IMG/VR virus record: IMGVR_UViG_3300006923_000027
Location: 1-56,225 of that record
DNA: 56,225 bases
Origin: a virus
Taxonomy: Duplodnaviria > Caudoviricetes
Direction: 5' to 3' (one strand)
Below, one piece after another: positions 1 to 56,225 of the stretch; the stretch's first letter is position 1, and each line of letters opens with the position of its first letter. The notes under the pieces were generated by a model. The model did not search any database. It was not told where the DNA came from and saw only the letters and a program-made list of their open reading frames with translations. Made by a program: the position numbers and the translations under genes.

Positions 1-1
1 G

Positions 2-187
2 GTAGAGTTAAAAGTGACAGAGCATTATGCTATATCAACAATAAAGAAAGAATACACTAAAACAGAAACACGGACAACCTCTCATAACTGGTTTAAGATA
101 CCATTGAATATAGATATGGATATAGAAGAACAAGTTTTAAAACTATTTCCTACAATGATCAACTTTAAGTGGAGAGAGATAGAATAA
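2..187 (+). CDS. hypothetical protein, 5'-truncated (payload of a cassette starting upstream of the window)
   Basis: Open frame VELKVTEHY...FKWREIE* followed by hairpin GCCTTGAC-AA-GTCAAGGC and the first palindrome. Confidence 0.7.
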   Translation, partial: VELKVTEHYAISTIKKEYTKTETRTTSHNWFKIPLNIDMDIEEQVLKLFPTMINFKWREIE

Positions 188-273
188 TATTTGAGAAGCC
201 CAAAAGCCTTGACAAGTCAAGGCCTTGCTTTGCACCGTTACCCCCGTAGGGGGTAATCTTTTGTTCAATGTAA

Positions 274-301
274 TTGAAATTAAATTTAGATGTGTTATAA
301 T
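274..301 (+). promoter_or_regulatory. sigma70 promoter, cassette 1
   Basis: TTGAAA-16bp-TATAAT with extended TG; -35 is 17 bp after the palindrome. Confidence 0.8.
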
Positions 302-332
302 ATAAGTACCTATTCAACATAAAGGAGAAAAT

Positions 333-746
333 ATGAATTTACAAGATTGTATGCCATGTGAAGAGTCTGAATTGCACCCTGCACTTAAGTCTATAGTAGA
401 GGCATTAGATGAAACAATGAAAAGCAATAAGGTGATTCCTAACAAAACTGCTGATGATTTATTCAACGAAACAAAATTTTTAATAAAAAGATTGTGGAAT
501 TACGCATTACTTATGAATAAACCAATGTGCCTAGTAACTAACCATTGTGCCTTTGGTATGGTCATTGTCTGTTCCAAAGATGAAAACGGACAAATGCTAT
601 GGAACAATCAACAGATACCAGAAAATATGTGTGGGATTGTTGCCAAGCATGTATCTACTTTTCCAGAGATGGTTACTTGTGATAGATATCATGAGCTGTG
701 GACAGTAAACTATCTTCAAAAAAGCATGGGTGGACACGAACAATAA
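333..746 (+). CDS. hypothetical early protein (cassette 1)
   Basis: ORF with AAGGAG RBS, own promoter and terminator. Confidence 0.85.
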   Translation: MNLQDCMPCEESELHPALKSIVEALDETMKSNKVIPNKTADDLFNETKFLIKRLWNYALLMNKPMCLVTNHCAFGMVIVCSKDENGQMLWNNQQIPENMCGIVAKHVSTFPEMVTCDRYHELWTVNYLQKSMGGHEQ

Positions 747-762
747 AGTGTAAACTTATTTC

Positions 763-794
763 ATAAGGGAGAGTCAAATCTCCCTTTGTGTTTT
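763..794 (+). terminator. intrinsic terminator, cassette 1
   Basis: AAGGGAGA/TCTCCCTT stem followed by T-rich tract. Confidence 0.7.
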
Positions 795-890
795 CGTTAC
801 CCCCGTAGGGGGTAACATTTCTTTCAGATTAGTTTACATACGTGTGTATGTGTGTTACAATATATATATCAATAAAACAAAGAGGTTATT

Positions 891-1259
891 ATGACAAACT
901 TAGCAACAATCAAACAACAATTGGAAAATGAAATAAAAAGACTAGAGGAAGAACTTGAGAATCTAAAAATAGACCAAAGCGAAAGAGGTAATAAACTTAT
1001 AGATTCTTTCAAAGAACAGAATATAGACTTTATTAAAAGTTGTTTTGGAAAAAGAGAATATGAAGTCATAGAAGATGAAATTGAATTTGATTATAATTTT
1101 GACACTGAGTGTGTTATAATATCTGCAAGTTTAACATTTGTTGATTTAACCCTTAATAACAATGATAAATATAAAGTTGAGATAAAGTCTATAACTACAG
1201 AATTTAATGAGTTTAGCCAACAAATATATATTTATATATCTGTCTCTTGGAGAGGATAA
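891..1259 (+). CDS. hypothetical early protein with N-terminal coiled coil (cassette 2)
   Basis: GAGGT RBS; TTTACA/TACAAT promoter upstream. Confidence 0.85.
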   Translation: MTNLATIKQQLENEIKRLEEELENLKIDQSERGNKLIDSFKEQNIDFIKSCFGKREYEVIEDEIEFDYNFDTECVIISASLTFVDLTLNNNDKYKVEIKSITTEFNEFSQQIYIYISVSWRG

Positions 1260-1388
1260 AGCGAGGAGGTGTATGATCGTGCATCTTCCACGTTACCCCC
1301 TACGGGGGTAATGTTTTGTTCAATATAATTGAAAGATTTAATTAGACGTGTTATAATATAAGTACCTGTTCAATATAAAGGAGTAAGC

Positions 1389-1877
1389 ATGAAAAAAGAA
1401 AAAGCGATACAAGGTAAAAGAGCGTATGAAAGCTCTATAGCTTTCATGAGTAATCAGACAGATTATTATATAGAGACATGGAACGGTTGTGTAAAAATTA
1501 CTAACATGTCATTAAAAGACGAGCCCGTAGAGGGAGGCTATGGTTATGACATGAACATTGTAAATTATGATAAAAGTAACATACATTATCAGTTTAATTT
1601 CTTTACTTACTTTGGAAATTGGCAATTACAATCAGTTACAAAATATGAGGATAATAATGTTATTCTTTCAATGAAGTTTGAAGATACTGTTTATCTTTAC
1701 AATAATTATTCTATGAGTACTATAATGAATTTTCTTCATAGTGTGCCCGTATTCACTAAATACATCACTTTGAAAGACGGGATAGTGCATGAGCATACAA
1801 GACCATACGGGAAGTTTATAGAGGAAGTCTCAGAACGGGATACAGAAGAATTATTGAAATATATTGTTATAGAGTAA
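1389..1877 (+). CDS. hypothetical early protein (cassette 3)
   Basis: AAGGAG RBS; promoter/leader very similar to cassette 1. Confidence 0.85.
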   Translation: MKKEKAIQGKRAYESSIAFMSNQTDYYIETWNGCVKITNMSLKDEPVEGGYGYDMNIVNYDKSNIHYQFNFFTYFGNWQLQSVTKYEDNNVILSMKFEDTVYLYNNYSMSTIMNFLHSVPVFTKYITLKDGIVHEHTRPYGKFIEEVSERDTEELLKYIVIE

Positions 1878-2018
1878 AATAAAAACAAATAGTTACATGC
1901 GTATTCGCATGTGACTTCATCCTTATTACCCCCTACGGGGGTAACTTTCTGCCCCTTTCCCTTGCACGATTGAACAATGCGTGTTATAATATATTATCAT
2001 TTCAACATAGGATTTAAC

Positions 2019-2345
2019 ATGAGTATTAAGCATTTTACAGATTATCTTTTTCATAACGGTTCTCACTGGAATAGGATTGACCTTGGTAACGGTTTGCAAC
2101 TATCAATTCAAGGCGGCATGCTGAACTATTGCCGACCTAGACAACATGGATTGAGAGCGAATCAATATACCGAGTGGGAAATCGCTGTTTTTAAAGAGGG
2201 GGAGATGATAAACCCTCAATGTAAAAGTTATGAATTTTCAGAGGAAGATAATGTTTTCTGTTATGTTCCTACATTAAAGGTTCAAGAATTATTTGAGGAA
2301 ACAAATAGACTTACAAAAGAAGAAGTAGAAAGATTAGGAAGTTAA
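2019..2345 (+). CDS. phage hypothetical protein (LSIQ...YCxPR...YVP type) (cassette 4)
   Basis: Start moved to the ATG after the promoter and AGGA RBS; motif pattern recalled from phage hypothetical proteins. Confidence 0.8.
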   Translation: MSIKHFTDYLFHNGSHWNRIDLGNGLQLSIQGGMLNYCRPRQHGLRANQYTEWEIAVFKEGEMINPQCKSYEFSEEDNVFCYVPTLKVQELFEETNRLTKEEVERLGS

Positions 2346-2487
2346 AAGATAAAAATTAGATACTAAGACCATGCATGAGTATGGTCTTTTTCTTCATTAC
2401 CCCCGTAGGGGGTAACCTTTCTGTCTTTTTTATGCATGTGTGAAAATACATGCTATAATATATTATCACTACAAAAAAGGAGAATTT

Positions 2488-2751
2488 ATGCATTACAGAA
2501 TCTATTATGAAAACAGGGATTATTTATTCAGAGTGTCGGATAGACAGTGGTATTCTATAGACGGTACAAAGGTTTATGACAGAGAGTTGAGGGATACTTT
2601 GACAAGTTTGTGTTCTCAAAGATGTAACGTCCCTATGGAGAGTTTTCAGCCTGTTAAAGTTGTAATTCAAGATATAAAGAAAGAGTCAAAAAGAAAACCA
2701 AGAAAAGCAAAGGTCAGTAAAAATAAAAAATGGAAATTGAATCTTTTTTAA
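2488..2751 (+). CDS. small basic protein, WK(L/I)N C-terminal family (cassette 5)
   Basis: AAGGAG RBS before ATG 2488; ends KKWKLNLF. Confidence 0.8.
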   Translation: MHYRIYYENRDYLFRVSDRQWYSIDGTKVYDRELRDTLTSLCSQRCNVPMESFQPVKVVIQDIKKESKRKPRKAKVSKNKKWKLNLF

Positions 2752-2918
2752 TGACTTAATATGTAGCCTTTACTATTTAATTGTTTGGGCTTTAATTCAT
2801 TACCCCCTACGGGGGTAACACTTAACTCAAAAGACTTGTAAGATTACTATAGTCATGTTATAATATATATGTATTCAACAACGGATACACATTCACTACT
2901 AAAAAAAAGGAAAAAAAA

Positions 2919-3434
2919 ATGTCAAATTTCATTTTTTCATTCAATCAAAAAAACAAACGTACACGATCTGCAAAAGAGATATTTGAGGAGACTCTTTTTC
3001 TTAAAAAGAAAAATGGCGTTCTATGTATCGAATTTAACCTTGTGGAAGATAGAAAAGGATATGGGGCACAATTCATTCCTACTGGCGAATTAGAAGAAGT
3101 AGCACAAGTCCTTGTTGACGCTAGGGACAATGGTATCACAAGCGAAACACAACAACTTTCAACGGCTCAGATTCTCAAAAAATCTTTAATAGAAACTGAG
3201 AAAGGAGAGATTAGATTCAAAACTGAAGATACAAAAGGAAAAAAGCCTACTGTATGTTCTGATAAAGAAGATTTTAATGAGTTTGTAGATACGTTCATGT
3301 CTATACTTCCTGCTATGCAAACTGAAATTGCAAGAGTCCAAAAGGAAATGGGCTTAATTGTAGAAGAAGAAGTAGAAGAAGTAAATAATGATGAATACTA
3401 CAATGAAGAAGATTATATTGAAGAAGAAGAATAA
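2919..3434 (+). CDS. triplicated early protein copy 1, with acidic tail (cassette 6)
   Basis: Highly similar to 4011-4457 and 5369-5842. Confidence 0.9.
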   Translation: MSNFIFSFNQKNKRTRSAKEIFEETLFLKKKNGVLCIEFNLVEDRKGYGAQFIPTGELEEVAQVLVDARDNGITSETQQLSTAQILKKSLIETEKGEIRFKTEDTKGKKPTVCSDKEDFNEFVDTFMSILPAMQTEIARVQKEMGLIVEEEVEEVNNDEYYNEEDYIEEEE

Positions 3435-3607
3435 CATTTGTAGTTAAATATACAAGAGGACATGCGTTTGTGTGTCCTCGCTTTTATCTGGTTACCCCCT
3501 ACGGGGGTAATGTTATGTGCTATAAATTTGTTTGATCTGATTATTTGTGTTATAATATAATATAGCATAAAGTTATATTCAAAAATCACTACCAAAGGGA
3601 GAATCCT

Positions 3608-3853
3608 ATGAAAAAGAAAGTCGATTTAAGTCAATTTGCAGTTGACTTGAAAAGCAAAAGCAACGTTGTTTACATGCTTGAGAATGTAATACAAAGAAGT
3701 AAATTAGATTTGGTTGTATCTGACAAGGAAACACTTGTTTCTTTAATTAGATATGTTATATTGAGAGGTAAATACACTATAAATATAGATGAACTTGTAA
3801 AAGATGATGAGTATATAGTAAGGCTCATAGAGGAACACGCCAAAGTTGAATAA
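3608..3853 (+). CDS. hypothetical early protein (cassette 7)
   Basis: GGGAG RBS, promoter and terminator. Confidence 0.8.
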   Translation: MKKKVDLSQFAVDLKSKSNVVYMLENVIQRSKLDLVVSDKETLVSLIRYVILRGKYTINIDELVKDDEYIVRLIEEHAKVE

Positions 3854-4010
3854 AAAAAAGAGCAGTTATTATTTGTATAACTGTTTCTTTATTACCCCCT
3901 ACGGGGGTAACACTTAACCCAAAGTAGTTGAAATATTTATACATACGTGTTATAATATATATGTATTCAACAACGGATACAAATTCACTACTAAAAAAAA
4001 GAGGTCAAAA

Positions 4011-4457
4011 ATGAGTTTTTCATTTTCATTCAATCAAAAAAATAAACGTACACGTTCTGCAAAAGAAATTTTTTCAGATACATTACAGCTAGTTGAGCAT
4101 GATGGCACATTATGTATATCATTTAATCTTGTAGAGGATCGAAAAGGCTACGGTGCACAATTTGTTCCAGTGTCTGAACTACAAGAGTTTGCTGATGTTC
4201 TTTGTATGGCACGTGACAACGGTATTGCTAACGAAACTGAACAGTTATCCACAGCACAAATTCTTAAAAAATCTTTAATCGAAACTGAAAAGGGAGAAAT
4301 AAGATTTAAGACAGAAGATACAAAGGGAAAAAAACCCACTGTTTGTTCTGACAAAGAAGATTTTGATGTATTTGTAACTACGTTTATGAGCGTGCTTCCA
4401 GCCATGAAGTCTGAAATACAACGTGTTCAAAATGAACTAGGTAAGATGAATGAGTAA
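4011..4457 (+). CDS. triplicated early protein copy 2 (cassette 8)
   Basis: Paralog of 2919 and 5369; GAGGT RBS. Confidence 0.9.
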   Translation: MSFSFSFNQKNKRTRSAKEIFSDTLQLVEHDGTLCISFNLVEDRKGYGAQFVPVSELQEFADVLCMARDNGIANETEQLSTAQILKKSLIETEKGEIRFKTEDTKGKKPTVCSDKEDFDVFVTTFMSVLPAMKSEIQRVQNELGKMNE

Positions 4458-4608
4458 ATATTAAATATTTAAAAACCAAGAGGACATGCATTTGCGTGTC
4501 CTCACTTCTCTCATTACCCCCTACGGGGGTAATCACTTGTGTAACAACCTTGCAAAAACAAGCAAGTAGTGTTATAATATATTATCACTTCAACAAAAGG
4601 AGATTTTT

Positions 4609-4755
4609 ATGAGTGAATACTATAAACATAAGACAATCATTATATGTGAAAAAACTGGTCGAAAAAGAATACAGTTTAAAAAGGAAGAACGCAAAATAGT
4701 GTTGGCAGAACCCAAGAAGCCAAAAACTGTAAAGGTATGGAAAATAAATTTTTAA
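4609..4755 (+). CDS. 48-aa basic protein, WK(L/I)N C-terminal family (cassette 9; not in ORF track)
   Basis: AAGGAG RBS; MSEYYKHKTII...KPKTVKVWKINF*. Confidence 0.8.
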   Translation: MSEYYKHKTIIICEKTGRKRIQFKKEERKIVLAEPKKPKTVKVWKINF

Positions 4756-4919
4756 TCGGCTCTCAAAAGAGTTGCTATTATGGCAACTCTACACATTACC
4801 CCCGTAGGGGGTAACTCCTAACCCAATTCACTTGACGTGAGTATAGTAAGAGGTTATAATATAGTATATCCAATCAAGGATATATGAAATATTATATAAT
4901 ATCAAACAAAGGGAAAAAT

Positions 4920-5162
4920 ATGCAAAATATAGATGTAGTAAGACGCTGGACACGTGGTGTGACTGGTAAAAATTCAAATATGCGTACAGACGGGAGTGCG
5001 TTGTATTCTTATGATTTACAAATAGGATATACTAAACGAAACGGTGACAAAATAGTTTATAACTATACTGCAAGTGGAGAATTCAAAACTCGAACCACAT
5101 CAAAGCATGTTGTTACTGCACGTGTTCTAGCCGATAGGCAAGAGGACGTTCCTAGCACATAG
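4920..5162 (+). CDS. phage hypothetical protein (LYSY...TTSKH type) (cassette 10)
   Basis: ORF downstream of a TTGACG/TATAAT promoter; start could be 4884. Confidence 0.8.
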   Translation: MQNIDVVRRWTRGVTGKNSNMRTDGSALYSYDLQIGYTKRNGDKIVYNYTASGEFKTRTTSKHVVTARVLADRQEDVPST

Positions 5163-5368
5163 TATTTGGAATTTTTATCTTTGGAGGTATTCTTCTTTAT
5201 AAGTTGAATACCTCACTTTTTTATTTTCCATTTACCCCCTACGGGGGTAACGTATGTATCAAAAAGATTTACTTTTTAACACACACGTGTTGACACGACA
5301 CTTCAATCATGTTATAATATATATATCCAATGAAGGATATTCACTACTATAAAAAAGAGGTAAAAAAA

Positions 5369-5842
5369 ATGAGTAAAAATTTTGTATTTTCATTCAATAA
5401 GAAAAATAAAAGAACACGTTCAGCAACGGAGATTTTTCAAGATACGTTGCAATTAGTTATGCATAACGATATTTTGTCTATAGAATTCAATCTTGTTGAG
5501 GACAGAAAGGGTTATGGAGCCCAATTCGTTCCCGTTGACGAATTAGAACAAGTTTCTGCAATCTTAGTCAATGCACGTGATAACGGTATAGCGAATGAAA
5601 CCGAACAGTTATCAACGGCTCAGATTCTCAAAAAATCTTTAATAGAAACTGAGAAAGGAGAGATCAGATTTAAAACAGAGGACACAAAAGGTAAGAAGCC
5701 AACTGTATGTAAGGATCAAGGCGACTTCAATGAATTTGTTGATACGTTCATGAGTGTGCTTCCTGCTATGCAATCAGAGATACAACGTGTTCAAGGTGAA
5801 CTAAGTAAGATGAAAGCTACAGATAGTGATACAGAAGAATAA
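5369..5842 (+). CDS. triplicated early protein copy 3 (cassette 11)
   Basis: Paralog of 2919/4011; GAGGT RBS before ATG 5369. Confidence 0.9.
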   Translation: MSKNFVFSFNKKNKRTRSATEIFQDTLQLVMHNDILSIEFNLVEDRKGYGAQFVPVDELEQVSAILVNARDNGIANETEQLSTAQILKKSLIETEKGEIRFKTEDTKGKKPTVCKDQGDFNEFVDTFMSVLPAMQSEIQRVQGELSKMKATDSDTEE

Positions 5843-6001
5843 ATATTTGTTATTCTGTTATATAAGAGAACATGTATATGCGTGTTCTCTTTTTTTTCTT
5901 ATTGAATTACCCCCGTAGGGGGTAACAACCTACTCGCTTCACTTGACATAACAAGTGCAGCATGTTATATTATATCACTACTCTAAAAAAAGGAGACCAT
6001 C

Positions 6002-6328
6002 GTGTCATTATTACAAGTTAAATACCGTTCAAAAGGTGAAAGATCAATTTATTATTATAATCAAGAAGAAAGATGTTTTCTAACTGAAGATATGAAACAA
6101 ATAAGTGATAACAAACTTCATCATAGGTTAGTATATCGTATGATGTTCGAAACAGAGCATTGTATAAATAGAGTTAAAATATTTAACCTTACCGAAGAAG
6201 AAGAAACAAAATTAAGACTAATATACGGAGAAGAAGAAAAACCTAAAAAAGCTATTAGAACTCCCAAAGTAGATAATACAGTTAACTCAAATAAGTGGAA
6301 ATTAAATATAGACTTTACAAATCATTGA
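6002..6328 (+). CDS. small protein, WK(L/I)N C-terminal family (cassette 12)
   Basis: AAGGAG RBS, GTG start; ends NKWKLNIDFTNH. Confidence 0.8.
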   Translation: MSLLQVKYRSKGERSIYYYNQEERCFLTEDMKQISDNKLHHRLVYRMMFETEHCINRVKIFNLTEEEETKLRLIYGEEEKPKKAIRTPKVDNTVNSNKWKLNIDFTNH

Positions 6329-6408
6329 TTTAACAAAACAACTCTTTAGTTTTTCTAAAGAGTTTACTCTATTACCCCCTACGGGGGTAACGCATGCTCA
6401 CACTTGAG

Positions 6409-6437
6409 TTGACATACGATTGAAACCGTGTTATATT
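6409..6437 (+). promoter_or_regulatory. sigma70 promoter driving ncRNA 1
   Basis: TTGACA-17bp-TATATT, extended TG. Confidence 0.85.
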
Positions 6438-6443
6438 ATTATC

Positions 6444-6760
6444 GTTAGTGCGTTGTACCAACGTGCGATAAGAAGTTTTTTAATTTTTCTTCCTTAGAGT
6501 TCTTGAATAATAAATTAAAATTAAACTAATTTTTATCTTCGATAAAGTCTTTTAATTTCTTATTTAATAACTCTCAGTGATAAAAATTAAATTAAAATAT
6601 GCTTCTTGTGCCATCTATTTTAAATAAAGAGGCCAGCGTAAGCTGGCAAGTTAAACTTTCCAGAAAGAAAACATCTCTGCATTTAAGATAAAACTTAATA
6701 TATCTCTTAGTTTTTTAATAAACATCCTTTTGGTTAGAGATATATTAAGTTTTATCTTGA
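6444..6760 (+). ncRNA. putative structured ncRNA 1 (unassigned family)
   Basis: No ORF or RBS; 5' hairpin 6448-6466, ~140-nt rod 6468-6609, GCCAGC-GTAA-GCTGGC hairpin, 23-bp 3' stem 6685-6758. Confidence 0.75.
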
Positions 6761-6796
6761 TTACCCCCGTAGGGGGTAACGCATAACCAAAGCAAC

Positions 6797-6825
6797 TTGA
6801 CTCTAGTCTACTAACATGTTATATT
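6797..6825 (+). promoter_or_regulatory. sigma70 promoter driving ncRNA 2
   Basis: TTGACT-17bp-TATATT. Confidence 0.85.
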
Positions 6826-6830
6826 ATAAT

Positions 6831-7185
6831 TGTAAGGATCGACACCTAGATAGGGTTTATATATCAATAACTAGATAGTGTCTACGGACACACACAAAAA
6901 CAAATACAGTTGATCCTTACTCTGTGTTTTAGTGCGTTGTTACAACGTGCGTGTACACGTTCACAAAATCTTTCTTTAATTGCTAAAGATTTGTAAACAA
7001 AACAATAAATTTTCTTGTCACAATTAAAGAAAGATTTAGTTTAACCAGTCCCGCATCCCAGCTTCTTTTAAAATTAAAAAGCAGCTTCCCTTCCAGGAAT
7101 CAAATTAAACAAGATCAAAACTTAATATACTATCAGTTTTTAAATAAACAACCTTTTAGGGATAGTATATTAAGTTTTGCTTTTA
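6831..7185 (+). ncRNA. putative structured ncRNA 2 (same family, extra 5' domain)
   Basis: Extra stem 6832-6920; hairpin 6932-6950; rod 6966-7037; 19-bp 3' stem 7116-7179. Confidence 0.75.
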
Positions 7186-7221
7186 TTACCCCCTACGGGG
7201 GTAAAGCGATACACACACGTA

Positions 7222-7250
7222 TTGACACAACATATCATATATGTTATATT
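7222..7250 (+). promoter_or_regulatory. sigma70 promoter driving ncRNA 3
   Basis: TTGACA-17bp-TATATT. Confidence 0.85.
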
Positions 7251-7256
7251 ATTATT

Positions 7257-7534
7257 GTTGGTGGTATGTTGTTCCGACATGCTAGTATTATCTTTTAAAT
7301 TAACGACCGTTAATGCAAATGTGATTTAAAGATCATTCTGATTTTTAAACTAAAATAAACACATTGCGCAATCACTTTCGTTAATTTAAAGAACCCAGAA
7401 GGAATCACAGCTTTAAATTAAAATGTAGCTGCGGCCTGCCTGGAATAAAACCAAACAAAACACACTTAATATATATTTCAGTTTTTAAATAAACAATCTG
7501 CCAACAGAGAAGTATATATTAAGTGTGTTTTGCA
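7257..7534 (+). ncRNA. putative structured ncRNA 3 (same family)
   Basis: Hairpin 7264-7282; rod 7294-7390; CAGCT/AGCTG hairpin; 20-bp 3' stem 7456-7532. Confidence 0.75.
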
Positions 7535-7743
7535 TTACCCCCGTAGGGGGTATTACTTCATTCTTGTAGTTATATCATTTTATTTATGTAGTTTGTTCAG
7601 ATAAAATAATAAAGTAAAGAATGAAGTGATGTATATTAAAAATCAATATAGGCGATCATATATGCGTTTATATTCCTGCACAAATTTTTCAGGTGGGTTA
7701 TGTACGCACACAAGAAAAAGGTGGTAAATATAAGCCATATTGC

Positions 7744-7772
7744 TTGACAAGGGATAGAATATAGGTTATTAT
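7744..7772 (+). promoter_or_regulatory. sigma70 promoter without upstream palindrome
   Basis: TTGACA-17bp-TATTAT. Confidence 0.7.
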
Positions 7773-7778
7773 TTATGT

Positions 7779-7950
7779 ATAGCGAATTGAACGTCACTTT
7801 TCAAGATTGTAGAAATACTATAAGAAAGAATTTAAGTATTCCTATTAAGAGATGTGAGACACACAAAGTGATGATCAATCAATGATAAAAACAATACAGA
7901 ATATAGAGGGTTTAATTTATTCTGTATAGCCTTTCACACTTTGGAAAAAC
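7779..7950 (+). ncRNA. possible structured ncRNA or leader
   Basis: Nested stems (GTCACTTT/AAAGTGAT, AATACT/AGTATT) and ATACAGAATA/TATTCTGTAT hairpin directly after the promoter. Confidence 0.45.
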
Positions 7951-8657
7951 ATTTATGAATAAAAATAAACCATCATACAGATCAGATCAATTAGGTATAC
8001 ATGTGCGTATCTGTTTAATGTTATTGCAAGGTTTATTATTAAGTTCATTATTGTTTTATGGGGGTATTAGTTTTTATAAAAGTGTAAGAAAAGAAACGAT
8101 TAAATTGATGTATATAAATTATATAAAGGGGAAGTATCAAACGATTATTAAAATAAATGATATGTTGAGTCTGTTATAGTATAGAGATTCCATATCAGTT
8201 TTTTTTGGGCATACAAAGAAATAGACATTTTTCCTTTTTTAGAAGTAGTGATTTAAAAAAATAAAACAAAAATAATGTTTATAACTCTTTGTATGCCCTT
8301 TTTTATTATAAGCAGAAATAAATAAAGAGTCAGAATAAATAAAAAAATAACAAATAAATCTTGAACGCTCTTTATAAAAAATCTAAAGAAATTAAAACGG
8401 GATATAAAAATATATATATAATATACATGAGAGGCATGAATAATAAATAAAGTATATCATGTATATATATAATACATCATAAAAAATACAAGAAAAAAAC
8501 TAAGAAAGTATTTGCCTATTTATAATAGGGGGGATAAAATAAATAAATAGGCTATTAATGCAGAGTAATGGAAAGACAAATAAATTCACATACGTGCGTG
8601 TGTGAATAAGAAATAAGTTTATATACATACACATGTGTGTACACATAAGGGTCAAAT

Positions 8658-9056
8658 ATGAATGAAATGTTATTTTTAATTGTTGAGGGAATAGATTTAA
8701 ACCAAGAGTATTATGGTTTTGATGAACCTGATGATATAGAACATAAAGTAATGAAGCATTATGAATCATCAGAAGAATTTTCAATTGAAATAGACAAAGA
8801 AGAAATTGGTGCTTATTATTTAAAGAGAAGAAATATAAAACCTTTGCATATAGTTTTTGATAGGGGTTGGATTATATTTAAAATAAGTCAAGAGGATTTA
8901 TCAAAGGATATGTCAAACAAAGACTATATATCAGATTTTGTATTATCTTTAATTATATTTTTAAAAGCAGAGAAAGAGAGACAAGAGGAAGAAAGAATAA
9001 GACTTGCTGAGGAAAGCAAGAAGAAAAAAGAGATCCCTAACTTTGAGTGGTTATAA
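8658..9056 (+). CDS. hypothetical protein
   Basis: ORF track; AAGGG RBS. Confidence 0.75.
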   Translation: MNEMLFLIVEGIDLNQEYYGFDEPDDIEHKVMKHYESSEEFSIEIDKEEIGAYYLKRRNIKPLHIVFDRGWIIFKISQEDLSKDMSNKDYISDFVLSLIIFLKAEKERQEEERIRLAEESKKKKEIPNFEWL

Positions 9057-10060
9057 TGATAAGCAATGATTTAGAAAATAAATTTGGCATAAATAAAACA
9101 AAGCAGGCTGTGGGTAAAGCTGGCAATATGAGGATAAATAATTTAATTACTTTATATGAAGACTTTGAGCGATTCTTATTAAGAGAGATATATGAGAATT
9201 TTTATTATGAGAAATATGTATATTTAGAATTATCCGAGAAGTATTATTATGTAAAGGATGGTTATTATTTATCTTCAACGGAAGTTGAGAGCTTAGTAAA
9301 AGAAGTTTATTTAACAACAGATTATGTTTCAACATCATATGATAATGTTGGTCAATCAAAAACAAAAGATGAAGAAATAAGAGAAGAGGGTATGAACTTA
9401 TTATATAATATATTTTATGTTCATGTTGAGCAAGGATATTATTTTTATTCTAAGTTAACCGATAAGGAATATGAGCATAGAAAGAGATTATATAAAATAG
9501 AAAAGAAAGAGGGGATAATAAAGGAGTCATCAGACATAATAGATGATATGGATTGGTTAACAAAAGAGAATAAATTTTATTTAAAGGAAATGGAATTAAC
9601 ATCTTATTATTATAGATCAGGAGAGATATTAAATAAGCTTACAGAATCTATCTTTAATTGGACGAGATCAGAGTATGGGTTATATATTAAAATAAAAGAT
9701 ATCAGGGGTGCTACTGTAGAAGAAAGAGGGTTACAGCTACATTCAGGTAAAACAAAGATAATGGGAACAAAAGAGATATATCCTATAGCAGAAGAAGATC
9801 AAATGATATATTATGTTGATATAGCTCTTTTAAAAAATTTGTCATACGATTGGATAAATAATAATTTAAATCTCTGTATGAATAAATGCTTGGGACATAT
9901 GCTAACAAAAAACCCTAGAATGGTTGGGTTTTACTTTGGATCATATTCTTATTATTCCTTACCCGTTTGGTCTGACATCTGCTATGATATATATAATAAA
10001 ATACTTGAGGCTAAAGTAAATACAATTAAACTCCCAAACAATGAGGTTCTTAATGACTAG
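9056..10060 (+). CDS. hypothetical protein
   Basis: Long ORF, TAATG overlap with previous gene. Confidence 0.8.
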   Translation: MISNDLENKFGINKTKQAVGKAGNMRINNLITLYEDFERFLLREIYENFYYEKYVYLELSEKYYYVKDGYYLSSTEVESLVKEVYLTTDYVSTSYDNVGQSKTKDEEIREEGMNLLYNIFYVHVEQGYYFYSKLTDKEYEHRKRLYKIEKKEGIIKESSDIIDDMDWLTKENKFYLKEMELTSYYYRSGEILNKLTESIFNWTRSEYGLYIKIKDIRGATVEERGLQLHSGKTKIMGTKEIYPIAEEDQMIYYVDIALLKNLSYDWINNNLNLCMNKCLGHMLTKNPRMVGFYFGSYSYYSLPVWSDICYDIYNKILEAKVNTIKLPNNEVLND

Positions 10061-10511
10061 CATGAAAAAGAAATTATCAAACATTCTTGATGATAAAATA
10101 AAAGGTGTAAGATTACATTTCTTAAAAAGAAGCAACGGAACAATTGAAAAATTTATGGAAGGTATAAACTATATAGCAACAGCTCATGAAATTAAATATA
10201 AAATTAAAACAGATAAATCATATACGAAGATGATTAACTTCCTATCTATACATAAATTAGAAAATACTTTGTTTGAATACTATGATGATCCTATTAACTT
10301 ACAAAATCAAATGGCGATGGTTACAGCCTTTAATGCCCTTGCAATTAATGCCGAATCAAATAATGATTCTCAAAAAGAGGAAAATTTAAATATGCTGTTG
10401 GCTTATCATAGTATAGCAAGCTCTGATATAGTTAATATAATAACCGAGTGGAAACTTGACCCAAACTTAGATGATGAAGCTCTTGTTAAAGCATGTCAAC
10501 CAAAGGATTAA
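10041..10511 (+). CDS. hypothetical protein
   Basis: ORF track; start may be slightly downstream. Confidence 0.75.
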   Translation: MRFLMTSMKKKLSNILDDKIKGVRLHFLKRSNGTIEKFMEGINYIATAHEIKYKIKTDKSYTKMINFLSIHKLENTLFEYYDDPINLQNQMAMVTAFNALAINAESNNDSQKEENLNMLLAYHSIASSDIVNIITEWKLDPNLDDEALVKACQPKD

Positions 10512-10512
10512 T

Positions 10513-10608
10513 ATGATTAAAATTAAAACCTGCCCATACTGCGATTGCGATCCTTGTGATTGTGGCTGGGGTAACTTATATTTATTTATTAAGGAGATAC
10601 TATGTTAG
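10513..10608 (+). CDS. 31-aa Cys-rich microprotein (CPYCDCDPCDCGWG; not in ORF track)
   Basis: AAAGGA upstream; fills the gap between flanking genes. Confidence 0.55.
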   Translation: MIKIKTCPYCDCDPCDCGWGNLYLFIKEILC

Positions 10609-10856
10609 TATTAACAGGAGCCACTTACGCTCTTAAAGCTATATTCTATGTGGCTATATTTGTTTTATTATCCGAACACTTTAAAAGAAAAGAACAACAC
10701 TATGATAAAATAGATAAAACATTAGATGACTTTATTAAAAACTATAAAAAAAATGCCAATAAGATTATTTTTTCTAACTCCTTTTTTGATGATATTACTG
10801 AAGATATCCCTGCTGGATCACAAATTAAAAATGATTCTATACTAGATAAAGACTAA
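10602..10856 (+). CDS. small membrane protein
   Basis: AAGGAG RBS; N-terminal hydrophobic helix. Confidence 0.75.
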   Translation: MLVLTGATYALKAIFYVAIFVLLSEHFKRKEQHYDKIDKTLDDFIKNYKKNANKIIFSNSFFDDITEDIPAGSQIKNDSILDKD

Positions 10857-10890
10857 CTTTAATTCTATTATTTATAAAAGATTCTTTGCT

Positions 10891-11370
10891 ATGCTAAGAA
10901 TTAATGACAAAGAATTAAAAGAATTTATTAAAGACTTTCAAGATAGTCTGCATTATCATTGGTCTGAAAACGTTCTTAATCAATCTTACGGCTATGAAAT
11001 AATTCAAGATATACCACCTCATTCTATGATAAATAACTGGAATAAAGAAGTATACTTTCTATTTAATGTAGATGATATATACCAACCTAACATAGGTTAC
11101 TATATTAAAAAACAAATTCTTATGGACGGCTTTGAAGAATGGCTGGATCAATCTGATAAATCAACTGACGACCTAGTTAACTTATTATATATAATTAAAC
11201 ATACCGAACAAAAAATAGACGAAGAATGGGGTGACGATATCTTTGAAAGAATTCTGGTTAAATATATAGACTGGATTAGAAACCAAATGAACAACGGTGC
11301 AATCTTTGCTATACCCCTAACTATTAAAATAGAATGGCACGATAAATATTATAAGAATAAGAACAAATAA
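10891..11370 (+). CDS. hypothetical protein
   Basis: ORF track. Confidence 0.75.
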   Translation: MLRINDKELKEFIKDFQDSLHYHWSENVLNQSYGYEIIQDIPPHSMINNWNKEVYFLFNVDDIYQPNIGYYIKKQILMDGFEEWLDQSDKSTDDLVNLLYIIKHTEQKIDEEWGDDIFERILVKYIDWIRNQMNNGAIFAIPLTIKIEWHDKYYKNKNK

Positions 11371-11474
11371 CTTTTTTTACACCAAAACACTTTTTTTACA
11401 CCAAAACACTTTTTTTCAGAGACCAAAGTGACTTTTTCTCAAAAACCGAAGTGGTTTTTTCTCAGAATTCGAAC
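11371..11474. repeat. tandem ~19-22 bp repeats (CTTTTTTTACACCAAAACA x2 plus 3 degenerate copies)
   Basis: Direct reading of the sequence. Confidence 0.85.
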
Positions 11475-11717
11475 AGTATATAGAACATAAAAGATTCTTG
11501 AACTTTTTTACACCAAACCAAAAATAGTGCGTAGGGTTGTATTTCCCACAGGTCAATTTTTAAACCTTTTTATATAAGAAAAAACGGAAACTCAATTTTT
11601 TTTACATGATTTTTTTTTGAGGTTTTGCATATAAGATTTTATGTAGTTGGTGTATGGCTTAAAAGCCAAGTGTGATTTTTTTTACATGAAATTTTTTATA
11701 GTTTTTATATATAAAAA

Positions 11718-11786
11718 AGTGGGTTCAAAGTGGTTCAGAGGGTTCGCTTGGGTTCGAGTGGGTTCAGAGTGGACAAAGTAGGTTTA
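11718..11786. repeat. ~10-bp period GGTTC repeats (iteron-like)
   Basis: gtgggttcaa agtggttcag agggttcgct tgggttcgag tgggttcaga gtggacaaag taggtttaag. Confidence 0.75.
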
Positions 11787-11938
11787 AGGAACTAAAGAAA
11801 CAAAAAGAAATATTAAGGGATTAAAGTAATCGTAAATATAATAAAAAGGAGTTGAACATTATGTCAGGATAAAATTAAAATAATTTATGGAAAGAAGTAA
11901 GTTCGAGTAAGTTCATTAAACCAAAGAGGGTAATAGTT

Positions 11939-12178
11939 ATGGAAGACAAAAAAGAAAAAAATAAACAAGTTTGTTCGTTATGTGGAAAGGAAGTAGTTCC
12001 GAGGGTTGATAATGAAAATCATTGTTCAGTAGAGATCACACATCATTATGGTTCGCCTAAAGATGGTGACATTTTATTATATGATGTTTGTATTGAGTGT
12101 GTTGAAGATATATTTAAAAATGCGATTCCCTTGAGAAAAAGATCAATTTGGGAAAGAATAATAAAGGATGTGAAGTGA
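11939..12178 (+). CDS. small zinc-ribbon protein (CxxC...YGSxxDG...CxxC)
   Basis: CSLC and CIEC pairs. Confidence 0.75.
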   Translation: MEDKKEKNKQVCSLCGKEVVPRVDNENHCSVEITHHYGSPKDGDILLYDVCIECVEDIFKNAIPLRKRSIWERIIKDVK

Positions 12179-12546
12179 AAGACAAAGATATAATTTTAGC
12201 CGAAACAAAAGAATACAAATCGGCATTGGAAGAATTTAATGAGGTAACTGATAGACCGATATGTATTTTCATATATAATGAAGGTTCTTCTTTATCTGAA
12301 AGGATAAAAGTTTTAGATTTAGAAGAGGGGCTAGACAAAGAAGAGTTAGGTGAGGGTGGAGTAATGGTTGCTTGTTTTAATAAAGAATTAAAAGTTAAAA
12401 CAAAAGATTGGTTAGAGTGGGCTATGAATATAGCTAAAGAATGGAGATTGCAAGAAGAAGTAAAAACTTGTTATCACAAACATATTTCTGATGGTTATTC
12501 AGAAGAAGAGTCAGCCAATATGGCTTTATATAATTGGGACATTTAA
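12175..12546 (+). CDS. hypothetical protein
   Basis: GTGA overlap with previous gene. Confidence 0.7.
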   Translation: MKDKDIILAETKEYKSALEEFNEVTDRPICIFIYNEGSSLSERIKVLDLEEGLDKEELGEGGVMVACFNKELKVKTKDWLEWAMNIAKEWRLQEEVKTCYHKHISDGYSEEESANMALYNWDI

Positions 12547-12558
12547 AAGGAGAACAAA

Positions 12559-12732
12559 ATGGAAATAACGGAAGAATTAAAAGATGGAATTATCAGCTAT
12601 GCTATATATGAGTTACTTCATAGAATGAGGGAGGCTGATTATGAGAATTTAATAGACAGTCATCCTGAGTTAAAAGAGTTATCAGATGAAGAAATAGTTG
12701 ATATTATATTAAGTATAGCAGAAGAATTTTAA
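12559..12732 (+). CDS. 57-aa acidic hypothetical protein (not in ORF track)
   Basis: AAGGAG RBS; MEITEELKDG...SIAEEF*. Confidence 0.75.
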   Translation: MEITEELKDGIISYAIYELLHRMREADYENLIDSHPELKELSDEEIVDIILSIAEEF

Positions 12733-12753
12733 ATTTTACAAAGGAGAGAAGGT

Positions 12754-12939
12754 ATGACAAAGTGTGTAGTTAAAGTATATTGGGGTAAAGATCAGCCTCT
12801 TAATAAATCAGAAGAATATTATATAATGGATTTAGAGATCAGTTATAATCATGGTGTAGAGAGTATACATGATCAGATAAGTAGAAACCTAAACAATCAT
12901 TCGTGGACATCTTGTGAGTGGCAAATAATTTATATTTAA
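12754..12939 (+). CDS. hypothetical protein
   Basis: RBS plus ORF. Confidence 0.7.
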   Translation: MTKCVVKVYWGKDQPLNKSEEYYIMDLEISYNHGVESIHDQISRNLNNHSWTSCEWQIIYI

Positions 12940-12951
12940 AAGGGGGGAAGT

Positions 12952-13272
12952 ATGGATAAGTTAAAAAGAGTAGAAGATAGGATAGAGAGTTTGATATCAG
13001 AGTCAGAAGAGGCTTTTGATTATTGTTTGCAGTTAGGAGAGTCTTGTGATCAAAGCAGGTATTCTTCTGCTGAAGAAAAGTTTAATATAATTTCTGTTTT
13101 AAGTCAGATGTTTGAGTCATATCCAGACTGGTTTCGTTTGGGAGATATTCAGTACAAAGATTTTGACCGAGCGTTTTTATCTTTTTATGAAGCACCTTTG
13201 GGTTGTTCTTTGGATTATCCACAGTATGTATCAAATATGGCTTATAATTGGTTTGTTTTAATTTCAAATTAG
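12952..13272 (+). CDS. hypothetical protein
   Basis: RBS plus ORF. Confidence 0.75.
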   Translation: MDKLKRVEDRIESLISESEEAFDYCLQLGESCDQSRYSSAEEKFNIISVLSQMFESYPDWFRLGDIQYKDFDRAFLSFYEAPLGCSLDYPQYVSNMAYNWFVLISN

Positions 13273-13281
13273 GAGAAGGTT

Positions 13282-13473
13282 ATGTGTTATAATTATACAT
13301 ATGAAATGAATTTGGAATACTTTGCAAATAATAATGACCTTGAGTTATCTGAAGATGATTTAAGTGATTTGTTTGTATATGTAGGAAAGAAAGAATGTAG
13401 TAAGGAGAAGTTGCTTTCTTTGATAGAGGAAAGTGGGTTTGATTTTGAGATAATAATGGCATTTAACAAATAA
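13282..13473 (+). CDS. hypothetical protein
   Basis: RBS plus ORF. Confidence 0.7.
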   Translation: MCYNYTYEMNLEYFANNNDLELSEDDLSDLFVYVGKKECSKEKLLSLIEESGFDFEIIMAFNK

Positions 13474-13486
13474 AAGGAGGTTAACA

Positions 13487-13744
13487 ATGTCTAATACATA
13501 TTTGGTTACAGTAGAGGTTAGGGATGGTGAAAACATATATCATGAAAAGGAATTAGTTTCAGTTTCAGAATTAGCACCTAGAGATAAAGATTTTATTTTA
13601 GAGCTTTATGGTGACATAACTTATGATGATTATAATGAGTGTTGGGATATAAGTTGTGGAATGGGTTATCCTCTTGTTACGATAACAGGATATTATTTGG
13701 TTAAGGAAGATCATATAGAAATTTTAAGAAGTTATGGAATTTAA
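13487..13744 (+). CDS. hypothetical protein
   Basis: AAGGAGG RBS. Confidence 0.8.
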   Translation: MSNTYLVTVEVRDGENIYHEKELVSVSELAPRDKDFILELYGDITYDDYNECWDISCGMGYPLVTITGYYLVKEDHIEILRSYGI

Positions 13745-13763
13745 TTTAAAGGAGTAAAAAATC

Positions 13764-14237
13764 ATGACAATAAAAAAGTTGAGTAAAGTTGAAGTAAACA
13801 AAGTTATAAATAAAGTAATAGGAAAGCATATTGCAAAGGTTAATTTATATTTTAACAGTTGTGGTGATGCAGAAGTTAGAAGTAAATTATCTTCAGATTT
13901 AAGTCATTTGACTGAAGTTCGTAATGAATTATTAAAATGTAAAACAGTTAAGGATGAGTATGGTTTTCATTATTTTGTTTCAAATAAAAGAGAGTTTGAA
14001 TATCCGAAGTTAAAGTTTCCTTCTGTTAGTACACACACCAAGGTAAACAAAGAATGTTTATTATTCCCAGATGCATTTGATGATCTTTATTTAGAGGAAT
14101 ATTGTTTGGAAGAGTTTGCTGGAGATTTGCATAAAGTTATAAGAAAAGAAACGTTTGCTTTTACTGCAAATTATGTGATTCGAGGGGGAGAGATGCGTTT
14201 ATTTGCTGATGATTTATTTATTGAAGAAATAGTTTAA
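13764..14237 (+). CDS. hypothetical protein
   Basis: AAGGAG RBS. Confidence 0.8.
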   Translation: MTIKKLSKVEVNKVINKVIGKHIAKVNLYFNSCGDAEVRSKLSSDLSHLTEVRNELLKCKTVKDEYGFHYFVSNKREFEYPKLKFPSVSTHTKVNKECLLFPDAFDDLYLEEYCLEEFAGDLHKVIRKETFAFTANYVIRGGEMRLFADDLFIEEIV

Positions 14238-14266
14238 TTTTAAAATATAAAAGGAAAGGGTGTTTT

Positions 14267-14569
14267 ATGGAAAAAGAATATTGTTTGTATGTATTTACAG
14301 GTTCAAAGAAAGAGCGTTATGTAACTGTTTCTGTTGGGGAAGAGATGACATTAGATCAGTTGTGGGATATGTTATCAGACATAGCAGATGTAGAGCATTG
14401 TGATGAGAGCAAAGTATCTGGAATAACATTTGAATTATTAACTTTAAGTGGTGATGAATTAGATGCTTGGTTTGAAGATGATGCTAATTCAGATGTTTAT
14501 GTGATGTTTCCTCCGAGTTCTGATGATAGCGAAACTGATTCTGTTGAAATTGCTTCTTCTTACGAATAA
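14267..14569 (+). CDS. acidic hypothetical protein
   Basis: RBS plus ORF. Confidence 0.75.
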   Translation: MEKEYCLYVFTGSKKERYVTVSVGEEMTLDQLWDMLSDIADVEHCDESKVSGITFELLTLSGDELDAWFEDDANSDVYVMFPPSSDDSETDSVEIASSYE

Positions 14570-14579
14570 AGGATTTGTT

Positions 14580-14930
14580 ATGAAAATTAAAAAGATAAAT
14601 GGTAAAGATGTAAATAGAGATTTAAGTTTTAATAAATATGATTTATTAAAGTTTTGTATTCGTAACACATTAAATGATTTCTATGATAGTCCTCTCTTTA
14701 TACATGATGTATTTTGGTCATTGTTTGACACAGATGTAGAAGATATTACAAGTAAAGACGGATATCATGAAACAGAAGTAGAGTTTGTTAAAAATAAAAG
14801 AGTTTCTATTGGTAATGTTGACTCTACTTATCATGAGGTTATGTTAATGGCTGAAAAGTTATATGAGGAATTAGAGAACAATGAGGAAAGATTTAAAAGC
14901 AAAATGATTTTATTTGATGATAATGAGTAA
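14580..14930 (+). CDS. hypothetical protein
   Basis: Start moved to the ATG after AAGGA. Confidence 0.7.
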   Translation: MKIKKINGKDVNRDLSFNKYDLLKFCIRNTLNDFYDSPLFIHDVFWSLFDTDVEDITSKDGYHETEVEFVKNKRVSIGNVDSTYHEVMLMAEKLYEELENNEERFKSKMILFDDNE

Positions 14931-14943
14931 AAAGGAGTCAAAT

Positions 14944-15807
14944 ATGAAAACCAAAGAAGAAATTAAAGAAATAAAAGAAAGATGCACTAAGATTAAATTT
15001 AAGTGTAAAAAAAATAAAAATGGTCTTTTTTCAATGCACCTTAGAAATAGACATAAAAAAATTTCTCTGATTTTAAGTTTCTATGATACAAAAGAAGAGG
15101 CAGAAGCTGTATTTGATAAATTTTATATGGTATTTTATTTATACGGAGAGAAAAAAACTTACAAAGAATTAAAAAAATATATTAAAGAGGAGAATAGAAG
15201 AAGATTTTCAAAAATAAAATGTAGATATAAAGAGCTAAAAGAATTGCCAAATTCTTTTATATGTGAAAATGGAGATCTGTACCATACAAATTATTTTATA
15301 TGTGAAAATGGAGATCTGTACCATATTAAAAGACAAATGCTTTTAAACAAGTCTGCTCAATCTATCTCCAAACCTGGATACAAAACTTTTTCTTTACGTG
15401 AAAATAATAAATGTATGACAAAAAATACCCATAGATTTATTGCAAAATATTTTTTAGATGATTTTAATGAAAACTTAATGGTAGATCATATAGATAGAAA
15501 CAAACTAAACAATCATGTTTCTAATCTTAGAATGGTTACAAAAAGAGAGAATTTTTTAAATTCAGACTTTTATGATAATTCAAAAGGTTATCGCTTAATA
15601 AATGGCAAATATCAAGTTCGTATTACTATTTTTCAACAAAGTTTTACTTTAGGTACATATAAAACTAAGAGCGAAGCAATTGATGCATATAAAGCAGCAA
15701 AAGAAAAGACAAAAGATATTTCAGAAGAAAACATTGCAGAATTTTCAAAGTATGCAAAAAAAATCCAACTCAAGGCTGAAAATAAAAGAAAAGGCAATAT
15801 AAGTTAA
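14944..15807 (+). CDS. HNH homing-endonuclease-like protein with AP2-like domain(s)
   Basis: HRFIA...VDHIDRNKLNNHVSNLRMVT HNH motif; C-terminal KYQVRI...LGTYKTKSEA AP2-like segment. Confidence 0.9.
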   Translation: MKTKEEIKEIKERCTKIKFKCKKNKNGLFSMHLRNRHKKISLILSFYDTKEEAEAVFDKFYMVFYLYGEKKTYKELKKYIKEENRRRFSKIKCRYKELKELPNSFICENGDLYHTNYFICENGDLYHIKRQMLLNKSAQSISKPGYKTFSLRENNKCMTKNTHRFIAKYFLDDFNENLMVDHIDRNKLNNHVSNLRMVTKRENFLNSDFYDNSKGYRLINGKYQVRITIFQQSFTLGTYKTKSEAIDAYKAAKEKTKDISEENIAEFSKYAKKIQLKAENKRKGNIS

Positions 15808-15869
15808 TTCTAAAGCTTATTGCAAGGCTTACTACAAACATCATGGAATCAAATTAGAGGATTATAAAG

Positions 15870-16142
15870 ATGATAAATAATTATATTTGGAAAGGAACAA
15901 GTTGTCAAGCCACAGATAAAAATGGAAGTCCTTTGTGGAATGAGCATACTCTTTATAGAAAAGGAGAGACTTTTTACTGTGGGAGAATTGTCACAAATAA
16001 AAGATTTTCAAATTATAAATATTCAATAGATATTTATTTAAGTCCAAATTTAAGATGGCAAGGAGGAGAGAGCGACATTGATGTTGCTAAGTTTAAAGCA
16101 ATAGTTAAAGCTGAAGAGTTATATAAACAATTTAAAAAATAA
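15870..16142 (+). CDS. expanded small-protein family member
   Basis: C-terminal DIDVAKFKAIVKAEEL. Confidence 0.75.
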   Translation: MINNYIWKGTSCQATDKNGSPLWNEHTLYRKGETFYCGRIVTNKRFSNYKYSIDIYLSPNLRWQGGESDIDVAKFKAIVKAEELYKQFKK

Positions 16143-16156
16143 AAAGGGGATTAGTT

Positions 16157-16456
16157 ATGTGGAACTTTTCAAGAAGATTAAAAGAGTTTGATGATTATGA
16201 ATATTCAATCAATGGAAAGGTTGTTGCTAAGCTAGAAGTTTTAAGATCCAAAGAGTCTTATGACCTTAGCAGTGTTAGTTCTTTTGTAGAAACAACAAGG
16301 TCACCTTTAAATAGATCTAAAGTTTATTCTCTTAAGACTTTTGATTTTGAAAAGCGTATTTGGAGGTTTCAAAGAATGTTTAAAGATTATGAGTTGGCAA
16401 AGTTAGGGACTTTAGTTTTATTAAAAGAACTAGGGTATAATGTTACTTTTAAATAG
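16157..16456 (+). CDS. expanded small-protein family member
   Basis: MW start; ELAKLGTLVLLKELGY. Confidence 0.8.
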   Translation: MWNFSRRLKEFDDYEYSINGKVVAKLEVLRSKESYDLSSVSSFVETTRSPLNRSKVYSLKTFDFEKRIWRFQRMFKDYELAKLGTLVLLKELGYNVTFK

Positions 16457-16468
16457 ATTGGAGATATT

Positions 16469-16660
16469 ATGTGGAAAGCATTAAGTGAAAACTATTATAG
16501 TTACATGCATAACAATGAGTGCTTGGTTAATTTAAAAAGAGCTAAAAACTGTTGGGTTGCAGAGATAAAGGTTAGAGATAGGTGGGAGTTACACGATATA
16601 AAAGAAATGGGATTAGATTCTGCAAAAAGAATTTATTTATCTATAATGGAGGCTAATTAA
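16469..16660 (+). CDS. short family member
   Basis: MW start, truncated helix. Confidence 0.65.
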   Translation: MWKALSENYYSYMHNNECLVNLKRAKNCWVAEIKVRDRWELHDIKEMGLDSAKRIYLSIMEAN

Positions 16661-16915
16661 ATGTATTATTTGTTCGGTGGTATAAACTGTGAAGAAACAA
16701 AAAAGATAAAAGAGCATTTAAGGAGTCAAGATATAGGTTTGTTTTATATTCCGACATCTTTTAAGATATCATACTTAGGAATAGTAAAAGAGGTGTTAGA
16801 GAAACATTCAGAAGAAGACTTTCCTATTTTAATTATAAGTATAGATAATGGCGAAGAAAAAGAAACATATGAAGTTATAAAAGATTATGTTTCAATAGAG
16901 GGTTTAAAAGAGTAA
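16661..16915 (+). CDS. hypothetical protein, possibly degenerate glutaredoxin-like
   Basis: NCEETKKIK...FPILII pattern; only one Cys of CxxC. Confidence 0.45.
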   Translation: MYYLFGGINCEETKKIKEHLRSQDIGLFYIPTSFKISYLGIVKEVLEKHSEEDFPILIISIDNGEEKETYEVIKDYVSIEGLKE

Positions 16916-16918
16916 TAT

Positions 16919-17161
16919 ATGTGGAAGAATTACAATCCAGGATGTGGAATACATCATTCTTGTGAATATCAGTTAAAGGGAGCAGTTGTAGCTGTTATAA
17001 AGCCGCATTTTAGAAGAGATGACGCTAGATATATAGGGTTTATTATTCACTTTCATTTTGATACTGTAATTAGGCTTGAAGGAGACAATCTAGAATTGTT
17101 AAAGTTAAAGTGTTTATTAAAAGCAAAAGATTTAGGTTGGGATATAAATAATTTATTTTAA
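16919..17161 (+). CDS. expanded small-protein family member
   Basis: LELLKLKCLLKAKDLGW. Confidence 0.85.
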   Translation: MWKNYNPGCGIHHSCEYQLKGAVVAVIKPHFRRDDARYIGFIIHFHFDTVIRLEGDNLELLKLKCLLKAKDLGWDINNLF

Positions 17162-17237
17162 ACTAAAGACTTTATTAGCAGCAAAAGATTATGGTTATAA
17201 TTTAAACAAAGTTATATGTTAAAACAATGGGAGAGGT

Positions 17238-17510
17238 ATGTGGAAAATTATAACGAATGATGGGACTAGATTTGTTTGTGGACACTACATTGGAGGGTTC
17301 GAAGCGATTCATTTATGGAAGTACAACTTATATTATTGTTGTCATGTGTATAGTTCAAATCATAGAAAGCGTTTTAATTGTTTTTTAAAAGATGAAAGTT
17401 TAGAGCTTTTAAAATTCAAGTCTTTGTTGAAAGCCAAAGAAGTTGGGTGGAATGTAAGCATATCAAATTTAAGAGCTTTAGACAATAATGAAAGGTATCT
17501 GGATACATAA
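17238..17510 (+). CDS. expanded small-protein family member
   Basis: LELLKFKSLLKAKEVGW. Confidence 0.85.
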   Translation: MWKIITNDGTRFVCGHYIGGFEAIHLWKYNLYYCCHVYSSNHRKRFNCFLKDESLELLKFKSLLKAKEVGWNVSISNLRALDNNERYLDT

Positions 17511-17700
17511 TAACAATCGTTATTTTTATTTAAATAATTCAAGCAAAGTATTAGCAGTAATATTTTGTGACGTTTTTGATTCAAAAACATATTACACAGG
17601 TTATGTTTGTGGGAAAGATCAATTTTATATAAACAGTATATATAGTATTTGTGATAATAGCTTAAGACTTGTAAAAGCAAATGTTGAGAATAACTTATAA
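17488..17700 (+). CDS. short family member
   Basis: N-terminal W, truncated helix. Confidence 0.6.
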   Translation: MKGIWIHNNNRYFYLNNSSKVLAVIFCDVFDSKTYYTGYVCGKDQFYINSIYSICDNSLRLVKANVENNL

Positions 17701-17717
17701 AAAAAAGAGAGGTTAAT

Positions 17718-18029
17718 ATGTGGGAAAAACTAAATGATAATAAATATCATTATGATCTTGGGAATGGAAAGTTTGCATATATAATGCGTTATCACAAATC
17801 ATGTTTTAAAGAAATGTTAAAAGACATGAAAGGTACAAAGAGTCATCGCAATTATCATTCAGATATAGATAATTTATTAGGAAGCAAAGAGAGTTTCTTT
17901 CTTTGTATCGGGCCAGACAGATCTTATTATTTTTTGGAAACAGATTTATATATATCTAAATTAAATAGTTTGATTCTACTAAAGTCTGAAGATTTTAATG
18001 TATGTAGTATTAAAGAAATTGGAGAGTAG
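17718..18029 (+). CDS. expanded small-protein family member
   Basis: MW start; DLYISKLNSLILLK. Confidence 0.75.
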   Translation: MWEKLNDNKYHYDLGNGKFAYIMRYHKSCFKEMLKDMKGTKSHRNYHSDIDNLLGSKESFFLCIGPDRSYYFLETDLYISKLNSLILLKSEDFNVCSIKEIGE

Positions 18030-18145
18030 TATGTTTAGACTTATAAAAAGAAAAAAGAATAAGGCTTTACGTTTTGCGAAAATTATGAGCGTAAGTTATT
18101 TTGTTGTAATGTTAATTTATATAAAATGTTTAATGAGAGGTGTTC

Positions 18146-18298
18146 ATGTCTTCCAAGAAGAAATCAAAGAAAAAAGAGGTTAAGAAAAGAAATTGGCTTG
18201 CTGTATTAGCCCACTTTAAAACTGGGGCTGGATCTCATAAAGACAAAAAGAAAGAGAGATCAAAGAAAAAATGTCGTGGCAAGGTTAAAGAAGATTAA
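18146..18298 (+). CDS. 50-aa highly basic protein (RNWLA...GAGSHKDKK; not in ORF track)
   Basis: GAGAGG RBS; clean ORF. Confidence 0.7.
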   Translation: MSSKKKSKKKEVKKRNWLAVLAHFKTGAGSHKDKKKERSKKKCRGKVKED

Positions 18299-18360
18299 AA
18301 ATAACTTGTAAATTATAATACAAGTCATCAAATATGTGTACCATATATTTGGAGGTGATG

Positions 18361-18651
18361 ATGTGGGAATATGAGACTTATGCTAACGAGTCTTGTATTG
18401 TCTTTAGAATGAAAGACAGTACAGGTATAGAGATAAACGTAATTGAGATTGTTCCTTACGTATCAGACCCATATATGTATTTTCAATGTGATAAAGGAAG
18501 TAAGTTGCGATCAATTATTGTTTCTAACTCTCTTGACAACGACTTTTTTTATGAGGAGATATTTGGACATGACTTAGATGTTTTAAAGTTTAAGTCATTG
18601 ATAAAAGCGAATGAACTTGGTTGGGAAGTTGATTTAACAAAATACAAATAG
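18361..18651 (+). CDS. expanded small-protein family member
   Basis: DLDVLKFKSLIKANELGW. Confidence 0.85.
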   Translation: MWEYETYANESCIVFRMKDSTGIEINVIEIVPYVSDPYMYFQCDKGSKLRSIIVSNSLDNDFFYEEIFGHDLDVLKFKSLIKANELGWEVDLTKYK

Positions 18652-18659
18652 GATAAAAT

Positions 18660-19178
18660 ATGTTTAAAAAAGTTTTAATTACTAAAGACATGATAGATAT
18701 TGCTACAAAAAGAGCAAAGAAGATACCTAACAACAGACATACTTTTATGGACTTTGAAAGGCACAAGGTAGGCTTTATAGGTGAGGAAATATTTAAGAGT
18801 GTGTTTCCTATGTCAGATGAGTCTAAGGGCAGTAATGTTTATTATTATGATTACATATTGGGGAAAAGAAAGGTTGAGATAAAAACAAAGATGGTAAAGA
18901 CAGAGCCAAGAATGAGTTATGAGTGTTCTATATACAATTACTTTCAACAAAGACCTGATTATTATTTTTTCTGTAGGGTCTTAAAGAAGAATAATGAGTA
19001 TCCTTATGGCTGGCTATTAGGTTATATATCAGAAAGAGAGTTCAAAGAAAAGAATTATTTTGTTCCAAAGGGTGAGATGCAATCAAATGGTTTTGTTACA
19101 AGAATTGACACTTGGAATTTAGCTATAGAAGATTTATATCCTGTTGATAATATATTAGAAAAAATGAGGAGGCAATAA
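18660..19178 (+). CDS. PD-(D/E)xK restriction-endonuclease-like protein
   Basis: GFIGEE...YDY...KVEIKTK catalytic pattern. Confidence 0.65.
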   Translation: MFKKVLITKDMIDIATKRAKKIPNNRHTFMDFERHKVGFIGEEIFKSVFPMSDESKGSNVYYYDYILGKRKVEIKTKMVKTEPRMSYECSIYNYFQQRPDYYFFCRVLKKNNEYPYGWLLGYISEREFKEKNYFVPKGEMQSNGFVTRIDTWNLAIEDLYPVDNILEKMRRQ

Positions 19179-19429
19179 TGTGGTCAAGAATTAATGGGCA
19201 TTATCTTAAGCAGATATATAAAATATATAACTGTCCAGTTATACATATTGTTTATTCAAAAAGAGATGATGCTTACTTCTGTAAGATAAGAGGTAATATT
19301 TTGTTTCATGTTCAAAATGATATAAGTGATAAGGACATTCAAATTATAAAGTTTAAAGCATTGTTAAGAGCGAAAGAAATGGGGCATGATGTAGATATAA
19401 CTTGCCTAGACAAATACGAAAGAGTATAG
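19178..19429 (+). CDS. expanded small-protein family member
   Basis: IKFKALLRAKEMGH. Confidence 0.85.
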   Translation: MWSRINGHYLKQIYKIYNCPVIHIVYSKRDDAYFCKIRGNILFHVQNDISDKDIQIIKFKALLRAKEMGHDVDITCLDKYERV

Positions 19430-19439
19430 AGGTTTTAAT

Positions 19440-19694
19440 ATGTGGATAAAGAATGATATAGAAACGGAAAAAGAAACATTTAAAATAAACAATGTTACGG
19501 CTATAATTCTACATAAGTATTACACAAATGATGAGATACTTATGAAAGAGAATTTATATATAGCAAGGGTATTTTCAGTCACAGAGGGCAGGGCTATAAA
19601 GATAAAGCACAAAAACAAAGATGTATTAAAGTTTTTATCTTTAGTTAAAGCTTCAGAGATAGGCTGGGTAATACGTGATTTAAAAATTAAATAA
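19440..19694 (+). CDS. expanded small-protein family member
   Basis: VLKFLSLVKASEIGW. Confidence 0.85.
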   Translation: MWIKNDIETEKETFKINNVTAIILHKYYTNDEILMKENLYIARVFSVTEGRAIKIKHKNKDVLKFLSLVKASEIGWVIRDLKIK

Positions 19695-19702
19695 GGAGAG
19701 TT

Positions 19703-19990
19703 ATGTGGACAAGTTATGAAGATTTGGAAAGTGATAAGATATATTACAGACTAGAGGGGGATAATATGTTTAAAATTGTTGGATATATTTCTCCCTTTAC
19801 TAATTATTATTCTAATAATGGTGAGGTTAGAAAGAAGTGGATGGGTGTTGTTTTTCAGCCTAACAAAACAAATGACAATAATGAAGATAAGACAGACTTA
19901 GTAATACTTGAAGATGATTTAGATTTAATAAAATTAAAGTTTCAAATGTGTGCTAAAAGTTTGGGTTGGGATATATTAGAGATAAAATAA
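19703..19990 (+). CDS. expanded small-protein family member
   Basis: DLDLIKLKFQMCAKSLGW. Confidence 0.85.
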   Translation: MWTSYEDLESDKIYYRLEGDNMFKIVGYISPFTNYYSNNGEVRKKWMGVVFQPNKTNDNNEDKTDLVILEDDLDLIKLKFQMCAKSLGWDILEIK

Positions 19991-19991
19991 A

Positions 19992-20252
19992 GTGTGGAAA
20001 GAAGAGTGTATTCATGGGTTTGGGTTTTCTGTTGGGAGATTCAATTATTATTTTGAAGGTTTTCTTATTATAAAGATATTTGAAAATATATTTCAAGGTT
20101 CAAAGTTTTATGCTGTAATTCTAATTCCTAATTATAAAGATGAAAAATATAATACGGTTAGGGTTTTTGGTGATGATCTTGAAGTTACAAAGTTAAAGAG
20201 TTTATTAAAAGCGAAAGAGTTAGGCTGGGGTATAACAGATATAAAAGTTTAA
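19992..20252 (+). CDS. expanded small-protein family member
   Basis: DLEVTKLKSLLKAKELGW. Confidence 0.85.
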   Translation: MWKEECIHGFGFSVGRFNYYFEGFLIIKIFENIFQGSKFYAVILIPNYKDEKYNTVRVFGDDLEVTKLKSLLKAKELGWGITDIKV

Positions 20253-20346
20253 TTATATTTTAAACTTTCCTGTACTATTTCTTATAATTTATTATTTTTA
20301 TTATATATGGTTGTTAATTATGTATATAATGAGATAGGGTAATACT

Positions 20347-20589
20347 ATGTGGGAAAAGGACGGTTTTTTCTGGAATAAATATGATGATGATGGAGGTTTA
20401 ATTGCTATCATTGTAACAATAGAAGTTTCAGATAGAATGGTTTACATGGGAGAGTTTACACCTGTAACAAAAATAAAGGCTGCAAATTATATAGGTTATC
20501 TATATACAGAAGATGTAAATAAGTTAAAGTTGCAAATGGACTTGGTTTTATTTAAGAATGGTTATAGTATAAAGCTACCTGGATTTTAA
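20347..20589 (+). CDS. expanded small-protein family member
   Basis: KLKLQMDLVLFKNGY. Confidence 0.8.
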   Translation: MWEKDGFFWNKYDDDGGLIAIIVTIEVSDRMVYMGEFTPVTKIKAANYIGYLYTEDVNKLKLQMDLVLFKNGYSIKLPGF

Positions 20590-20590
20590 T

Positions 20591-20851
20591 ATGTGGACAA
20601 AGCCTGAAGACAGATTGTTTCTGTTGTGTTATGAGATTGACAATTATCAAATGATAAAAATATTTGATAACCGAGATAGAAGCATGATCTCTCATGATAA
20701 TAAAGAGAATTATGATTATTATGCTTATGTCTTAGATCCATTTAGATTAAAAAGTTATAGAGTTAGTGATGATGACATTGAAGTTTTAAAACTTAAGTGT
20801 TTGATTACAGCAAAGACAGTAGGTTGGCAGATAAAAAAGGTAACCATTTAA
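20591..20851 (+). CDS. expanded small-protein family member
   Basis: IEVLKLKCLITAKTVGW. Confidence 0.85.
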   Translation: MWTKPEDRLFLLCYEIDNYQMIKIFDNRDRSMISHDNKENYDYYAYVLDPFRLKSYRVSDDDIEVLKLKCLITAKTVGWQIKKVTI

Positions 20852-20853
20852 AA

Positions 20854-21111
20854 ATGTGGGTATCTCCAGTAGACACTTCTTCTTTTATAATATTTGTCTT
20901 TAAACTTGAAGGCAAGCCTATAATTTTTATAAAGATGTATTACATGAAAGGATTAGAGAGCGTCTATATCGGTCACGTTCTTCATTTTGATTCAGAGGAA
21001 ACGTCAGAGATAAAAGATTACGACTTTCTGACGACAAGATTCAAAGCCTTAATAAGAGCAAAAGAAGTAGGCTGGAATATAAAAGTTGAAAACCTATTAG
21101 AAATTTTATAA
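20854..21111 (+). CDS. expanded small-protein family member
   Basis: MW start; RFKALIRAKEVGW. Confidence 0.85.
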   Translation: MWVSPVDTSSFIIFVFKLEGKPIIFIKMYYMKGLESVYIGHVLHFDSEETSEIKDYDFLTTRFKALIRAKEVGWNIKVENLLEIL

Positions 21112-21130
21112 AAATTCTTATAAGCTTTCC

Positions 21131-21158
21131 TTGACAAACTATCGTATCATGATATACT
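21131..21158 (+). promoter_or_regulatory. sigma70 promoter
   Basis: TTGACA-16bp-TATACT; 5' hairpin 21165-21187. Confidence 0.75.
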
Positions 21159-21232
21159 ATATATAGGTAGAGGGAAACCCTCTGCCTGTTAGGTTTATTT
21201 TAGAAAACAATTAACTTAAAAGAGGAGTTAAA

Positions 21233-22666
21233 ATGAAGATTAAAGAAAAAGACAAAGAGCTTTTGGAGGTTATTTTGTCTATAACAAAAAGATACAGTAA
21301 TAAGGCTGCTTCTTATTCTGGATATAAAATAGCTTGTCCTAGTTCTGTGTGTACTTCTAGGTATGTAAATGTTAGCACAAAAACACTTATTTGTTCTATC
21401 TTTTTGGAATACATGGTGCATTATAAAGCTAATGAATTAAGAAGCTATGTTAGTAGTTTGAGTGAAAGCTCATATTCTGTGTTTAGCACAATTCATACCT
21501 TTATACATTCTCAAGGTTACTTGGATTACATTTTTGAAAACAAAGAGGTGTCTGAAGAATTCAAGTCATTAGATTTGGGAATTGAAGTAGCTTGTTTGTT
21601 ACTTGAAAACGCTTTGGCATCTAGTAAATGCAGAAACTTGCCCAAAAAAGAAATACTGAGTCTTTGTAAAGATTTAGTGTATTACACTGGTGATTATGAA
21701 ATTATGAAAAAATTAAATAATTATGGTGGTATGAGCTCTGTCTTAACAGACATTTTAATAACACAAAACCTAGACAAAACAGTAGAATTTTTAACTCAAA
21801 AATATAAAAAAGAGGAATTACTTATGAATAGTGAAACATTTCAATTTTTAAAAAGTTGTTTAATAGATACAGCTTCAAGCACTTCAAAATGGCAGTTAGA
21901 AAGTGATAGACATAATTCTTCAACATCAAGAGAGTTGTGTTTATATGTATTAAAGAACTTTGATTATCTGACAGAAGGTATAACTGATAAAGAGTTAGCA
22001 TCTAAGAACTGTGAATATTTGCTTGATTTAGCAAAGATTTTATGTGTAGATGTTGAAAGCAAAAGATTTCAAAAAATAAAAGATGTTAAGTCTGCAGTTG
22101 GAACTCATTCTGTGATTAGTTCTTGGGGATCATTAACAGAAGCTAACTTGAACTATATCAAGTCAGTACCTTTAATTTCTAATGATCCAGACGAACCTTT
22201 TAATTGGAGCGTGTTTAAGTCAGAAACAAAAGACAGAATTGCTTCTGGTAGAGTCTGGTATTGGAATGGGTTGACAGATGCTATCTGTATTTTATCTCAA
22301 ATTGACTTTAAAGAATATGAAAAGTATATTGGAGAATTATTAAAAACTTCAAACAAACATAATGTTAGAGCTATTAAAGCATATACTGATTGTTATAATG
22401 GTATTTGTGATTTTAAACAAGCAAGAAAATACAGATCAGAGGCTCAGAATGTTTCATTGCATGCAGTAAGAGGTATGTTGAGATCAAAAGACAAATATGA
22501 TGATCTTACGTTAAGAAAAAACATATCACAGTTTGCAGACAGTAAACATCAAGATGTTATAAACTTTTTAGTTAAAACTGTTCCTCCTTCATATTTGAGT
22601 TTGTTTTTGGCAAATCCTCTAGCTTCAAAAAGCACAATTCAAAGTAGAATGAAAGTAGGTAAGTAA
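21233..22666 (+). CDS. large helical hypothetical protein
   Basis: GAGGAG RBS, 477 aa. Confidence 0.85.
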   Translation: MKIKEKDKELLEVILSITKRYSNKAASYSGYKIACPSSVCTSRYVNVSTKTLICSIFLEYMVHYKANELRSYVSSLSESSYSVFSTIHTFIHSQGYLDYIFENKEVSEEFKSLDLGIEVACLLLENALASSKCRNLPKKEILSLCKDLVYYTGDYEIMKKLNNYGGMSSVLTDILITQNLDKTVEFLTQKYKKEELLMNSETFQFLKSCLIDTASSTSKWQLESDRHNSSTSRELCLYVLKNFDYLTEGITDKELASKNCEYLLDLAKILCVDVESKRFQKIKDVKSAVGTHSVISSWGSLTEANLNYIKSVPLISNDPDEPFNWSVFKSETKDRIASGRVWYWNGLTDAICILSQIDFKEYEKYIGELLKTSNKHNVRAIKAYTDCYNGICDFKQARKYRSEAQNVSLHAVRGMLRSKDKYDDLTLRKNISQFADSKHQDVINFLVKTVPPSYLSLFLANPLASKSTIQSRMKVGK

Positions 22667-22778
22667 TTTATTTTCAAGCGTTCTGTGTTTTTAGCAGAAT
22701 ACTTGGTGTTCTATTTTTATTAAGAGAGTTTAGATAGATTTAGATTACTTACTTGTAAATAAAATACAGAGGTGAGTA

Positions 22779-23030
22779 ATGGAATTTTACGTAATAGAGG
22801 CAAAGGTCTTAAAGGCTAAACAGTATGATTATGATTTATCTTTTGAAGATTTATATCAAGATATAATAACTTTAGACTTTAGGGCTTTTTATATTTATAT
22901 AGATAAAGGTTTTTGTTTATATAAAAAAGAAGTTATATACTCTTTTGAGAAAGACACTTTCGAGTGTGAGGACTATGTTTATAGTGGCTCTATTCTTCAT
23001 AAGAAAATAACATATAACTATGATGATTAA
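22779..23030 (+). CDS. hypothetical protein
   Basis: GAGGTG RBS. Confidence 0.7.
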   Translation: MEFYVIEAKVLKAKQYDYDLSFEDLYQDIITLDFRAFYIYIDKGFCLYKKEVIYSFEKDTFECEDYVYSGSILHKKITYNYDD

Positions 23031-23061
23031 ATATACACAAATAATATACTAAGGATTTAAA

Positions 23062-23358
23062 ATGTCAGAAGAAAGTCAGCATTGGGAAAGAGAAGAGTTA
23101 GACCCAGAAGTGACATATCTTACAGCTGTAATGTCAGTAAAGGTTTCTCATACATTTTTTGCAGAAAGCAAAGAAGATGGAATTAGAATTTGTTGTTGTA
23201 TTCAAGAAATGAATGAAAACACTTTTACTGGTTATGTTTATAACATGGCTATGAATGGTTTTGTTGCAGTTATAGATGAAGAAGATTTAGATATTTTAAA
23301 ATTAAAATGTTTAATTAAAGCAAAAGACAGTGGTTGGAAAATAAATAAAATAATTTAA
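23062..23358 (+). CDS. expanded small-protein family member
   Basis: DLDILKLKCLIKAKDSGW. Confidence 0.85.
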   Translation: MSEESQHWEREELDPEVTYLTAVMSVKVSHTFFAESKEDGIRICCCIQEMNENTFTGYVYNMAMNGFVAVIDEEDLDILKLKCLIKAKDSGWKINKII

Positions 23359-23364
23359 AATAGG

Positions 23365-23811
23365 TTGGTAAAGATGAAAAAAGAATTTGATGATTTTTAT
23401 TATAGAGGTAAAAAATATAGCTTAACTAAAGAAAGGTTTATATATAGAGATACATCTGGCTCAAAGTCATTATTGTATGTTTTTTATATTAAAGACATAC
23501 AAAAATATGTAAGGCTAAAAGTTGATAGAAAGTTAGAATTTTTTAAACATGATCACAGAACTATGGCAGAAGTTTTTAAGAGAGTAGAGCTTTCTGATAA
23601 TTCTAATCCTATGATGGATTTGGCTCTTATAAAAGAGAATAGTTCACTTAAATTTAGCTGTCAAAAAGAATTATATTCAAAGCGTTCTTTAATAATAAAG
23701 TATGAAAAAGTTTTAAATAGTCATTGGTTTAATACTAAAGATACAGATCGTTTAAATTGGAATATAGGTTATAAAGATTTATATGATCTTTATGAGTCAG
23801 AAGAGGTGTAA
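23365..23811 (+). CDS. hypothetical protein, paralog of next gene
   Basis: FDDFYYRGKKYSL vs YDDFYYNGKKHCL. Confidence 0.75.
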   Translation: MVKMKKEFDDFYYRGKKYSLTKERFIYRDTSGSKSLLYVFYIKDIQKYVRLKVDRKLEFFKHDHRTMAEVFKRVELSDNSNPMMDLALIKENSSLKFSCQKELYSKRSLIIKYEKVLNSHWFNTKDTDRLNWNIGYKDLYDLYESEEV

Positions 23812-23813
23812 TT

Positions 23814-24326
23814 ATGAATCAATATGATGATTTTTATTATAATGGAAAGAAACACTGTCTATCTCAACAAAAATTAATATATAGAATATCTAAGTATGAC
23901 AGAAAAACATCAGCAGATTTAAACTATTTAAGTTCAGAGTTTATATTTTATATAGAAGAAGAAAATATTTTTGTTAAAATGATCATTGATTTTTCTTCTC
24001 GTGTTTATTTAATATCCAGAAAAACTTCACTTCCTAAAGCAACTGGCAAACCAAAGTTTATAAAAGAGAACCTTCTTTGTCCTTATATTTTTCTTAGCTT
24101 TATTAAAGGATTTTCTCAGAACAAGATTTTTCATTGTGTGAAGTTTGTTGTAAAAAGACAAGAGCTTCTTACGATGTATGAAGATAATTTAAATAATTAT
24201 CAAGATTGTCAAAAAATAAAATGCCTTGTCAATGAAGATTGCTTTGATGTAACTTTAGATATTCAGGAATGGATTATGTCGTATGAAAAAGTATTTAAAT
24301 TAGCCTCTAATAAAAAGGAAATATAA
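23814..24326 (+). CDS. hypothetical protein, paralog of previous gene
   Basis: Shared N-terminus. Confidence 0.75.
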   Translation: MNQYDDFYYNGKKHCLSQQKLIYRISKYDRKTSADLNYLSSEFIFYIEEENIFVKMIIDFSSRVYLISRKTSLPKATGKPKFIKENLLCPYIFLSFIKGFSQNKIFHCVKFVVKRQELLTMYEDNLNNYQDCQKIKCLVNEDCFDVTLDIQEWIMSYEKVFKLASNKKEI

Positions 24327-24634
24327 TGATTGTAGATGTTCTTTATAAACATGTCAAAAAAGGATACAAAAAACCTCTTATAATTTATACGCAAGATGAT
24401 AAAGAGATAATCTTTTTTTATAGTGTTGAAAAGGATTGGATTAACATTATAGGTTTTAACTATTCTGCCTTTGTTCTTGAAAAAGACTTAGAATATGGTC
24501 ACGCTGTTTATAATAACAGCTTAAAAGATTTAATTTGGGAATGTTTCCATGTTTTAAACAAGTTTGGATATGATCTTGATAGAGAATTATTTAAGCTTTA
24601 CTTTGAGAATGGTGATGTTTATGTGGAAAAATAA
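24326..24634 (+). CDS. family member (WEC subtype)
   Basis: LKDLIWECFHVLNKFGY. Confidence 0.75.
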   Translation: MIVDVLYKHVKKGYKKPLIIYTQDDKEIIFFYSVEKDWINIIGFNYSAFVLEKDLEYGHAVYNNSLKDLIWECFHVLNKFGYDLDRELFKLYFENGDVYVEK

Positions 24635-24986
24635 AAATGATAATTATTATGCTTTTAATTTAGATTATAATGATAGGTATAATTTTTGTAATCCGATTGA
24701 GTTATTTCAAATTAAAGATCGCAGAAGTAAAAACGTTAATATAATTATAATCTATGAAACAAAGAAAGGCTTTATAAACAAAGACTCTCATAAATATACA
24801 GCTAAAATAAAGTCAAAACATCCTTTGTCAGAATCTCATCAAATAGAGGTAGGAAGTTATTCTAAAATACTTAGTGGCGATGATTTGTTTATTTTGAAAT
24901 GGGAATGTGTGACTAAGATATCAAAACTTGGTTGGGATATTTCAAAAGATTTTTTAAGCTTTGTAAAAGGAGATACTAATGACTAA
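24621..24986 (+). CDS. family member (WEC subtype)
   Basis: MW start; DLFILKWECVTKISKLGW. Confidence 0.8.
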   Translation: MWKNKNDNYYAFNLDYNDRYNFCNPIELFQIKDRRSKNVNIIIIYETKKGFINKDSHKYTAKIKSKHPLSESHQIEVGSYSKILSGDDLFILKWECVTKISKLGWDISKDFLSFVKGDTND

Positions 24987-25206
24987 AGAAAAAATAAATC
25001 TAAAGATAACTTATGACAAAAGAGAGGGCAAAGAACTTGACATTTTAGTAAAAGGTGTGATATTTATGCCTGACTTTGTTGTTTGGGCAGAGTTACCATT
25101 TGATGAAAAACAGTTTGTAAGGTTATCTCAAAATGAGATAGTTCAAGATGAATTTACTTGTGGGAGATATATATACAAGCTGGAGAATAAAAATGGAAGC
25201 GTTTAG
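24979..25206 (+). CDS. hypothetical protein
   Basis: AAGGAG RBS. Confidence 0.7.
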   Translation: MTKEKINLKITYDKREGKELDILVKGVIFMPDFVVWAELPFDEKQFVRLSQNEIVQDEFTCGRYIYKLENKNGSV

Positions 25207-25480
25207 TTGGAAGAAAAGAGAGAGTGGATACTATGACTCAGAATATCTATTAAGTGCTGGTGCTAATTCAAGACTTACTCATACTTTAGTAATTCATATT
25301 TTAGAATTAAATGGTGATTTTACAGGTAGAGTTTATCCTAAGTTTGATGGAAGAAATGTCCTTAGAACTTTAGCTTTTTGTAAATTAAAAGGCTCTACAC
25401 TAGAGGCGATTGTATTTCTTAGTTTATTAAAAGCAAAAGAGCAAGGGTGGTCTGTTGAAGTCTCAACAAAATGTATATGA
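25193..25480 (+). CDS. expanded small-protein family member
   Basis: LSLLKAKEQGW. Confidence 0.8.
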   Translation: MEAFSWKKRESGYYDSEYLLSAGANSRLTHTLVIHILELNGDFTGRVYPKFDGRNVLRTLAFCKLKGSTLEAIVFLSLLKAKEQGWSVEVSTKCI

Positions 25481-25503
25481 CATACAAATATTTAAACTTA
25501 ATT

Positions 25504-25533
25504 AAAAGCCAATCATTATGATTGGCTTTTTTT
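25504..25533 (+). terminator. intrinsic terminator
   Basis: AAAAGCCAATCA/TGATTGGCTTTT stem plus T tract. Confidence 0.85.
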
Positions 25534-25588
25534 ATTTTTAATTACTAATAATATATAGAATATATATGTATATCAGTTGGAGATTTGA

Positions 25589-28573
25589 ATGACTAAAAAA
25601 AGATTTAATCTTATAAAAGAAATATATAAGGCTAGTGCTTATTACGGATACCCATTTGAAGATTGGTTTGGTGGGAAAGAAAGAGTTTATATTTCTCTGA
25701 ATTCAGACTCAGCATGCAGAGAAAGGTCTGATATAAATAATGATTTGATAAAAAAATACCCAAAGGTTATTCACGTAGCAAATGCCCTTAAAGGGTCTTT
25801 TAACAGCGTTGATATGATTGATGGTATGGTATATGCCGAGAACAGAAGCAACAAGGTTATACCCTCTCTATCTTTGAAAGGGAAGACGTTTTTGTTGTTT
25901 GCAAAGAAAGAACTATATAGGGACAACTTTCTTTCAAGTATACCTCAGGAAAACTTTAAGATTAGCATAAAAGATTTAATAGGAAAAATCGCAACGCCTG
26001 AAGTCTTTCTTTCTAATAATTTTAAAATAAATTTAATAAATATATTTTCTGAGTTTTATGAAAACAAAACAGACGATACTTCTTTTGATGATTTAAATGT
26101 CGCTTCTTATTTATATCAAAAGCTAAGTCCTTTTAGTGAAGAATTTATTTTATTCTTAAATGATTCTAATAGAAAAGATACATCATCTGGATATTACGTT
26201 GCAATCTCTCATAACTATGATGATATAATAAATATGTCTAATGAAAGAAGATGGACATCTTGCACTTCAATTGGTGGTGCACATAAAGATGTTCCTTTCT
26301 GTGAAGTAAAGAGTGGAGCATTTATTGCCTACTTAATAAAAAAAGATGATGAGCTTATAGAAAATCCTTTGGCTAGAATACTTGTAAGAAGATTTGATTC
26401 TCAATCTGGAGAGTCTATTGCAATAGCAGAGGACAGTGTTTATGGGGAGAATATAGATGGCTTTCAAGAGACATTAGATAAATGGATAGAATCAAAACAA
26501 GGTGTAATAAAACCTGGTTTTTATTACAGAAAAGGTGGAGGGTATTCTGATACATTCAAAGAAAGTGCGAACTTATTTGGAGATTCTGAAGAACTAATAA
26601 GAGCTGCTTTAGAAAAAACAAAGGAAGAAGGTTTTGTTGCAAAGGATAGACTTAAGTTTACTTTTATGCCTAATTATTCTTATCATATAATGTCAAGCAA
26701 TATAACCATACTTAGTGGTTCTCCTTTCTTTTCGACAAAAGAAGAATTAAAAAAATCTTTAGAGAGTTTGTGTCCTGACAAACATGATGCTTATGATGTA
26801 GCCGAACTAATGAGAAATGAAAGAATGAAAGTTGAGCATGCTGGTATTGTTGATAACTTATCTTCAGACTGGCAAGATCAGTCAGAGTATGAGGCTGTAT
26901 ATGAGAGTTTGTATCAAACAAGATATGAAAAGATTCAATCTCAGATAGTAAAACTAGAAGATGATAAGTATGAAATAATGCAAGCTTTAGAGGATGGGAA
27001 AGACACTACTGATAATAAAGTTTGGGATGAAATGATGGCAAGTCACGACAAGATAGAAGAATTGATTGATGATCTTAACGAAAAAGAATATGACTTGCAT
27101 GATAATATAGAAGAAGAACTCGCCTTTTCAGAAGCAGAAGAAATGGTCAGAACAAAAGCCTATGATGTTATTGCGAGATTTGAAGTTGTAAGTATAAATA
27201 AAGAAGACTATGTTGAAAACATAAAAGAATACAACTCAGAAGGATTTCATTTTTCTTTAGGTGAACTTAAAAATGTTTCCAAAAGAAAAAACAATATACC
27301 AAAACAGATATGGCTTGATCAAAAATCATCTCTAAGCCCAGATACTTGGAATAATGCACTATTAAATGATCCAAACAAATTTGAAGATGAGTTTGCAAAT
27401 ATATTAGATGATATAGAAAAAGAAACTTTTTCTTTAGAGTCAGCTTTAGATAATGTATATATAGATATAAAAAGAGAGCTTGATGACACTTCTTCTTTGC
27501 AGTACAGGATAAGAGACTTTGAAAATATATTTGGTACTTCTAGGCAGGAGTCAAAAGGTAATTTTGTTCAGTCTGGTTTAAAAAGTAACAATGAGAATCT
27601 TTTAAGAAAGTCTAACGTTATTTTATCAAGATTTAATAGTCTTTTATCACATCTTATTGATATTTTTAATGATTATTTAAAACTAACATCAGACTTAACA
27701 GAAGAAGAACTTCTTTCAGCTCTAAATGTAAAATCATTGAACGAGGCTATTGAAATAATATCTGTAAGATATCTGTCTATTTTTGGTGATAGCTTGTATC
27801 CCATTCTTAATAATAGCTTGGCTGTACATTTAAAACCAGAAGTGCTTTCGAAACTTTTAAGTTTTAAAGATAATGTTTATAATTATGTAAAAAATATTTA
27901 TCAAAAGTTTTTACAGGGTACAGATGCTAACATGATCAACGCTAGCAAACTAGCAAATAACGTAAAAGGTATAGAGAGAATTTTTATTGCACCTTCTTAT
28001 GATATGTATTCTTTATACAAAGATGATGAAGTAATTAAAATATTAAATATGGTTTTAGGAATAGAGTACGGAGAATATAGTCTAAGTAAAAATATGGTTG
28101 ATAAGTATCTTAGTTCTAAAACAGGCTTTATAAGTTTAGATGCAATTAATTTCGAAAGAGATGTAATAAAGATTATCAAAGATAGAAATTTTACTGGAAT
28201 GACTTCTAGAAATCTAAGCTTAGATCAAGCTATAGATTGGGCTAGCAAAACAAAAGAAGGTAGAGAGTATTTAAAGGATTCACTTCTAGAGATCAATAGA
28301 CATCTAAGAAAAAGTTTGGTTCAATTCTCTGCAGAAATAAAAAGTGCTCATAAATCTTTAAAGGCTTTCGAGAAATCTTTTAAAGATGAGAACTTAGGAA
28401 ACATACTTAACCAAAAAAGAAGAACCGTTTTAAAGCATATAGAAGATGCCAAGACTCTTTTTAATGGAAATTACAAAAGGTATGTTGAAATAAATAAACT
28501 TTATGGTGTTACCAAACAATCTAGGTTAAATTTCTTTAAAAATTTATTTATAAAATATAGTGATAATCAATAG
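25589..28573 (+). CDS. large putative late/virion-associated protein (ISxxxxD..MS..W.SC domain, possibly PcfJ-like)
   Basis: 994 aa; TACTAATA upstream; motif ISHNYDDIINMSNERRWTSC...AYL...PLARILVR...VYG. Confidence 0.6.
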   Translation: MTKKRFNLIKEIYKASAYYGYPFEDWFGGKERVYISLNSDSACRERSDINNDLIKKYPKVIHVANALKGSFNSVDMIDGMVYAENRSNKVIPSLSLKGKTFLLFAKKELYRDNFLSSIPQENFKISIKDLIGKIATPEVFLSNNFKINLINIFSEFYENKTDDTSFDDLNVASYLYQKLSPFSEEFILFLNDSNRKDTSSGYYVAISHNYDDIINMSNERRWTSCTSIGGAHKDVPFCEVKSGAFIAYLIKKDDELIENPLARILVRRFDSQSGESIAIAEDSVYGENIDGFQETLDKWIESKQGVIKPGFYYRKGGGYSDTFKESANLFGDSEELIRAALEKTKEEGFVAKDRLKFTFMPNYSYHIMSSNITILSGSPFFSTKEELKKSLESLCPDKHDAYDVAELMRNERMKVEHAGIVDNLSSDWQDQSEYEAVYESLYQTRYEKIQSQIVKLEDDKYEIMQALEDGKDTTDNKVWDEMMASHDKIEELIDDLNEKEYDLHDNIEEELAFSEAEEMVRTKAYDVIARFEVVSINKEDYVENIKEYNSEGFHFSLGELKNVSKRKNNIPKQIWLDQKSSLSPDTWNNALLNDPNKFEDEFANILDDIEKETFSLESALDNVYIDIKRELDDTSSLQYRIRDFENIFGTSRQESKGNFVQSGLKSNNENLLRKSNVILSRFNSLLSHLIDIFNDYLKLTSDLTEEELLSALNVKSLNEAIEIISVRYLSIFGDSLYPILNNSLAVHLKPEVLSKLLSFKDNVYNYVKNIYQKFLQGTDANMINASKLANNVKGIERIFIAPSYDMYSLYKDDEVIKILNMVLGIEYGEYSLSKNMVDKYLSSKTGFISLDAINFERDVIKIIKDRNFTGMTSRNLSLDQAIDWASKTKEGREYLKDSLLEINRHLRKSLVQFSAEIKSAHKSLKAFEKSFKDENLGNILNQKRRTVLKHIEDAKTLFNGNYKRYVEINKLYGVTKQSRLNFFKNLFIKYSDNQ

Positions 28574-28748
28574 TTTTTAGTTTTAGTATATAATTTGCAT
28601 ATAAAGTATTCGATGTTTTTATATAGATTCTTGAAAATTTATATAAAGTTTATAAAAAACTTCAGATTTTTTATGAAAGATGAATATGATATATACTGAA
28701 AATAAAGAACACATAATAATAAAAAGAAATATATAAAAGGAGTATTAC

Positions 28749-29477
28749 ATGAATAACAAACTTATAGACTTAATTACAGAGTTAACTATTATCGCAAATA
28801 AACTTGATCAAAAAGGTCACACAAAGAAAGCTGATGAATTAGATGGAAAGATAGTAAAAATTTCTGCTATGTTATCAAATGATGTATTGGCAAAGTATAA
28901 AAACTTTAAAGCATCAGGGGAAGAGGACACTATCTTAGGGGAAAATATTACAAGTCAAATGGAAATTAATCCTTCTGCTTACTTAAAAGATTTAGATCAG
29001 AACTTCATAAATATCATTTTGGGTTATGCTGAAGCTGGAGATAATGAGGCTGGAGAGTATCTTAAGATGATAATAAATAATGAGGAAACTGACTTAGCAT
29101 TTGAAAGACAAATGAATCCAGAATCAACAGAAGTTGATGCTAGAAAAAAACAGTTAAATAAGTATTTATTAGACGAATCAGATGTTATAAAAAGACAAGG
29201 AGATCCTTACGAATATATTTATGATATATATTCCGATAGCTTCATTGTGATTAAAGCTCCAAAAGACAGACAGAAAGCTGTTGGGGCAAAACTAGGTAGG
29301 GATCACAAAGCCTATGAAACTTTAGCTGAAGATATATATAATATAAAGGGCGAGGAATATCTTAAGAATTTAGTAAAGAAAACAAAAAGAGACTTTTTAA
29401 AAAGCAATACTTTTTTAAATAGAGAAGGCGACCTTATGGCAAGACATAGCATTTCAACAGAGGATATAATTGGTTAA
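28749..29477 (+). CDS. putative internal virion protein with N-terminal ANKLDQKG...ADELD motif
   Basis: Motif shared with 33977, 45217 and 50160. Confidence 0.65.
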   Translation: MNNKLIDLITELTIIANKLDQKGHTKKADELDGKIVKISAMLSNDVLAKYKNFKASGEEDTILGENITSQMEINPSAYLKDLDQNFINIILGYAEAGDNEAGEYLKMIINNEETDLAFERQMNPESTEVDARKKQLNKYLLDESDVIKRQGDPYEYIYDIYSDSFIVIKAPKDRQKAVGAKLGRDHKAYETLAEDIYNIKGEEYLKNLVKKTKRDFLKSNTFLNREGDLMARHSISTEDIIG

Positions 29478-29494
29478 TAATTATCATATCTAAA

Positions 29495-29785
29495 ATGCTC
29501 TCAAGTAAAATAAAACTATCGGATTGGTCTAGCAAAACAACTTGTGACTTCTTACAGCATGAGGAGATAGTTAGATATTACAAAGTGGGAAAAACAGTTA
29601 ATATAGTTGGCTATATTAGACCTACTCATTTGAAGTCACCATATAAGTGGGTTGGTGTAATATGGGATGTGAAAAACCAAGAGGCTCCTAATAGAGTTTA
29701 TCATAATGACTTAGATGTTTTAAAGTTTAAAGTAGATTTATTGTTAAGTGAGGTTGGGTACATAGTATCAAAGCTGGGCTCTTAA
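29495..29785 (+). CDS. family member (subfamily 2)
   Basis: DLDVLKFKVDLLLSEVGY. Confidence 0.8.
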   Translation: MLSSKIKLSDWSSKTTCDFLQHEEIVRYYKVGKTVNIVGYIRPTHLKSPYKWVGVIWDVKNQEAPNRVYHNDLDVLKFKVDLLLSEVGYIVSKLGS

Positions 29786-30108
29786 TGACACAAGTTACAA
29801 GATGGATGAGGTTACGATTGACAGATCGTAATCATATATACTTTAGAAGATATATCTTTAAAGAAGGTATAATAAAAAAGAGGAACTGCGCTATGGTCTG
29901 GTGGCCTCAAAACTCCAAGGTGTTTAAAAGTAAAGTGTGGATTAAAACTAAAAATTCTAAGTTTTTTTATAAAGAGATTGAGAGTCTTTCTTTAGAAGAA
30001 GCCTTTTTCAAAATAAATCTGTTATTAAATAAGTTTAATTATAACATAGATATATTTGATATCAGTTATATAGATGTTGATTTTGATGAGTATATAGGAG
30101 ATTTTTAA
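29785..30108 (+). CDS. family member (subfamily 2)
   Basis: SLEEAFFKINLLLNKFNY. Confidence 0.75.
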   Translation: MTQVTRWMRLRLTDRNHIYFRRYIFKEGIIKKRNCAMVWWPQNSKVFKSKVWIKTKNSKFFYKEIESLSLEEAFFKINLLLNKFNYNIDIFDISYIDVDFDEYIGDF

Positions 30109-30416
30109 TGGAATTGTTTGACTGGGAAAAAAACTCTAATGATGTTGGTTGTGCTTATAACTCAAATAAGTTTTATCCAATATCAAGATCTTATTTTGAC
30201 AAAGAAGACTTGGAATATAAAGTTGCTTGTTTGGTGTGGGTTAAGAAAGACACAGACAAGGCCTTTGCTTCGGTTATAATAGACAGATCAAGAAACAAAA
30301 GGGGTAAGGTAACAGTTGACAAGCTTAACGCCCCTATGAGTCCATTGTTAGAATGCCTTAAGATGGATATAAAATTAAAAGAGCTTGGCTTTTCATATAA
30401 GAAGCTTGGGATGTGA
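30108..30416 (+). CDS. family member (subfamily 2)
   Basis: LKMDIKLKELGF. Confidence 0.8.
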   Translation: MELFDWEKNSNDVGCAYNSNKFYPISRSYFDKEDLEYKVACLVWVKKDTDKAFASVIIDRSRNKRGKVTVDKLNAPMSPLLECLKMDIKLKELGFSYKKLGM

Positions 30417-30417
30417 A

Positions 30418-30765
30418 ATGAGTAAGGAAGTTTATTACAGAGATTATGATGGAAGAAAGCTTGTAAAAGAAGAAGACTTAAGAAGTTTAGGTGGCTGGGA
30501 GACTGATCCTTTAATAAAACCAGAAAATTTTTATAAAATTAATAAAATTGGGCATATAATAATAAGGATAATAAAAAGAGATGATGATTTGTTTTATGTC
30601 ACGATAAAAAAATTGTGGGAACCAAATAAAGAATTGGTTACATACTTTGCTATCGAACTAAAGAAAGTAAGCTCTTTGATGGAAGCAAAACTCAAATCCG
30701 AAATAATGGCAAGAGAGTTTGGATACAAACAAGAAATGACTCTAGGTCTAAATAAAAAAAAATGA
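30418..30765 (+). CDS. family member (subfamily 2)
   Basis: EAKLKSEIMAREFGY. Confidence 0.8.
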   Translation: MSKEVYYRDYDGRKLVKEEDLRSLGGWETDPLIKPENFYKINKIGHIIIRIIKRDDDLFYVTIKKLWEPNKELVTYFAIELKKVSSLMEAKLKSEIMAREFGYKQEMTLGLNKKK

Positions 30766-31040
30766 TACTTACTAATTGGGAATTTACAACAAATGAAAAA
30801 AAAGATGCTGCTTGTACAGGATATTGGATGCGTAAAGAAGAAGATACAAATATAGAGGTTGTAAGGGTCGTTTCATCTCTTGGTATGTATGTGGTATACA
30901 TAAACGATGTAAGCGTTCTTAAAAGCAAGAATAAGCAGTTTAAAATAGAATTATTTGAAACAATAGAACAAGCAAGACTTTGGTGCGATTTAAGATTAAA
31001 TGATTTGGGATATAAATTTATATTTTCGGGGGGACTATGA
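30762..31040 (+). CDS. family member (subfamily 2)
   Basis: QARLWCDLRLNDLGY. Confidence 0.8.
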   Translation: MILTNWEFTTNEKKDAACTGYWMRKEEDTNIEVVRVVSSLGMYVVYINDVSVLKSKNKQFKIELFETIEQARLWCDLRLNDLGYKFIFSGGL

Positions 31041-31279
31041 AGATAACAGACTGGGTAAAGAAAGGAACTTCTTATTATAGATTTGATGATAAAGGAGAAG
31101 AAGTTTGCGAAATTCATTTATCCTATAAAGATAAAAAAACATTTGTCTGTTATTATGAAGACTTTTTTTCAAAAGATTATTCTTATTTTGAATGTAACGA
31201 TTTAAACCTATGCAAATTAAATGCTGACATGATATTGAGAAAGATGGGATATGTATTTGACTTTATGGGCGGACTATAA
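31037..31279 (+). CDS. family member (subfamily 2)
   Basis: LCKLNADMILRKMGY. Confidence 0.8.
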   Translation: MKITDWVKKGTSYYRFDDKGEEVCEIHLSYKDKKTFVCYYEDFFSKDYSYFECNDLNLCKLNADMILRKMGYVFDFMGGL

Positions 31280-31722
31280 TGAAACCTTTCTTTTATGACG
31301 TAAGAGATGTAAGTTCTTATAATTATATAAAAAAAATGAAGAGAGAAATCCTCAATCAATATAAGTATGACGAAGAAGACTTTAAAGATTTATATCATAA
31401 AGAGGTTGATAAAGAAACTTTTTTGTTTCTGGGAGATATAACCTCTATGAAAAACGAAGGCATATATAACGATAACGATTTTTATTCAACCCATATAAGA
31501 ACAAATTATTATGGTATAAATTTGGGCTTTATTTTGGAGTTTGAAAAAGGTGACTGCTTTATAAGCGTTTATGATATTGAGTTCAAAGAAAAAGAAGATT
31601 ATGTTCTTATAAGACTGGATAAGATTGCTTTCCATTCGGAGAATATAAATAAAGCGAAACTGATGATGGATATAAAATTAAAAGAAAAAGGTTATAAGTT
31701 TGAATTTAAAGGTGGCGTATGA
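31279..31722 (+). CDS. family member (subfamily 2, N-terminal extension)
   Basis: KAKLMMDIKLKEKGY. Confidence 0.8.
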   Translation: MKPFFYDVRDVSSYNYIKKMKREILNQYKYDEEDFKDLYHKEVDKETFLFLGDITSMKNEGIYNDNDFYSTHIRTNYYGINLGFILEFEKGDCFISVYDIEFKEKEDYVLIRLDKIAFHSENINKAKLMMDIKLKEKGYKFEFKGGV

Positions 31723-32024
31723 TTAAGATAGGAGAGTGGAGCAATCAAAGCTATGGAGATTTTGTAGTTTGGGAGAGGGTTTTAGAAGAAGAAAGATTTC
31801 CTTTTACGGTTGCGATAATAAAAGAAGTTTGTAATGAATATAATTGCGAGATATTTTTATATACAACTGAGGCTTTAAAGATGATAAGAAGGGAAACACC
31901 TAAGTTTTTAAAATTGGAGAAGAAAATTTTTGTAGAGAGAGATTTAGATGTATTAAAGTTTAAAGCTGATCTGTTTTTATTTTTAGAAGGATATTCTTTT
32001 GAGTTCTTAGGTAAGTCACAATGA
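31719..32024 (+). CDS. family member (subfamily 2)
   Basis: DLDVLKFKADLFLFLEGY. Confidence 0.8.
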   Translation: MIKIGEWSNQSYGDFVVWERVLEEERFPFTVAIIKEVCNEYNCEIFLYTTEALKMIRRETPKFLKLEKKIFVERDLDVLKFKADLFLFLEGYSFEFLGKSQ

Positions 32025-32356
32025 AGGACAACAAGGTCGAGGCTTGGGCTAGGCAGGACTGGAGACTGCATGGGACATACCATTACAATTTTAACGCATT
32101 ATTTAAGCTATGTAGAGTCTTGGTCAGATACCCCTATAAAGATTATCATTATCCTTTAGCCCTGATAGGAATACGTAAAAGTAACAATCTAATACATACA
32201 CAAAGAATATATAATTTAAAAGGCAGAAAGCCATACCAGACATATTCTATCAAAGAGTCAAACCATAAAGGCAACTTGGAAATGATAAAGTTCAAGATAG
32301 ACTTGGAACTACTCGAAATGGGATATGACTTAGATGGGCTTTCTTTTGGTATATAG
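32021..32356 (+). CDS. family member (subfamily 2)
   Basis: MIKFKIDLELLEMGY. Confidence 0.8.
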   Translation: MKDNKVEAWARQDWRLHGTYHYNFNALFKLCRVLVRYPYKDYHYPLALIGIRKSNNLIHTQRIYNLKGRKPYQTYSIKESNHKGNLEMIKFKIDLELLEMGYDLDGLSFGI

Positions 32357-32608
32357 ATATATTAGATTAACATTATAAATAAAATTTATTTTAATATGTA
32401 TATAATCTTACTATCTAACTTAATCTTACTTTGGGTTACTGACCAACATAGGTTACATAAGGCTACATTGTTCAGCCCTTTGGGCTGTGGGTTTTGTTTT
32501 TGTTGCGTTCCGTTTAGTTTTGGTTTAAGTAAGGGCAAGGGCTTTTAAGTCCTTGTTATTGATTGAAAAGAAAATATACTTATATAAAAATATAAAAAGA
32601 GGCTGGTT

Positions 32609-33034
32609 ATGAATAAGAAAGGTATAATTGCAGGTTGTTTTGATATTATACATCCTGGATATATAAAGATGTTTAAGGAGGCTTCTGATAACTGCAATCA
32701 TTTAATTATAGCTTTACATAGCGATCCATCTATCGAGAGGCCAAATAAATTAAAGCCTTTGTTAAGTTTAGAGGATAGGAAATCTATTCTTTCTAGTATA
32801 AGGTTTATAGATCAGATTGTAGTGTATGATACAGAAGAAGATTTGCATAACTTAATAGAGAGTTTAAGTCCTACGATAAGATTTCAAGGTGATGACTATA
32901 GAGGTCGAACAGACTATACTGGTTTTGGTTTATGTCCTGAAGTTTATTTTTTTAATAGAGATCATGGCTGGTCATCAACTAAGTTCAAGCGAGCAATTTG
33001 GGAACAGGTTGAGGAAGTAAAGAATAATCAATAA
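32609..33034 (+). CDS. cytidylyltransferase-like nucleotidyltransferase (TagD/RfaE domain II type)
   Basis: GCFDIIHPGY (HxGH-like), KP...R, G-D-Y, SSTK motifs. Confidence 0.85.
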   Translation: MNKKGIIAGCFDIIHPGYIKMFKEASDNCNHLIIALHSDPSIERPNKLKPLLSLEDRKSILSSIRFIDQIVVYDTEEDLHNLIESLSPTIRFQGDDYRGRTDYTGFGLCPEVYFFNRDHGWSSTKFKRAIWEQVEEVKNNQ

Positions 33035-33096
33035 AATTTAATAAGCCTTAATATATCTGCGTATTATATATGTAGGACGCTGGAGGTATTGAGCAT

Positions 33097-33576
33097 ATGG
33101 TTATTGTAAACAAATATAATATAGAAAAGATTTCTGAGGAGATTTATAATTTTCTTTTGTCTAGATCAAAAGCAATATTAAAAAGAGTTGTAAACATTCA
33201 AGATCCTGAGTTGAATTTAAAAGAAGTTGATATTGTAATGAATAAAATATCTTTTGAGAAAAAGATAGGAGGAAGTCGTTTTATTTTATCTGGATTTACA
33301 GAAGACGCTTTATTGTATCTTCCAGAGCCGATTTTTAAAGAAGAGTTTATAGATTTCTTAGTTAATACTGGGTCAGCTCATTCTTCTTGTGTTTTATTTA
33401 AAGATTTAGATGAGGCTGTTGATGGCTGTTTATTTCTTATGGGTACAGCTAATGAGTTATCTATGGAGTTAGTTGTGAATTTAGTTTATATTTTTGCATT
33501 AAGCTTAGAGCATAAGCATGAGGATTATTCTCTTTCTTTTCTTCCATTGCCTATTAACTTTGAAGATTATGATTAG
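33097..33576 (+). CDS. hypothetical protein
   Basis: GGAGG RBS. Confidence 0.75.
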   Translation: MVIVNKYNIEKISEEIYNFLLSRSKAILKRVVNIQDPELNLKEVDIVMNKISFEKKIGGSRFILSGFTEDALLYLPEPIFKEEFIDFLVNTGSAHSSCVLFKDLDEAVDGCLFLMGTANELSMELVVNLVYIFALSLEHKHEDYSLSFLPLPINFEDYD

Positions 33577-33977
33577 TAGAGTTCAATTAAGCAAAGTCCT
33601 GTTTGAGGGTATCTTGTTGCTTTGACTTCATCTAATATTTTATTATCTCCGACATAGATAGGATCTATTAGTTCACAGAGTTTTTGATCTTCACAAACAT
33701 CTTCAGTATATTTTGTAAGAATGTTTAATATGTTATTAAAGTCATCGTCTGATTCGCAATTAATTGTATAAATATATTTTTCATCATCTTCATTGTATGT
33801 GGTTGACCCTCCACCGATTATTTCTTGAAAGAAACTTTGAGGAGACTTTACATTTAATTCTTCTTGAGCAATTTTATTTCTTATTAAGTCGTCAATTTTA
33901 TCTGCGAGTTTAAAGTTATTATTTATATCAGCTTGATTCGCTTTTTTTATTAGTTTTATTATCTGATCAGTAAGCAT
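33573..33977 (-). CDS. putative internal virion protein with N-terminal ANQAD...LADKID motif
   Basis: GGAG RBS and TACTAATA upstream on the minus strand. Confidence 0.7.
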   Translation of the reverse strand: MLTDQIIKLIKKANQADINNNFKLADKIDDLIRNKIAQEELNVKSPQSFFQEIIGGGSTTYNEDDEKYIYTINCESDDDFNNILNILTKYTEDVCEDQKLCELIDPIYVGDNKILDEVKATRYPQTGLCLIELY

Positions 33978-34037
33978 TTTACAATCTCCATATTTATAGT
34001 AAGTAAATATATTAGTAACAAAAAGGTTTAAAAAACA

Positions 34038-34280
34038 ATGTTTTTAACAAAATGGATAGAGGAAGATACTCTTTTTGTCAGAAGGGATAAAGACCAAGAG
34101 ATAGTTTCAGCAATAGCACTTACTGATGAAAAAGAAAATTGGTATTGTGGATATATAAGGTTGCCAAAATCGGAGAAGAAATTCGAAGAAGTAAAGGTAT
34201 TTAACGATCTTTTAAGATTAAAAATGATGTTAGATATAAAACTTATAGAGTTCGGATATAAAATTTCTGTAGGAATATAA
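34038..34280 (+). CDS. family member (subfamily 2)
   Basis: LKMMLDIKLIEFGY. Confidence 0.8.
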   Translation: MFLTKWIEEDTLFVRRDKDQEIVSAIALTDEKENWYCGYIRLPKSEKKFEEVKVFNDLLRLKMMLDIKLIEFGYKISVGI

Positions 34281-34289
34281 AAAATAATT

Positions 34290-34339
34290 TGAAAAACTTA
34301 TCCTAAAAACTTGACAGATTAAAAGGCATGGGTTATACT
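34290..34339 (+). promoter_or_regulatory. sigma70 promoter with shared upstream element
   Basis: TTGACA-17bp-TATACT; first 27 bp identical to 42389-42415. Confidence 0.8.
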
Positions 34340-34406
34340 ATATACATGGGCATGGGATCGCCTTGTTCTTTATTTTATAGCCTAAGGCAAAAAAGGATTT
34401 AGTTTA

Positions 34407-35393
34407 ATGAAAAAATCAAATAAGCAAAAATTAAAAGAAAGGATATTAAAAGTAGAGGATTCTCTTATGAGTTCTTACTATGATACATTTCTTTACAAAA
34501 AGAACTCTGAACAAATAAGAGCTTTTACAAGTTCTTATTCCATGGTGAAAACTGACGATTTAGAACAAATCACAAGAGTTGCAGATTTTGTTATAGAAAA
34601 CCTATCGTCATTTAAGTTTTTATGTAAGCATAAAAAATATAACAGATCCGTATATCATACTACAGCTAGTTCTTATTATAGGACACAGTCTATAAATAGT
34701 CAGTTACTCAATCATAATCAAAAGAACGAAAGGCCTTATCTTAAAGGATTAGAAATAATAACTAGACAAACTCTTTTAGGTCTTTCTTTTCGAGTCATCT
34801 GTCTTGCAACTAGATTTAATTTATCTTTGCAAAATTATGTTTATAAAAATGCATCTGATTATTTTAAAATATTTCTTACTTCTCAATTAACAGATCTTGA
34901 GTTAGAAAGAAAAGGAAAGTTGTTTTGGCATTATCAATTAAAAAATGCTACGACAGACAGATACAGAAGACATTGTTATAAGAGAGTTAGTAAAGAATCG
35001 TTATCTAACTTTTTAGAAAACAAATATGACTTTAGTCTACCATCTAGTTTGGAATGGTTTTTGATTGGACATAAATTATATTCAAGATTTGAATTGAATA
35101 ATTTTAAAACGTTTGGACAGTTCAAGTCTAGTGAGAAACATAAGTTTGAAGAAAATATAAGTGACTTAATAGAAATATGGAAAATAGCAAATTGTAACTG
35201 GCAAGGTTTTTCTTTAATAGAAGAAGCTATTCTTTCTTCAGAAAAAGAACCTTATTATCTTATGGGATATGCTGTTGAAATAAGAGAGGCTTATTCTGAT
35301 AATTCCAAAAATGCAAACTGGCTTTCTTGGAGAATATCTAACATTGAAAGTAGCATAAGGTCAAAGTTAGCATTTGCAAAGATAAAAGCATAA
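34407..35393 (+). CDS. helical hypothetical protein
   Basis: 328-aa ORF after promoter. Confidence 0.8.
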   Translation: MKKSNKQKLKERILKVEDSLMSSYYDTFLYKKNSEQIRAFTSSYSMVKTDDLEQITRVADFVIENLSSFKFLCKHKKYNRSVYHTTASSYYRTQSINSQLLNHNQKNERPYLKGLEIITRQTLLGLSFRVICLATRFNLSLQNYVYKNASDYFKIFLTSQLTDLELERKGKLFWHYQLKNATTDRYRRHCYKRVSKESLSNFLENKYDFSLPSSLEWFLIGHKLYSRFELNNFKTFGQFKSSEKHKFEENISDLIEIWKIANCNWQGFSLIEEAILSSEKEPYYLMGYAVEIREAYSDNSKNANWLSWRISNIESSIRSKLAFAKIKA

Positions 35394-35701
35394 TGCAAGG
35401 CTGGATTGTTGACTTGGCATCTAAATATATCTTATATAGGCAGTTCAAGAGAATTGATAACGTCTATATAAGATATTGTTTTATTTATTATCACAATGGT
35501 TATTTTGTAGGTCAGATAAACAGAAAGAAGAAAGTTATAATAAAGTCTTTGAGTTTGTTTGATTTGGTAATAAAGATAGACAAGGTGCTTCTTTCTTACG
35601 GTGTTATTATAAAAGCAGGAAGTATATATACAAAGCCTTATGACAGTAAGGGTTTAAGTTCTTTGTGTAAAGATATAGATAAAAAATTAGGAATAATATA
35701 G
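35393..35701 (+). CDS. family member (divergent)
   Basis: DLVIKIDKVLLSYGV; similar to 37139. Confidence 0.7.
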   Translation: MQGWIVDLASKYILYRQFKRIDNVYIRYCFIYYHNGYFVGQINRKKKVIIKSLSLFDLVIKIDKVLLSYGVIIKAGSIYTKPYDSKGLSSLCKDIDKKLGII

Positions 35702-35711
35702 AGGATAACAT

Positions 35712-36755
35712 ATGACAAAGACAAAGTTGAGAAAGGAAATGCTAGTGCTTTATGCTAAAGACTTTTCAAAAAGTATACATAAAGAGAAAACAGTTAGTAG
35801 GACATGTTATGATGTATTAAGCAAATCAACAGAGGAGGAGATAATTAACTTTATATCATGGAGAGGTTTGAATAAAATAAGAATGGTCGGTAGCTCTGGT
35901 GCTTTTGGTAATTATTTAATTAAAGAGAGCATGATTAAAGAATATAGTAAAGGGAAAGCAGATGAAAAAGTTGAGGCATATATAAAGATAATTTTTTGTC
36001 ATGATATATGTTCATTTTTTCAATCAAATAAGAAGTTTTTTGATAAGTATTTTGAACATTCATGTAATTATATTAAGTATAGAGTTTTGCAAAACTTTGG
36101 AAATTATAATTTCATTAAAAAGTATTTGAAAAAAAGAAAAGTAATTTGCCTTTTAGATAACAACCCACCTTCATATCTAAAGGCACTTCTTTATAATCAT
36201 TTAAGTGATTTTCAAATAGCGAAGTATTTAAATAAGATGAGCGATAAATTTGAGTCTGTTGAAGAAAGTAAAAAGACCAGTGTTGAATACAAATTAGAGT
36301 CAAGATATTATGAAGATATACATTTGTTGGTTGATAAAGGAATTCTGTCAAATAGATTTGTTGAAAAAAAGTTAGATCATGTATCACAATATGCAGAGAT
36401 GCCAACAGTTTCAGAGCGTTTTGAAATGAGATTTAAAACAGAGTTGAGAGATTTGCATAAAGCAAACAAGCATAATGCCTTTTCAGTTATTTCAAAATAC
36501 ATAAGTAATTATAAAGATGAAAGAATATATCTTAATAAGGCATTTTTAATAAAGTTTATTGAAAGTTTTTTACCGTATATGTCTTTATTAAAAAGAAAAG
36601 ATGTGCCTTATTTTATAAATCTATCACAAGAGATACAAGACTTTGCAAAAGAAAAGGGTATTGAGACAGGAGGTTTGTTTGGCAGAAGTATATGCTTTAC
36701 GCATCTTGATGATATCATAGAACTTAAACTTAAAGATACAAAAAATTTAATTTAA
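35712..36755 (+). CDS. helical hypothetical protein
   Basis: 347-aa ORF, GAGGA RBS. Confidence 0.8.
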   Translation: MTKTKLRKEMLVLYAKDFSKSIHKEKTVSRTCYDVLSKSTEEEIINFISWRGLNKIRMVGSSGAFGNYLIKESMIKEYSKGKADEKVEAYIKIIFCHDICSFFQSNKKFFDKYFEHSCNYIKYRVLQNFGNYNFIKKYLKKRKVICLLDNNPPSYLKALLYNHLSDFQIAKYLNKMSDKFESVEESKKTSVEYKLESRYYEDIHLLVDKGILSNRFVEKKLDHVSQYAEMPTVSERFEMRFKTELRDLHKANKHNAFSVISKYISNYKDERIYLNKAFLIKFIESFLPYMSLLKRKDVPYFINLSQEIQDFAKEKGIETGGLFGRSICFTHLDDIIELKLKDTKNLI

Positions 36756-36768
36756 AAAGGAGAATGAC

Positions 36769-37137
36769 ATGGGTTTAGATCAATGGTTTTACAAAGCAAA
36801 GGAAGATACTTTTGAAGAAGTAGAAAAGTATGATGATGGAACAGAACAAACTTATATTAGGTTACCCAAAGACCATATAGAGATTTGTTATTTTAGAAAA
36901 CATCATGAATTAAATAGTTGGATCGGATTCAAGGCTTGTCCTGATGAATTATATGATTTTAATTGTATTCCTATCAAATTAGAAGAGTCACATATAACTA
37001 GTCTGTTTAATGATCTTGTCACTGGAGAGTTAACATCAGAACATGAACATCACAATGAAGAACTTTTAAGTTTTATTAAAAAGGCTTTTGATAGTATTGC
37101 TGAAGGATATGATCTTTATTATATGGGTTGGTGGTAA
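36769..37137 (+). CDS. phage hypothetical protein (MGLD...YFRK type)
   Basis: MGLDQWFY...EICYFRKHHEL. Confidence 0.8.
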   Translation: MGLDQWFYKAKEDTFEEVEKYDDGTEQTYIRLPKDHIEICYFRKHHELNSWIGFKACPDELYDFNCIPIKLEESHITSLFNDLVTGELTSEHEHHNEELLSFIKKAFDSIAEGYDLYYMGWW

Positions 37138-37138
37138 T

Positions 37139-37459
37139 ATGATTTCAGATTGGATTGTATGTTTGCACGAAGAAGAATTTTTGTTTCGTCAGTTACGGAC
37201 AAATAGTTTTATGAGAATAAGATGTTGTCACATAAAGAAAGAAGATGATGAGTTTGTAGCAACAATAAATTTTAGAGAGAGAGTTACTTTTTATTCCACA
37301 AAAGTAAAAGAGTTGGTTTCGTTAGTTGATACTTATTTAACACAAAAAGGTTTCGAAGTAATACCTTGTAGGTTAGATCAATTTTCAAGAAAACAATTGC
37401 CAGAAAAAGATACTTGGTTTTTTATACAAAATAATATAAGGAGAAAATATTATGAATGA
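37139..37459 (+). CDS. family member (divergent)
   Basis: MISDW; ELVSLVDTYLTQKGF. Confidence 0.7.
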   Translation: MISDWIVCLHEEEFLFRQLRTNSFMRIRCCHIKKEDDEFVATINFRERVTFYSTKVKELVSLVDTYLTQKGFEVIPCRLDQFSRKQLPEKDTWFFIQNNIRRKYYE

Positions 37460-38219
37460 TTTTAATATTATGATAGACGAGAATAATTCAGAAGAAGTAG
37501 ACTTGTCGAATGAGTTTGAAAAATTCGTATTAGGTTTCAATAATACAGGCAGAACTTCTAGACAATCTAAATCAAGTTATATCTTTTCAAACATAGACAA
37601 ACAAAGATGGATAAACTCAGAAGCGTTTGATGCTGAGTTTGTTAAAACATTAAATTATCTATCATATTGGGATATAAGAGAAATGTGTTCTAATTTGCCT
37701 AGAAAAACAAGTTTGAATAAAGATCTAGAGTCTTTTTGGTTTAGGATAAGTAAGTACAAAGATTTAGAGCCGTATATAAAGATATATCTTTTTATAAATT
37801 ATTTGTGTAATTTAGAAGATATAATTCCTGTATACTTAGAGAAAGATACTTCAGGAGTGTTTTATAGCAATGTTTCAAGAAGAATGAGTTTAGAGGGCTA
37901 CAAAAGACTAACTAAAAGCAAAGACTCAAACATAAGAACTCTTTCTTATTATGCACTTCCTATTGAAGAAAACATAGATAATATGTTAAACGATAGATCA
38001 AAAGACGTTAGAATTATTGCTTTGAGACATTTAAAGTTTGGAGACAAAAGATTTAAACAAGCAGCATTAAAAGAAAAGGCAGGTCAAAACTTAATAGAGA
38101 TTGCAAAAAAGTTATCATATAAAGATTTAGTGTTTTTAGTTGGTAAGAAAGCAAGAAGCAAGTGGACTGACAGTCATATAAAGAAGTTAGTTCAAAAAAG
38201 AATGGAGGAGAGATGTTGA
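37452..38219 (+). CDS. HEAT-like helical repeat protein
   Basis: LTKSKDSNIR...MLNDRSKDVRIIAL repeats. Confidence 0.6.
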   Translation: MNDFNIMIDENNSEEVDLSNEFEKFVLGFNNTGRTSRQSKSSYIFSNIDKQRWINSEAFDAEFVKTLNYLSYWDIREMCSNLPRKTSLNKDLESFWFRISKYKDLEPYIKIYLFINYLCNLEDIIPVYLEKDTSGVFYSNVSRRMSLEGYKRLTKSKDSNIRTLSYYALPIEENIDNMLNDRSKDVRIIALRHLKFGDKRFKQAALKEKAGQNLIEIAKKLSYKDLVFLVGKKARSKWTDSHIKKLVQKRMEERC

Positions 38220-38440
38220 TTCCTAAAAGCTGTGAAAGATGTAATGAAGAGTCTAGACGTAAAACCTGTTCAAGATTCAACATACAAATGATTTGTATGG
38301 AATGTAATGACAAAGAGAAGAAACATGCCAAATACAAGTTGGCATGTGAAGTAGAGTTTAATGAGGTTAAAAAGGGTAACTTTAATTTTGAGGGTATTGG
38401 GTTGCCTAGCGATCTGTATACGATAACAATAAAAAAATGA
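38213..38440 (+). CDS. small zinc-binding phage protein
   Basis: CERC...SRFN...CMEC...NFEGIGLP. Confidence 0.75.
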   Translation: MLIPKSCERCNEESRRKTCSRFNIQMICMECNDKEKKHAKYKLACEVEFNEVKKGNFNFEGIGLPSDLYTITIKK

Positions 38441-38510
38441 AAAATATATACGGTTTATAAAAAAACGCATATAACATGTAGGAATATAGCCTAGCAAGGG
38501 ATATATTCTT

Positions 38511-39194
38511 ATGTCATGCAAAGTCTATTATAAGAGGTTTAATAAAATGCCAAAGTGGTGCAAATGTATATTAAATGTTTCTTTTTCTTCAAACGAAACT
38601 TATGACAAGTGGAAATCTGTTTTTGTTGGAGATAGATTTGAAATGAATGAGTTCTTTGTAAGAGTAAAGAAAGCAAATGGTGTTCTCTTAAAAAATAAAA
38701 GTTGGGGAACAAGGTGGGAAGTATGTAAAGATTCTTTTGAGTCTAACAATGAAGACTTGAGTTTTCAGTTTGTATATAATTCTGTTTGGACACCAAACAT
38801 TCCAGTTCTACAGTCTGTATATAAAAAGCTTAAGAGTGATGATGGGTTTGTTGAAGTAAGATGTTCTTTTCATGAAGGATTCTCTAATTACAGAGGTTTG
38901 TTTTTAAATGGAGAGGTAGATGTTATAGGCATTGACTCTTTTTATAAACTTGTAATTCAGCAAGATTCTAAGTACAGCAAAGATGTTTATAGTGTAAAGA
39001 AAACAAAAGGCAATGATTTGTTTTTATATAAAGAAACTTACATTGCATCTTACCCTGTTGATAAAAGCAAATCAAAGGAAAAGATATCTTCAAAATTAGA
39101 TGGAGAAGAAGAATACACTGAACATAAGTGTTACCTTATAGACTTGGAAGATTGCATACCTATAATAGAATATAAAAATAAATTTTACTTTTGA
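38511..39194 (+). CDS. DUF1281/YubB-like ferredoxin-fold protein
   Basis: MPKWC...WGTRW...SVWTP; paralog of next gene. Confidence 0.65.
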   Translation: MSCKVYYKRFNKMPKWCKCILNVSFSSNETYDKWKSVFVGDRFEMNEFFVRVKKANGVLLKNKSWGTRWEVCKDSFESNNEDLSFQFVYNSVWTPNIPVLQSVYKKLKSDDGFVEVRCSFHEGFSNYRGLFLNGEVDVIGIDSFYKLVIQQDSKYSKDVYSVKKTKGNDLFLYKETYIASYPVDKSKSKEKISSKLDGEEEYTEHKCYLIDLEDCIPIIEYKNKFYF

Positions 39195-39208
39195 TAAACG
39201 GAGAAACT

Positions 39209-39871
39209 ATGCCTAACTGGTGTTACAATAAGTTATATATACAGTTTTCAAGAAAGGAACTGTATGAAAAATGGGTTGATGAATTTTCTGCAACAGACTT
39301 TCAACTCAATCAGTATTTCAAACCAATTAAAGACTGTCCAAACCGTCTGTCTTTTAAAGAGTATTGGGGAACAAGAGCAGAGACAACTGAATTTTCTGTA
39401 AACTTTTGTGATTCAAAGCTTGAGATAGAGTGTTCTTATCTTACTGCTTGGACACCTAACCGTTTAGTCTTAGACAGGGTTTATGATGCACTGAGCTTAG
39501 AAGATGATGAGGTTGAGGTCAGTTCTTTTTATGAAGAAAGATCAAATTCGTTTAGGGGGATGTATTACAATGGCGAAGATATGTTCTTTGATGTTGATGA
39601 CTTTTACATAGTACAAAACCAAGATAACGACTCTTATTCTTTAAGCAGAAAACAAAACGGATTATTTGTTTTAAGCACTGACAATCCTGACCATGAATAC
39701 ATCTTAGTTTCAAGAGAAAAAGAGAAGAAAAGAAGCTGTATCATAGACGGAGATGAAGATTACTTTATTCACAAATGTTTCTCTGAAAGACTTGGAGAAA
39801 ACATATCTATTATCGAATATAATAATTGGTATTATATTAAAAATTCCAACTTAAACTTTCTATATTTATAA
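39209..39871 (+). CDS. DUF1281/YubB-like ferredoxin-fold protein
   Basis: MPNWCYNKL...WGT...TAWTP. Confidence 0.7.
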   Translation: MPNWCYNKLYIQFSRKELYEKWVDEFSATDFQLNQYFKPIKDCPNRLSFKEYWGTRAETTEFSVNFCDSKLEIECSYLTAWTPNRLVLDRVYDALSLEDDEVEVSSFYEERSNSFRGMYYNGEDMFFDVDDFYIVQNQDNDSYSLSRKQNGLFVLSTDNPDHEYILVSREKEKKRSCIIDGDEDYFIHKCFSERLGENISIIEYNNWYYIKNSNLNFLYL

Positions 39872-39881
39872 AGGAGAAAAA

Positions 39882-40709
39882 ATGAAGATATTATTATTAG
39901 ATGGCTATAACATGTTACACCGTTGTAGATTTAACTGGGGTGGAGGAAAAGCAGAGGGAGAGTTTCAAATTGTTTATAACTTTATGAGACTTTTAAAAGG
40001 AACTGTTGACGACTTTCAAGCTGACAAAGTTTACTTTGTTGTTGATGGAAAACCAAAGACAAGACTTGACATGTATCCTGAGTATAAAGCAAACAGGAGA
40101 GAGGAGGTAACTGATCCAGAAGAAATCGCTTATTGGGAAAGCTTTCATAGACAAAAAAGAATTTGTTTAAACTTAGTAAGAGAACACATTCCAGTTTACA
40201 CTGCGTATCATGAAGATTATGAGGGCGATGATATCATTTATACGATAGCAAAACATAGAACGAGTTTGGAAGATGAAATTATTATTATTTCATCTGATAC
40301 AGATTTTATTCAGGCTGTTCAAGAGTTAGATAATGTAAAGTTATTTAATCCTATTAAAAGAGAATATAGAGAAGCACCAGAGTATAATTATCTTTCTTGG
40401 AAAGCTATGGTTGGAGATAGAAGTGATAACATCAAGGGTGTTCCAAAGATAGGAAAGGTTCGAGCAGAAAGAATCCTTAAGAATGGAGAGTTAAATGAAA
40501 GACTTGAAGATGATAACTTTAACTCTGCATACAGTCAGAGCTTTTCTTTAATTAAGTTAATTGATATGAAAGGTGTATCTGGAATGGAATTAAATCAAGC
40601 TAAATTTAATTATGCAGAACTAAAGAGATCATTTGAAGAAATGTCTTTTGCATCTATGCTTGAAGAAAATTATGCTAAGTCTTATCAAGAAACTTTTGAA
40701 AGATTGTAA
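39882..40709 (+). CDS. 5'-3' exonuclease / flap endonuclease (T4 RNase H/PolA N-terminal type)
   Basis: LLLDGYN, YKANR, EGDD, SSDTDF, GDRSDNIKGVPKIG motifs. Confidence 0.92.
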   Translation: MKILLLDGYNMLHRCRFNWGGGKAEGEFQIVYNFMRLLKGTVDDFQADKVYFVVDGKPKTRLDMYPEYKANRREEVTDPEEIAYWESFHRQKRICLNLVREHIPVYTAYHEDYEGDDIIYTIAKHRTSLEDEIIIISSDTDFIQAVQELDNVKLFNPIKREYREAPEYNYLSWKAMVGDRSDNIKGVPKIGKVRAERILKNGELNERLEDDNFNSAYSQSFSLIKLIDMKGVSGMELNQAKFNYAELKRSFEEMSFASMLEENYAKSYQETFERL

Positions 40710-40819
40710 TTTAAAAATTTAATAACCTCTCTAAGACTTGCTTCTTTTTTTAGTTGCAAGTCTTTTTTTATGCTAATATTTATATGAAATATAGAAAATA
40801 AAAACAGGAGATTTGCTTT

Positions 40820-42325
40820 ATGTATAATAAAGAAATATCAAAATTAAAGAACAAACTTATATCTTTGGGTGAACAAGAAGAAGCTAAGCTTTTGGAAAAG
40901 AGAGCTAATCCTGTTGCTGCTTTGTTAGCAGGTGGTGTCACTGCCACTGCTTTCTTTCTAACATTTCTTCTTATGGAAGGCTTAGTTACAGAAGATGAAA
41001 AGAAAAAATTAAGAATAGCCATAGGATTACCTAAAGCAACTGATAGAGAGCTAATTAAAGAACTAAAAGAAAACCCAGAAAAAGCAGAAGAGGCAATTAA
41101 AAAAATTATTCCTAAAGAGAGGCTGGAACTTGCTAAAGAAAAATCTTTAGAAATACCTTTGGTTAGCTTTAGATGTCCAAAAGAAGATAAGTATTCTTCA
41201 TTATCACCTCATATTGTAACTTTAAGAGAAGATGAGAGTAATCATAAATATGCATATATAATAGATGATAATGGTAAAAATATAAGTCTTGGAAAACAAA
41301 TGTCTTCAACTGATGCAACAAGAGTAAGAGATGCTTATATATCTGCTTATCAAGAATGCTTTGGAGATATTTCTTCTAGATCTGCAACAAATACAGAAGC
41401 AGAAACAATTAAAAGCAGAATAGGCATACCTGATAGAGATGTTAAATCCATAGTAAGAGAGCCTAAGATAAAAGAAGAATCTTTAATTTTAAATATTTGT
41501 CAAAAAGATCTTGACGGTGAAGCTTATGAAGAAGGTGGATTTACTTTCAGAAATATAAAAGTTGATTCTGATGCTTATAAAGAATATGATCTTGTTTTAA
41601 GAACAAAGCCAAGAGTTCAAGATAAATATATTAGAATATTAGATTGTGGTGGAGGATCTGATGTTCCAGAAGCACCTTATCGCACACCAAAGCCAGATGT
41701 TATTCCCAAAAAAGTTAAACCTAAAAGAGAGAATACTCCTTCAAGAAGGCCTATGCCTCAAACTGAAGATGTTAAACTTGTGACTCCAGAAATACCTCAA
41801 GGTAGAACTGACGTAACAACAATTCAAACTGAAGATGAAATAGGAGATAGCAAATATAAAATTACTGAAAGTTCAATAAGATCTGTTTCCAATCAGGATG
41901 ATAATTTAATTTATATGACAAGAGATGCTCAGCCTGGAGTAAAAGGACCCATTCTTTATTTGCAACACTTATTAAATCAAAAAGGAGAAAGCGTTACAAC
42001 AGATGGATACTATGGTCCAGCTACAAAGAAAGCGATATTTAATATCACAGGTTATGAAGGAGATGTTGTTGATAAAGATATTCTTGGACTCTTAATAGAT
42101 GATCACCCTAATCCTGGATATAAAATACAGTTTATTTTAGATCAAGATGGGATTGATCCAAACATCTATAATCAATTAACTAGACAAGAAAGAAAGCAAT
42201 TAGCTAGAGATATGTCATCTGAAAATGGAAAACTTAGAATTGTTAATAGAATAAAAAATAAAATTAGAAATAAAAATAGAGGCAGAAGAAGAAACACACC
42301 AACAATTAATTTACCTGGAGAATGA
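40820..42325 (+). CDS. putative virion protein with TM helix and peptidoglycan-binding domain
   Basis: Hydrophobic segment near the N-terminus; LYLQHLLNQKG...DGYYGPATKKAI resembles PG_binding_1. Confidence 0.65.
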   Translation: MYNKEISKLKNKLISLGEQEEAKLLEKRANPVAALLAGGVTATAFFLTFLLMEGLVTEDEKKKLRIAIGLPKATDRELIKELKENPEKAEEAIKKIIPKERLELAKEKSLEIPLVSFRCPKEDKYSSLSPHIVTLREDESNHKYAYIIDDNGKNISLGKQMSSTDATRVRDAYISAYQECFGDISSRSATNTEAETIKSRIGIPDRDVKSIVREPKIKEESLILNICQKDLDGEAYEEGGFTFRNIKVDSDAYKEYDLVLRTKPRVQDKYIRILDCGGGSDVPEAPYRTPKPDVIPKKVKPKRENTPSRRPMPQTEDVKLVTPEIPQGRTDVTTIQTEDEIGDSKYKITESSIRSVSNQDDNLIYMTRDAQPGVKGPILYLQHLLNQKGESVTTDGYYGPATKKAIFNITGYEGDVVDKDILGLLIDDHPNPGYKIQFILDQDGIDPNIYNQLTRQERKQLARDMSSENGKLRIVNRIKNKIRNKNRGRRRNTPTINLPGE

Positions 42326-42388
42326 AACTGAATAATAAAATTTATTTTATATTTAAGCCTCGATCCAAAACGAGGCTTTATTTTTTTC

Positions 42389-42438
42389 TGAAAAACTTAT
42401 CCTAAAAACTTGACATAGGTATCTCAACATGTTATATT
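42389..42438 (+). promoter_or_regulatory. sigma70 promoter with shared upstream element
   Basis: TTGACA-17bp-TATATT; 27 bp identical to 34290-34316. Confidence 0.8.
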
Positions 42439-42532
42439 ATAGTCATGGGATAATTCTATCCCCTTAATTGAGAGGTTATAATATGTCTGATGATAGAATA
42501 ATTATATGTAGAAATATAAGGAAAACAATAAT

Positions 42533-42913
42533 ATGAAAAAGATAATTAAAATAAATGATTTTTCAGATAGTCGTTGCATGTCAGGTGGTTCTTATACAAT
42601 GACAACTTCTGATAAATTGGTAAAACTTTTTGGAGAGCCAACAAAATCTGATTCTTACAAGTCAGATTGGATCTGGAGATTGACTTTAGATGATCATAGT
42701 TTGATTGATTTATATGATTGGAAATTAGGAAAAAATTATTTAGGAGAAGAAGATGGTCTGTCTTTTGATGAAATAAGGATGTGGTCTATATCGTCTGATA
42801 AAAAAGAAAATTCTGAATTTTTACAGACCTTGATAGATTTCTTTTTAAATAAAGAAGACTGGGGAAGATTTGAATATATAAAAGAAGAAATGTTTTTTAA
42901 CTTGGAGGAATAA
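42533..42913 (+). CDS. phage hypothetical protein (LFGEP...YDWK type)
   Basis: Motif pattern. Confidence 0.75.
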   Translation: MKKIIKINDFSDSRCMSGGSYTMTTSDKLVKLFGEPTKSDSYKSDWIWRLTLDDHSLIDLYDWKLGKNYLGEEDGLSFDEIRMWSISSDKKENSEFLQTLIDFFLNKEDWGRFEYIKEEMFFNLEE

Positions 42914-43017
42914 TGTTAGAATTAAACTTGTTATTTGTTTGTTTAATAACCTTTGCAATTAGTTTTTTAGTTGGTATGGGATTTTTATATTTGTGTGATA
43001 AACACAACTGGTATTAG
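42913..43017 (+). CDS. 34-aa membrane peptide (not in ORF track)
   Basis: GGAGG RBS, TAATG coupling, one TM helix. Confidence 0.6.
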   Translation: MLELNLLFVCLITFAISFLVGMGFLYLCDKHNWY

Positions 43018-43025
43018 GAGATTAA

Positions 43026-43355
43026 ATGTCTAGTAAAAAAGGAACGGATACTCAAAATCAAGATGGTGTTGACTTGAAAGATAGAGAGGATAATAAAATA
43101 GAAAAGCCTAAGAAGTATAAAGTTGTTTTTTATAATGATGATTATACTCCTATGGACTGGGTGGTGTTGCTTCTTATGAGTGAGTTTAACTTAAGTTCAA
43201 AGAAAGCTTTTGCTGTAATGATGAAAGTACATGAAAAAGGGAAAGGAATAGCAGGCATCTTTCCTAAAGGTATAGCTTCAACTAAATCAAAAAGATGTAA
43301 TAAGCTATCTAAAAATCAAGACTTCCCATTGTTTACAGATATTGAGCCTGAATAA
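43026..43355 (+). CDS. clpS: ATP-dependent Clp protease adaptor ClpS
   Basis: YKVVFYNDDYTPMDWVV...MMKVHEKGKG. Confidence 0.93.
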   Translation: MSSKKGTDTQNQDGVDLKDREDNKIEKPKKYKVVFYNDDYTPMDWVVLLLMSEFNLSSKKAFAVMMKVHEKGKGIAGIFPKGIASTKSKRCNKLSKNQDFPLFTDIEPE

Positions 43356-44020
43356 TGTATTTTGAAAACAAATTAATTTTTAGATTTTCAAAGAAAGATA
43401 CTGCAAAGCAAATCTTTTATGACTTTTCAAGCTCTCTTTCATATAACTCTTTAGTCATAAATGGTGAATCTTTTAATACAAATAAGGCAAAAAAAGACTT
43501 GGTGAAAAAAGAGTTTTGTGAATGTACTTTATTTCCCACAGAAAATATTGATGGTAAATTTGTATTTAAAGTAAAAATTGTAAGTGACTGGGACTTATAT
43601 GAAGAAGTTTTGTTTATGAAAGAAGAAATAATAAAGTTAGATAGTTTTTTTGAAATAGAATATTATTTTTACAATGAAAGAGAGCAGGTTAGAGGATTTG
43701 TAAATAACTCTTGTGTTTTAAATAAAGAAAGAGTTTGTGACTTATATAGAGTGGCATATAGAGGTTTGCATTTTTCAACAATTGATATCCTTTTCAATAA
43801 TAATATTGCGTTTTTTGATAGTATATCAGGCAAAGGGGTGTTTTTGTTAAACAAAGATGTAGAAGAAATACAGTGTTATAGTGAAGACTTTACATTAAAA
43901 ATAAAAGGAGAGTTATGGAATAGCTTTAGTAATGTGTCAGAAAATATAAAACTTATAAAATATAATAATCAATTCTATATAGATGATTGGAATCGCTTAG
44001 AATTAAACTATTGGGAGTAA
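43355..44020 (+). CDS. hypothetical protein (possibly distant paralog of 38511/39209)
   Basis: Similar length and C-terminal IKYNNQFY. Confidence 0.7.
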   Translation: MYFENKLIFRFSKKDTAKQIFYDFSSSLSYNSLVINGESFNTNKAKKDLVKKEFCECTLFPTENIDGKFVFKVKIVSDWDLYEEVLFMKEEIIKLDSFFEIEYYFYNEREQVRGFVNNSCVLNKERVCDLYRVAYRGLHFSTIDILFNNNIAFFDSISGKGVFLLNKDVEEIQCYSEDFTLKIKGELWNSFSNVSENIKLIKYNNQFYIDDWNRLELNYWE

Positions 44021-44025
44021 TAACG

Positions 44026-44292
44026 ATGGCTTTAAATAAAACAAAAGAGAAAGGCGACTTAAAAGAAACAATAGAGAAAGTAAAGAGTTTGGTGGTTGAT
44101 TGCACTGACTATCACTTTCATGTAAAGGCTGAGTCAGATGATTATGGAAATCACATTTGCTACTATGTTGAAAGAAGCTTAGACGACAAGCAAACTTTAA
44201 AAGAAAGATTGCCAAGCAAAGTTAATGGTTGGAGGATTGTTTATATGACTTGTCCTAACGGATACATAAAGGCTTTTTTGGAGGTAGTATGA
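44026..44292 (+). CDS. hypothetical protein
   Basis: GGGAG RBS before ATG 44026. Confidence 0.7.
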   Translation: MALNKTKEKGDLKETIEKVKSLVVDCTDYHFHVKAESDDYGNHICYYVERSLDDKQTLKERLPSKVNGWRIVYMTCPNGYIKAFLEVV

Positions 44293-44660
44293 GGTCTGAT
44301 TTGGAAAACATTATTTATAGTAAATATCCAAAGTTATTTTTAGAGAAAGATTTGCCACCACAAGAGACTTGTATGTGTTGGGGGTTGGCTTGTGGAGAAG
44401 GCTGGTTTGATTTGATTGACAATCTTTGCATGCAAATAAAGAAACATTCAGAGAGAGAAAGAAAAACAAATCATCTTTATGAAGATGTTATTGTCAAGCA
44501 AGTAAAAACAAAGTTTAGTATGCTTTGCTTTTATTATTCGGGAGGAGACAAGACTATTTCTTCTTTAAAAGCTTTTGCTACAAATATGTCAAGGTATATT
44601 TGTGAACGATGTGGGAATAGTAAACTTGCAAATAAAAAGTGCAACTGTAATACAAATTAG
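44289..44660 (+). CDS. phage hypothetical protein (CGEGW...QVKxKF...CExCG type)
   Basis: Motif pattern. Confidence 0.8.
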   Translation: MRSDLENIIYSKYPKLFLEKDLPPQETCMCWGLACGEGWFDLIDNLCMQIKKHSERERKTNHLYEDVIVKQVKTKFSMLCFYYSGGDKTISSLKAFATNMSRYICERCGNSKLANKKCNCNTN

Positions 44661-44736
44661 GCAAAGTATTCTTGTAACATAATTATGGTAATATCTAGGT
44701 GTATCTTAGGTATTACCATTTTTTTTTGGATTAAAT

Positions 44737-45159
44737 ATGTATGAATACTTCATATTAAATGAAAAGGTTACATTGGATCAGGTTGATGGTTGCATTAACA
44801 GAATTAAGAATTTTACAGTTGATGAGCTTTTAATTATATCTAATTTGTTTGATGCAAATGAGATAGGATCTAGTGATTTTAAAATAAAAGAAGAAGATTA
44901 CTTATATTTAGATGATCCCAAAAAGATTAAGATTAAAAATCAAATAAGAAAAGCAATGATGTCAGCATTGAAAGCTATAATGATACCACTGGTTAACGTT
45001 CCATTCAATGAAGGCTTGCCTACAATTAATGGTGTTTTCTGTATTTCTCTTGACGACAAGTTAATAGTCGGCTCTATGGCTAGTTCTTATTATTCAAAAA
45101 AGATACAACTTGATTCGGGGTTGTCTCAAATCATTTTAATTAAAAAGTTTCTATTATAA
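44737..45159 (+). CDS. hypothetical protein
   Basis: ORF track. Confidence 0.7.
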   Translation: MYEYFILNEKVTLDQVDGCINRIKNFTVDELLIISNLFDANEIGSSDFKIKEEDYLYLDDPKKIKIKNQIRKAMMSALKAIMIPLVNVPFNEGLPTINGVFCISLDDKLIVGSMASSYYSKKIQLDSGLSQIILIKKFLL

Positions 45160-45216
45160 CTTTATACTAATAACTAAAATAATATTTAGAAAATCATTAT
45201 ATATCAGGAGATCAAA

Positions 45217-46056
45217 ATGAAAATTAGAACTTATTCACAACAAGCTTCCAGAAAAGCAATAGAAGATAGTGTTGCTACATTATATAAGAAGGCTCAACTG
45301 TTTGAAGGACATGAAGAAGAGATGTCCTCTGTCATGATTAGTTTGTCAAAAGCTTTTGGTATGGAAATAACAAAAGAAGAAGCAAGAGAAGTCATGAGTT
45401 TTGTTGATGATATAGCTGCAGCTTTGGGTATTACTTTGGATGACTTAAAGGTTGCTCTTAAAAAGGTAGCAGATGTTGCAGAAGGTATATTTAATAAGAT
45501 AATGGGAATGTTATCTTCAAAACAAGATGACTCTTCAGAAACACTTCTTTTAGAAAACAACGCAGAAGATGGAGCTTTGGCTACTGGATTTAAAGTTTTA
45601 AAAACTATTGTTCCAAAAACAAAAAGAATTTATAATTATTTATTTAAGTCAGATGCATCAAAAATTAAAAAAGTTTTAGGAACTGGAATTGCTTTGGCTT
45701 TATCTTTGGGGTATATTGTTTCTCCTGTTGATTTGATACCAGATATAATTCCAATTATTGGTTGGGGTGATGATCTTGTTAGCTTTATATTTATTGGAGA
45801 TGTAGTCTATGGGTTGATTGATAGTAATTACAAATCAGATGATTCTCAAGAAGTAGCTCAAGAAGAAGTTGCAGAAGAACTAGAAACAACAGAGCTTCCA
45901 GATGAACCAATAACAATTGATGTTGAGTTTGAAGACTTAGACAAAGAATCTTTGGAATTGATTAAAGAGTTAATAAAAGTTTCAAACAATCTCGATGCAA
46001 AGGGGCTTACCAAACTGGCAGATGAAGCAGATAGCTTGTTGAAGAAGCTTTTGTAA
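45217..46056 (+). CDS. YkvA/DUF1232-domain protein with C-terminal SNNLDAKG...ADEAD motif
   Basis: GYIVSPVDLIPDIIPIIGWGDD. Confidence 0.8.
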   Translation: MKIRTYSQQASRKAIEDSVATLYKKAQLFEGHEEEMSSVMISLSKAFGMEITKEEAREVMSFVDDIAAALGITLDDLKVALKKVADVAEGIFNKIMGMLSSKQDDSSETLLLENNAEDGALATGFKVLKTIVPKTKRIYNYLFKSDASKIKKVLGTGIALALSLGYIVSPVDLIPDIIPIIGWGDDLVSFIFIGDVVYGLIDSNYKSDDSQEVAQEEVAEELETTELPDEPITIDVEFEDLDKESLELIKELIKVSNNLDAKGLTKLADEADSLLKKLL

Positions 46057-46102
46057 GATTCAAAAAGTGCTAATAAAAAAGCATTATGTGGAGGGTATTC
46101 AC

Positions 46103-46675
46103 ATGGTGCTTTTTTTATTATCTTGTTTGAGTTTTGTTTATGTTAAGAAGATTGAGAAAAGCACATTCCATTTGCAAACCCCGACTTCTTATGGTAGTGG
46201 CAACTTTATAGACTTAGAGGGCAGAACTTATGCCGTAACTGCGTATCATAATATGAAAGAACAGTATATGATAAATAGTGCTAGAGATAGTGGCGTAGAT
46301 ATAAAAAGACTTAGTTATGCAAATCCAGTTAGAGATATTATAATTTTTGAAGTCAAAAATGTTAAGACTGGTGTTTCTTACAAACCACATAAAAATTTAA
46401 AAGAAGGTTTGGAGGTTCAATATTGGTGTAGTCCTGGAAATAAACTTAATAGATATTTCAAAGGTTATATTTCAAAGGTTCGACAAGGCGACGTATTAGT
46501 TCAAGGTTATGCTTGGATGGGTTGTTCTGGTGGACTGGTATTCGATATGGATGGCGGTTTAATAGGATTAGTTACAGGAATCTCTATTAAAAGAGATAAA
46601 CAAGGTGGCATTGTGTTGGCAGAGAATGAAGTTTACATTAGTTTAATAGAGAAAAAAGATTTTTATGGAGGTTAA
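46103..46675 (+). CDS. trypsin-like serine protease with signal peptide
   Basis: TAYH, RDI, GCSGG catalytic-triad motifs; GGAGG RBS before ATG 46103. Confidence 0.8.
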   Translation: MVLFLLSCLSFVYVKKIEKSTFHLQTPTSYGSGNFIDLEGRTYAVTAYHNMKEQYMINSARDSGVDIKRLSYANPVRDIIIFEVKNVKTGVSYKPHKNLKEGLEVQYWCSPGNKLNRYFKGYISKVRQGDVLVQGYAWMGCSGGLVFDMDGGLIGLVTGISIKRDKQGGIVLAENEVYISLIEKKDFYGG

Positions 46676-48232
46676 ATGCTCTTATTTTTATTTTCATGCT
46701 TGTCAGATCAAGCTTTAGTTATAGAGAAGGAAGTTCCTTCCGAAATAACTGCACCTGAAATATTCGTCACCCCAAACCCAATTAACTTTAATCATTTAGA
46801 TGCATTAGATGAAATGACAACATCTGTCTATATTTCTAACTTTGGTGATCAAGAGCTAGATTTATCAGGAATAGAATTTGTAGGTGATTTAGAGTTCACA
46901 TTACAAGATAACGAAACAACTACTTTGCAGAAAGGTGAGCAAAAAGAGTTTTCCATAACATTTGAACCAATAGCTTATGATTATTATTCTGGAGATATCA
47001 AGATAAGCTCAAATGATTTTGATGAAGAAATATTTTATGTTCCAGTTTTAGGTCATGGAGATGCACCTAAAATTAAAGTAACACCTGAAAGTTATTCTTT
47101 TGAAGATGTTGCAATACCATGCTTTGAAACAAAAGATATATTTATTAAAAACATAGGGAATAAAGATTTGACAATTGACAATGTATCTGTCGCCTCTTCG
47201 ATACCTCAAGATTTTGATACGGAATATAATTGGAACTTAAATGGAAGCTATCCTTGGTTACTTGAGCCTGATGAAGAAATATTTATTTCTTTAGAATATA
47301 ATCCTAAAGATTTAATAAACGATACTTCTTATATAGATATCACTTCAAATGATCCAACAAATAATATTTATACTACAAGTTATAATGGCAATGGTTCTAT
47401 TGAAAGATATATGTCGGAAGCATTTATAGTTGCTGACACAAGAGTTGCGGATTTATTATTTGTAATAGATAATTCAGGATCAATGCATCCATTTCAAAAT
47501 GCTTTGGCTGGACACTTCTCTGATTTTTTAAATATATTCTTAAGCCTAAGTGTTGACTTTCAAATAGCTGTAATCACAACTGATGATCACAATTTTGTTG
47601 GAAATATAATAGACAGTAATACAGCTGACCCAATTGCAGATTTTATTGGCATTCTAAATACAATATACATTTATGGCAGTGGTAATGAAAAGGGATTAGA
47701 ACAAGCTTACAAAGCAACAAGCATTGGTCAAGCTACAGCTTCTTCTGGTTTTATAAGAAGTAATGCTTTTCTTGGAGTTATATTTTTATCAGATGAAAGA
47801 GATCATTCCTATCAAAATAATGCTTATTATTATAATCATTTTATAAGCCTTAAGTCAGATCCATCCAAAATAAAAGTTCATTCAATTGTTGGAGACTATC
47901 CTAATGGTTGTATTTATAGTGGCAGAAACATAGAGTTTGGCAATGGTTATTATGATTTAACTAATATGACTGGTGGGAACTTTTATTCTATTTGTGCTCA
48001 AGACTGGGGACTTCAAATGCAAAACTTAGCGTTTAATTCTTCAGGAGTAAGCCTCTTTAGTTTGTCAGAAGATCCAGTTGTTGAGTCTATAGAAGTATAT
48101 GTTGAAGGACAGCTTAATGAGAAGTGGTCTTATGATGAAATAAACAATTCAATATTATTTGATCAAGGTTATATACCTGATGTAAACGAAGAAGTCAGAG
48201 TGGACTATGGAGTCTTGTCAAGTTGTCAGTAA
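46676..48232 (+). CDS. lipoprotein-like protein with two Ig-like (choice-of-anchor D type) domains and a vWA domain
   Basis: Short hydrophobic leader plus Cys; two NxGxxDL...SND repeats; DLLFVIDNSGSM MIDAS motif, LSDE. Confidence 0.8.
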   Translation: MLLFLFSCLSDQALVIEKEVPSEITAPEIFVTPNPINFNHLDALDEMTTSVYISNFGDQELDLSGIEFVGDLEFTLQDNETTTLQKGEQKEFSITFEPIAYDYYSGDIKISSNDFDEEIFYVPVLGHGDAPKIKVTPESYSFEDVAIPCFETKDIFIKNIGNKDLTIDNVSVASSIPQDFDTEYNWNLNGSYPWLLEPDEEIFISLEYNPKDLINDTSYIDITSNDPTNNIYTTSYNGNGSIERYMSEAFIVADTRVADLLFVIDNSGSMHPFQNALAGHFSDFLNIFLSLSVDFQIAVITTDDHNFVGNIIDSNTADPIADFIGILNTIYIYGSGNEKGLEQAYKATSIGQATASSGFIRSNAFLGVIFLSDERDHSYQNNAYYYNHFISLKSDPSKIKVHSIVGDYPNGCIYSGRNIEFGNGYYDLTNMTGGNFYSICAQDWGLQMQNLAFNSSGVSLFSLSEDPVVESIEVYVEGQLNEKWSYDEINNSILFDQGYIPDVNEEVRVDYGVLSSCQ

Positions 48233-48277
48233 AAGTTTATATAAAAAGTAAAAACAATTATCAAAAACAGGTATATC

Positions 48278-48601
48278 ATGAAGATGCTTTGCACACCCAA
48301 AGTAAAATATAAAGAGTGGGAAAAGGTTGACGACTACACTTGGATTAGAAAATGTTTGTCTAATGACTACTCTGTATTTCTAGTTAAGATAAAAGAACAC
48401 AAAGGAAAGTACGAATGTGAAGTACCAACAGTTCTTCCTATAAAATCTTTAAATTCTTCAAAGAAATTTTATATATCTAAGATAACAGATTATGACTCTT
48501 TAGTTAAATCTATAATATGGGTTGATACTTATTTAATAAATGAGTTCAAATGTGAGGTAGAAAAACCATTTAAATTTAATTGGTCTGAAATGGAGGATTA
48601 A
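48278..48601 (+). CDS. divergent family member
   Basis: W near the N-terminus; SIIWVDTYLINEF. Confidence 0.65.
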   Translation: MKMLCTPKVKYKEWEKVDDYTWIRKCLSNDYSVFLVKIKEHKGKYECEVPTVLPIKSLNSSKKFYISKITDYDSLVKSIIWVDTYLINEFKCEVEKPFKFNWSEMED

Positions 48602-48604
48602 AAA

Positions 48605-48898
48605 ATGAATCGTGATATTATATTAAATAAAACTTTAGAATGTGGGATAGGTGTTAACTTATCAGGATACAATCTCGATGTGCTAAGTGAAGAATTAGAT
48701 GATTATATAACTAACTTATTTTCATGTTCTGTAAAAATCAAAAAATGGGAGCTTGTTTGTAGCATAAACAATGAAAGAATAACTTCAGTTGTAATTGACA
48801 AACAAGGTATTTTCTTTAAAGATGTAGAGAGCAAAAAAGAAGCCACCAAGATGGTAGCTCCCATTGTTAAGTTCTTTGTAGATAAAACTTTTAATTAA
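48605..48898 (+). CDS. hypothetical protein
   Basis: GGAGG RBS. Confidence 0.7.
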   Translation: MNRDIILNKTLECGIGVNLSGYNLDVLSEELDDYITNLFSCSVKIKKWELVCSINNERITSVVIDKQGIFFKDVESKKEATKMVAPIVKFFVDKTFN

Positions 48899-49404
48899 GA
48901 ATTTGGATAAGGGTTTGCTTGAGTTGCCTTTCTATACTTAGGATGGTTATTAAGAAATCCAGACTTCTTATAAAAAGTAAATATAGCAAATCCTGACATC
49001 TCTTTATTTTGTGTGCTCCAAACTATATTGCCTGTAAAGTCAGCTGTAGTTGAAGTTAAAACATTCTTGCCTAGACCTTTATTTATTCCAAAGTCTCCTG
49101 TTTGAGCAGGTAAAGTCATAAATACTCTGGCGTCTGCTGACCCGTCATTTGTTTCATAAGCCAAATTGACTTCTCCGTTAGTTGTGTTGCTTGCATCAGA
49201 AAAAGAATATTTAACATGAGTTAAAACAAGTTCAACTTGTGTCGCAGCATTAGTAACATTAGTATCGTAAGTAGAAATATCAGTTGTATGATGAATAAGT
49301 ATCTCATCATAATTAGGAACTTGAACATCTTCTAGTGATAAATAGACTGCAACAATTTGGTCATTATCAACTAAAACTTTTCTTATGTATTCTCCAGTAG
49401 CCAT
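48895..49404 (-). CDS. putative virion structural protein
   Basis: AAGGAGG RBS; T/N/G-rich beta-type composition. Confidence 0.65.
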   Translation of the reverse strand: MATGEYIRKVLVDNDQIVAVYLSLEDVQVPNYDEILIHHTTDISTYDTNVTNAATQVELVLTHVKYSFSDASNTTNGEVNLAYETNDGSADARVFMTLPAQTGDFGINKGLGKNVLTSTTADFTGNIVWSTQNKEMSGFAIFTFYKKSGFLNNHPKYRKATQANPYPNS

Positions 49405-49451
49405 TTGGCCTCCTTAGTTTATATATATTATTATTACGGTATAATATTAAT

Positions 49452-49643
49452 ATGAATATTAATAATTTAGTAAAAATAAAAGGTAAAGTTATAACTTGTA
49501 CAACAAGTTTTGGGTTTATTAAAAAAGGTGATCAGTTTTATTGTACTCATATTAAAGAGGAATATTTCTATTTATTTAATCCTAACTTTAATTTCGACTT
49601 TAAATTACATATAAAGTTATTAATTAATTTTGATATTTATTAA
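49452..49643 (+). CDS. hypothetical protein
   Basis: ORF track only. Confidence 0.5.
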   Translation: MNINNLVKIKGKVITCTTSFGFIKKGDQFYCTHIKEEYFYLFNPNFNFDFKLHIKLLINFDIY

Positions 49644-49675
49644 TAATAATCATTAAAGTAATTGAGGGTGTTATT

Positions 49676-50167
49676 ATGGAAGTCAATTTAGATTGCGAAC
49701 TAATGGCTAAATACTTAGGTTGTATTATAGCTTTAAAAAACTTTTATCAAAGCTGTCATTGGCGCTCAAAAGGAAAAGGTTACTATGGTGATCATTTGTT
49801 ATTTGAAAGATTATATGAAGATATGATTGCAGAAGCAGATGCCTTTGCTGAAAAATCTGTTGCTATGTCAGGCGAGAAGTCAGTCTGTCCAATTAAAAGC
49901 CACAAATATGTTTTGAAAATTTTAAGTTTATTTGAAACAACAAAGGGTGAAGTTCCATCAAACTATGAGTTAATAGACATGGCTTTTAATGCGAATTCTT
50001 TTTTCATGCAAGCCACAGAAAAATTATTTGATATATTAGATAAAGAAGAAGAATTGACTTTGGGGTTAGATGATTTTTTTACATCAATATATTCCAAACA
50101 TGAAGAGCATTATTATTTATTAAAACAAAGATCGGCAGATAGAAAAAAGGAAGGTCAAGATGATTAA
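49676..50167 (+). CDS. Dps/ferritin-like protein
   Basis: HWRSKGKGYYGDHLLFERLY...DAFAEK Dps signature. Confidence 0.85.
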   Translation: MEVNLDCELMAKYLGCIIALKNFYQSCHWRSKGKGYYGDHLLFERLYEDMIAEADAFAEKSVAMSGEKSVCPIKSHKYVLKILSLFETTKGEVPSNYELIDMAFNANSFFMQATEKLFDILDKEEELTLGLDDFFTSIYSKHEEHYYLLKQRSADRKKEGQDD

Positions 50168-52154
50168 AGAATCAAATGAAGAAATTGTTGAAGAAGTTAT
50201 CAGTTATGAAGAAGACACTGAAGCTTCTGAGTCAGAGGTAGAGCCTTTAAGGCAAACGGTTACTGTAGAACAAATCAAGAACAATGAAATGTTTAAGCAG
50301 ATATCAGGCCTTCTTCCTATTTCAGAAGATGTGATTGCAAATAAAGTTCTTGAGTTTATAAATTCTGGCAATTTAGAAGATAAGATTAAAGAAGTGGTAT
50401 CTTTATTAGAGGCTAAATCAATTAACTTTATTAAAAGTTTTTCTAAATCAAGCAGTGAAATAACATATTCTGAAGAGTTAATAAAAGAGGCTGGTATTTT
50501 AAGTTGGATTGGAAAGAACAATCCTTACACGGCTTATATGACAAGGTTGGTTGCTTTAGGAAGATTTTTAATGGATAGTAGTGTTCCAATTATATCTAGA
50601 GGTTTGGTTATGCTTTTGATTGCTTATGCAATTAACCCTGTTTCTATTGCTTATGCTGTTGGAACTCTTGGATTTACTTCTTTATCTGATGTTGCTTTTT
50701 ATGGACTGATAAGATTAATATTTAAATTAACATCTGAAACATCTTATAAGGCTTTAAATAGGCACGTTGATGATATTAAGGCAGAAATCGAATCAGGTTC
50801 GCTACTATCTAACCAAACTCCTAATCAAAATGTTACATATGAAGAAGAAAACTCAGAAGAAGAAGATATAGATCAAGATATAGATCAAGATAACGGTGAA
50901 CAAGGTAGCCAAGATATAAATACAGAACAAGGTGATCAAGATACAGAACAAGGCAATCAAGATACAGATCAAGGCAATCAAGATACAGATCAAGGCAATC
51001 AAGAAGTAAATACAGATGGAAATAGCCAAGAAACAAGTACAGAAGGAGACAACAGAATAGTTGTTGATGGGTATAATAATTTAAATGATTTAGAAAAGTG
51101 TTACGAAGCACAAGAAGGTGTTGACTTAAAGAAATATTATGGTTTCTTAACAGACCTTAACAGTACTGAATTCAACAGAAGAGATGATAACAAAGAAGAA
51201 ACAGTTAAAAGATTATTAAACGAATGGAGAGTCCCACTTTTAGATGTTGGTGATGTCATATATAATGAGGAAGGAAAACTAGATAATGAGCAGTTCTTAT
51301 CTGCAAGGAACACAATGAATCTTTTAGTTTTAAATTCAAATCCTGATTCTTTTGGTCTAGGCAGTAAAGATACTTGTCAACAAATGTTTGCAGAAATCAA
51401 AGAAAAGCTAGAATTGTTTATTCGGTCATTAGGATCAATAAAAGCAGGAGATACTACTTTAACTTATGACGAAGGTTTTGGAGAAGACGAATATGATAGA
51501 GACACAAACACAGAAGAATTTGATGCAGAACCTGTACAAGAAGAAAGAGAAAACATTCTTTCGATAAAGTTCAAACCACTTATATCTGAAATAGCTGTAC
51601 TGCTTAAGGCTTATCATGATTTAGGTGGTGAAGTTTTAAAAAGAATGATGAAAGCAGCTTTTAAAACAGAACAAGATGACGACTTAAAAGATAAGCTAGT
51701 AGACGGAAAAAGAAGAAAGGCCGTACCAACAGTACATGTTAACCCAAAGACAGAAGAAGGTGAACTCAAGAATCTATATTGTTATATTAAAGATAAGAAA
51801 GATCAATTTAAAGCAGATGATTACAAAGAATATATAGCAAATAACCGTAACTGGGAAGATAAAATAAGCACAGCCGTCAACGAAATATTTGATGAGTTAG
51901 ATGGAATTAATACAATAGATGGTTTGAAAGACTGTGGAGAGGAACATTCTGAAGAACAGTCAAGTTCAGAACAAACAACAGATTCAGTACAGTCAAATCC
52001 AATTAGTCCTTTTAACAACTTAAGAAGTTCCAAAAAAGATTTATTAAATAAATTACTTAAAGTATCAGATGAATTATTTGAGACTGGATATATAAAAGAA
52101 GCTACAAAGCTAGATGAAATTGTAGGAGAAGAATATGAGAAGTTTAGTAAATGA
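50160..52154 (+). CDS. large acidic putative virion protein with degenerate DUF1232-like segment, Q/D/N repeats and C-terminal shared motif
   Basis: DSSVPIISR...AYAINP; DQGNQDT repeats; LLKVSDELFETGYIKEATKLD. Confidence 0.7.
   Translation: MIKESNEEIVEEVISYEEDTEASESEVEPLRQTVTVEQIKNNEMFKQISGLLPISEDVIANKVLEFINSGNLEDKIKEVVSLLEAKSINFIKSFSKSSSEITYSEELIKEAGILSWIGKNNPYTAYMTRLVALGRFLMDSSVPIISRGLVMLLIAYAINPVSIAYAVGTLGFTSLSDVAFYGLIRLIFKLTSETSYKALNRHVDDIKAEIESGSLLSNQTPNQNVTYEEENSEEEDIDQDIDQDNGEQGSQDINTEQGDQDTEQGNQDTDQGNQDTDQGNQEVNTDGNSQETSTEGDNRIVVDGYNNLNDLEKCYEAQEGVDLKKYYGFLTDLNSTEFNRRDDNKEETVKRLLNEWRVPLLDVGDVIYNEEGKLDNEQFLSARNTMNLLVLNSNPDSFGLGSKDTCQQMFAEIKEKLELFIRSLGSIKAGDTTLTYDEGFGEDEYDRDTNTEEFDAEPVQEERENILSIKFKPLISEIAVLLKAYHDLGGEVLKRMMKAAFKTEQDDDLKDKLVDGKRRKAVPTVHVNPKTEEGELKNLYCYIKDKKDQFKADDYKEYIANNRNWEDKISTAVNEIFDELDGINTIDGLKDCGEEHSEEQSSSEQTTDSVQSNPISPFNNLRSSKKDLLNKLLKVSDELFETGYIKEATKLDEIVGEEYEKFSK
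50937..51004 (+). repeat. 21-bp coding tandem repeat (QDT[E/D]QGN)
   Basis: caagatacaga(a/t)caaggcaat x3. Confidence 0.9.
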
Positions 52155-52473
52155 GTTAGATCATATTGCAATTCAAGTTATTTCAATCAAAGAGGCTGTA
52201 GATTGGTACAAAAAAAAGGTCTTAGCAGAAGTTATATATGAAGATAAGGCTTGGGCTTTAATTGACGTTTTTAATACAAAGATAGCCCTTGTAAGACCAG
52301 AGGATCACCCTACACATATTGCTTTTAAATCCAAGCATTTAAAGCTTATAAGAGATAACTTAGGTGATTGTGATTGGGGGAAACATAGAGGTGGATCGGA
52401 ATATGTTTATTTAAAAGATCCTTTTGGAAATGCAATAGAATGGATTAAGCATCCAACAAAAAACGATAAATAA
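52135..52473 (+). CDS. VOC/glyoxalase-family protein
   Basis: LDHIAIQV...HIAF...YLKDPFGNAIEW. Confidence 0.88.
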   Translation: MRSLVNELDHIAIQVISIKEAVDWYKKKVLAEVIYEDKAWALIDVFNTKIALVRPEDHPTHIAFKSKHLKLIRDNLGDCDWGKHRGGSEYVYLKDPFGNAIEWIKHPTKNDK

Positions 52474-52500
52474 AAAATCTTATTTTTCTTTCCTAAATAC

Positions 52501-52528
52501 TTGACATACTATACCAACGTGTTATAAT
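52501..52528 (+). promoter_or_regulatory. sigma70 promoter
   Basis: TTGACA-16bp-TATAAT, extended TG. Confidence 0.8.
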
Positions 52529-52591
52529 ATATTATGGGATAGCAATATCCTTGTCAATATATATATAACACTGTCACCAAAGAGGTATAAT

Positions 52592-53344
52592 ATGAAAGAC
52601 AGACTAATACATTGGGTTTCTCAAAGTCAAGATAAAAAGATAGGAAAGGTTATGGCTAGTTATAGTCCTAAGTCAACTTGTCCTGATACTTGTTCACTTA
52701 AAGAAGGAGGTTGTTATGCTTGGGGGCTATTCTATCTCAGAAAGCTTTCAAGAGATATAGAAGGAGGAACTAGAAGAAAAACTTTATTAGAAGCAATGAA
52801 AAAGATGCACAAAGATGCAAAAATAGTCAGACACAGAGTAGCTGGAGATTGCGTTGGAGATCAAGAAGAAACAGTTAAAGAATGTAAGGTTATAGAAAGT
52901 GTAGGTTTAATAAACATTGGCTATACTCATGACTGGAGAGAAGAAAGGTCTCAAGTATTAAAACCTTATTTTAGAGCCTCATGTCAAAATGAAGATGAAG
53001 TATTAAAAGCAAGAGAGAATGGTTGGGCTACAACTATAATTGTTCCAGAGAATACACCAAACAAAGTTATGTTATCTAATGGAGAAAAAGCAATTATGTG
53101 TCCAGTTGTTAGAGAGGAAAACAAAGTTAAAAAAGAAATAGAAGCTATGTCTTTTGAGACTGCTAAAGATAAAAGAGAAAAGAAGAAAGAGTTGAAAAGT
53201 AAAATATTTGAAAAGTTTAACTGTAACAAATGTACTCTTTGTAAAGTTACAGACAAGACAGAGGCAATAACTGTTATGTTTGAAGTTCATGGATCAGCTC
53301 AAACATTAAATAACGCTAGAGGTAAAGTTGAAAGTATTTCTTAA
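52592..53344 (+). CDS. Cys-rich phage protein (gp88-like, possible Fe-S)
   Basis: TCPDTC...GCYA, RHRVAGD, YTH, CP...CNKCTLC...HG. Confidence 0.6.
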   Translation: MKDRLIHWVSQSQDKKIGKVMASYSPKSTCPDTCSLKEGGCYAWGLFYLRKLSRDIEGGTRRKTLLEAMKKMHKDAKIVRHRVAGDCVGDQEETVKECKVIESVGLINIGYTHDWREERSQVLKPYFRASCQNEDEVLKARENGWATTIIVPENTPNKVMLSNGEKAIMCPVVREENKVKKEIEAMSFETAKDKREKKKELKSKIFEKFNCNKCTLCKVTDKTEAITVMFEVHGSAQTLNNARGKVESIS

Positions 53345-53624
53345 TAGTATTTTAGTAAAGATTTTATTCTTAGTTATATCTATTTTCAAACTTGAAGCTG
53401 GCTATAAAAAGTTTTTTATAAAGATTGCAATAGAAAACTTTTTTAACTATTTAGATGAAAATGAAGATTTCGATTTATCTAAAGTAAACATAGACGCTTT
53501 TGTTATATGTTATTGTTATATGATAACAGTTGAAATGCCTAATGGTGAATTAAGAAATAATGTCACAACTGAATTGATAAAGGAACTTTCAAGAAAAGCA
53601 AAATGGCATATAAAAAATCAGTAA
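53328..53624 (+). CDS. hypothetical protein
   Basis: ORF track. Confidence 0.6.
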   Translation: MKVFLNSILVKILFLVISIFKLEAGYKKFFIKIAIENFFNYLDENEDFDLSKVNIDAFVICYCYMITVEMPNGELRNNVTTELIKELSRKAKWHIKNQ

Positions 53625-53707
53625 TTTTATATGCCAAATCTTTATTCGTGATTATATTATATATGGTAGATTACGATTGATAAACAATTTTTACAAGGAG
53701 GTTTATA

Positions 53708-54544
53708 TTGAAAAGATTAAATGCTAAGGAACAAAAAGAACTAATAAAAGAGTGGCGAGATAATAACAACTCTTCCAGTTTAAATAAACTAATAGAATCA
53801 AATAGGAACTTAGTTTATAAGATTGCTCAGAAACAATATGCGAATAATAGAAATTTAGAATTTGAAGATTTAGTGCAAGAAGGTTTTTTAGGTCTGTCTA
53901 TTGCTGTAGACAAATTTGATTTAAGTAAAGATAATAAGTTTACAACTTATGCTACAGGCTGGGTTCTTCAGAGAATTAGATCGTATATTATTTCAAACAG
54001 ATCTGTTGTTAGGTTGGGAACGACTCAAGATAACAGAAAGGTTTTTTACTATTATAATAAAGTAAAAAATCAAATTGAAAAAGAATACCCTGAATTAAAA
54101 GGAGAGGCAAAGACTACTCTTATATGTGAAACAATGGGTGTTAAAAGAAAGAACTTAGATAAGATGTTAAATGTTATAAGTGGTTATGATGTTTCTTTTG
54201 AAAAAGAAATTAAGTATGGAAACCAAGAAGCTAATGGTGCATCTACAATGCATGATTTGTTAGCAGATAAAGACTCTGACTTTTATGGCAGAGTGGAAGA
54301 AAAAGATTGTATTGATAAGTTTGTATTTGCTTTGACTAATGTAATGTCTACAGACTTAGATAATGAAGAAAGAGAGGTTATCAACAAAAGATACCTAAGA
54401 GATGAAAGAATGACTTATGATCAAATAGCCAAGTCAATGGATGTTTCAAGACAATACATTATGACTAGAGAACAAACAGCTTTAAAAATCATTAGAGCTA
54501 AAATAAAATTGAGATTTAAATTAGATAAATCATGTTTCTTTTAA
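53708..54544 (+). CDS. RNA polymerase sigma70-family factor, RpoH/sigma32-like
   Basis: Region 2 EDLVQEGFLGL..AVDKFD...FTTYA; RpoH-box-like VVRLGTTQDNRKVFY; region 4 HTH. Confidence 0.9.
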   Translation: MKRLNAKEQKELIKEWRDNNNSSSLNKLIESNRNLVYKIAQKQYANNRNLEFEDLVQEGFLGLSIAVDKFDLSKDNKFTTYATGWVLQRIRSYIISNRSVVRLGTTQDNRKVFYYYNKVKNQIEKEYPELKGEAKTTLICETMGVKRKNLDKMLNVISGYDVSFEKEIKYGNQEANGASTMHDLLADKDSDFYGRVEEKDCIDKFVFALTNVMSTDLDNEEREVINKRYLRDERMTYDQIAKSMDVSRQYIMTREQTALKIIRAKIKLRFKLDKSCFF

Positions 54545-54554
54545 GGAGATAAAA

Positions 54555-54860
54555 ATGTTTGCAGCAAAAAATAAAGATAGTCCTCAAGACTTATTAAAAG
54601 ATGTATTAGAAAGAGGTGGAAGGTTACTTCTAACCATACCTTTTGGTTCATCTGAAAAAGACTGTGTAGGGTTTGTAGCAGTAATGGGTTCAAGAAACAC
54701 TTTGCCTGTTTTAATGACTTGTGTTCAGAACGTAACACTTGAAAAATGTACTGTTTCAACAATAGTCTTTCCTAGTTCAGAGGATTACAATAAGTTTTGT
54801 GAGAGATTATATGTAGATAGTATTAACGAATTTCAAATTAAAGAGGTGGGATTTGAATGA
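54555..54860 (+). CDS. hypothetical protein
   Basis: AAGGAG RBS. Confidence 0.75.
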   Translation: MFAAKNKDSPQDLLKDVLERGGRLLLTIPFGSSEKDCVGFVAVMGSRNTLPVLMTCVQNVTLEKCTVSTIVFPSSEDYNKFCERLYVDSINEFQIKEVGFE

Positions 54861-55194
54861 TTTAACTGAAAAAATAAATAATATTTTATTGAAAGATAAA
54901 CTTTCATCAGATGACTTTGAAGAAATAAGTACTCTGTTTGTAAAAGAAGATGGAGAGATAAAAAAAGAAGAAGTCTTTATTGCTCAACAACATATTTCAG
55001 AATTGTTATTTAGATTTAAGTTTATATCAAAAGTCTTAAAAGAAATATATGAGGCATCTCAATCTCAAAGCCAGACTGTGATAGAACAATCTGATGAATA
55101 TAAAGATGTTAAAATATATAAAGCAAATGTTTTAGGAATTCCTATCGAAAAAATATATGAGGTGTTATTTGATAAAAAAACTATTGAAGATTGA
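54853..55194 (+). CDS. hypothetical protein
   Basis: GAGGTG RBS. Confidence 0.7.
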   Translation: MNDLTEKINNILLKDKLSSDDFEEISTLFVKEDGEIKKEEVFIAQQHISELLFRFKFISKVLKEIYEASQSQSQTVIEQSDEYKDVKIYKANVLGIPIEKIYEVLFDKKTIED

Positions 55195-55549
55195 TAATTA
55201 TGAAATTGAAGGTTTAACTTATTTTGGTTGGGTTGAAGTTTCTAATAAAGACAACTTAAACCCAAAGATTGCATTAAATAGCCAGACTTTAATTAAAGCT
55301 TCTACTGTCAATGAAGAAATTTATATGTCAACAAAAGATGTTGATGAATATATAAAATACAACTTAGGAATTGATAGTGTAGATTTGATAAAAAGGTTTG
55401 GCAGAAATATGCAAAATCTTAATAATGAATTTAAAAAAATAAATGACAATCATAAATCTGATGACGCTAAGTTTTTTATGGACTTGGCAAAACTTGTAGT
55501 AAGTGATAAATCTTTTTATCATGAGAGTAGAGAATATATGAAAATATAA
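55157..55549 (+). CDS. hypothetical protein
   Basis: ORF track. Confidence 0.65.
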   Translation: MRCYLIKKLLKIDNYEIEGLTYFGWVEVSNKDNLNPKIALNSQTLIKASTVNEEIYMSTKDVDEYIKYNLGIDSVDLIKRFGRNMQNLNNEFKKINDNHKSDDAKFFMDLAKLVVSDKSFYHESREYMKI

Positions 55550-55612
55550 CTTGACAATTTTAATTGAGCGATTATTTTATACTTAACCATTAAACAATAA
55601 GGTGTTAATAAA

Positions 55613-55921
55613 ATGGAAAAACCTTCAGAAAAATACAATAAACTGTTGAAAATTACAAAAAATTTAGAAATTGAGGAGGAAGTATTATGTTTAGAGCAAG
55701 TTCTAAGATCAAACTTAGAAATTATGAATCTAAAAGATAAGATTGAGAGAATAGAATCTTCTTTAGCAGAAAGAGATAAAGCTATGTTTTATTTCTTTGC
55801 TATGGGATTAAATGGAGATGAAATAAACTTCGTTCTAGAAAAAGTTAATGCTAAAAAGAAAAGAATAGAAAAACAAAAAGAACTTGAAAAACAAGAAAAG
55901 GAGTCACAAGATGAGAAATAA
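55613..55921 (+). CDS. coiled-coil hypothetical protein
   Basis: ORF track. Confidence 0.7.
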   Translation: MEKPSEKYNKLLKITKNLEIEEEVLCLEQVLRSNLEIMNLKDKIERIESSLAERDKAMFYFFAMGLNGDEINFVLEKVNAKKKRIEKQKELEKQEKESQDEK

Positions 55922-56225
55922 AAAAATAACTCTTTCACAAGAGGCTAGAGATAAGTTAGGTCAAGGATTAAATGACTTAGCCAATGCAGTAAAAGTAACT
56001 TTAGGTCCGAGAGGAAGAAATGTTGCTATTGAAAATGAAAGAAGATTACCTACAATTACAAAAGATGGTGTGTCTGTCGCAAGATCAATTTCATTTTCAG
56101 ATAGAGAAAAAAATATGGGTGCATCTATAATAAAGTCAGTTGCTCAAAATGCAAATCTTTATTCAGGTGATGGTACAACAACAGCTACTGTTTTAGCTCA
56201 AGAGTTATACAATGAAGGCTCAAGA
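55911..56225 (+). CDS. groEL: chaperonin GroEL, 3'-truncated (not in ORF track)
   Basis: AVKVTLGPRGRNV, ITKDGVSVA, GDGTTTATVLAQ. Confidence 0.97.
   Translation, partial: MRNKKITLSQEARDKLGQGLNDLANAVKVTLGPRGRNVAIENERRLPTITKDGVSVARSISFSDREKNMGASIIKSVAQNANLYSGDGTTTATVLAQELYNEGSR

Follow-up and report, generated by a model that had tools for sequence, protein, structure and literature searches.

Three tandem, paralogous units (A–C) in the early-gene array of a marine phage most likely represent a new non-coding RNA family of phages, because they combine strong promoters and elaborate RNA folds with the lack of a coding frame. The units lie in the window, i.e. the whole 56,225-nucleotide stretch analysed here (IMGVR_UViG_3300006923_000027), which is a linear fragment of a novel AT-rich marine phage and ~30% complete. 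No end repeats were found on the window record, and no T4-type hallmark or marker was detected among the 36 window proteins scanned, the window representing ~30% of the genome. In tblastn searches against cultured phages, matches reached only ~27–37% identity, to jumbo-phage and sigma-factor genes. Relatives of a 337-aa protein, a sigma-like protein and a 157-aa cassette protein of this phage were not found in viral contigs.

The units are part of a cassette array. The hairpin TTACCCCC-NNN-GGGGGTAA (ACCCCC-GTA/TAC-GGGGGT) occurs in 16 near-identical copies between positions 240 and 7551 (0 expected, 100 shuffles), which delimit 15 inter-hairpin cassettes. Twelve of the 15 consist of a promoter, a Shine-Dalgarno (SD) site and an ORFan; the 12 encoded proteins have no PHROG match and no Pfam match above cutoff. 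Cassettes 13, 14 and 15 (6374–6763, 6763–7188 and 7188–7537) hold units A, B and C, respectively. Their boundary hairpins, to which no strand is assigned, are hairpin 13 (6372–6390, TTACCCCC-TAC-GGGGGTAA), hairpin 14 (6761–6779, TTACCCCC-GTA-GGGGGTAA), hairpin 15 (7186–7204) and hairpin 16 (7535–7552), the last of the array. The boundary hairpin has a near-invariant sequence of 19 nt, is always found upstream of the -35 element, at a distance of 15–45 nt, and is preceded by a separate terminator. Between the window strain and L020, a strain variant represented by a metagenome contig, its 3-nt loop is inverted at 4 of 6 sites, including hairpin 13 (GTA in L020) and hairpin 14. Because the loops flip between strains, the boundary hairpins behave as DNA-level elements. 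The phage occurs in DNA sequencing runs, and no RNA run is listed for the stretch. Two sequencing runs, X4 and X5, contain variant contigs that span the units. In run X4, joints and loose ends, at which other strains carry different DNA, are located at boundary hairpins, with joined sides of only 21–22 nt. The array also contains paralogous protein cassettes at 78% identity, and L020 lacks ~2.4 kb between these. In viral contigs, the boundary hairpin was found as 11 singletons and in 0 arrays.

This organisation is reminiscent of the PeSL (promoter-early stem-loop) cassettes that Arbiol et al. (2010) describe in T4-type phages, which pair a strong sigma-70-like early promoter with a stable stem-loop containing poly-G/poly-C tracts, and which are described as modules repeated many times among small ORFans, where strains differ by insertions, deletions and replacements (PMC2839356). 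The array shares with them a sigma-70-like promoter per module, the G/C-tract stem-loop (16 hairpins) and a plastic region of ORFans with strain differences at the hairpins (PMC2839356). In contrast to PeSL modules, as far as that description of them goes, the array uses a near-invariant 19-nt hairpin upstream of the -35 element with a separate terminator before it (PMC2839356), the phage has no T4-type hallmark in the window, and three cassettes hold structured RNA in place of an ORF.

Each unit is preceded by its own promoter on the + strand, with a 17-nt spacer and an upstream TG. The unit A promoter (TTGACA-17-TATATT, 6409–6437) matches the consensus at 11/12 positions, with a predicted start at ~6444; that of unit B (TTGACT-17-TATATT, 6797–6825) matches at 10/12, with a predicted start at ~6832; and that of unit C (TTGACA-17-TATATT, 7222–7250) at 11/12, with a predicted start at ~7257. 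Judged by consensus match only, the promoters that follow the hairpins throughout the array agree with the sigma-70 consensus at 10–12 of 12 positions, and those of units A–C are as good as those of the 12 coding cassettes and are placed equally far from the boundary hairpin. Promoter-like sites as such are not enriched in positions 1–9000 (49 versus 48.2 in shuffles); the best-scoring ones share one offset after the hairpins. In contrast to all 12 other cassettes, the + strand of 6391–7556 contains no SD-preceded ORF of at least 8 aa, and its - strand contains a single SD-preceded ORF of 10 aa. The longest ORFs in the units measure 25–50 aa and lack an SD site, and the sole 30-aa ATG ORF (6599–6691) has lost both its ATG and its frame in L020. 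The first-pass annotation had noted near-consensus promoters without a ribosome-binding site or ORF in cassettes 13–15, and both observations hold.

All three units are made up of five parts on the + strand: a 5' hairpin, an AT-rich rod that varies in length and sequence, a mid hairpin, a CCWGRAA linker and a 3' stem of 23–27 bp. Unit A (6444–6760; predicted RNA ~317 nt, no SD-preceded ORF) begins with an 8-bp hairpin that includes two G-U pairs (6448–6466) and is unchanged in L020. This is followed by a long bulged rod (6468–6609; 42-nt arms, 83% complementarity), the mid hairpin GCCAGC-GTAA-GCTGGC (6632–6647; stem of 5 bp and altered loop in L020), the linker CCAGAAA (6660–6666) and a 3' stem-loop with a perfect 23-bp stem (6685–6758; 100% complementarity, 100.4 bits with the covariance model). 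The stem contains the core ACTTAATATA, has a U-rich 3' arm and occupies the position at which the protein cassettes have their terminator; its 28-nt loop contains AGTTTTTTAATAAACA. By eye, unit A contains no CsrA-type GGA motif. Unit B (6832–7187; predicted RNA ~356 nt) has an extra 5' domain that is absent in A and C and is closed by a 12-bp stem starting at the predicted +1 (6832–6920). Its 5' hairpin (6932–6950) has the stem of unit A and the loop TTA, and is followed by the rod (6963–7040; 20-nt arms, 95% complementarity), the mid hairpin AGCTTCTTTT...AAAAAGCAGCT (7060–7086), the linker CCAGGAA (7093–7099) and a 3' stem-loop with the core and loop motifs of unit A (7108–7187; 27 nt, 89% complementarity, 111.7 bits). 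Unit C (7257–7534; predicted RNA ~278 nt) comprises the 5' hairpin GTATGTTG-TTC-CGACATGC (7264–7282), the rod (7293–7391; 23-nt arms, 83% complementarity), the mid hairpin CAGCT...AGCTG (7408–7431), the linker CCTGGAA (7439–7445) and the 3' stem-loop (7456–7532; 24 nt, 96% complementarity, 91.0 bits). The shared tandem architecture had been described in the first-pass annotation, and every part it named is in place, with 3' stems that measure 23–27 bp. Mean column identity between the units is 63%, and ACTTAATATA and AGTTTTTWAATAAACA are invariant across all three. Within the window, the motifs are confined to the units, except for two lone copies of the 10-mer ACTTAATATA at 12705 and 36069. 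The 3' stem-loops have AU-rich stems, loops of 26–29 nt and 3' arms that run into U-rich tracts; a scan for intrinsic terminators makes no call on them.

The predicted folds are far more stable than those of shuffled sequences. Minimum free energies are -98.1 kcal/mol for unit A (z -9.06), -108.1 kcal/mol for unit B (z -10.27) and -97.9 kcal/mol for unit C (z -9.87), and none of the shuffled sequences (100, 100 and 200, respectively) folds as well. In a 150-nt sliding scan against mononucleotide shuffles, 12 of the 16 windows starting at 6376–7501 reach z <= -3.4, and z is near 0 in coding parts. Structure thus covers most of 6376–7575, unlike in the coding cassettes, and is not restricted to terminator-like ends.

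The helices also show covariation among the units. In the 3' domain, pairing is seen in 97.7% of 130 cells, and both sides have changed in 6 of 26 pairs; shuffles reach such values in 0/500 and 1/500 cases. This comparison uses no more than three independent paralogs, and its alignment was fitted to the model. Slid registers give only 35–53% pairing. The 5' hairpin of unit C retains 8/8 pairs despite four substitutions relative to A and B (one double change and two wobble changes). This agrees with the initial description of a 5' hairpin with G-U pairs and compensatory changes and of 3' stem arms that covary between the copies. As no homolog was found outside the lineage, the covariation rests on three paralogs and two near-identical strain copies.

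It had been argued at first pass that G-T rather than A-C mismatches on the + strand point to selection at the RNA level. This argument applies to the 5' hairpin and the 3' stem of every unit, as well as to rod A and unit B's extra domain, all of which favour the + strand. The 5' hairpins of A, B and C fold with -6.9, -5.4 and -6.2 kcal/mol on the + strand, versus -3.3, -3.3 and 0.0 kcal/mol on the - strand, and the extra domain of unit B with -27.6 versus -20.9 kcal/mol. It fails for rods B and C, as it does for the mid domain of every unit; these fold equally well or better on the - strand, and for unit B as a whole the - strand is preferred (-100.6 versus -95.6). The orientation of the 28-nt loop is identical in 5/5 copies while the boundary loops flip, which suggests that orientation matters for the large loop. 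The interpretation of the units as non-coding RNA genes holds in part: they are ORF-less, promoter-driven, homologous, strongly structured and covarying, and its strand argument is only partly right.

The units persist in the second strain. Unit B is 98.0% identical in L020, compared with 83.4% and 85.9% for the two neighbouring ORFs, and unit A is 87.9% identical. The 5' hairpin and the 3' stem are retained in both units. Four wobble-type transitions in L020 preserve pairs on the + strand (6505, 6601, 6690 and 7343); one of these, A6690 to G, creates a G-U pair in the 3' stem of unit A. In the rod of unit A, the inner part is retained with one GC-to-AU compensation and the outer 9 bp are lost. 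Overall, of the 14 unit A pairs that changed, 10 no longer form, mostly in the outer rod, where the sequence has been replaced, meaning that this part of the predicted structure is not conserved.

Searches for relatives place the units in one lineage. The first-pass annotation could not assign the RNAs to a family and had named an Rfam search as a check; in line with this, none of the 4227 models of Rfam 15 matches the window at gathering score. At E <=10, 23 matches fall within 5800–8000, all far below gathering, and those inside the units, which occur on both strands, are mostly to generic models of the hairpin (miRNA precursor) type. A covariance model recovers exactly three copies in the window. 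A distant blastn search with 6330–7560 against 50,697 phage records gave no match, the 5' arm plus loop motif had 0 matches in viral contigs, the loop plus 3' arm motif had 0 in genome contigs, and a motif scan of metagenome contigs revealed no homolog beyond L020. In viral contigs, the loop plus 3' arm motif gave one match, which lies inside an ORF and is attributed to chance. The helix core with any loop gave 25 loci there, which are likewise chance matches, scoring at most 27.5 bits with model R1 versus 91–112.6 bits for true copies. A literature search found no description of cassette-borne tandem non-coding RNA paralogs in phages.

Few non-coding RNAs are known from phages, and most of them lack an explanation. 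The phi29 pRNA and bacterial 6S RNA are protein-binding structured RNAs that measure 120–200 nt. An early promoter near a genome end drives the pRNA, and 6S RNA forms a long rod whose large central bubble imitates an open promoter. The Rfam models of neither RNA match the window at gathering score, nor 5800–8000 at E <=10, and the rods of the units are predicted to have only small internal loops and no large central bubble. The 6S-like RNA polymerase decoy, one of the roles considered in the first-pass annotation, is thus disfavoured. In Staphylococcus Kayvirus vB_SauM-515A1, two regions named lncRNA1 and lncRNA2 are ORF-less, 525–570 bp long, very highly transcribed and of unknown function, and one of them has a typical early promoter (PMC7698491). 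Likened by description, these resemble the units in lacking ORFs over several hundred bases and in belonging to a virulent phage that is large and AT-rich (PMC7698491). They differ in that they adjoin tRNA genes and are not presented, in the account of these regions, as tandem paralogs or cassettes; moreover, their expression is shown (PMC7698491), whereas that of units A–C is predicted.

Could the units act as DNA instead? The ORF-less, repeat- and palindrome-rich span from 6391 to ~8650 might form a cis element, such as an injection stop or terminal-repeat boundary akin to the T5 iss, a packaging site or a transcription-activated origin, in which the promoters would be incidental or serve DNA opening. 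We regard this as unlikely, even though the position of the units invites it: they close the early-gene array at most 7.6 kb from the record end and are followed by a 1.1-kb AT-rich, almost ORF-free stretch. The injection stop signal region of phage T5 is untranslated and dense in repeats, inverted repeats as well as palindromes, and similarly forms a non-coding stretch that ends the first-expressed gene block near the genome end (bioRxiv 10.1101/866236). As described, DnaA boxes stand in an ordered set inside inverted repeats of this T5 region, which belongs to the long terminal repeat where the pre-early genes end and which lacks a cassette grammar (bioRxiv 10.1101/866236). The units, in contrast, have a consensus promoter each, a 5' hairpin that needs G-U pairs and collapses on the - strand, and no DnaA boxes (TTWTNCACA; 0 in 6391–7556, 11 in the window versus 10.06 expected). 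GC skew does not change sign at the units, and iteron-like perfect tandem repeats at 11370–11772 are a better origin candidate. A DNA element would be in keeping with the finding that rods B and C, like the mid domains, fold equally well on the - strand, with the DNA-level behaviour of the neighbouring boundary hairpins and with the fact that long near-perfect palindromes can persist by DNA-level upkeep. It does not account for the full grammar of a coding cassette that the units repeat (hairpin, equal promoter spacing, stem at the terminator position) or for the constant orientation of the large loop.

A slightly less probable alternative is that the units are cis-acting regulatory RNAs, in which the nascent transcript modifies its own polymerase and makes it pass the boundary hairpins and terminators, so that genes beyond 7556 are transcribed. 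Phage HK022 has put RNAs, with paralogous copies putL and putR, that modify the polymerase that transcribed them. The paralogy of the units, the presence of conserved RNA elements near the start sites and the three strong co-directional promoters stacked directly upstream of a long gene block that begins after 7556 would fit such a role. Yet the family 5' hairpin of unit B lies 100 nt from the start, at the terminator position each unit has a long closing stem with a U-rich arm, after which a further boundary hairpin follows, the genes downstream have a separate 11/12 promoter at 7744–7772, and no Rfam sequence or model links the units to a known antiterminator RNA. We give little credence to a trans-acting antisense function, in which parts of the rods or the conserved loop pair with mRNAs of the host, or with those of phage genes that lie beyond the visible 30% of the genome. 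The rods do differ between the copies, as specificity segments would, and the conserved loop and an A-rich linker are predicted to be single-stranded and free to pair; but the rods are modelled as almost fully self-paired, which would be a poor design for seed pairing, and the longest complement in the visible 56 kb is 14 nt, within the 13–16 nt obtained with shuffles. Least probable of all, in our view, is that the units are decayed or 'empty' cassettes, i.e. functionless remnants of duplicated regulatory modules, such as promoters and terminator-like hairpins, that recombination has accumulated in a hyperplastic region. Such decay would suit the dynamics of the array, with its 78%-identical protein cassettes, the ~2.4 kb missing between them in L020 and the different DNA joined at boundary hairpins in other strains, as well as the unconserved outer rod of unit A. 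It is at odds with a five-part architecture and compensated helices kept at 63% mean column identity, with structure that extends across whole units beyond the terminator-like ends, and with the conservation of unit B between strains, which exceeds that of the neighbouring ORFs.

We therefore return to the non-coding RNA family as the best explanation. That units A–C are expressed structured RNAs is probable on the sequence evidence; that they act in trans by protein binding is a more tentative proposal, which we would put somewhat below even chances. For the reading as a whole, namely three paralogous, stable, early-transcribed non-coding RNAs in PeSL-like cassettes that probably bind protein, the chances appear about even. 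According to this model, host sigma-70-type RNA polymerase would read the units from the + strand, each from its own TG-extended early promoter, and produce RNAs of ~317, ~356 and ~278 nt alongside the products of 12 ORFan-coding PeSL-like early cassettes. A hairpin would open each RNA no more than 8 nt from the predicted 5' end, and the RNA would finish in a 23–27 bp stem, whose U-rich 3' arm lies at the terminator position. The molecule would thus be closed at both ends, which would suit a long-lived RNA. The recognition surface may consist of the 5' hairpin, the CCWGRAA linker, the ACUUAAUAUA/UAUAUUAAGU helix core and the loop AGUUUUUWAAUAAACA, through which the RNAs could bind a host or phage protein early in infection, as decoy, sponge or scaffold. 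Three diverged copies may add dosage or widen specificity. A far more speculative extension, to which we attach a low probability, is a new modular class of phage RNA, in which constant 5' and 3' handles dock a protein and a hypervariable double-stranded rod sets specificity. Such RNAs would serve early in infection as decoys against host immunity that senses RNA or nucleic acids. As mobile promoter-hairpin cassettes, they would be copied and exchanged between phages, like the neighbouring ORFan anti-host genes.

Relatives of the units are known from one marine lineage only. As a compact, delimited family with clear constant and variable parts, they are well suited to in vitro transcription, structure probing and pull-downs, despite the phage being uncultivated. 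Host-takeover and anti-defence functions are concentrated in early-gene arrays at phage genome ends. In this array, predicted RNA genes share mobile promoter-hairpin cassettes with ORFan proteins, and have been duplicated and kept, which suggests that the early arsenal of this phage may include RNA-based functions.

Three tandem, ORF-less structured units fill consecutive cassettes of the array (cassettes 13-15; 6374-6763, 6763-7188 and 7188-7537), and this observation is real and well delimited. Their predicted + strand RNAs are units A (6444-6760), B (6832-7187) and C (7257-7534). The promoters match 11, 10 and 11 of 12 consensus positions, carry a TG and equal those of their neighbours. No SD-preceded ORF of at least 8 aa was found on the + strand of these cassettes, as the first-pass annotation had claimed in describing good promoters without RBS or ORF. 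Folded from the predicted starts, the units reach minimum free energies of -98.1, -108.1 and -97.9 kcal/mol (z against shuffled sequences -9.06, -10.27 and -9.87). In a sliding scan, z was <= -3.4 in 12 of the 16 windows starting at 6376-7501; elsewhere coding sequence gave z of ~0 and structure was confined to cassette junctions.

Alignment and repeat search confirmed the parts of the shared five-part architecture proposed earlier. All three units have a 5' 8-bp hairpin, a long AT-rich rod whose length and sequence differ between units, a mid hairpin, a CCWGRAA motif and a 3' stem of 23-27 bp with the invariant core ACTTAATATA/TATATTAAGT and the loop AGTTTTTWAATAAACA. In unit B alone, a further domain of 89 nt separates the start site from the family hairpin. 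The shared motifs are absent elsewhere in the window, except that the 10-mer ACTTAATATA recurs singly at 12705 and 36069.

Searched against the window with filters off, the covariance model R1, built on the 3' domain, recovered exactly three + strand copies (111.7, 100.4 and 91.0 bits); the same loci scored 30.7-46.5 bits on the - strand, and the next match 20.6 bits (E 0.13). Pairing was tested on an alignment that was fitted to the model and leans to it; it holds the three copies, which alone are independent, together with two strain copies. Across this whole alignment, pairing was kept in 97.7% of 130 cells, and 6 of 26 pairs changed on both sides, in line with the proposed covariation of the 3' stem arms. 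Shuffles matched these values in 0/500 (pairing) and 1/500 (both-sided change) cases, and slid registers paired just 35-53%. The 5' hairpin of unit C keeps 8/8 pairs despite four substitutions (C-G to U-A, G-U to A-U, U-A to U-G).

The argument that G-T mismatches point to the + strand RNA stands in part. The 5' hairpins fold at -6.9, -5.4 and -6.2 kcal/mol on the + strand versus -3.3, -3.3 and 0.0 on the - strand, and the same preference appears in the 3' stems, in rod A and in unit B's extra domain. The argument fails for the mid domains and for two of the rods (B and C), where the - strand folds equally well or better, and unit B as a whole gives -95.6 (+ strand) versus -100.6 (- strand).

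No Rfam family matched the window or the units, which stay unassigned, as first annotated. No homolog of the units was found in phage records, viral contigs or prokaryote genomes, nor in metagenome contigs beyond L020, a strain variant of the same lineage and the sole contig returned by one metagenome scan. L020 spans units A and B and runs 100 nt into unit C. Its identity to the window is 87.9% in unit A, 98.0% in unit B, 94-96% in hairpin-promoter segments, and 83.4% and 85.9% in the neighbouring ORFs of 157/170 aa and 108 aa. Placed on the predicted folds, the changes in unit A comprise 17 unpaired positions, one GC-to-AU compensation, three pair-keeping one-sided wobbles, 10 pair breaks and one gap. 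Pair breaks concentrate in the outer rod (6468-6476 with 6601-6609). Sequence there is replaced in L020, with indels, and this change also removes both the ATG and the reading frame of the sole 30-aa ORF. Unit B has five unpaired changes, one gap and one pair break at a stem end. The 5' hairpins and 3' stems of both units persist in L020; A6690 is G there, giving a G-U pair on the + strand.

The surrounding array is punctuated by the boundary hairpin ACCCCC-GTA/TAC-GGGGGT, with 16 copies at 240-7551, none elsewhere in the window and 0 expected. The 16 junctions share a grammar: a variable terminator-like hairpin, a few bases, the boundary hairpin (A/G)TTACCCCC-NNN-GGGGGTAA, 15-45 nt to the -35 box, a gap of 16-18 nt (mostly 17), TGTTATA(A/T)TAT, and finally a short leader, strong SD and ORF. 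SD and ORF are present in 12 of the 15 inter-hairpin cassettes, whose products had no PHROG match and no Pfam match above cutoff. The -10 variant TGTTATATTAT is common to the last four cassettes (the 108-aa ORF and units A-C; 5943-5971, 6409-6437, 6797-6825, 7222-7250), while TATAAT occurs in 10 of 11 earlier ones, mostly as TGTTATAATAT, and cassette 2 has TACAAT; the shared variant fits local tandem duplication. In cassette 5, the terminator-like hairpin (2755-2801), like its L020 equivalent, holds ACTTAATAT(G/A), resembling the invariant core of the 3' stems, and the array's terminator set and the terminal stems of the units may be related.

The cassette array is dynamic. The boundary loops read GTA at 7 sites and, at the other 9, its reverse complement TAC, and the loop is inverted at 4 of 6 sites common to the window and L020; the hairpins thus undergo frequent DNA-level flip-flop via cruciform- or hairpin-mediated inversion or recombination. 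The 171-aa and 157-aa cassette proteins (2919-3434, 5369-5842) are paralogs (78% identity); L020 carries a chimera of both at ~1525-1995 (minus strand), its N-terminal part resembling the first and its C-terminal part the second, and lacks the ~2.4 kb (five cassettes) between them, so that this is a deletion by recombination between paralogous cassettes. Sequencing run X4 has joints and loose ends at boundary hairpins, with joined sides of only 21-22 nt.

Beyond the last boundary hairpin lies 1.1 kb of weakly structured, almost ORF-free DNA (7556-8657; 24-25% GC) with a promoter of 11/12 consensus matches (7744-7772) and one 74-aa hydrophobic ORF without a clear SD (7955-8179). GC content and skew shift sharply here (skew from ~0.1 to 0.35-0.49), and the segment may mark a module or terminal-repeat boundary.

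The source is a large marine phage, novel and uncultivated; 24 marine/seawater DNA runs from 20 studies contain parts of 5300-8300. The record (56,225 bp, GC ~29%, ~30% complete) has A > T and G > C on the + strand, which carries nearly every long ORF. PHROG matched 9 of 36 scanned proteins and Pfam 2 of 9 large ones; tblastn against cultured phages gave ~27-37% identity at best, to jumbo-phage proteins and phage sigma factors. No tRNA or tmRNA was found. An HNH homing-endonuclease-like ORF (14914-15807; Pfam HNH_3, E 1e-10; phrog_99) sits within an otherwise ORFan gene block.

Taken as modelled, the units would most simply be three paralogous early ncRNA genes; we consider it likely that they are expressed structured RNAs, and an ncRNA family is the best available interpretation of the sequence. 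Each RNA would have a stem at or near its start and would finish in a long stem whose U-rich arm occupies the terminator position, leaving it closed at both ends. Such closure is the usual design of long-lived RNAs, given 5'-end-dependent and 3' exonucleolytic decay, and would suggest that these RNAs are long-lived. Because the constant elements resemble a recognition surface and the rods vary, the favoured role is a trans-acting, protein-binding one, as decoy, sponge or scaffold during host takeover; this is a tentative proposal, somewhat short of even chances. The suggested 6S-like role is disfavoured.

Several alternatives compete with this reading. The units could form a DNA-level region like phage T5 iss, as described in bioRxiv 10.1101/866236. 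All copies of the 28-nt loop in the 3' stem (5/5) share one orientation while boundary loops flip, so the large loop probably has an orientation-specific, RNA-level role. DnaA boxes number 0 in the units and are not enriched in the window. Perfect tandem repeats (19 nt x 2.5 at 100%, 23 nt x 2.5, 10 nt x 5.5) lie in the ORF-free stretch 11370-11940; being iteron-like, those at 11370-11772 are a better candidate origin than the units, or a candidate protein-binding array. By analogy with HK022 put, the units might instead be cis-acting antitermination RNAs. Antisense regulators would need targets beyond the window, as none was found within it. Decayed cassettes are a further alternative.

Promoter-early stem-loop (PeSL) modules, described for T4-type phages, join a sigma-70-like early promoter to a stem-loop that has poly-G and poly-C tracts, recur across hyperplastic ORFan regions and mediate shuffling (PMC2839356). 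The array described here matches these modules and is likewise dynamic. Kayvirus lncRNA regions offer a precedent for abundant ORF-less early transcripts, with no role assigned in that report (PMC7698491). The type of phage regulatory cassette is thus known, and what would be new is the RNA family that it carries.
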